In this document: piece after piece, positions 1 to 34,742 of the stretch
Layout of the letters: each line of letters begins with the position of its first letter
Position numbering within the stretch: position 1 is the stretch's first letter
From: Reclinomonas americana ATCC 50394
Lineage: Eukaryota
Assembly (NCBI GenBank): GCA_048213135.1
Contig: PS015490.1
Span: 24,622-59,363, forward strand
Length of the DNA: 34,742 nucleotides
Direction: 5' to 3'
Notes under the pieces: model-generated
Database searches by the model: none
The model's input: the letters and a program-made list of their open reading frames with translations, nothing else
What the model was told of the DNA's origin: nothing
Made by a program: the position numbers and the translations under genes

Positions 1-262
<262 letters not shown>

Positions 263-287
263 AGCAATCTCAAGGAGGCCACGCAAC

Positions 288-2263
288 TCTTTAGTGTTTC
301 CACCAGCATCTTGCCGCACACCTCGTCCATCGGGTTGAGTGAAATGTCGAGTTCCCTCAGGCTGCTGTTGGCCGCCAGAGCATCGTTCAGTGCGGCCACG
401 GCATCAGCGTCGTGGCCGAACGAGTTGCCGCGCAGATTCAGGTGCACCAGCGAGGTGGACTCGCGCAGTCCAGTGCACAGGTTGACAACGCCTTCGCCGC
501 CGAGCATGTTGCCCTGCAAATTCAGTCGCTCCACGCGGTTGCTGAGCAGCAGGTGCTCGGAGATGTGGAAACCGCTCTCGGGACCCAGGCCGCAGTAGGC
601 CAGCGACAGCGACGGAGCACGTCCGCCCGCGCCAATCGCCATGGCCAGAATGCGCAGACCCTCGTCGCCCAGCGGGTTGTAGTCCAGCGTCAACGACTGC
701 AACACGAGGCCGCCCTCAAACTCGCGCGCCAGCGACATGCACGCCAGCGACGATAATCGGCAGTCCATGAGCTCCACTTTCTCGAGCTCCGTCAGGTGAC
801 GCAGAATGCGTACCACGTCCTGCGTGATGAGAAAGAAGGAGAAGGAGTGAGGTGGAGGGAGAAGAGCAGAACGAAAGATGGAGATGAACAAGCAAAGTGG
901 TCACTCTGTTATGCGTGAAGCAAACTATCAAGGAGAAGACAGATCAAACAACGTCGTTCCGTGGTGCAGCGCAGCAATGAAGGAGACGAATCAATTGAGC
1001 GCATACTGTCGGAGAGAAGACAGATCAAACGAGGTCGCCAGTTGGTGCAAAGTGAGAAGGAATGAATAAAGGTGTCGACTGAGTGTACACTGCCGAGAAG
1101 AAGATGGATCAAACGTGGCCGTCAAGTAGTGCAGTGTGAAGCTACAAAGAAGACAAAGTAGGTCGCTGTTGAAGGCGTGCTGTCGGAGAGGAGACAGATC
1201 AAACGTGGTCCTTTACAGTGAAGAAACAAAAAGATAAACAAGCGCTGACTCTTTGAGTGCTACCGGAGAAAACGAGGTCTGTGGTGCAGCGTACAAGAAC
1301 GATGCAACCAGCAGAGAAGATGGATCAATCGAGGAGCGAAGGAGATGAAAGACTATCTTCTCCGTATCAAAGTAGAGCTGTCTGAGCAGAGATAGAGCAA
1401 ACGAGGTCGTTGTGTTGCACACAGTGAAGGACCAAAGAGATGAACAGGATTGCCATTGAAGGCGTGCTGTCGGAGAGGAGTCAGGTCAACGCGGTCGTTC
1501 TGCGGTGCACAGTGGAGAAATGACTATCGGAGAAAAACGAGGCCACTCTGCTGCACAGTGCGAAACAACGATGAATGCCAAGAGAAGATGGTCAAATGAG
1601 GCCTGTCTATGGCACACAAGTAGCCAAGGCGATGAACAAGGTCGCTCTGTTGAAGAATGCGGCGGTGAAGCAACGAAGACGACTCTCTCCCCATCCCTCC
1701 CCTCCCTCTGCCCCGCGCACTCAACATTAATCCCATCATCCCGCACATCGGCCTTCCACAGATACAACGCCTTGGTGCTTCTCATACGCGACGCAGTAAT
1801 CCCATCCGCCAGTGCCTTGAAGCCGGCCGGACCCAGCGCATCCCCAATGAGCAATTTGCTCGGCACCGCCGGTCCCTCCTCGTCATTCATCGCGTCCTTG
1901 AATTTTTGCACAAATGCGTCGTACGGAACCACTCCGTTGGCCTCGCACGCCGCATTGTACTGCGTAATCACCTCCTTCATCACCACCTCAGGAGCTGCGT
2001 CATGTCACAGCGTGTAAGTTCGGAAACTACTGTCTTTTTCTCTTGTCTCACTCTCTTGTTCTCTTCTCTCACTCGTGTGTGTGTGTACAGACAGCACACT
2101 CAACGATCAGATTGCACCTGCACACGAGGCACGCGCACAGAGTGAGTCACTTTCCTCTCAATTTTCCACTCATTGCACACACACGCACCTCCTCCTTTCC
2201 CTTGCCGCCCTTTCCCTTCTTGCCCTTCTTGCCCTTTCCGCCCTTCTTTCCCTTCTTCGGCAT
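288..2263 (-). CDS. RNI-like leucine-rich repeat protein with Lys/Gly-rich N-terminus; 3' end runs off the contig
   Basis: Exons 2263-2189 (MPKKGKKGGKGKKGKKGKGGKGKEE), 2117-2105, 1994-1726 and 819-288 join in frame. Repeats LQSLTLDYNPLGDEG, VERLNLQGNMLGGEG, LVHLNLRGNSFG and LRELDISLNPMD fit the RNI-type LRR consensus. Confidence 0.88.
925..1680. repeat. Degenerate ~80-95 bp tandem repeat inside a 906-nt intron (820-1725)
   Basis: Core resembling tgtcggagagaagacagatcaaacgaggtcg recurs near 932, 1007, 1091, 1181, 1315, 1380, 1468 and 1583. ttgaaggcgtgctgtcggagaggag occurs at about 1169 and 1456. Confidence 0.75.
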
Positions 2264-2408
2264 TGCTCTCGCTCTCTCTCACGTGCACGCACAGACAAAA
2301 CGCACGAGACAATTCAAATGCTGACGTCATCATTGCTCTCACGCGGAAAAAGCCTCACTTGCGCCTTGCTGAGCAGAGACAACACACACGCGCACGCTGT
2401 TTACATAG

Positions 2409-4064
2409 ATGGGTGCCACGTGCTCCTGTTGCAGTCAGAAGACTGTCAATGGACGCATTCGACGAGCCAAGGTTGAGTAAGACAAATCTCTCACTGACAC
2501 ATAGACGGACACGCGCACACACAGGTACACACACACGCACAGAGTGAGCGATTGTGTGAGTGCGTCTTTCGTTTGTCTGTCTCTTGTGTGTGTGTGGGGA
2601 ACTGATGCAGACACGTGCTGCTTGTTCGGATTCATCGAAAAAGCTCGTTGCTCTTCTCGCACAGTGGCAACAAGAGAGACACAGCAGAGGACAGAGAGAC
2701 TGACAGAGAATCACAGAGAGAAAAGGAGCAGAGACGACTGCACAGGTTGACCTCCGGTAGTAATAATGTGTGTTCGTGAATCACTCAGGAGTGAGAGGCA
2801 AAGAGATTGCGCGCGTGTGGTGTGTTGTTTGAGTGTGTGCACGAACAATAGTGTGTTGCGTGTCTTCGAATCTCTGCTGTCGAGTGTCACGGAATCGCTT
2901 TCGCGTTTTCCAACAAGCAGTTGTCTCTCTCTGTCTGCTCGTGCGCAGGCGACTGGAGTGTTGAATCTGCGGCAACTGGCTTTGCGAAGGTTCCCGGAGG
3001 CGGTGTGCAGTAGTATGGAGCGACTGGCGCACTTGGATCTCAGTGAGAATCACTTGACGGATTTGCCGGGTTTGTTCTTGCTTGCCTGTCGTCGTTTCAT
3101 TCGTTTGGAATATGCTTGTGACGACGAGTGGCGCAGAGGATCTGTCGATCTTCAAGGTCACCCTCACGCACCTCGACTTGTCGCACAATCGCTTCAAGTG
3201 CTTGCCGGCTGTCATTGGCACTCTGTCGGCGCTGAAGACGCTCAAGGTACTCATTGAATGGCGTTCGCATCACTTATATATATGGGACTGACTCCGCCTC
3301 CCCCACAGCTGGATTTCAACCCATTAACCTCGCTCGGAGTGACGGTGATGATGCCACGCGACCCGCACAACTCATCTGGCGATCTGTCGAGCGTCGCGCG
3401 TCACTCGGAGGAGCAGGAGGAGGAAGAGGAGGAGGAGGCGCTGTCGACAGGTGGCTCGTCGGATGCCTCCGAGTCGGCACTGGCGCTGCATCGTGGCGGC
3501 AACACGCACAGCCACCACCACCCACACAGCCATCACCTCCGACATGGCAGCACGGGGACAACGCCGAAGAAGCTTGTGGAACGCGTCCTCTATCCGCTGG
3601 GCTCGCTACCGCAGCTCAAGATGCTCTCGCTCTCCAACTGTCCCGAGCTGACGACGCTGGAGCCTGGCGGCGAGGCCATCTTTGCCGAGTCGCTGCAGTG
3701 CCTCATTCTGTCGCACTGTGCGCTGATCACAGTACCAGCGCAGCTGCTGCAGAATCTCGTCGCCTGCACGCGCCTCGACCTGTCGTACAATCGACTGACG
3801 ACGCTGCCAAAGGATCGCGACTGCCAGTACGCCAACATGCGAGCTCTGCGCACGCTCGATATTAGTCACAATGCGCTAACGAAGATCCCTACCTCACTAC
3901 TCCGCGACACGTCGATGGATCTGCTGCTGTGCGAGGCCAACACCGACGCACTGTCACCACGTGAACTTCACTACACCGAAGGGTGGAGGGAATACGACGA
4001 ACGGCGGAAACACCGTGTTGTCAAGCGACGGGAGGTGCAGGATGGCGCGCCAGTGACCAGATGA
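2409..4064 (+). CDS. LRRC57/PIRL7-8-like leucine-rich repeat protein with predicted N-myristoylation/palmitoylation
   Basis: Exons 2409-2471 (MGATCSCCSQKTVNGRIRRAK), 2949-3069, 3137-3246 and 3309-4064. ATGVLNLRQLALRRFP, LDLSENHLTDLP, LDLSHNRFKCLP, LDLSYNRLTTLP and C-terminal EGWREYDERRK resemble the LRRC57 family as I recall it. Confidence 0.82.
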
Positions 4065-4150
4065 AGAGGAAAGAGGGGAGAGCTGAAGGGGAGAGAAGAG
4101 AGCAGTGAAAAAGGCCTGTCCCATGTCCTCTCTGATTGCGTTTCGTTTCA

Positions 4151-5548
4151 ATGAGGAGAGCGGGCGCCGTGCTCGCAGTCGCTGTGCTGTTGGCGACAGT
4201 GTGCAGCGCATACGCAATGGCACAGTTGCGTTGCACGTGTGCGTGTCTCTCTTTGTGTGTGTGTGTGTGTGATTTACAACATGTGGTGATGAGAATCCAG
4301 TCGTTACATTCTCAGTTTCACCTCTCTCTCACTCTCTCACTGTATGTCTCTGTGTGTGTTCTCGCACAACTGTCCTTCTTCCCTTTCACCGCTCTCTGTG
4401 TGACGTGTCATGCGCGCGACTGACACGTGTCTTCGCAAGAGCACCTGCGGGGGTCACTCACGTGCCTGTTGTGCCGACGTATGAGTGGACGGATGTGCCG
4501 GCGGACTCGGAGAATGTTGTGTACAGTGTGCCTGCGGGGTGCGAGGTCTCACTGGCGATGCATGATACGTCGACGCCGTCGACGACCGCCACGCGACACA
4601 TTCGCATTCCGCAGCCGTGGCAGTGGCAGGTGAGGAGAGGGAGAAGAGTGGGAGGGAGGGAGGAGAGAGGGAGACAGGAAGGAGGGAGGGAGACGAGAAG
4701 GACTGAGAGAGATCAGAGGCGACACGGCGAGCGACAGGGGACGAGCTTCCGAGAAGAGAACAGCTGGGAGAGCAAGATATGAGAGACAGGCGACAACTCT
4801 CCGAGAAGCAGGAAGCCCGAAGAAGCAAGCCGTGAGAAAGCTTCACTGTGCAAGAGCAAGGGCTGGCAGAGATCAGAGACGACAGGCGACAACTCTCCGA
4901 GAGAAGCAGGAAGAGAACAGCGTGAAGGGTGCGTTTTTTCGTGAGGCAAGAGATCATTGACGACGTGCGACAGCCCGAAGAAGCAAGCCGTGAGAGCGAT
5001 TCGCCGTGCAAGAGCAAGGGCTGGCAGAGATCAGACATGACAGGCGACAATGTTCAAGAAAGCAAAGAGAACAGATGGGTGGGACTCAGAGACAACAGGC
5101 ACCAGCTCTCCAAAGACAGCCGTGAGATCGCTTCACGGTGGTAGACAGCTGCTGGGAAGAGATCAGAAACTCATACACTTTTTGTGCTCATCCTTTGTCA
5201 CCTCGATCCACCCAGGTTGATCTTGGACGGCGTCGCACTCACCACTTCCGCGGCAACGCCAGCGTCCGTGTGGGCGGCTTGGCGCGGCTGTCGGTGTGGC
5301 GACACACGACCCTCGGTGAGCTGCGTGCCGAGTTGGAGCGACGAGTGGTGCCCGGATGCCGCGTGCATTTCTTGGATAACAGCACCGGCAGCTCCGCGTC
5401 GGACACGCGCAACATGGTGGAGTGGACGTGGCATGACGACGATACGGCAGAGGCCGTCAACTTGTTTAATATGCGTGGTCGCATCAAGGTGGACGGCACG
5501 TCCGACTGCGACGACTGGATGAATCTCGTCAGTGAGGAGGACTTGTAA
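4151..5548 (+). CDS. Hypothetical secretory-pathway protein: signal peptide, SIL1-N-like motif, possible ubiquitin-like domain, C-terminal EEDL
   Basis: Exons 4151-4224, 4440-4629 and 5216-5548 join in frame. Hydrophobic N-terminus (MRRAGAVLAVAVLLATVCSAYA), motif PTYEWTDV..VPAGCEVSLAM, ending SEEDL-stop. The first acceptor is AAG, so that junction is less certain. Confidence 0.65.
4700..5170. repeat. Purine-rich direct repeats inside a 586-nt intron (4630-5215)
   Basis: An ~78-bp block gcccgaagaagcaagccgtgaga...gcagagatcaga..acaggcgacaa lies at about 4815 and 4973. acaggcgacaactctccgaga lies at about 4786 and 4882. Confidence 0.85.
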
Positions 5549-5584
5549 AACTATCAAAATCACTGTTTACTCTTCACTCTCCAA

Positions 5585-8500
5585 TTATTCAGCCATCTCC
5601 TCTTCCTCATCTTCAAGCTCCGCGGATAGCTTGCGAACCGACACGGCGCTCATGTATCGATCAATCTGCCGACAAAAATTTCCACGTTGGCACACGCACG
5701 TAGAAGGCATCATCATATCGTCACGCAACATTCAACGCATGCGAGCTCATGGTCAGCGACGGTAGCACCATCTGCAGTTGCGAGAAGCAGGCGGCAGTGT
5801 CGCCAGTCACGCTTCGCGGCAGTTCCACGTCAACAAAGCCGTGGAAGAGCAGTCGAAGCCACACTTCGGCGCACGCTTGTTGCTTGAGGCTCTGCGCAGC
5901 CGCGATGAGTGCACAGAAGAAGACGTGATGACTTCGCACACAGAACACACACACACCAGCTTGCCATCGACGGCGCCTTCGCCAATGCTCTTGATCTTCT
6001 CTATCAGCATGGCGTAGGCGGCGGCGTCGGAGGGCATGGCAGCGTTGGCGCGCATCGCTGGGTTGATGAGGCTCACGGCCAGCAGGCGCACAAACACTCG
6101 ATGCAGTGGATGAGCGGGCAGCGCACTCAGTAGCTCGTCCACCACCTCCACTTGCACCGATTCGGCGAGTACGTCACACTGCAAGGCAGGCGGTGAGCAG
6201 GAGGCAATCGATACTACCACACAACTGAAAAAATTCAGCACCTTGACGAGCTGCTGGCATAATCGGAACAGCAGCTGTGGCGCGACGGCTGCGTCCACGT
6301 CGACCTCCAGGCGATTGAGGACGGCGGCGAGGAGATGTGTGGCACACGGACGGATCGAGGCCTGCTCTCCGAGAGGCGTGAGTGAAGTAAGATGTGCGCG
6401 CGCGTCTGCATGAAGTAACTCACCAGGCCAAATTCGCGCAGCAAGCGGAGGGCCAGCAGACACACTGCCGCATACACGTCCACCATGTAGTCGACATCGG
6501 GTACCTGGTTCGCACGTTGTCGTTCTGCGTCCATTCTTGGCAGCCACCGATCAGGGGCGGGTGCAACCACCACGCGTTCCACCGCAAAGGAGACGGTCGG
6601 ATCCTTCACCCGCAAATCGATCACCATGTTGGAGAAGCCGAGAGGTTCGCGCAGCGAACGAGGGAAGCGAAGTGCGCGATTCTCGGATAGTTTCTGCATC
6701 AGCATGCACTGTGAACAACGCATGCGTGCACGCCTGAAAGGCATGAAGTGAAACCAACCGATAGTGTGGTCGACACTTGCTCTTGATCTCCTGCCGCTGC
6801 TGGTGGTTTCGGTGGCGCTGCCGGTGGTCTCTCACTGCGCGCACACAATGCGCCGATGAGCCAACTTGTCTCTCGGTCGAGTACCCTCGCGCACGCACAG
6901 GCACACGCAACGAGCACACTGGTTGCGCGGACTGGAGAATCGTTGTCAACAAGTTGATGAGTGCAGCCACGCGGTATGCGGCCACTGAACTGTGACGACC
7001 GTCGCCACTGTCATCCTCCACGGCAGCACTGCTGCTGCTGCCTCCGGGGCGGTCGAACAGCTTGGCTCGGGTCGACGCTCGCCGACTTTGCGTGCTGGAC
7101 AGCCAACACGGGGAAGCTGACGATCGGTGGCGTGTCAGTACACACGCAAAGACTCAATATCTCTGCTGTAGCGTACCAGAGGCAACCAATTGCTGTGACG
7201 TCACTTGCGTTGGTGGGCGGGGTGGGCGGTAGGCCAGGTACTTCTCGAGCGAGCCCTCGCCGACACGCACGGCCGCAGCTAGCGCCATCGCCGCGTCGTG
7301 CCCAGGCGCCTCGAGACCCTGAGAGACGGCCCTCCACGCCGCCACTCGAACACTCAACGGCGCGCATGCTGTTCCACATCCGGCGGTGAGACACGATGTG
7401 CATGAAGAGAAGACAGCCGACGCCGCAACTTTGCATCTGCGTGTTGTCTGCACTGGAGAGAATCAGCAGCATACACTGGTATGCACACTGCACGAGCGTC
7501 ATGTTTTCGGAGCAACTCACTGCGCTCGATCAAACACTCCAGTGAGTGACGGTGCCACCAACATGCAGGCGCGCCAGTCTCACCAGTGTCAACCAGATAG
7601 TTGAGCAGCGGTTCAGGGGCGAAAAAGTGAACGCCATACGCCTGCCAGGTCACACGCCGGCCCGTGCGCAATGTTTCCACCAGCATGCCGATTTCGAGCG
7701 CACGACGCACAACCGTCTCTCCGCCGTCTGCACGTCGGAAGTCAGCTCAAGCGTCATCAAGCCAGCTATAGCGTGCACACGCAACTCCACAGCTCACACA
7801 GTCGGCGACGGAAAGTGGCCTCGGAAGTCAGCGACTTGTCACCGGCGGGAATGTAGTCGGCCGGCAGGTGCATTTCGAATCGCACATGCGCGTTCGCTTC
7901 CGGCACCGCCGCCACGCTCCACGCATTGAGCGATTCACGCTTGGAGCGACCACCCTGCCACCATGCCGAAATCACCACACGAGACCACCTCGCACAACCC
8001 ATCATCGCTCACTCACCGGCGTGTTTGCTTTCGGAGTTTTGAAGTCGGCAAAATCGTCGCCTACATCGTCATCGCCGACGCTAGAGTCGCCATCCCCCGC
8101 AGCACGAGCTCCTGCATCCGCATCATCACCATTGCGACCCTCCTCTCGCATAGACAAGTCGTCATCGTCGTCGCCGAGATCGTCGGTCTGCGACAGTGTC
8201 GTAAACACAGTCGGATCCACAGTAAAGTTCAACAGCGCCTCCACGTCGTCGAGCTCTGCAAACACACGCGGATCAACATCGCAAACCTCTGCGCGACACA
8301 CAGCACCTCATCACACCTTGATGCTTACTCGCAGCGATGCGATTGCTGCGTCGAGGTGGGAGGATGTCAGACAACTCAGAAATGCACCAGCATGGAACAT
8401 GCAACGCAACAGCTCAAAGGCATCCAACGGAGGCGGCGGCGCCTGCACCGCCTTTTTCTGCGCGAGTGCCACCACCTTTTGCTTCTCCTCCTCCGCAGCC

Positions 8501-9027
8501 ATCTCATCGTCAGAGTCGAGCACCTTGCGCTTGATCAGCGGAACCACACCATCATCATCATCATCCTGCGCATCACAGTTGTCTGTCAGTCACTCGCTCA
8601 CACCCGCATATTAACGCGCGCGCGGCAAACGCACCCACGGTGGCGTTGGTTCTCGCGCGCGTGGCACCAACGAAGCCTGAGCGCGAGCGCACATTCAACA
8701 CACACTTTCATGAGCATGTGCACTTTTACGACGACACACCAGTGGAGGATCATCATCTTCGTCTTCCTCGTCCTCCTCCTCCTGTGTCTCTGTCTTCTTG
8801 GAGGTGAGTTTCTTCCCGCCTCCGCGACGCATGGAGGTGGGAGTGGGCGAGCGACGTGCGGCCTTGCGCGCGCGAGTACGTGAGGATGGCGGAGCACGCG
8901 CACTGGCAGTAGTGGTCGAGGACGCGCGAGTTTTCACTGTGCGTTGTTGTGGCGCCGCGGGAGAGTCATCGCTGAGTGACTCTTCGTCGCTGTTGTGGGC
9001 GGCCACTGCGCGCTTCCGGCGAGGCAT
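5585..9027 (-). CDS. Large multi-exon hypothetical protein: basic/acidic disordered N-terminus, helical C-terminal half; possibly SLF2/Nse6-like
   Basis: Starts MPRRKRAVAAHNSDEES with NLS-like basic clusters and D/E tracts. A chain of minus-strand exons continues to ...ELEDEEEEMAE-TAA. Several internal junctions are ambiguous and the family assignment is only a remembered resemblance. Confidence 0.6.
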
Positions 9028-9102
9028 CCTGGTGTGTAAAGTGCGTGCATGTGCTCGCGTTCCCGCAAAATGCATCAGAAGGCAAACCCCCATCTCTTTG
9101 TT

Positions 9103-10779
9103 TTACTGCTGCTGCTCATCGCTGTAGGTGGCATCGCCTTTGACGGTGCCGCCGTGGCTGTTTTGCGTGTAGACGTAGAAGCCGCGTGAGCTCTTCTTGC
9201 CCAGGCGACCGGCTCTCATGTATTGCACGAGGAGAGGATCTGAGTGCGTGCACACGTGGTGTCAGACAAGGCAGACTTCAGGCGTGCGGGTGTGCGTGGT
9301 TTCGACGCAACGAGGGCGGTACTTGGCGTCGGCAGTGTCGGCCCACAGTCGTCGCATGACGAGCACGCATGTGTCGATGCCAATGACGTCGGCCAGCTGC
9401 GTGACAATGGTCAGATCAGGCCGCGGTTGCACTACTCACTGTGCTACACTGACCTCCAGCGGACCGAGGGAGCTTCCCACTCCAAACCGCAGCGCGCGAT
9501 CAATGTCCGACACGGTGGCCACACCCCTGCGCCACGCGTGTCCAAACGCAGTCAGATCAACACCTACCCACATGCTTCCCCATATCATGTGTTCGCCACG
9601 CAACTCAGACACCATTTGCACCGCCTCGTTGATCAGCGGCATCATGAGGCGGAAAATGACAAAGCCCGGCGAGTCCTTGGAGAGCACGGCCACCTGCGAG
9701 CGGCAAAAGCATCAGCGTTCAGCGCGCAGACGAACTCAAAATTACACGCGCCGCCGCCCCTCCCACCTTGCCCATGTCGCGAGCCAGCAGCTTGACAGAG
9801 TCCACCGTCTCGCCCGACGTGTCGAGGCCTGGAATCAACTCAACCAAATCGTTTGCTGGTATATTTGCAATCGATATATGAGCTCCTCCTCCACCTTCTC
9901 CCTTCCCAAGACGACCCAGCAAACGCAACTCGGCACCGGGTTCAGGAAATGCAAGCCCACCACGCGTCGCGCTCGATCCGGCACCCACGACGCCACCTCG
10001 GTGATGCTCAACGACGAGGTATTCGTCGCCAGCACCGTCTCCATCGGCAACAAGCTCGCCAGCGTGATCAGCACATCGCGCTTCACTCGCGCATCGTCCG
10101 GCACCGCCTCAATCACCAACTGCGACGAGCGCAGCGCCGAGTACGTCTGCGTGGTCACAATACGCCCCATGGTGGCCTCGCGCTCCTCCTCCGACAGGTT
10201 GCGATAGGTGACTGCGCGATCCAGATACGAGCGGATAAAGCGGATTGAGTGCGTGCAGGCCGCCTCTGACGTGTCCATCAGCGTCACTTGCCTGCGCACG
10301 CACGTCAGAAGGCACAGACGGAAGGAGCGAGGGAAGGAAAGGACGAAACTTTTTCGCGTTCAGTGCCAATACGATTGCGATTCCAGTGCCCACTGTGTCT
10401 GTGTGAGTGCACAGCAAGAGAGAGGGAGAGAGGGCGGGAGTGTGTGCGTGTGTGTGACTCAACTCTGCCCTGCGCCCACGACTGCCACATTGTGCACTGT
10501 GCGATCAGTGTCGCCTGCAGTGTCCGCGGATTCTGACGACTTGTGAGAGCGCGAGTGGTGTGTGCCCTTGTTGTTGTTGTGGTTGTTGTTGTGCGAGGCT
10601 GTGGGCGACTTGGAGGCCTCGGCGGCGAACCAGCGCGCAGTGAGCAGAGACTGCATTGTGTGTGAGTGAAAGAATGAGAGTGTGTGCGAGTGTGTGAGAG
10701 AGAATGTGCGCGTCACCTGCAGGCCACTGCTGCGTGGTGTGGGGCGGAAGAGAAGGCGACTCAGCGTTGCTGTTCTCAT
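9103..10779 (-). CDS. Mitochondrial 3-hydroxyacyl-CoA / 3-hydroxybutyryl-CoA dehydrogenase family protein (9 exons)
   Basis: The spliced product gives VAVVGAGQMGTGIA, LATNTSSLSIT, GLHFLNPVP, KDSPGFV, GPLELADVIGID, KYRPHPLL and GRLGKKSSRGFY, with an Arg/Ser-rich presequence. Confidence 0.93.
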
Positions 10780-10952
10780 CGCGGGAAGGTGGTCTTTTTG
10801 TCGATTCAATGGGTTGGTTTCTTTTTAATGCTCTTCTGCGGCAGATCGCTGCAGAAGGAAATGGGGGAGGAGATGCGCGCGGGGAAAAGTGGGGGCGGCG
10901 GGGCCCTACACACACAGCTGGCGAGCAGTGAGAGCGTGTGCGTGCGCGCGCA

Positions 10953-12423
<1,471 letters not shown>

Positions 12424-12585
12424 GTGTGCAGAGAGTGAGTGTGTGTGTGTGTGTTATGTGGACACTTTCGACTCGCGCGCGTCACTTCAATTGGGGCCAC
12501 CACCGTCGCCCCCTCAACTCGTGTGCACACGTGCTCATCGCCAACCGCTTGCTCGCCCCAAGAAACCCCCCCTTACGCAGCAAGC

Positions 12586-14572
12586 ATGTTCGCCTCAGGT
12601 GCGCCTCTTTCTGCACACACCGAGCATGTCGCACCATGTCTCACTTGTTGTGCGCACACACTCTCTCAGTGCGCGCGACTGCATCTGCGTGCTGGCGTGC
12701 AAGTGCGGCACACAAGCCCTCTGCAGAGTCGCTCTTGTGGAGATGGATGTTGACATCATCATCACAGCAGCCATCGGAGAGAAGACACATTCATGCGACT
12801 GGTGTGTGCCTTACACAAGACGCTCTTTTTTTGTTGCTGCTGCCTAGCTTATGTAGCTGCTGCAGCACCGGCGTGGAAGAACTTTTACGATGTGTTGGGC
12901 GTGTCGCACAGTGCCTCGCAAGACGAGATCAAGAAAAAGTATCGCGAGGTGCGTGTCGTTGCGTTGTGCATGGAGGAGAGTGCCTTTGTGCGTGCTCACT
13001 GTGTGTGTGTGTGTGTGTTCGTGCGCAGTTGGCGAAAAAGTTCCATCCCGACATGAACAAGGAGGATCCGAAGGCGGCGGAGAAGAAGTTCCAGGAGATC
13101 AGTCGAGCGTATGAGGTTTCTTTGCGCAGTTGTCTCTCCCCGCTCTCTCTCTCTCTGTGTCTCACACACGCGCATTGTGTAGACGCTTGGTGATGAGAAG
13201 AAGCGGCGCATGTATGACGCCAGTGGGCACATTGACCCGGATGATCCCGAGGCACAGGCTGGTTCGCACATTCGTTTCCCCCTGTGTCACTCTGCACGGT
13301 CCTTGTTGCTGATCGTGGGTGGTGTGCAGCTGGTAGAGGCTTTGGCGGTGGCTTTGGCGGGTTCGGTGGTGGCTTTGGGCCGTTTGGCGACCAGTTCAAG
13401 GAGCAAACGTTCAAGGATTTCAGTGACTTTTTCGGCTTCCGCGCCGGTGGTGCCTCGCCGCACAGTCTCGATCTGCAGATCTCCATGCGACTGTCGTTCA
13501 TGGAGGCGGTGCATGGAACGGTGAAGAATGGGCTCGTGAAGCGGCAAGTGCCGTGCGTGCCGTGCAATGGCACAGGTGGCACAGATCGCACCACGTGCAC
13601 GGCGTGCGGTGGTCGCGGAACGGTTCGTGACCGCTCGCTCATGCTTCTTCTTCTCCTTCCTCAGCTGACGTGACAGCGGCGCACAGATTTCGATGCAACA
13701 AGGCTTCTTCCAGATGCAAGTCGCCTGTCCCACGTGCCAGGGCGAGGGTCATCGCATCAAGAACCCGTGCAAATCCTGCAAAGGCACCGCCACACAATCC
13801 GAAAAGACGAGTGTGGACATCAAAATTCCACCTGGAGTCGACACGGGCACCACGCTGCGCATTCCGGGGAAGGGCAATGCCGGTCCTCGAAGCGCGCTCG
13901 GCGACTTGTACGTGGAAATCAATGTGGAGCCCGACCGGTTCTTCACTCGCGACGGTCCTGATGTGCACTGCGAAGTTCCCATTACGCTGTCCCAGGTGCG
14001 CAATGCGTGTCGTTGCTCACGTTGTTGCTCTTCTCCACTGACTCTCCTCTGCACAGGCCGTTCTCGGCGGGCACGTGACGGTGCCTACGCTGCATGGCGA
14101 AGTGAAGCTGAAGGTCCCCTCCGGCACACAGCCCAACGACAAGAAGGTGCTGCGTGGCAAGGGCATTCGCAAGCTTACAGATAGAGGCGGCTTTGGCGAT
14201 CAGTATGTGGTGCTCAAAGTCTCCATTCCTCGGTGCGTCTCTGTACACTGCTCCTTCCGCCAGTCGTCGCTCTGCTCACTGCCAAGGGTGCGTGCAGAAC
14301 TCTGACGCCTCGACAAGAGGAGTTGCTGCGCGAGTTTGAGGTGCTGGATACCGGCAACGACGATCACCAGAAGAGAGGCGGTGTGCTGCAAGACACGCTC
14401 AAGAAAGTGCGCGGAGTCGTGTCGGGCGTGAGTTGTCAACAGGTCGTGTGTGTGTGCGGTGCTCATCTGGTAACGTGCGCCGCAGGTCAAGGACTTTTTG
14501 AAGAATGTGTCGGGCAAGGGCGAATCCAAGGACGACAGCAGCGCAGACGGCGGCGGCGGCGGCAAGACGTAG
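12586..14572 (+). CDS. Mitochondrial type I DnaJ/Hsp40 (DNAJA3/Mdj1-like)
   Basis: J domain ([14 protein letters not shown]), G/F-rich linker, four CxxCxGx motifs ([32 protein letters not shown]) and C-terminal domain ([19 protein letters not shown]); 10 exons. Confidence 0.94.
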
Positions 14573-14688
14573 TTGTCGCATCTGAGTGGCTCTGACTGCT
14601 TGTGACCAACCAACCCTCACGTTAGATGTAGTGGGTGAGGTGCGGCGCGCGCACGCAAGTAGTAAAAAGCTATGTCAGTCTGTTTCAA

Positions 14689-15994
14689 TCACAAAACCCC
14701 CGCGAATCCGCGACGACCCGCCGCAGCACCCGGTGACGACGGTGATTCGGCTGCGGCGCTGGCAGTTGTGGTGGTGGTGGTTGTCGTCGTTGCGCCTGCC
14801 ATGCTATCCCGGCCACTGATCGGCGAGTACAGCGCATCCAGCAGCTCGGCCACGGTGATGCCCATCTGTGACTCGACCGAGGAGGCACCGGAGACTCGAA
14901 TGGCCTCGGCCAGGCGATCCTCACAGTCTCTCCGCCGCGCGTACACAATCGCCTGCTGGATGCTGCGACTCCACTCGCGCTGATCCTGCTCCGACTCGCC
15001 ACAAACGTAAAACGTCCGCTCCAATCGCCCGCCGAGACTCGGACCGGCGCCAACCTCGGCTGGTCGAACAGCCGCTTGCACGTGCAGCGCAAAGCAGTGC
15101 TCCTGCGCGGGGGAGGAGTGAGTGAGCGGGGGGAAGGAGAGCTTGGGAAAGGGAGGGAGACAGAGGCGCGTACCCGTCCCACAGTGCCACAGACGAGCGC
15201 ATCCTTGCCGACGCCATCGACAAGGTGTGGTGCGGAGAGGCATGGATCCTCCAATGAGTCGGTGTGGTCGCGCACTTGCCTCTGCGGTTCCACTTCATAC
15301 ACCAGCGATTTCTCGCCGACCACATCCTCATGCGCGTCGGCCCACCTCTCATCTCGCGACGCCACCGTCTTGCACCAGCAGCCGGTTTCGATGAGAATGG
15401 TGGAGATGGGTGAGTCCTGCGCAGGCACGGTCAGCGAAACACAAATCACGTTGACGACGAGAAGCAAAGGCACGCAACATGCGGGCTCTTCTGGTACGTC
15501 AGTGTGTTCTCGTGCAGGTGGAAGAAGCGACGCTGCCATGAATCACGCCCGAACACACCTGGCAGGCGGAGGAGCAATGAGTGTCAAAGTGGATCGCATA
15601 CGGCTCTCTCGTAGACGCGAAATCGACCACGCTGCATCAGCCATCTCTCTCTCTGTGCTGCCTCGCTCACTCGAAGGAGCAAAAAGTACGTGACAAGCTG
15701 GACGACGGGGAACAAAGCAACGTCTTGACTGCAGCACTCGACCAGCACATCGTCTGGTTCGCTGCGACTCACCCTTCTTGTGACCGAGCTTATGCAAGTA
15801 CCCCGTCATTGGTGCCGGTGGATCCGCAGGCAGTGGAACATAGCGAACGCCCACCAGTCGACGAGTAAAGTTGCCACGGGAGACACTGACGCACGAGAGA
15901 ATGATGAGCGCTCGGAACTCGCAGATGATTGTGCGAGGAAGAGATATGAGAGAGAGAGAGAGAGAAGGATGCGTCAGAGTGTGCCTGCGTCTGT

Positions 15995-16036
<42 letters not shown>

Positions 16037-16352
16037 GTGACCGACCGGAGTGTGCTCTTGTTAAATCGCTGCACTGTGGTTCCATCGCGCAATCGAATGG
16101 TGCTTCTCACATCCGGATCAACCCAGTCCGGCTGCATTCCAATGAGAAAACACACACACACACTGACACTGACACACACTCAAGCACACAACAAACCACA
16201 TACTGAACACACATGCAATCAATGACTTGTGTGAAGAAGCACACGGGAAATAGGTAAGAAAAGGCAAGACTTACAGGCGCGGGTGGCGACGGTGGCGCTG
16301 CAGAACTCGCCTGCGCCGCGAGCTTGGCAGCGCGCTCCTGGTACGCCATCAT
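14689..16352 (-). CDS. PH-domain protein (single PH domain with a long internal insertion)
   Basis: Spliced product MTGYLHKLGHKKGVFGRDSWQRRFFHLHENTLTY ... EHCFALHV ... RTFYVCGESEQDQREWSRSIQQAI; 6 exons. Confidence 0.85.
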
Positions 16353-16532
16353 ATATCAAAACAAAAAACGAAAGGACCGGAGGACAGATGAAGGACCGTC
16401 CACACCAATTAGTCGACAGACTCACACGCGCGCACTTCTTCACTCTCTCTCACACACACGCACAGACGCACTCTCTCCCTGTGTGTGCGTGTGCGTGAGC
16501 GAGTGGACGCACGTAGCACAGTACATCCATCA

Positions 16533-19500
16533 ATGCGTCGTCATCATGTGTGTGTATTGCTCGTCATTGTTGCGCTGTGTGCTGTGTGGAGTGCCAGCAC
16601 AGCAGGTATGTGTCACTTTCTCACACACTCTCTCCTCCACACACACACACTCACACACGCATTGTGAACATGTGATTGCGAGAAGTAGACAATACATCCA
16701 TATTCGGCGATGCTCACTCTCTCTCTCTCTCGACATAGATGCCGCCACGTCGCTGAGCTTTCTACCGTACACACCAGTCCGCACAACGCTGACTACAGTT
16801 ACGCCTTCTTCTTCTTCCCGCTCTTGTTTCCCAGCTCACACACAGAACAGCTCTCGCGAACGGTGACTGCCGCCTGTCGATCGTCCGTGTCGGCGACTAC
16901 CTCGGGCATTCTGGTGGAACGCTGGTCAGGGCAGAGTGGAAGTCTAGTGGCCAATGCCAAGTTGCGTTTTTCTCTTTGTTTGATTGGTGTCCTCCCTGTT
17001 GGTATTCTCATCGACGTTACCTTGACCTGAGTAGCTTCTCCGGCACTCCATCTACGTGCTTTGCATTGACGTCGTCGTTTTCGTACTCGACAACCAGTGT
17101 CGGTGAGTTGTTTTTGCTTCGTGTGCCACCGTGCGGTCCACTGATTGAGTGTGGCATGCAGCCAACACATCCACACGGCTGACCGCATTCCTCACGATAC
17201 CCACCGACAGCACTTACAATGTGCGTCATGGGGTCTCGTCATGCTCTGTGTACTGTGTGTGTTCGTGACTGACTGTGTGTTGACGTGCGGCACAGTTCTA
17301 CATGACGTGTAACGACGCCTGTGATCTGTACATCAGTACCACCGGCGATGTGGCCGGTCTCACGAAGGTGGCCAGTGTCGCCACTGGAGTCGCTGATGGA
17401 AACCCTTCGTTTCGAATTCTATCTTCTCTCTGTCTCCCCCACACGTTCACTTGCTGACACATTGGCGTTTGTTGCAGATGGAATCCAGTGCCATCGGCCG
17501 TCTCCCCAGCATACACACTCTCCATCAATCAAGTGATTCTCCTGCAAGTTCTCCACAAGGCACGTTAACGCTGCGCTCGCGAGGTGCGTATCTCCTTTAC
17601 ATTCTTCTCACAAGTATGATGTGCGCGGGCAGAGGGGACCTGGCGGGTCAACAACGCATGTGAGGTATGCTCTGTGCTGTCGACATCTGTCTCCACACAA
17701 TGTCTCCTGACGTGCCACGCGCGCACACACAGTATCGGCTGGAAGTACGGCAGCAACAGCATCGCGACGATTCCTGCTTCACCGTGTCTGGTGGGTGTCG
17801 TTTTCTGGAAGATCATTGGCGGTGCCGATGCGGTGAGTAAGTCTCCACTTTTCGTGTCAGATTTCCACCGACTCGCCCATTCTGACGCCGCTTCATCGCG
17901 CAGGCCAAATTCCTCATAGCCGGCAACCTGCTGCAAGCGAATCAGCTCGGTGGTCTGCGCGGCGACCCGGTGACCATGAACCCCACGTTGGTGGTCACGG
18001 TGCAGGGCGACGACCTCGGCTCCACACCGACCACTGCGTCGTTCAGCTTAACCGAGAGTACGTGATCGCACACTTCAATCCTTCCGCTCACTCTCACGTA
18101 TCCGTCCTCATACTGACTGCCTCGTGCTGCACATCACAGCACCTGTCCCACCGTGGAATGTGCGCCTGCTCACCCGCGACTTCCCCATACCGGCGCCGGC
18201 GTATCCCTACGTCATTACGCAGATTGCAGCTCGTGACGACAACTGCTGCGAGACGTACACGTTTGATATCACGGACAATGCCGGTCAGCCGCTCACTATC
18301 AGCGGCAACCAACTCATCCTCACTGCGATGCCGACAGCATCAACTTTTTCTATCAAAATTCGCGTCACGGATTCGAACGGCTTAGATCTTCAAGTCACGC
18401 AAGCGGTAAGTTTGTGCGTACGTTGACATGGCGCGCCACTCTCGCGTGCTCATTCCTTCCGTTTCTGTGCTACAGTTGAATCTGTTCAGCAATCTGAGCC
18501 TCAGCAACCTCACTTTTACACCGGGAGCCGTGGCTCCGACTGTGATTGGCACGGTGTGTGTTTGTGTATTAGAGTATGACGATCACCGGCAGCGTATATT
18601 TTCTCACCGTCTGCTTTCCAGCTTTCCTATACCTACTCAGGCAATTCCAACAGGAGTCCGACGAGCACTAAAGGCGTGTTGCGCGAGCGTTGGGAGACGC
18701 TCCGTGGACCAAACATTGTCAGTGCCGATTACGCCTCAGTGCCGCTCAGCACGACGAGCGGTACTACCCAGGTGGCCATTCTCACCTCCTCGACTCCACT
18801 CGAATTTCTCACGAATGACGGCGGTATGGCACCATGTCGCCTGACTGCAAGCTTTTTTGGCAGTTCTTGTCGCTCACCACACCACCACCTCCTCTCGTCA
18901 GACAATTACGCCTCGCGACTGTCGGCATACGTCACCATTCCGTCCACCAACACGTACACAGTTGCGCTTCGCTGCGCATTGCCATAAAGTGCAGCAGCTG
19001 CTCACCGTGAACTCTCGTTGCATGCAGTTTTGGGTGGCTGGCGACGACGAGACCGAGTTGTTCCTCAGCACCACCTCGAACCCGGACGACTTGGTGCAGG
19101 TGGCCGGTGTGCCGCCCAACAGCTACTCCAACATTGGCGAGTTCACCAAGTTTGCGGCGCAAAAGTCAGCTGCATTCAGCTTCACCGCCGGCCAAGTGAT
19201 TCTCGTCGAAATTCGCCACAAGGTGACAGGGCAACATTCCCCGCACCACCGTGCTACCCACACGCACTTAACGCATCCATTCATTTTTCGCAGGAAGAGG
19301 CTGTCAACGATTTCGTGCAACTGCGCTGGTCGTACCCACCCAACGCCTCTACACCGGTCAGCATTCCACTGTCGGCATGCGACCCCGCCACCGCCTATTA
19401 CCGCATTGTCGCCGGTTTCGACGGCTCGCTATTCACCATGCAGGGCAGGCAGCTGGTGATCAAGTCGACCACTGGTATCACTGGTCCCACACGCAAGGTC

Positions 19501-22500
19501 ACCATCCAGGTGGACAACAGCCAGGCCAGTACGTCGTCCCAGACGTTCACGCTGACGGAAAGTGCGTCAAGAGTGGTGTCGTCGGGGAGGTTGGGTGTGC
19601 CACTGTGTCTGACTTGCCAGCGCACTTTTCAGTCAACGTGGCGCCGACGAGTATCGCACTGACGTCGTCGACCTACGTGCCACCGGCAACCGCCGGTGCT
19701 CTGGTGGGATCCTTGTCGACCACCGATGCCAACATCTCCGACACCTTCACGTATACCATCACTTCCAGTACGCCTTCTAACGCGTTCACCATTGTCGGCA
19801 ACTCGCTAAAGATCCGAAACGCCGGGCAAACCGGCTCCTTGAGTGTGCTCGTGCGCAGCACCGACTCTGGCGGTCTCTTTGTGGGGCGCACTTTCTCAGT
19901 CACGGAATGTGAGTTGCTGGTCGCATTCCGCCGAGTGCTGGATTAGAAGCTGACAATTGCGCAGCCAATGTCCCGCCCACCAACCTCATATTTACGAACG
20001 CCGTGATGGGTCTGGCCAACAACGTGTATCCGATTCCTATGGTGATGAACACGGTCATCGGCACCGTCAGCGCCAGCGACGCAAACACGGGCCAAACGCT
20101 GACGTACAGCATCACTGGCGGCACCGATGCTGCCAAATTTTCGCTCGGCGTCGACGCGAAGCTGCGCTGTCAGGTGGCGAACCTCACGGGCGACAATCTG
20201 CAAGTGATTATCACCGTCAGCGACGGAGCTGGTGGTTCTCTCTCGCGCACATTTACTTTTAGCGAAGGTTACGCCGCTGTGTTGAGTGTCTCGGTTTCAT
20301 GGGTTGCTTGACTTATACTTGTCGATGTGTTTGAAACAGTCAACGCGGCGCCAACGGCAGTCACCCTCTCGGCGTTGACGTACATTCCACCACTGGCTCT
20401 CAGTGCCGTCATTGGCAATCTGGCCACCACCGACGCCAACTGCTGCCAGACATACACGTACACCATTGTGGGCGGCACCGACATGACCAAGTTCTCCATT
20501 TCGGGCACGCAGCTGATCAACACGGTCAGCGGCTTGCGTGGCGATCCGCTGGAAGTGATTGTGCGGTCGCTGGATACTGGTGGTGCATCGGTGTCTGGCC
20601 GCTTCCTGATCACGGAACGTGAGTGCACTTGGCTGTTGTGCACCTGGTCACTCGTTGTCGTTGTCTGACTGCGTGTGTGTACATGTGGCAGAAAACCTGG
20701 CACCCACCGCCATCAACCTGAGTGCACTGACCTATGTGCCGCCGAGTGTTGCCAACGCGGTCGTTAGCGCTCTGTCGACCACCGATATCAACACTGCTCA
20801 GACGTTCACGTACTCGGTTGTGTCCAGCACGCCGGCCAGCATCTTTACAATTTTCAGCGGACAACTCTCCTTCAGCAGCGCCGCGCAGATGGGCTCACTC
20901 ACAGTGACGATTCGTTCCACTGACAATGGCACACCACCGCTGTCGGTAACTCAGTCGTTCACCATCACCGAGGGTGCGCTGCTTTGATTCCCCGTGTCGC
21001 CGTCTGACATTTGTCGCTGATGGCCTCTCTCTCTCTCTCTCTCTTCCTCTACCTACAGCTAATGTTCCGCCGAGCTCGCTCACCGTTTCCACAACCACGT
21101 ACCAGCCTCATCTCGGGTTGGGTGCCACAGTGGCCACGCTGGCGGTCATTGATGTCAACACGTCGCAAACCATCACGCTGTCCATCACTGGCGGCACAGC
21201 TGCGAGCCAATTCAGCATCAGTGGAACCGTGCTAAAGTCGGCCGTCTCTGACCTCTTTGGCAACAATCTGCAAGTGATTGTTCTTGCTGACGACGGTGCC
21301 GGTGGTCAGCTGTCGAAGACATTTGTGTTCAATGAGAGTTGCGTGCCTTGACAGAGAGTGAGTGCTACGACCATCTTTGTTTGCTGATGCTGTAAGCAGT
21401 CAACACGACGCCGACCGACATTCTGCTCTCGGCGACCTCGTACGATCCCATCATGCTGCCGAGTGCCGCTGTGGGCACTCTGTCGGCGGTCGACGCCAAC
21501 ACGGCACAGACGTATGTGTTCTCCATTGTGCCGACCGGCGACGCAGCGTTTTTCAGCATCAATGGTAACCAGTTGACGGCCGTCGGACCCACCGAATCCT
21601 CGGTGCCACTGTCGCTCACTATCAAAGTCACCGACAATGGTTCCCCGTCGGCCACGTTCACCAAGACATTTTCCATTAGCACCAGTGCGTTGCACAGTTC
21701 ACTGTGTTCATGTGTGCATTTGTTGCTCACCGCTACTCGCAGCCAACTATCCGCCGACTGGTCTTGCGCTGTCGGCCAACACGTATGTACCGCCGCTCAC
21801 GATGAACGCCGTTATCGGCACGCTTTCGGCCACGGACGTCAACTGCTGCCAGACGCTGACCTACTCCATTGTGGGTGGCGCTGACGCTTCCAAGTTCAAC
21901 ATTTCTGGCAACAAGCTGCGCGCCAATGTGGACCCGTTTACCGGCACCGGCCTCAGCGTGATGGTTCAGGTGTCGGACGGTGTCGGTGGCACACAGACAC
22001 TCACGTTCACTATCTCCGAAGGTGTGCCTCCCAGCATTCGTCTCGCCTTGCTTCGATGATACTCATGCAGTCGTCGTCGTCGTGCAAACAGTGAATGTAG
22101 CGTCGACCAGCCTCACCCTCAGCTCCACCACATTCGTGCCGCCGACAGCAGCCCCGAATCAGGCGATCGGCACGCTGGCCACGGCTGATATCAATTGCTG
22201 CCAGATCTTCACATACACCGTGGTGGGAGGCACCAGTGCGTCACTGTTTACAGTGGTCGGTGGCAATCAGTTGGCATTCCGTGCTGCCGCACAGCGTGGC
22301 AACAACTTGCAGGTCACTGTTCGCTCGACTGACGATGCGGCATCACCGTTGTTTATCGAGCAGACATTTGTCATTAGCGAAGGTGAGAAGCGTGCGGCAA
22401 TGATGTGCATCATTTTTGCCTTTTCCATTTTTCTCATCGCTTTGCTGCGAGCAGTGAATCTGCCACCAACGGACATTGCGCTGTCGGCCAACACGTACGT

Positions 22501-25500
22501 GCCGCCAACTGCTGGTGCCAACACCGTCGTAGGCACGCTTACCACTGTCGACGGCAACACCGTGGACTCGTTCCACTACGACATTGTCGGTGGCGCTGAT
22601 ATGGCGCTCTTTGGTGTGCTCGTCGACACGCTGGTTCTGCTTCCCGCTGGTCTTCGTGGCACCGGCTTCCAGGTCGTAGTGCGGACCACCGATCGCTTTG
22701 GTGTCACGTTTGATAAGCTGTTTGTCATCTCCAACAGTTGCGCCTGCGATGCAGTCTCTTTACCGTGGATGTGTGTGTTCTCGTCGCTAACTGCAAGTGT
22801 CTACAGGCAATGTGTCTCCCACCGATATGCTGCTGTCGGGCAACACGTACACACCCAAGTCGGCACGCGGCAACCAAGCAGTCGGCGTTCTCTCTGTACT
22901 CGACGAGAACCTGACGGACACGTACACGTTTGCCATCACGGGTGGCGCCGATGCCTCCAAGTTCAGTATCGTCGGTCGATCGCTTGTCATTAGCGCACCG
23001 TTCACCACCGGCACCGGGCTCCGCGTGTCGGTGACTGGCACGTGCATTGCGTCAGGGGACGTAATCGTACGATCGTACATTGTCAATGAGAGTTTCGTTG
23101 ACGAGTGCGATTACTTGTGTGTGCACGCTGTGGAGTACTTACAGTGCACACGCACAGGCAATGTGATTCCGACAGCCGTGCTGCTGAGCAACACGGCGTA
23201 CGTGCCGCCCGGCCTGCCGGCAACACTGCTGATTGGCAACCTGTCGACTGTAGACGACAATTGCTGCCAGACGGCAACGTACAGCGTCATCGGTGGAGCT
23301 GATGCTGCGCGCTTTTTCGTTGCCGGCGACGTGCTATCTCTTCGCTACACCACGGCTATTGTCAGCTCGTTGCAAGTCATGATTCAGACCGACGACGGCG
23401 CCGGTGGTGTCTTCTCCGACACGTTTACCATCTCTGAATGTGCGCGCAGCGTCATCTGTATTCGTGTCTCGGGTGGAAGTATCCTTTCTCATCATATCCC
23501 TTGTTTTTTTGCACCCACAGCTAACGTGCAGCCGACCGACATTCTGCTGACAGGCCTGTCGTACGTACCGCGCAGCGCCAACAACAACGTGGTCATTGGC
23601 ACATTGTCGTCGGTGGACTCCAATGTCGGTCAGGGCCACACGTATTCCATTGTCGGCGGCGCCGCGCAGGCTCTCTTTGCCATCACTGGCGACGACAAGT
23701 TGACGCTCGTGCCATCGAATGTTACAGGCGATCCGCTTGTCGTCACCGTGCGCACGACTGACGATGATGGATTGTCATTCGACAAGACATTCTCCGTTGC
23801 CGAGGGTATGTATGCTTGCGCAGAGAAGACTGGTGGTGCCGTTGCTGACTGTCTGCTGCATCATCCCCGCAGTGAACATGCCTCCGACTGATGTTCAGTT
23901 GGCTCCTGGAACGTACTCGCCGCCGACGACGTCGCCAAACACCATAGCGGGCACGCTCAGCACCACGGACGACAACTCGGTTGAGTCATTCACGTACTCG
24001 GTGGTTGGCGGCATAGATCGGAGTCTCTTTACGATTGTCAATGGCAACCAGCTGGCGCTGGTGAGCAGCGGACAGCGAGGCACCGGCCTGGCCGTTGTCG
24101 TGCGAACAACAGACTCGGGAGGGGCGTCGTTTGACAAGTTCCTCACCGTCAATGATGGTGCAATGTCACTGTAGCAGTGAGATGCTGGAGATATTCGCCT
24201 CTCATTGTTTGTCTCTTCCATTCGCTGCAGTTCCGGTGCCGCCGACAGGCGCCACGCTCTCTGGCACGTCGTACAGTGCACCAACTGTCATCCCCAACAC
24301 GGCGATTGGCGTGGTGTCTGTCGACGATCCCAATACGACCGACACATTTACTTTTGACATTGCTCCTGGACCAAATGCTGTTGCGTGGACTGTCTACGAA
24401 TGCGCGACGCTTGTCTGCCTTGTTTTTGACTCTTGTGTTGTTTGGGTGTTTCGCAATAGGCGCTGTTCGCCATGGTCGGCAACCAGCTCGTTTTCACACA
24501 AGTGGGTCAACGCGGCGAGTTCGACGTGTCGATTCTGGTGACCGACGCCAGTGGCAACACGATCACCAAGAGTATTCGCGTGACGGAAGGTTGCCGCGTT
24601 GGACATTGTTATCCGTCTCTTGCTGTTCTTGCTCACTTGCTGTTGATAGCACACGTGCTGCCGACCGACATGGCACTGAGTTCGTTGACGTACGATCCGG
24701 GACTGGCAATGGGCGACACTGTGGCCACAATCAGCACATCACACAACAACTGCTGTGTCAGCATCGTGTACACGATTGTCGGTGGAGCCGATGCGGTGAG
24801 CTTGGATTGAGGGGAGTGCCTCTCATAGTCAATTCACATCCTCTTACTCATCGCACGTTGACAGTCCAAGTTCAACATCAGTGGCGGTGACAAGCTTGTC
24901 TCAAATGTGGCGGCACTGCAGGGCAACAATCTCGAAGTGCGGCTGCAGACCGACGACCAGCAGGGCGGCGTGCTGCAAAAGACATTTGTTCTCTCCGAGA
25001 GTTCCGACGCCGCGATCTTCTGCAATCTGTGCCTGGAAAACCGCACTCACTCGCTCCTTTTGTACGATCCGCAGAGAAAGTTGCGCCATCGGCTGTGCGT
25101 CTCTCGAACTTGACGTACACACCGCCGACAATGTCGGGCAACGTGGTTGTTGGCGCGTTGTCGTCGACCGATGTCAACTGCTGCGACACATTCACGTACA
25201 CCATCACTGGTGGCGCCAATCGCACTCTCTTCAATATCTCCGGAGCAAGTCTGCGACTCGGTGCTGCGGGCATCAACGGCGATCCGCTGGTGGTTGCGGT
25301 TACCTCCACTGACCCGGGCGGCATGTCACGCGAAGTCACATTCCTCATTCGCGAGAGTTGAGTGACAGCTGTCTTGTGCGTCTTATTGCACGTGGAGTCT
25401 CATTGCTTGCACAGACAACGTGGCTCCCACGGGTGCGACAATCTCGCCGACGCAGTACAAGGCACCGTTGGCACGCAACGGTGTCATTGGCACCATTCGT

Positions 25501-28269
25501 GCCATCGATGCGAACTGTTGCCAGTCCTACTCCTACACTATTGTCGGCGGCGCTGATATGGTTTGCGCAGCGCATTGCCATTCTCTGAATCCATGGGGAG
25601 AGTGTACTGACACAGGCATGCAGGACAAGTTTGTGATCACAGGCAGCGAGCTGCGCAGCAAGGTGGACGGTTTGCGTGGCAGCGGCCTCAAGGTCGACGT
25701 GTCAGTGAATGACGGACTCGGTGGACAAGTTGTGGCCACTCTCATAGTGGACGAAAGTGAGTGTGGAGTGAGTGATGCAACTGTTCATGGTCGGAAATCA
25801 CTTACGCTTCATACTGCTGCTGCAGCACCGCCGCCACCACCAACCGTGGTGCTGGTTCCTGGCGTGGCTGCGGCACCGCCAACGGGCACGTCTGCTACGG
25901 CAGTGGTGTATGCCAACTCTGGCAACTCCGTCACATGGACTGCAGAGGCTGCGGCAAGTGACAAGGTCAACGTCGAACTGTGGATCTCGAATGGAGGTGA
26001 GTGTCAGAAGAGGAGGGGCGAGGTGAGTGTGTGCTGCTTGTGCCTGACGCGGTATCACAAAAGGCGGCATGTTTACGAAGCAGTCGACACTGGCCGCTGC
26101 GATCGACAAGAACTTGTCGTCTGCGGCGCTGGATTCCACGCTCAAGGGGCTGCGCGGACAGGTCTCTAGTGACACTTCACTGCGTGTGGTCGTGACGGAT
26201 TCTGCGTCGTCCAACGTGGTCGGCACCACTGACACATTCCTGCTGCACTGTTGCGTCGAGCAGCAGAGGATGGCTGGGGGAGTGTGCATTTCTTACTGAG
26301 AGTGCTTGTCGGTTGCAGTCCCACGTGTGGCCAGTGCCGTCGCCTCTGCGGCCACCAACAGCACCGTGACCACTGTTTCCAAGCGTGATCCGGTGGATGT
26401 CAGCTGGATGTGCGACGCACCGGCGCGCGTCGCCAACTTTACCATTACGGTGAGCACGCGTCTCGCTTTCTTTATTGGTGTGCATCGCTCTTTGCTTGTT
26501 GCTTAATGGCCGTGCCTCTTTCTGCCCGCAGTTGCAACAACGAACAACTACCAGCTCGGGCGAGTTCGTTTCCGACGTGGCGCAAGTGGCCTCGGGCGTG
26601 TCGGGCTCCTGTGCCGTCCTGTCGGGAACGACCATTACACGGAATCGACCTATTCCCGACGAGTGGCGCTCACTGACCGGAAGCAACACGCACAGGCTCA
26701 CACTTTCGGAGATTGCGCGTCTGCCAACTCTCTCCAGCAACGTTGACTACCTGTACACGGTGTCGCCAACAGACGACGACCCGTCGCTGTATGACGTGCA
26801 GTCGACTGGCACATTCCGAATCACGGGTCTGTCGATCACAACATGTGTCGACACACACGAAAGCACTGCCGACTGACTACTGCTTCTGTCCTCTTCACAG
26901 ATGGCAGTGGCTCGGGTTCAGGGACGAGTAGCACTCTCAGCGCATCCTCGTGCCCGTCGTCGCTGTTCTGCTGGTACTGGTTGGCGCTGATTGGCGTCGC
27001 TGGCGCCTGTGCGCTGATGACGCTGTTGTGCTGGTGCCTGTTTGCGGGTTATCGGCGCCGCCGACAACCGTCGCGCGACAAGGGCGCTCTGCGCACCGTA
27101 TCGTTTTGCGCCTTCCTGTTCTCGCCGCGACTGTGGTGTGCGGGCACCGGTGTCGCCAAGTCGTCGCTGGCGAGCACAGCCAAGCCGGCTGCTGCTGCTG
27201 CTTCTGTACCTTCTCCTGCGAAGTCGGCTCTCGCCGATTCGCAATCTGCCTCGTGGACGCCACCGCAACTCACCACGATCGACATGCCGTACATGGGTGA
27301 TGTGCCGGTCGACGCGCCGTTGGTGAGCGTTTTCAATCCGCTGCATCTCAACGGACCTCCACCACGGCGCCAGCAGCACAGCATGGTTGACGATGACGAG
27401 CAAGGCTCTTCCAGTGCTCGTGTGCAGTCGACATCCGTGTCGTCGGTGCAAGTCGATTTTGATGACGAGGGTGCGCCGGCCGTCGAGTACGTGGAACCAG
27501 CACCGCCAGCTCCGCAGTTCAAGTGGGACAAGTACCGTGGCGTTGGCAGCATGCTTTTGCGGCCGCCACCGCCACCGCCTGTTGCCGGCTCACAAGTGCC
27601 CATGGTGCCATTGCGCGCGACGACGCCCACCGCATCGCCGCGCTCGGTCACCATCCCCATGTTGAGGCTGCCGCTGGCAGGCCCCTCGCAGGTGAGAGAA
27701 TAGTGAGATGGAGCGCGATGTGAGACGTGCACTCATTCATCCACGCACTTTCAGCAATCGCCTCCGTCGAGCATCACGCTGCCTCGACAATTCAGTCCGC
27801 AGGTGCGAGATATTTGTCGTTGCCTCGCGATTCCACGTCGACCCTCACCTGGTTGTCTGCACAACTGCAGCCGTTCACGGCTCCCGTCGCTCCGCCACCC
27901 ATGCCTGGGGCTCGTTGGCCCGCTCCACCTATGGTGCCGATGCTGCGCTTGCCGCAGGTGTGTACTATTTTGTCGATGCTGTCCGCATGTTCGATGCATT
28001 CATCACACGCGCGTCATTGTGTTGCAGGGATCGCCGCAGCTGATGCCCATGCGCTCACCACCGCCGCCAGGATTGCCCATGTCCGCCCCGTCCAGCCCGC
28101 GTGCGCATCATGTGATGGCACGTGTGCCCGTCACAGTGCCACCGCTGCAGGTGTGTGTGTGTGTTCGCCACCCGTGCCGTTGTCGTTTTCAGTCATTGAC
28201 ATTGTTCACCACCGCCAGTTGCAGCACCTGTCGCCGCCACCACAATCGTCGCCCCGTAGCGCTCGATGA
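16533..28269 (+). CDS. Giant type I membrane protein: signal peptide, ~20 cadherin-like repeats, two nested PA14 domains, two further beta-rich domains, one TM helix, Pro-rich tail
   Basis: Signal peptide MRRHHVCVLLVIVALCAVWSASTA. The ~93-aa repeats have consensus NxxPTxxxLSxxTYxPP..VIGTLSxxDxN..TYTYSIVGGxDxxxFxIxGxxL..VxVxxxDxxG..FxIxE. PA14-like segments lie at ~16900-17790 and ~18670-19390. TM WYWLALIGVAGACALMTLLCWCLFAG (26972-27049) is followed by YRRRR. More than 40 exons join in frame. Confidence 0.88.
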
Positions 28270-28365
28270 AAAAAATTGCACGCAGCTCAAGCGTGCATGT
28301 AGCTTTTAGTCATTCTGTTGGACATTGTTATTACTTAAAGAAGATCTTGTGTTTGCGTTTACTCT

Positions 28366-31300
28366 CTACTTGAAGGTCGTCTTGGGGGCCTTGGCTAGGT
28401 ACGGCTCGTACCACAACGGAACTCTACTAGCATTAGTGGTGGCTGGATCGTCGGCCAGAGACAAGAGGAAGGACTCCATGTTGCCTCGTTCGTGCAGCTC
28501 GGCGTGCTTGACCGGCACATGTTTGATCAGCCATTTCACAGATTGGACCATGAAGGCACCTGCGCGGATACGAGTCAACAACTGGAGAAAGAAACACACA
28601 CAACTCGAGCGATACTCACCGGCCAGTTGGCGCCGTTCCGACACTGAATTGGTGCGCACTTCTTCCTCCAACGCCGGCGCCTGCCATATCATTTGATACA
28701 GTGCAGCCGAATTCTGAGAGGATGGGGAGAAAGACATGCAGGTGAGCAAGAGTGCGTCAGAGAGGGCAGAGTGCGCGGCGGCGGGTGCGCAACTTGCATC
28801 AGCACCGGAAGCGAGTCGGGAGCCACTGTCGGCGACACGGCCAATTGCGACATCTGTGTGCGCCCACTCGGTTAGTTTCACGACATCGCACGTGGGGAAG
28901 AGTCACAGAAAACAAACAACTCACCAAATGATTCTTGCACGCCTCCAGCAGCGGTTCCAGCTCCTCGCGGTAGTCTGTCTCGCAATGAGTAACTCACTCG
29001 GAGGAACTCACGCAGGAAAAAACAGCCAGACCCTCAAACACTTCGTCTGCGTGTGCGAGCCAGTGTGCCAACCACTTGTCGGTAGCCTCCAGGTACGCCG
29101 ACAGCATGGAGTACTCCCACGTACTGTTGTTGTACTTGTGCAGATCCATCGGCACAAAGCCAGTGGGCGACAACGTGGTCAGCGGATGCAGAGAATCCTT
29201 GCACGCCAGCCACCAGTCGCTCTCTGGCGGCGGCTCTGCGTCGCGCGTGAACAGCTTTTGCGTCAGACCAAAGTCGACGATGCGGAAGCGAGACTCGATT
29301 TCCTTGTCGTCATCAACTGGTACCCGTGGGAGCACAGTGAGACGAATGCAATCCACGGGTGCCGACAAAACATACAGTCATCGACGCACCACCGTGGCGC
29401 GTGACGTAGATTTCGGGGAAGCGCTTGCTGTTTGCCACCAGCACGTCCAGCACATTCGCGCCGACATCTTCGTCCCACTCGGGCAGCTGCGGGAACACCA
29501 AGTCGGGATACATGTGACTCAGTTGCCGCACATACCACCCGTGTCGAAGGAGTTCCTGCACCGGACGCGCAGATTAGGGAGTGTGGGGTGATACGTGCAC
29601 TGGGTGATAGTCAACGTACATAGTCAATGATTTTTACGTCGCTGCGATGACCGAGGACGAACTGCACGTAGCGGAGGACGTAGCAGTACACATCGCCCTG
29701 TTTGTGCGCACGGAGCAAAGTGAGCATGAGCAGACAATGAGAGCAAGAGCGAGGGGGAAGCAGCAGGAATCAGACGGGCCTTGCTGAGGAGAATGGCATT
29801 GGCCGGCAGCGGACGCAACACTTCCTCGCCGTAGCGCTGGAGGAAATCGTTGTTGGACTACACACAATCACACATCATCATCAGCTGCAGCGACACCAGC
29901 GACGAATGCCACCCAGAGACTCTCTCACCAGATCGGCCGCGGGGTAGCGATACACCACCACTGCAAGCACGGCGACGAGGAGAATGAGCCGTGCAGCACG
30001 AGAAGCACGGCGGGTACCGATGCGACCCAAGGCCACGGACACGGCGTGGATGCCAATGGCACTGAGGACGGCCATCAGCAGGTCGGCTTGCATCCAGAAG
30101 CGGCTGGACACGGCGGCCACTGCGAGAACGATGAGCGTGGGCAGAGAGAGAGAGAAAAGCAGAGATCATGGAGAAAAAACGCAACACAGTGGATCCTCCA
30201 GCGACAGATTGGCGAGACTGTGGAACACCACAACGTACAGGGCCAAACTCAGCAGGAACGGCGGCAGCACCAGCCGCGCGACACCATGAGTGAACGTTTC
30301 CTCTTCCTCGCCGGCCGCAGCTGCCGCCTTTTTCTCGGCATCCTTTTGTCACGGTGAGACGCGACAGTGTACACACACACACACACACGCATACACATGG
30401 TGGCATGCAACAATACCTGCGACTTGCGTTGCGACGAGCGTCCTTGCTGTGCGTCACGCACACTGGACCACAACCCGTAGCCGGCGCCGACAATGAGCAG
30501 GAACGGACCCAGATAGAGCGTGAATTGCAGTGTGTGCCGGAAGTACGCCGTCAGACCGATCAACAAGTTGGGCTTGGCATCGACGGCGGCCAGCTGGAAC
30601 GTGCCATAGTCGGAGCGCAGCAGGTGGCGCACAAAGCCGACAAGTGTATTCTGTTCGCCTGTCAGAACCCAGCAGTCAGCAACAACCATTACTGCTATTC
30701 TCCTGTCAGCATCGTCGCGCACGCAACCCCATGAGTGTGGCGGTGAGTTTGACGCCGCAAGCGGCAGATACAGGTACGGCAGCATGCCCACGGCGACAAG
30801 CACGATCAGCGTCGGCACGGTGCTGAAGGGCGCTCGTCGCAGCCGCGCACGCAAGCACCACAGCGTCCACAGCGCCAGCGGCACAATGTACAACACCGAC
30901 GTGTGCTGATTGGTGAGCGCCAAGCCCGACACCAACGCGCCCCACTTTGCCGCACTCCACACAACATCCTCACGAGCGGCGAGCGACGCCCGCGCCACAT
31001 ACGTGACCAGCAGCAGCAGCAGCGCCACAAACACATGATTGAGCGCAAACACCTCAAACACCACCGCGTGCGTCCACACCAGCGGACTCGCCGCAAAGAG
31101 CGTCGATGCCACAATCGACGCCACTGCATCGCCGCCCGTCACCAGCAAGCACACGCGACACAGCAGCGCAGCCGCCACCGCACCCAGCATTGCATTGAAG
31201 AGATTGGCGGCAAAGGCCACAGAGGTCTCGCGGATCGGAAGCCACGAAGTCACCACGCGAAGAAGCAGAGTCGCAGTCGGATAGCCGGGAGGATGAGCGA

Positions 31301-31673
31301 CCGCACCCGCAGACGCTGTCCAATCACTCAGCACGCGGAAATGCAATGCACACACACTCACTTCTCCTCTGCCTCTCTCTCTCACACACACACTCACACA
31401 CTCACCTGCAACAATGAACTCGCCACTGTCGCCTCCACCAACTGTGCGCTGCGTCGTGCATGCATACACAAGCGCAACAACAGCGCCCACCAGCAGCGCC
31501 CATTGCCAGCGAGAGGCCAGCGAGGCCGTGTGACCTGTGCTCACACTGGGAACACCGCCACGCATGTGAGAAGAGAGAAGAGAGTGAGTAGGGCCGAGTA
31601 GAGATTGGCAGTCCAATCCATTGATCGTGCGTTGCGTTACGTTTTGTGTTTGACGAAGCAGGTGAGCGCGCAT
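28366..31673 (-). CDS. TMEM260: TMEM260/DUF2723-family GT-C protein O-mannosyltransferase; start codon uncertain (31565, 31673 or further upstream)
   Basis: Family hallmarks GGDSGE, VAHPPGYP, EVFALN, GLALTNQHT, PYLYLP, HLLRSDYGTF and LPANAILLSKGD..LRYVQ, plus many hydrophobic helices. Confidence 0.88.
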
Positions 31674-31854
31674 CGCAGCACAGAGAGACACTCGCACACA
31701 GAGAGCAGAGGCACACACGCTGGCTGTGTTTGCGCGTGCGCTGACCAAGTGTGCGTGACATTGCGCAGTTTTTCCTTGTTGCGATGGCGGACTTTTCGAC
31801 TGTTGCGTCTCTCTCTCTCACACACACACGCACGCGTGTGTGTTATGTAAGCTC

Positions 31855-32529
31855 ATGAGTGTGGCGATGTGGCAGGGCCTGTGCGAGTGCTTCAGTGACA
31901 GGGGATCGTGAGTGTATGATTTTCCGCATCGCATCATCGCATTATCATCGTCATTGTTGTGTTTTGTTGTCGTGCACAGCTGCTGCTTTGGCGTTGCGTT
32001 TTCTTATGTAAACTGCGATGTAGAGAGAATGCTCATGTGAGTTCTCGCAGTGCTTCTGCTTTTGCCTGAGCATTGGCGACTCGGCAGGTGCGATTGATGG
32101 AAGCCCGGGCATGGACTGGCTGGTTTGTGACGTACACACTATGTGGGAAGCTGTGAGAGGGACTCACACTGTTTGTGTATAGTGGTGCTGCGTTGGGTGC
32201 TTCTGCCCGCCGATTGGCGACTGCCACAACCGCCGTGAGCTGCGTCAGCGCATGAAGTACGATATGGTTGGTCGTTTCCTTCCTTCCTCTCCTTCCCCTC
32301 TCCTGTGCTCCGTTGCTGAGCGTCTGCTGGTGTAGGACAACTGCATGGACTGCCTCAAGTCGTTCTTCTGCACATGCTGCTCGATTACGCAGGTATGTTA
32401 TCTCTGCTCGTCATCGCACGCGCATATCAGAACACCCATCGCTTGTGGGCTTTGCAGGTGGCACGCGAGGTCAAGCAGAAGGACATTCGCACGGTGGTCG
32501 GCGAGCGCGCGTACGGCGGTAACAAGTGA
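31855..32529 (+). CDS. PLAC8/cornifelin-family cysteine-rich protein
   Basis: Six exons give MSVAMWQGLCECFSDRGSCCFGCFCFC ... NRRELRQR ... DCLKSFFCTCCSITQVAREVK. The stop at 32529 overlaps a possible donor, so the 3' end is slightly uncertain. Confidence 0.88.
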
Positions 32530-32661
32530 GCGGTGTCTCACTTGTCCTCTGCATTGCCGAGCCAACTGGGTGCGAGTACGATTTAACATATGAACGTGGT
32601 GGCAAGCAGAGCGAATGTGTGGGCTACTGTGTGTTTTCATTCACGCACAACGCACTCTCCC

Positions 32662-34252
32662 TCATTTGTCGGTCTGCACGTTGTTGTCCAGCTGGCGGAA
32701 ATGCGAGAAGAACGCGATCATGAAATCGCGATAGTACTTCACATCTTCCACGCCGCACATTTCGCGAATGCTGCAGGATTGCGCGCAGTGAGAGAGCCAA
32801 CCCAGCTTTTCTTTCTCTGCACGCTTTCTCACCTGTGCATCGACAGCTGCGGCACGCCAATGTCCACCGTGCGCACGCTCGTGTTGGTCGACAGAATGGG
32901 ACCAATGGTCGAACCGCACGCCATGTCGTTGCGGACGACGAACTCTTGGCACGGAATGTTGACACGGCGGCAAATCTCGTGCACCACGAACGCCGTCAGT
33001 GCATTGGTCGCGTACCGCTGGTTGGCGTTGGTCTTGACGACCACACCCGAGTGGATGTTGGGTCGGTGCTGCGCCTGGTGCTTCTCCCTGTTCGAAAGTG
33101 GGGAGAGGATGAGTGGTATGAAGAAAATTGCTGCTGTTGCTTCCGCAGTGAGCGCAACTGGTAGTTCGGGTGCACACCGTGTGCCATGTCGGCACTGACG
33201 ACAAAGCTGCGTGCGAGACTCGACTCCACAAAGTCCTGCACCGACAAGTCAGCACGAGAACGTAACACAGACGATGGTAAGAAGCGCACCGCCGGCACAT
33301 TCTTGACATTCTCGCGCACGACCTCGTTGAAGCGATTGAAAAAGTCCTGCGCATGCACGACAAGGGTGAGTGCATTGTTGAGAGCACCTGGTTTCCTCCC
33401 ACCAACATCGCCTCACCTTCAACAACGACGACGCGGCGCCTGCAGCACTTGAACTGCCGACCTCCTCATTGTCGAACAGCGCCACCACGTGCACATCGGT
33501 CGACGAGGCCAGCGACTTGGCCACCTCGTCCGACGCCAGAGCCTGCGAGCAAGCAGCACAGTGAACGAATGTACGGTGAGTCGCGCACGCTCCGTCTGCA
33601 ACAACGCACCTCAATGGCACAGAAAGACGACAGGAGATTGTCGAGACGGGGCGAAAAGATCCATTCCTCCAGCGCACCGCCAATCACGGCGGGCTGGGTA
33701 TCGCACACGTCCAACTCAAAGTCACGAATGTTCTTGGCTGATGGGTGCCCCACGTCAGCAGTCACACGAGAACAGTTCATGGGTTCACATCACTCTCACC
33801 GTCAACGTTCAACTCGCGCGCCAGCAACTCCAACAGCAGTCCGTGATGCGCCGCAGTGCCCGAATCCGCCGGCTTGCCAGCCAGTCGACTGTCGCACGAA
33901 CAAACAAGAGGGGAAGTGACACATGAGTGAAACCATGAAGATCAGACACAGCCTCTATCAACTGTACGCAACGCCTGCATCTCCGACGCCAGCACCGGGA
34001 TGAGGTTGCCCTCCTTGTTGTACTTGAAGTTCTCCGTGGCCTCACGATCCAGATGGATAGCAAGGCTCGGGATTCGCATAATCGGCCGCTTGATGTGCAC
34101 CAGACGCGACTCAAACTTGCCCTCGGTCTCCACCAACACGCGACCGCCCAGCGTCAGATCGCTACACACGCGCACACGATTGAAAATGGATGAGGAAGAA
34201 GAGGCGTAGAAGCCACGCTGAGCCGTGAACTCACCGATCGAACCACGTGTGC
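32662..34252 (-). CDS. DNPEP: Aspartyl aminopeptidase, peptidase family M18; 5' part missing beyond the contig end
   Basis: [71 protein letters not shown] and QLSMHSIREMCG. Confidence 0.95.
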
Positions 34253-34524
34253 CTGCAGCATGCAACGGGGCAGTGAGCAGATGCGGAAGGGTGACATGCA
34301 GACTCTTTCTTTCTCGCGTGAGAGTGAGATAGAGAGCGAAACGGAAAGGCTGTCATGCACCGTTCTCCTTCTCGTGAAAGAGAGAGAGAGAGAGTGAGCA
34401 GAAACGGGAAGGTAGACATGTTCCTTCTTTCTTTCTCTTGAGAGAGAGCAGCACAGCAAGGCTGTCATGCAATCTATTTCTCGTGTGAGAGGGGGAGAGA
34501 GAGAGATAGACAGACAGAGAGACG

Positions 34525-34742
<218 letters not shown>

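Follow-up and report, generated by a model that had tools for sequence, protein, structure and literature searches.

Results

Gene structure

Positions 16533–28269 of the window (the whole stretch of 34,742 nucleotides that was analysed) hold a single eukaryotic gene, rich in introns, which encodes a very long, predicted cell-surface protein. Table 1 collects its features. Before splicing, all three frames of the forward strand are interrupted across this region. After splicing, a frame of 8577 nt (2858 aa) without internal stop was obtained, from an ATG at 16533 to a TGA ending at 28269. These limits match exactly those proposed in the first-pass annotation of the same DNA, and the length falls within its estimate of about 2800–3000 aa. 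GT..AG borders were found at 43 of 43 introns, which measure 56–240 nt (median 70). The acceptor trinucleotide is CAG in 39 cases, TAG in three and GAG in one; 25 introns are in phase 1, 15 in phase 0 and three in phase 2. Judged by the compact gene spacing and the 70-nt introns, a non-animal host is plausible. About 2 kb from the receptor gene is a gene for a TMEM260-like O-mannosyltransferase.

The exon joins were picked by hand, with the repeat pattern as guide, and for this reason confidence in the model is lowest at the first PA14-like domain. The uncertainty lies in its small exons, which include one of 25 nt (17635–17659), and in the 3′ end of the gene, where the choice of the last acceptor is ambiguous, as is the status of two possible in-frame introns.

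The order of parts in the spliced product is signal peptide, two PA14-like domains, repeats, two Ser/Thr-rich segments, one transmembrane (TM) helix and a tail. Hydrophobic peaks were observed at residues 6–24 and 2516–2545, with one further marginal peak within a repeat. Ser and Thr make up 24.6% of the ectodomain, which has 27 N-x-S/T sequons.

Table 1. Features of the predicted receptor gene, in window positions
Feature	Position	Strand	Details
Whole gene, 2858-aa type I membrane protein (predicted)	16533..28269	+	44 exons, 43 GT-AG introns
Exon 1, start codon and signal peptide	16533..16605	+	Kyte-Doolittle peak 2.42, residues 6–24; donor GTATGT
PA14-like domain 1	16846..17790	+	exons 2–8, residues ~26–198; core TYNFYMTCNDACDLYI
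C-terminal half repeat after PA14-like domain 1	17791..18057	+	piece 17904–18056, profile positions 50–93, E 0.062
Full divergent repeat and N-terminal repeat fragment	18140..18553	+	18140–18405, E 4e-12; 18476–18553, E 0.19
PA14-like domain 2	18622..19380	+	exons 12–15, residues 380–560; core TYTFWVAGDDETELFL
C-terminal half repeat after PA14-like domain 2	19381..19561	+	piece 19336–19560, E 1e-6
Stalk, 17 full cadherin-like repeats of ~93 aa	19633..25756	+	repeat profile
PPPPP linker and two Ser/Thr-rich membrane-proximal segments	25826..26844	+	residues 2227–2494
Transmembrane helix LFCWYWLALIGVAGACALMTLLCWCLFAGY, then RRRRQ	26963..27052	+	hydrophobicity peak
Cytoplasmic tail, 313 aa, 20% Pro	27053..28269	+	spliced model

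PA14-like domains

When the two N-terminal domains were compared by phmmer, they were found to be homologous to each other (E 3.8e-18 over ~160 residues, with 51 identical of 172 aligned). The pair of distal PA14 domains described in the first-pass annotation was thus recovered, with the assignment of both heads to PA14/GLEYA (PF07691, PF10528) made from the core motif only, over ~35–55 columns. This motif, Y.T.P.tG.YtF...sDDg..L.i, aligns with verified PA14 domains, and hhalign gave 92.7% (P 4e-7, 35 columns). A profile of the two copies, run by hmmsearch on 152 proteins, had a sole match, the bacterial protein P0091 (E 1.1e-5 and 9.4e-5); the best match in a reversed-sequence control was at E 0.089. 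P0091 has two Pfam PA14 stretches (E 7.5e-28), and its first match to the profile (58–113) overlaps the listed Pfam stretch at 73–168. As a lead, Atlas gave GLEYA/PA14 as the top named clusters for exon 14 (score 0.87).

The Pfam scan of single exons gave no PA14 match, each domain being split over 4–7 exons. The core exon, searched by phmmer, had no match in a large protein collection and, in the PDB, matched only Ipomoelin (E 1.4). A ‘DcisD’ pair of Asp residues forms the Ca/sugar site of fungal PA14 adhesins. At the Asp pair position of the core motif, PA14-2 has GDDE (D-D) and PA14-1 has CNDA (N-D); the second loop was not located.

Cadherin-like repeats

With a profile made from five window repeats, every open stretch of the window was searched in all six frames. 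The profile matched 24 pieces, all on the forward strand between 17904 and 25740, and 21 of them, including the five seeds, had E ≤ 1e-4; the best match in the rest of the window was at E 2.8. The consensus, NVxPTxxxLSxxTYxPP....GTLSxxDxN..QTxTYSIVGG.....FxIxGxxL....VRxTDxxG....TFxIxE, contains all three patterns reported earlier (PTxIxLS, GTLSxxDxN and FxIxGxxL). The spliced protein has 18 full repeats (~93 aa) and three partial ones, namely a C-terminal half behind each PA14-like domain and one N-terminal fragment, so that the earlier count of ‘about 20’ is correct.

In the stalk, 14 of the 17 repeats are encoded by a single exon and the other three are interrupted by a phase-0 intron; the introns between repeats are in phase 1. 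The half repeat after PA14-1 also has a phase-0 intron behind GGADA, as in three full repeats. One repeat per exon with phase-1 introns is consistent with an array that grew through exon duplications.

The AlphaFold2 model of the repeat at 18142–18405 has seven strands and a pLDDT of 91.5. When this model was searched against the PDB by Foldseek, the list consisted almost entirely of cadherin EC domains (TMq 0.5–0.66), every E-value being ≥ 9e-3. Weak PDB profile matches of the repeats were cadherins or protocadherins in 12 of 14 cases. By these models, the repeats are predicted to fold as cadherin-type β-sandwiches, in line with the seven-strand Greek-key sandwich of about 100 aa that characterises the EC domain. 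In Pfam, the best score of a single exon for Cadherin (PF00028) was 14.8 bits (E 0.039), below the cut-off of 28.8, and open reading frames with two or three repeats gave nothing at E ≤ 0.01. Big_9 reached 20.7 bits at best, below its cut-off of 23.6, and Cadherin_4 had no match in the open reading frames or single exons of the window. No single exon of the gene matched any Pfam family significantly.

Calcium-ligand positions

Classical cadherins have three calcium sites between domains, two of which are formed by the XEX and DRE ligands. Ligand positions were compared in an alignment of the 18 window repeats and 14 Pfam-positive repeats of the bacterial protein P0001. At the XEX position, 10 of the 14 bacterial repeats have E or D; the window repeats have Pro in 14 of 18 and an acidic residue in none. 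The Asp of LDFE (DRE) is present in 13 of the 14 P0001 repeats; all 18 window repeats have a deletion there. Shortening of loops accompanies this loss of XEX and DRE in the window repeats. Other positions are retained: the D-x-D/N motif (D 17/18, N 18/18), the Asp of x-D-x (17/18) and, in the linker, E and N (14/18 each). A vicinal Cys-Cys adjoins the retained D-x-N in eight of the 18 repeats.

The window repeats therefore lack the full cadherin set (XEX, DXD, DRE, DXNDN). The calcium ligands named as absent in the first-pass annotation are indeed missing, but D-x-N, x-D-x and the linker E/N are retained. With about half of the ligand positions kept, the label ‘calcium-free’ is unsupported.

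Sequence relatives

When a 366-aa open reading frame of the window was searched against 1.84 billion representatives, 1729 proteins were obtained at E ≤ 1e-3. The nearest relatives of the repeats are bacterial cadherin-repeat adhesins (~31–38% identity). A single 92-aa exon matched P0001 at E 5e-68 with 38% identity; P0001 is itself a Pfam Cadherin protein (E 1.5e-84), whose N terminus weakly matches Planc_extracel, below threshold (22.6 bits against a cut-off of 25.5). All 14 repeats of P0001 align with the window profile over almost its whole length (starts 1–4, ends 91–93 of 93; E for single domains 3e-11 to 4e-20). Among the large top matches scanned, Pfam Cadherin was found in 14 of 14 and a bacterial secretion or anchor module (CHU_C, Por_Secre_tail, SLH, RTX repeats or dockerin) in 10 of 14, in keeping with the likeness to large bacterial surface proteins noted earlier. 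The median protein among the 152 proteins compared has XEX and DRE in every repeat. No close relative was found in the prokaryote reference genomes searched.

Three database proteins, P0092 (212 aa), P0032 (2199 aa) and P0075 (2014 aa), have the same derived repeat subtype as the window, in which TY.PP replaces XEX, with the same deletions and D.N. A wider TYxPP family therefore exists. P0092 shows 47% identity and has an intron-like in-frame insert between its repeats; P0032 has a signal-like segment at its N terminus. No PA14-like region was detected in the three with the PA14 profiles, nor any TM helix apart from the signal-like segment, and their C terminus is Cys-rich, unlike that of the window protein. 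For these proteins Atlas pointed, as no more than a lead, to clusters of eukaryotes (Euglenozoa, Oomycota). Their repeats were intermixed with those of the window in a tree of poor resolution, which suggests that the array is older than the window gene.

Membrane-proximal region and tail

The Ser/Thr-rich membrane-proximal segments gave no Pfam match, and the AlphaFold2 model of exon 39 by itself was poor (pLDDT 44). The TM helix and long Pro-rich tail proposed earlier are both present in the model. The tail has a PPPPPP run and carries PMLRLP twice; at the 3′ end it is encoded by four short exons, each with a final Q. Its 263-aa exon matched no Pfam family at E ≤ 1, and the catenin-binding cytoplasmic domain of classical cadherins, looked for by Pfam, was not found.

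Discussion

We favour, with a probability of roughly 60%, a single gene for a lectin-tipped type I adhesion or capture receptor with a cadherin-type stalk and a Pro-rich tail. From its sequence, the protein probably functions as an adhesin or capture receptor. The signal peptide would direct it to the secretory pathway, and the one TM helix with its basic stop-transfer sequence would anchor it. About 20 β-sandwich repeats of cadherin type, homologous to the repeats of giant bacterial adhesins, would make the ectodomain a long rod. A cadherin repeat is ~4.5 nm long, and at this length per repeat the rod would hold the PA14-like heads ~80–90 nm off the membrane. By analogy with the PA14 family, the heads most likely bind a glycan or other ligand at the surface of prey, of a substrate or of adjacent cells. 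The tail, with its PPPPPP and PxxP-type sequences, most likely recruits SH3-, WW- or profilin-type partners, and such partners, cytoskeletal or endocytic, would couple capture to uptake or traction. Given the ligand positions lost and kept, calcium would stiffen the rod via a reduced site at most. A more specific proposal, a eukaryote-specific family of prey-capture or phagocytic receptors with a stalk of bacterial ancestry working at little or no calcium, PA14 lectin heads and a cytoskeleton-wired tail, of which this protein would be the first full-length member, is put forward only tentatively and is rather improbable as it stands.

The ectodomain composition and sequons, the nearby TMEM260-like gene and a tail in which Pfam shows no signalling domain would also suit a structural coat or matrix protein of a glycocalyx, scale or wall layer, with PA14 cross-linking the cell's own glycans. 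However, gene neighbourhood is weak evidence in eukaryotes, and a conserved-looking 313-aa Pro-rich tail behind a stop-transfer TM helix exceeds the needs of a passive anchor; we consider such a role unlikely. It is most unlikely that the protein is a true calcium-dependent homophilic cadherin for cell–cell adhesion, as in animals or oomycetes. The cadherin-type fold, the distant cadherin profile matches and the retained D-x-N, x-D-x and linker E/N would agree with this, but no window repeat has an acidic XEX residue, the DRE segment is deleted in every one, the tail has no catenin-binding or other Pfam domain, and the tips are PA14-like with no EC1. The LDRE and DxND motifs with which oomycete ‘true’ cadherins are described (PMC2926784) are likewise absent from the window repeats.

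It might also be argued that the locus is not one functional gene but a row of neighbouring genes or a repeat array in decay, since the splice sites were hand-chosen with the repeat pattern as guide and automatic splice parsing was wrong at many places. Against this, the frame is intact over 43 uniform consensus introns with no stop in 8.6 kb, and the largest gap, 240 nt, leaves no room for a promoter or terminator. Moreover, the N-terminal model gives two full-length homologous domains, each spliced independently from different small exons, and the signal peptide and TM helix are confined to the two ends. We regard a multi-gene or decaying locus as very unlikely.

The single receptor that we favour resembles the bacterial giant cadherin-repeat adhesins (P0001, P0003–P0016 and P0091; CHDL type, with Cadherin, Cadherin_4 or Big_9) in end-to-end repeat homology and long tandem arrays. 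P0091 in addition has two N-terminal PA14 domains and cadherin repeats within one chain. The bacterial proteins are intronless and have bacterial export or anchor modules, whereas the window protein has introns, a signal peptide, a TM helix and a cytoplasmic tail; its repeats are also ~7 residues shorter and have lost both XEX and DRE. A bacterial origin with later intron gain and expansion was suggested in the first-pass annotation. The nearest repeats are bacterial, but the TYxPP subtype common to P0092, P0032 and P0075 argues against a recent, isolated transfer of this gene. The architecture was also called unfamiliar: our literature search found no paper describing it in a eukaryote, but the pairing of PA14 with cadherin repeats is not new, being already present in P0091.

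The adhesin MpIBP of Marinomonas primoryensis and other RTX adhesins are described as carrying a PA14 sugar binder on a long stalk (PMC5550230; 10.1101/2020.11.18.389155; PMC7493085). The likeness is one of working principle, a sugar-binding-type PA14 held far out on a stalk of β-sandwich repeats. These adhesins are bacterial, use type I secretion and have Ca-stiffened BIg-type repeats; the window protein is eukaryotic, is predicted to be a type I membrane protein and has cadherin-type repeats minus two ligand sets. It is not a member of this group. Fungal Flo/Epa/Cea adhesins are GPI or wall anchored and have low-complexity stalks. They too are eukaryotic surface proteins with an N-terminal PA14/GLEYA-type head, described there on a Ser/Thr-rich spacer (PMC6218569). 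The window protein differs in its two heads, folded cadherin-like stalk, TM helix and 313-aa cytoplasmic tail, and membership in the Flo/Epa group was rejected for its TM helix and tail instead of a GPI or wall anchor and for its stalk of folded repeats. Cadherin-type surface adhesion in non-animal eukaryotes is described for Trichomonas vaginalis CLP and oomycete cadherins (PMC6520450; PMC2926784), which resemble the window protein in having cadherin-type domains at the surface of a non-animal eukaryote. TvCLP function is reported to depend on its calcium-binding region (PMC6520450), and the descriptions consulted mention no PA14 heads for either (PMC6520450; PMC2926784).

As a sequence-level prediction, the finding carries moderate weight. 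If the model is right, it offers a testable case of a non-animal eukaryote building a very long adhesion or capture receptor from parts otherwise known from bacterial adhesins, namely PA14 heads and a cadherin-type stalk. It would also mean that selection can keep an array of cadherin-type repeats intact after two of the classical calcium-ligand sets have been lost. The gene bears on the debated origin of cadherin-like domains outside animals, and on the debate over the receptors by which protists may recognise prey or surfaces.

Gene model

Coding-looking pieces were spread across all three frames of the forward strand between 16533 and 28269, and the short gaps between successive repeats opened with GT and closed with AG. 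Such a pattern can be read as one heavily spliced gene or, much less probably, as a non-gene or several genes. A single model accommodated the locus in 44 exons (8,577 coding bases, 2,858 aa) with zero internal stops. All 43 introns were GT..AG and 39 of the acceptors were CAG. Intron length ranged from 56 to 240 nt (median 70), intron 1 alone exceeding 85 nt; 25 introns were in phase 1, 15 in phase 0 and three in phase 2. GC content was 59% in the coding sequence (GC3 70%) versus 52% in the introns. The first-pass annotation had placed a giant cadherin-like/PA14 receptor at this locus, and its two ends proved to be the start and the stop of the model.

A splice/codon model was trained on 17 clear introns; its dynamic-programming parse over-spliced, removing coding sequence and inventing tiny exons. 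Every join of the final model was hand-curated by eye on three-frame displays, and the model is uncertain at the small exons of PA14-like domain 1 (including the 25-nt exon 7), at two possible in-frame tail introns and at the last acceptor. Downstream of PA14-like domain 2, 14 of the 17 repeats are single exons flanked on either side by phase-1 introns. The remaining three are interrupted by a phase-0 intron that follows GGAD(A/M) or the corresponding PGPNA, and this intron is also present in the half repeat after PA14-like domain 1.

With 43 spliceosomal-type introns in the gene, bacterial contamination was rejected and the source is certainly eukaryotic; gene density and intron size make a non-animal source plausible.

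Domain architecture and genomic setting

In the predicted protein, a single TM helix lies between a cytoplasmic tail and a secreted ectodomain, the latter bearing two distal PA14-like domains and many folded cadherin-type repeats in a long array. The ectodomain contains 27 N-x-S/T sequons, and Ser and Thr make up 24.6% of it. Exon 39, a membrane-proximal segment, gave an AlphaFold2 pLDDT of 44 when modelled alone, too low for the model to be used. When the stalk-proximal region and the tail were compared with the fetched proteins by phmmer, no match was better than E 0.016. All of the last four exons of the tail are in phase 0 and end in ...P..Q, and there are two copies of PMLRLP; the tail looks like a product of short exon duplication.

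Features of the giant gene, its predicted protein (in order from the N terminus) and the window
Feature	Location	Strand	Remark
Giant gene	16533-28269	+	
Signal peptide	residues 6-24		hydrophobic core
PA14-like domain 1	directly after signal peptide		
C-terminal half repeat	after PA14-like domain 1		
One full repeat	after first half repeat		
Short N-terminal repeat fragment	before PA14-like domain 2		
PA14-like domain 2	after repeat fragment		
Second half repeat	after PA14-like domain 2		
Seventeen full repeats			stalk
PPPPP linker	after stalk		
Ser/Thr-rich sequence	after PPPPP linker		~270 residues, two similar segments
GSGSGSG spacer	before TM helix		
TM helix	residues 2516-2545		followed by RRRRQ
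Cytoplasmic tail			313 aa, 20% Pro
Cys-Cys repeats	residues 300, 848, 1223, 1317, 1603, 1979, 2074, 2167		e.g. DNA 20342-20617
Repeat-profile matches	17904-25740	+	
Possible tail introns	27098-27160, 27323-27376		in frame
Last acceptor	28192 vs 28224		
Tail, last four exons	27692-28269		
TMEM260-like protein O-mannosyltransferase ORF	30249-31817	-	Pfam E 2.9e-16
Neighbouring genes	9928-10275 (-) and others		
CA/TC runs, TYVR repeat	1-340, 34150-34742		window ends
CA/TC runs	15950-16700		

The genes nearby are intron-split too and of an ordinary eukaryotic housekeeping type; they encode two LRR proteins, 3-hydroxyacyl-CoA dehydrogenase, an NDUFV2-like ferredoxin, DnaJ and an M18 aminopeptidase. 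An exon of the dehydrogenase gave matches at 37-53% identity, none near-identical and the organism-named ones bacterial; the host proteome seems to be absent from the searched protein collection. On the opposite strand, about 2 kb downstream of the Ser/Thr-rich giant gene, lies the TMEM260-like ORF, which may be a coincidence. Rfam and tRNA scans found no RNA genes in the window. At both window ends there are long runs of CA/TC dinucleotides together with a repeat translating as TYVR, and more CA/TC runs occur upstream of the giant gene and within its intron 1.

The stalk repeats are cadherin-type, of bacterial kind

A profile built from five seed repeats, taken by coordinates, was run on all open stretches in the six frames of the window. 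It matched 24 pieces, all on the forward strand, with E ≤ 1e-4 in 21 (five of them the seeds), and its best match elsewhere in the window was E 2.8. The array is therefore real and confined to the giant gene locus.

Neither raw ORFs nor single exons reached a Pfam cut-off, the best scores being 14.8 bits for Cadherin (cut-off 28.8) and 20.7 for Big_9 (cut-off 23.6). A single 92-aa exon matched P0001, a database protein of 1,800 aa, with E 5e-68 and 38% identity. P0001 itself scores 1.5e-84 for Pfam Cadherin, and its N terminus matches Planc_extracel weakly, below the threshold; its 100-aa repeats, fourteen in number, all match the window profile almost end to end. When a 366-aa window ORF was taken through a full HMMER pass of 1.84 billion representatives, 1,729 proteins were matched at E ≤ 1e-3, of which 173 reached E ≤ 1e-30. 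Identity among the best 150 matches was 31-47%, and since the top value is 47%, the giant protein itself is seemingly absent from that collection. Pfam Cadherin was found in all 14 large top matches scanned, and 10 of them also had a module for bacterial export or anchoring (CHU_C, Por_Secre_tail, SLH, RTX repeats or dockerin).

AlphaFold2 folded one repeat, with an alignment of 15 window repeats, into seven strands at pLDDT 91.5. Foldseek matched this model in the PDB to cadherin EC domains almost throughout (TMq 0.5-0.66, no E-value below 9e-3), and 12 of the 14 weak matches of a PDB sequence profile search (E 0.006-0.36) were cadherins or protocadherins. The window repeats are cadherin-type, of bacterial kind. 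A limited, pattern-based scan of 185,579 prokaryote species genomes with one window repeat yielded 524 pattern matches and no close relative.

Calcium ligands and the Cys-Cys motif

The 18 full window repeats were aligned with the 14 repeats of P0001.

Cadherin calcium-ligand positions in the repeats of P0001 and of the window
Position	P0001	Window
XEX	E/D 10/14	Pro 14/18, acidic 0/18
LDFE (DRE) Asp	present 13/14	falls in deletion 18/18
Asp-rich G.GD.DN loop	present	three residues shorter
Strand before linker	full length	shortened by five residues
D of D-x-D/N	14/14	17/18
N (or D) of D-x-D/N	14/14	18/18
Asp of x-D-x	14/14	17/18
Linker Glu		14/18
Linker Asn		14/18

The repeats had been said at first to lack the xE/PEN and LDRE/DYE calcium ligands. 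This holds for the ligands so named, XEX and DRE, and other ligand positions are kept. In cadherin structures the latter belong to the third calcium site, and a reduced calcium site is for this reason possible in the window repeats. XEX and DRE are present in every repeat of the median protein among the 152 fetched, and eight of these proteins are ligand-poor. A true calcium-dependent homophilic cadherin is one rival reading of the gene; it has in its favour the cadherin-type fold, and tests of the calcium ligands and of the cytoplasmic tail led us to reject membership of the classical cadherins. Oomycete cadherins are reported to keep LDRE and DxND, unlike bacterial relatives (PMC2926784).

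In eight of the 18 full window repeats, the invariant D-x-N is followed directly by vicinal cysteines (D.NCC[QDEV]), which account for 16 of the 28 ectodomain cysteines. This D.NCC may form a vicinal disulfide that substitutes for a lost calcium loop. The motif also occurs in the first repeat of P0092, a database protein matched by the window repeats. A scan of the 185,579 prokaryote species genomes for DxNCC[QD][TI]xTY gave eight matches and no real carrier; its single tblastn 'relative' was read as chance (an 11-residue match, no listed ORF being cadherin-like).

The TYxPP subtype and the repeat tree

The derived form of the window repeats, in which TY.PP replaces XEX, was found with identical deletions in three of the 152 fetched proteins: P0092 (212 aa, 47% identical), which has two repeats with an in-frame, intron-like junk peptide between them, P0032 (2,199 aa, with a signal-like N terminus) and P0075 (2,014 aa). 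In Atlas, the clusters nearest to the C-terminal part of P0075 were ones recorded as eukaryotic (Euglenozoa, Oomycota; Cadherin_4/Big_9, score 0.94-0.95), a placement that we treat as a lead only.

A quick-method tree, built from 86 repeats aligned in 97 columns, was poorly resolved. A cluster of the 50 bacterial rows (SH-aLRT 87, not starred) excluded all 18 repeats of the three relatives and 17 of the 18 window repeats, w07 being placed inside it. The repeats of the relatives were interleaved with those of the window, so the repeat array seems, from these sequences, to predate the giant gene. One starred split (SH-aLRT 96) united 10 rows, seven from the window and three from the TYxPP relatives; in this poorly resolved tree, it suggests two old repeat subtypes.

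PA14-like heads

Both N-terminal domains are homologues of one another across ~160 residues (E 3.8e-18, 51 of 172 aligned residues identical), and their alignment along this length also speaks for the way in which the numerous small PA14 exons were spliced. Of the 152 fetched proteins, P0091 alone was matched by a profile made from both copies, and it was matched twice (E 1.1e-5 and 9.4e-5), the best value in a reversed-sequence control being 0.089. Two stretches of P0091 are assigned to PA14 by Pfam (E 7.5e-28; listed stretch 73-168), and the aligned segment is the PA14 family core, Y.T.P..G.YTF...SDDG..LYI. Profile-profile comparison gave 92.7% probability (P 4e-7, 35 columns). In Atlas, the clusters closest to the core exon were those of GLEYA/PA14 (score 0.87, with 175 features shared), and the 10 best family-bearing matches all shared one family or clan. 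The same exon gave nothing above cut-off in Pfam, no match in a word-indexed search of longer proteins, and in the PDB Ipomoelin only (E 1.4). As judged from sequence, the heads are best read as PA14/GLEYA-type.

P0091 is a bacterial-type protein of 3,575 aa with two N-terminal PA14 domains, at least 10 Cadherin repeats, CotH, LTD, Calx-beta, fn3 and PKD. It is thus a bacterial precedent for PA14 and cadherin in one chain.

Proposed working of the protein

The gene is best read as encoding a lectin-tipped adhesin or capture receptor. The repeat array would be a rod-like spacer about 80-90 nm long, holding out PA14-like heads whose ligands may be glycans or other molecules on the surface of prey, of the substrate or of other cells. 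The tail, with PPPPPP, the two PMLRLP motifs and several P-x-x-P, would recruit proline-recognition modules linking it to actin or endocytosis. A less probable rival is a passive coat protein.

Another non-animal cadherin-type protein is the cadherin-like adhesin of Trichomonas (PMC6520450), a case cited in a recent preprint that also mentions bacterial CHDL families (10.64898/2026.04.11.717937). In the open full-text literature, we found no description of a eukaryotic membrane protein in which PA14 heads and a Pro-rich tail are combined with a cadherin-like stalk of bacterial type. Every module of the giant protein is from a known family, and the pairing of PA14 with cadherin already exists in a bacterial protein. 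The Marinomonas ice-binding adhesin is reported to have a long stalk of repeats that bears a PA14 lectin (PMC5550230, 10.1101/2020.11.18.389155), and it is with this and similar bacterial adhesins that the giant protein would share a common principle.
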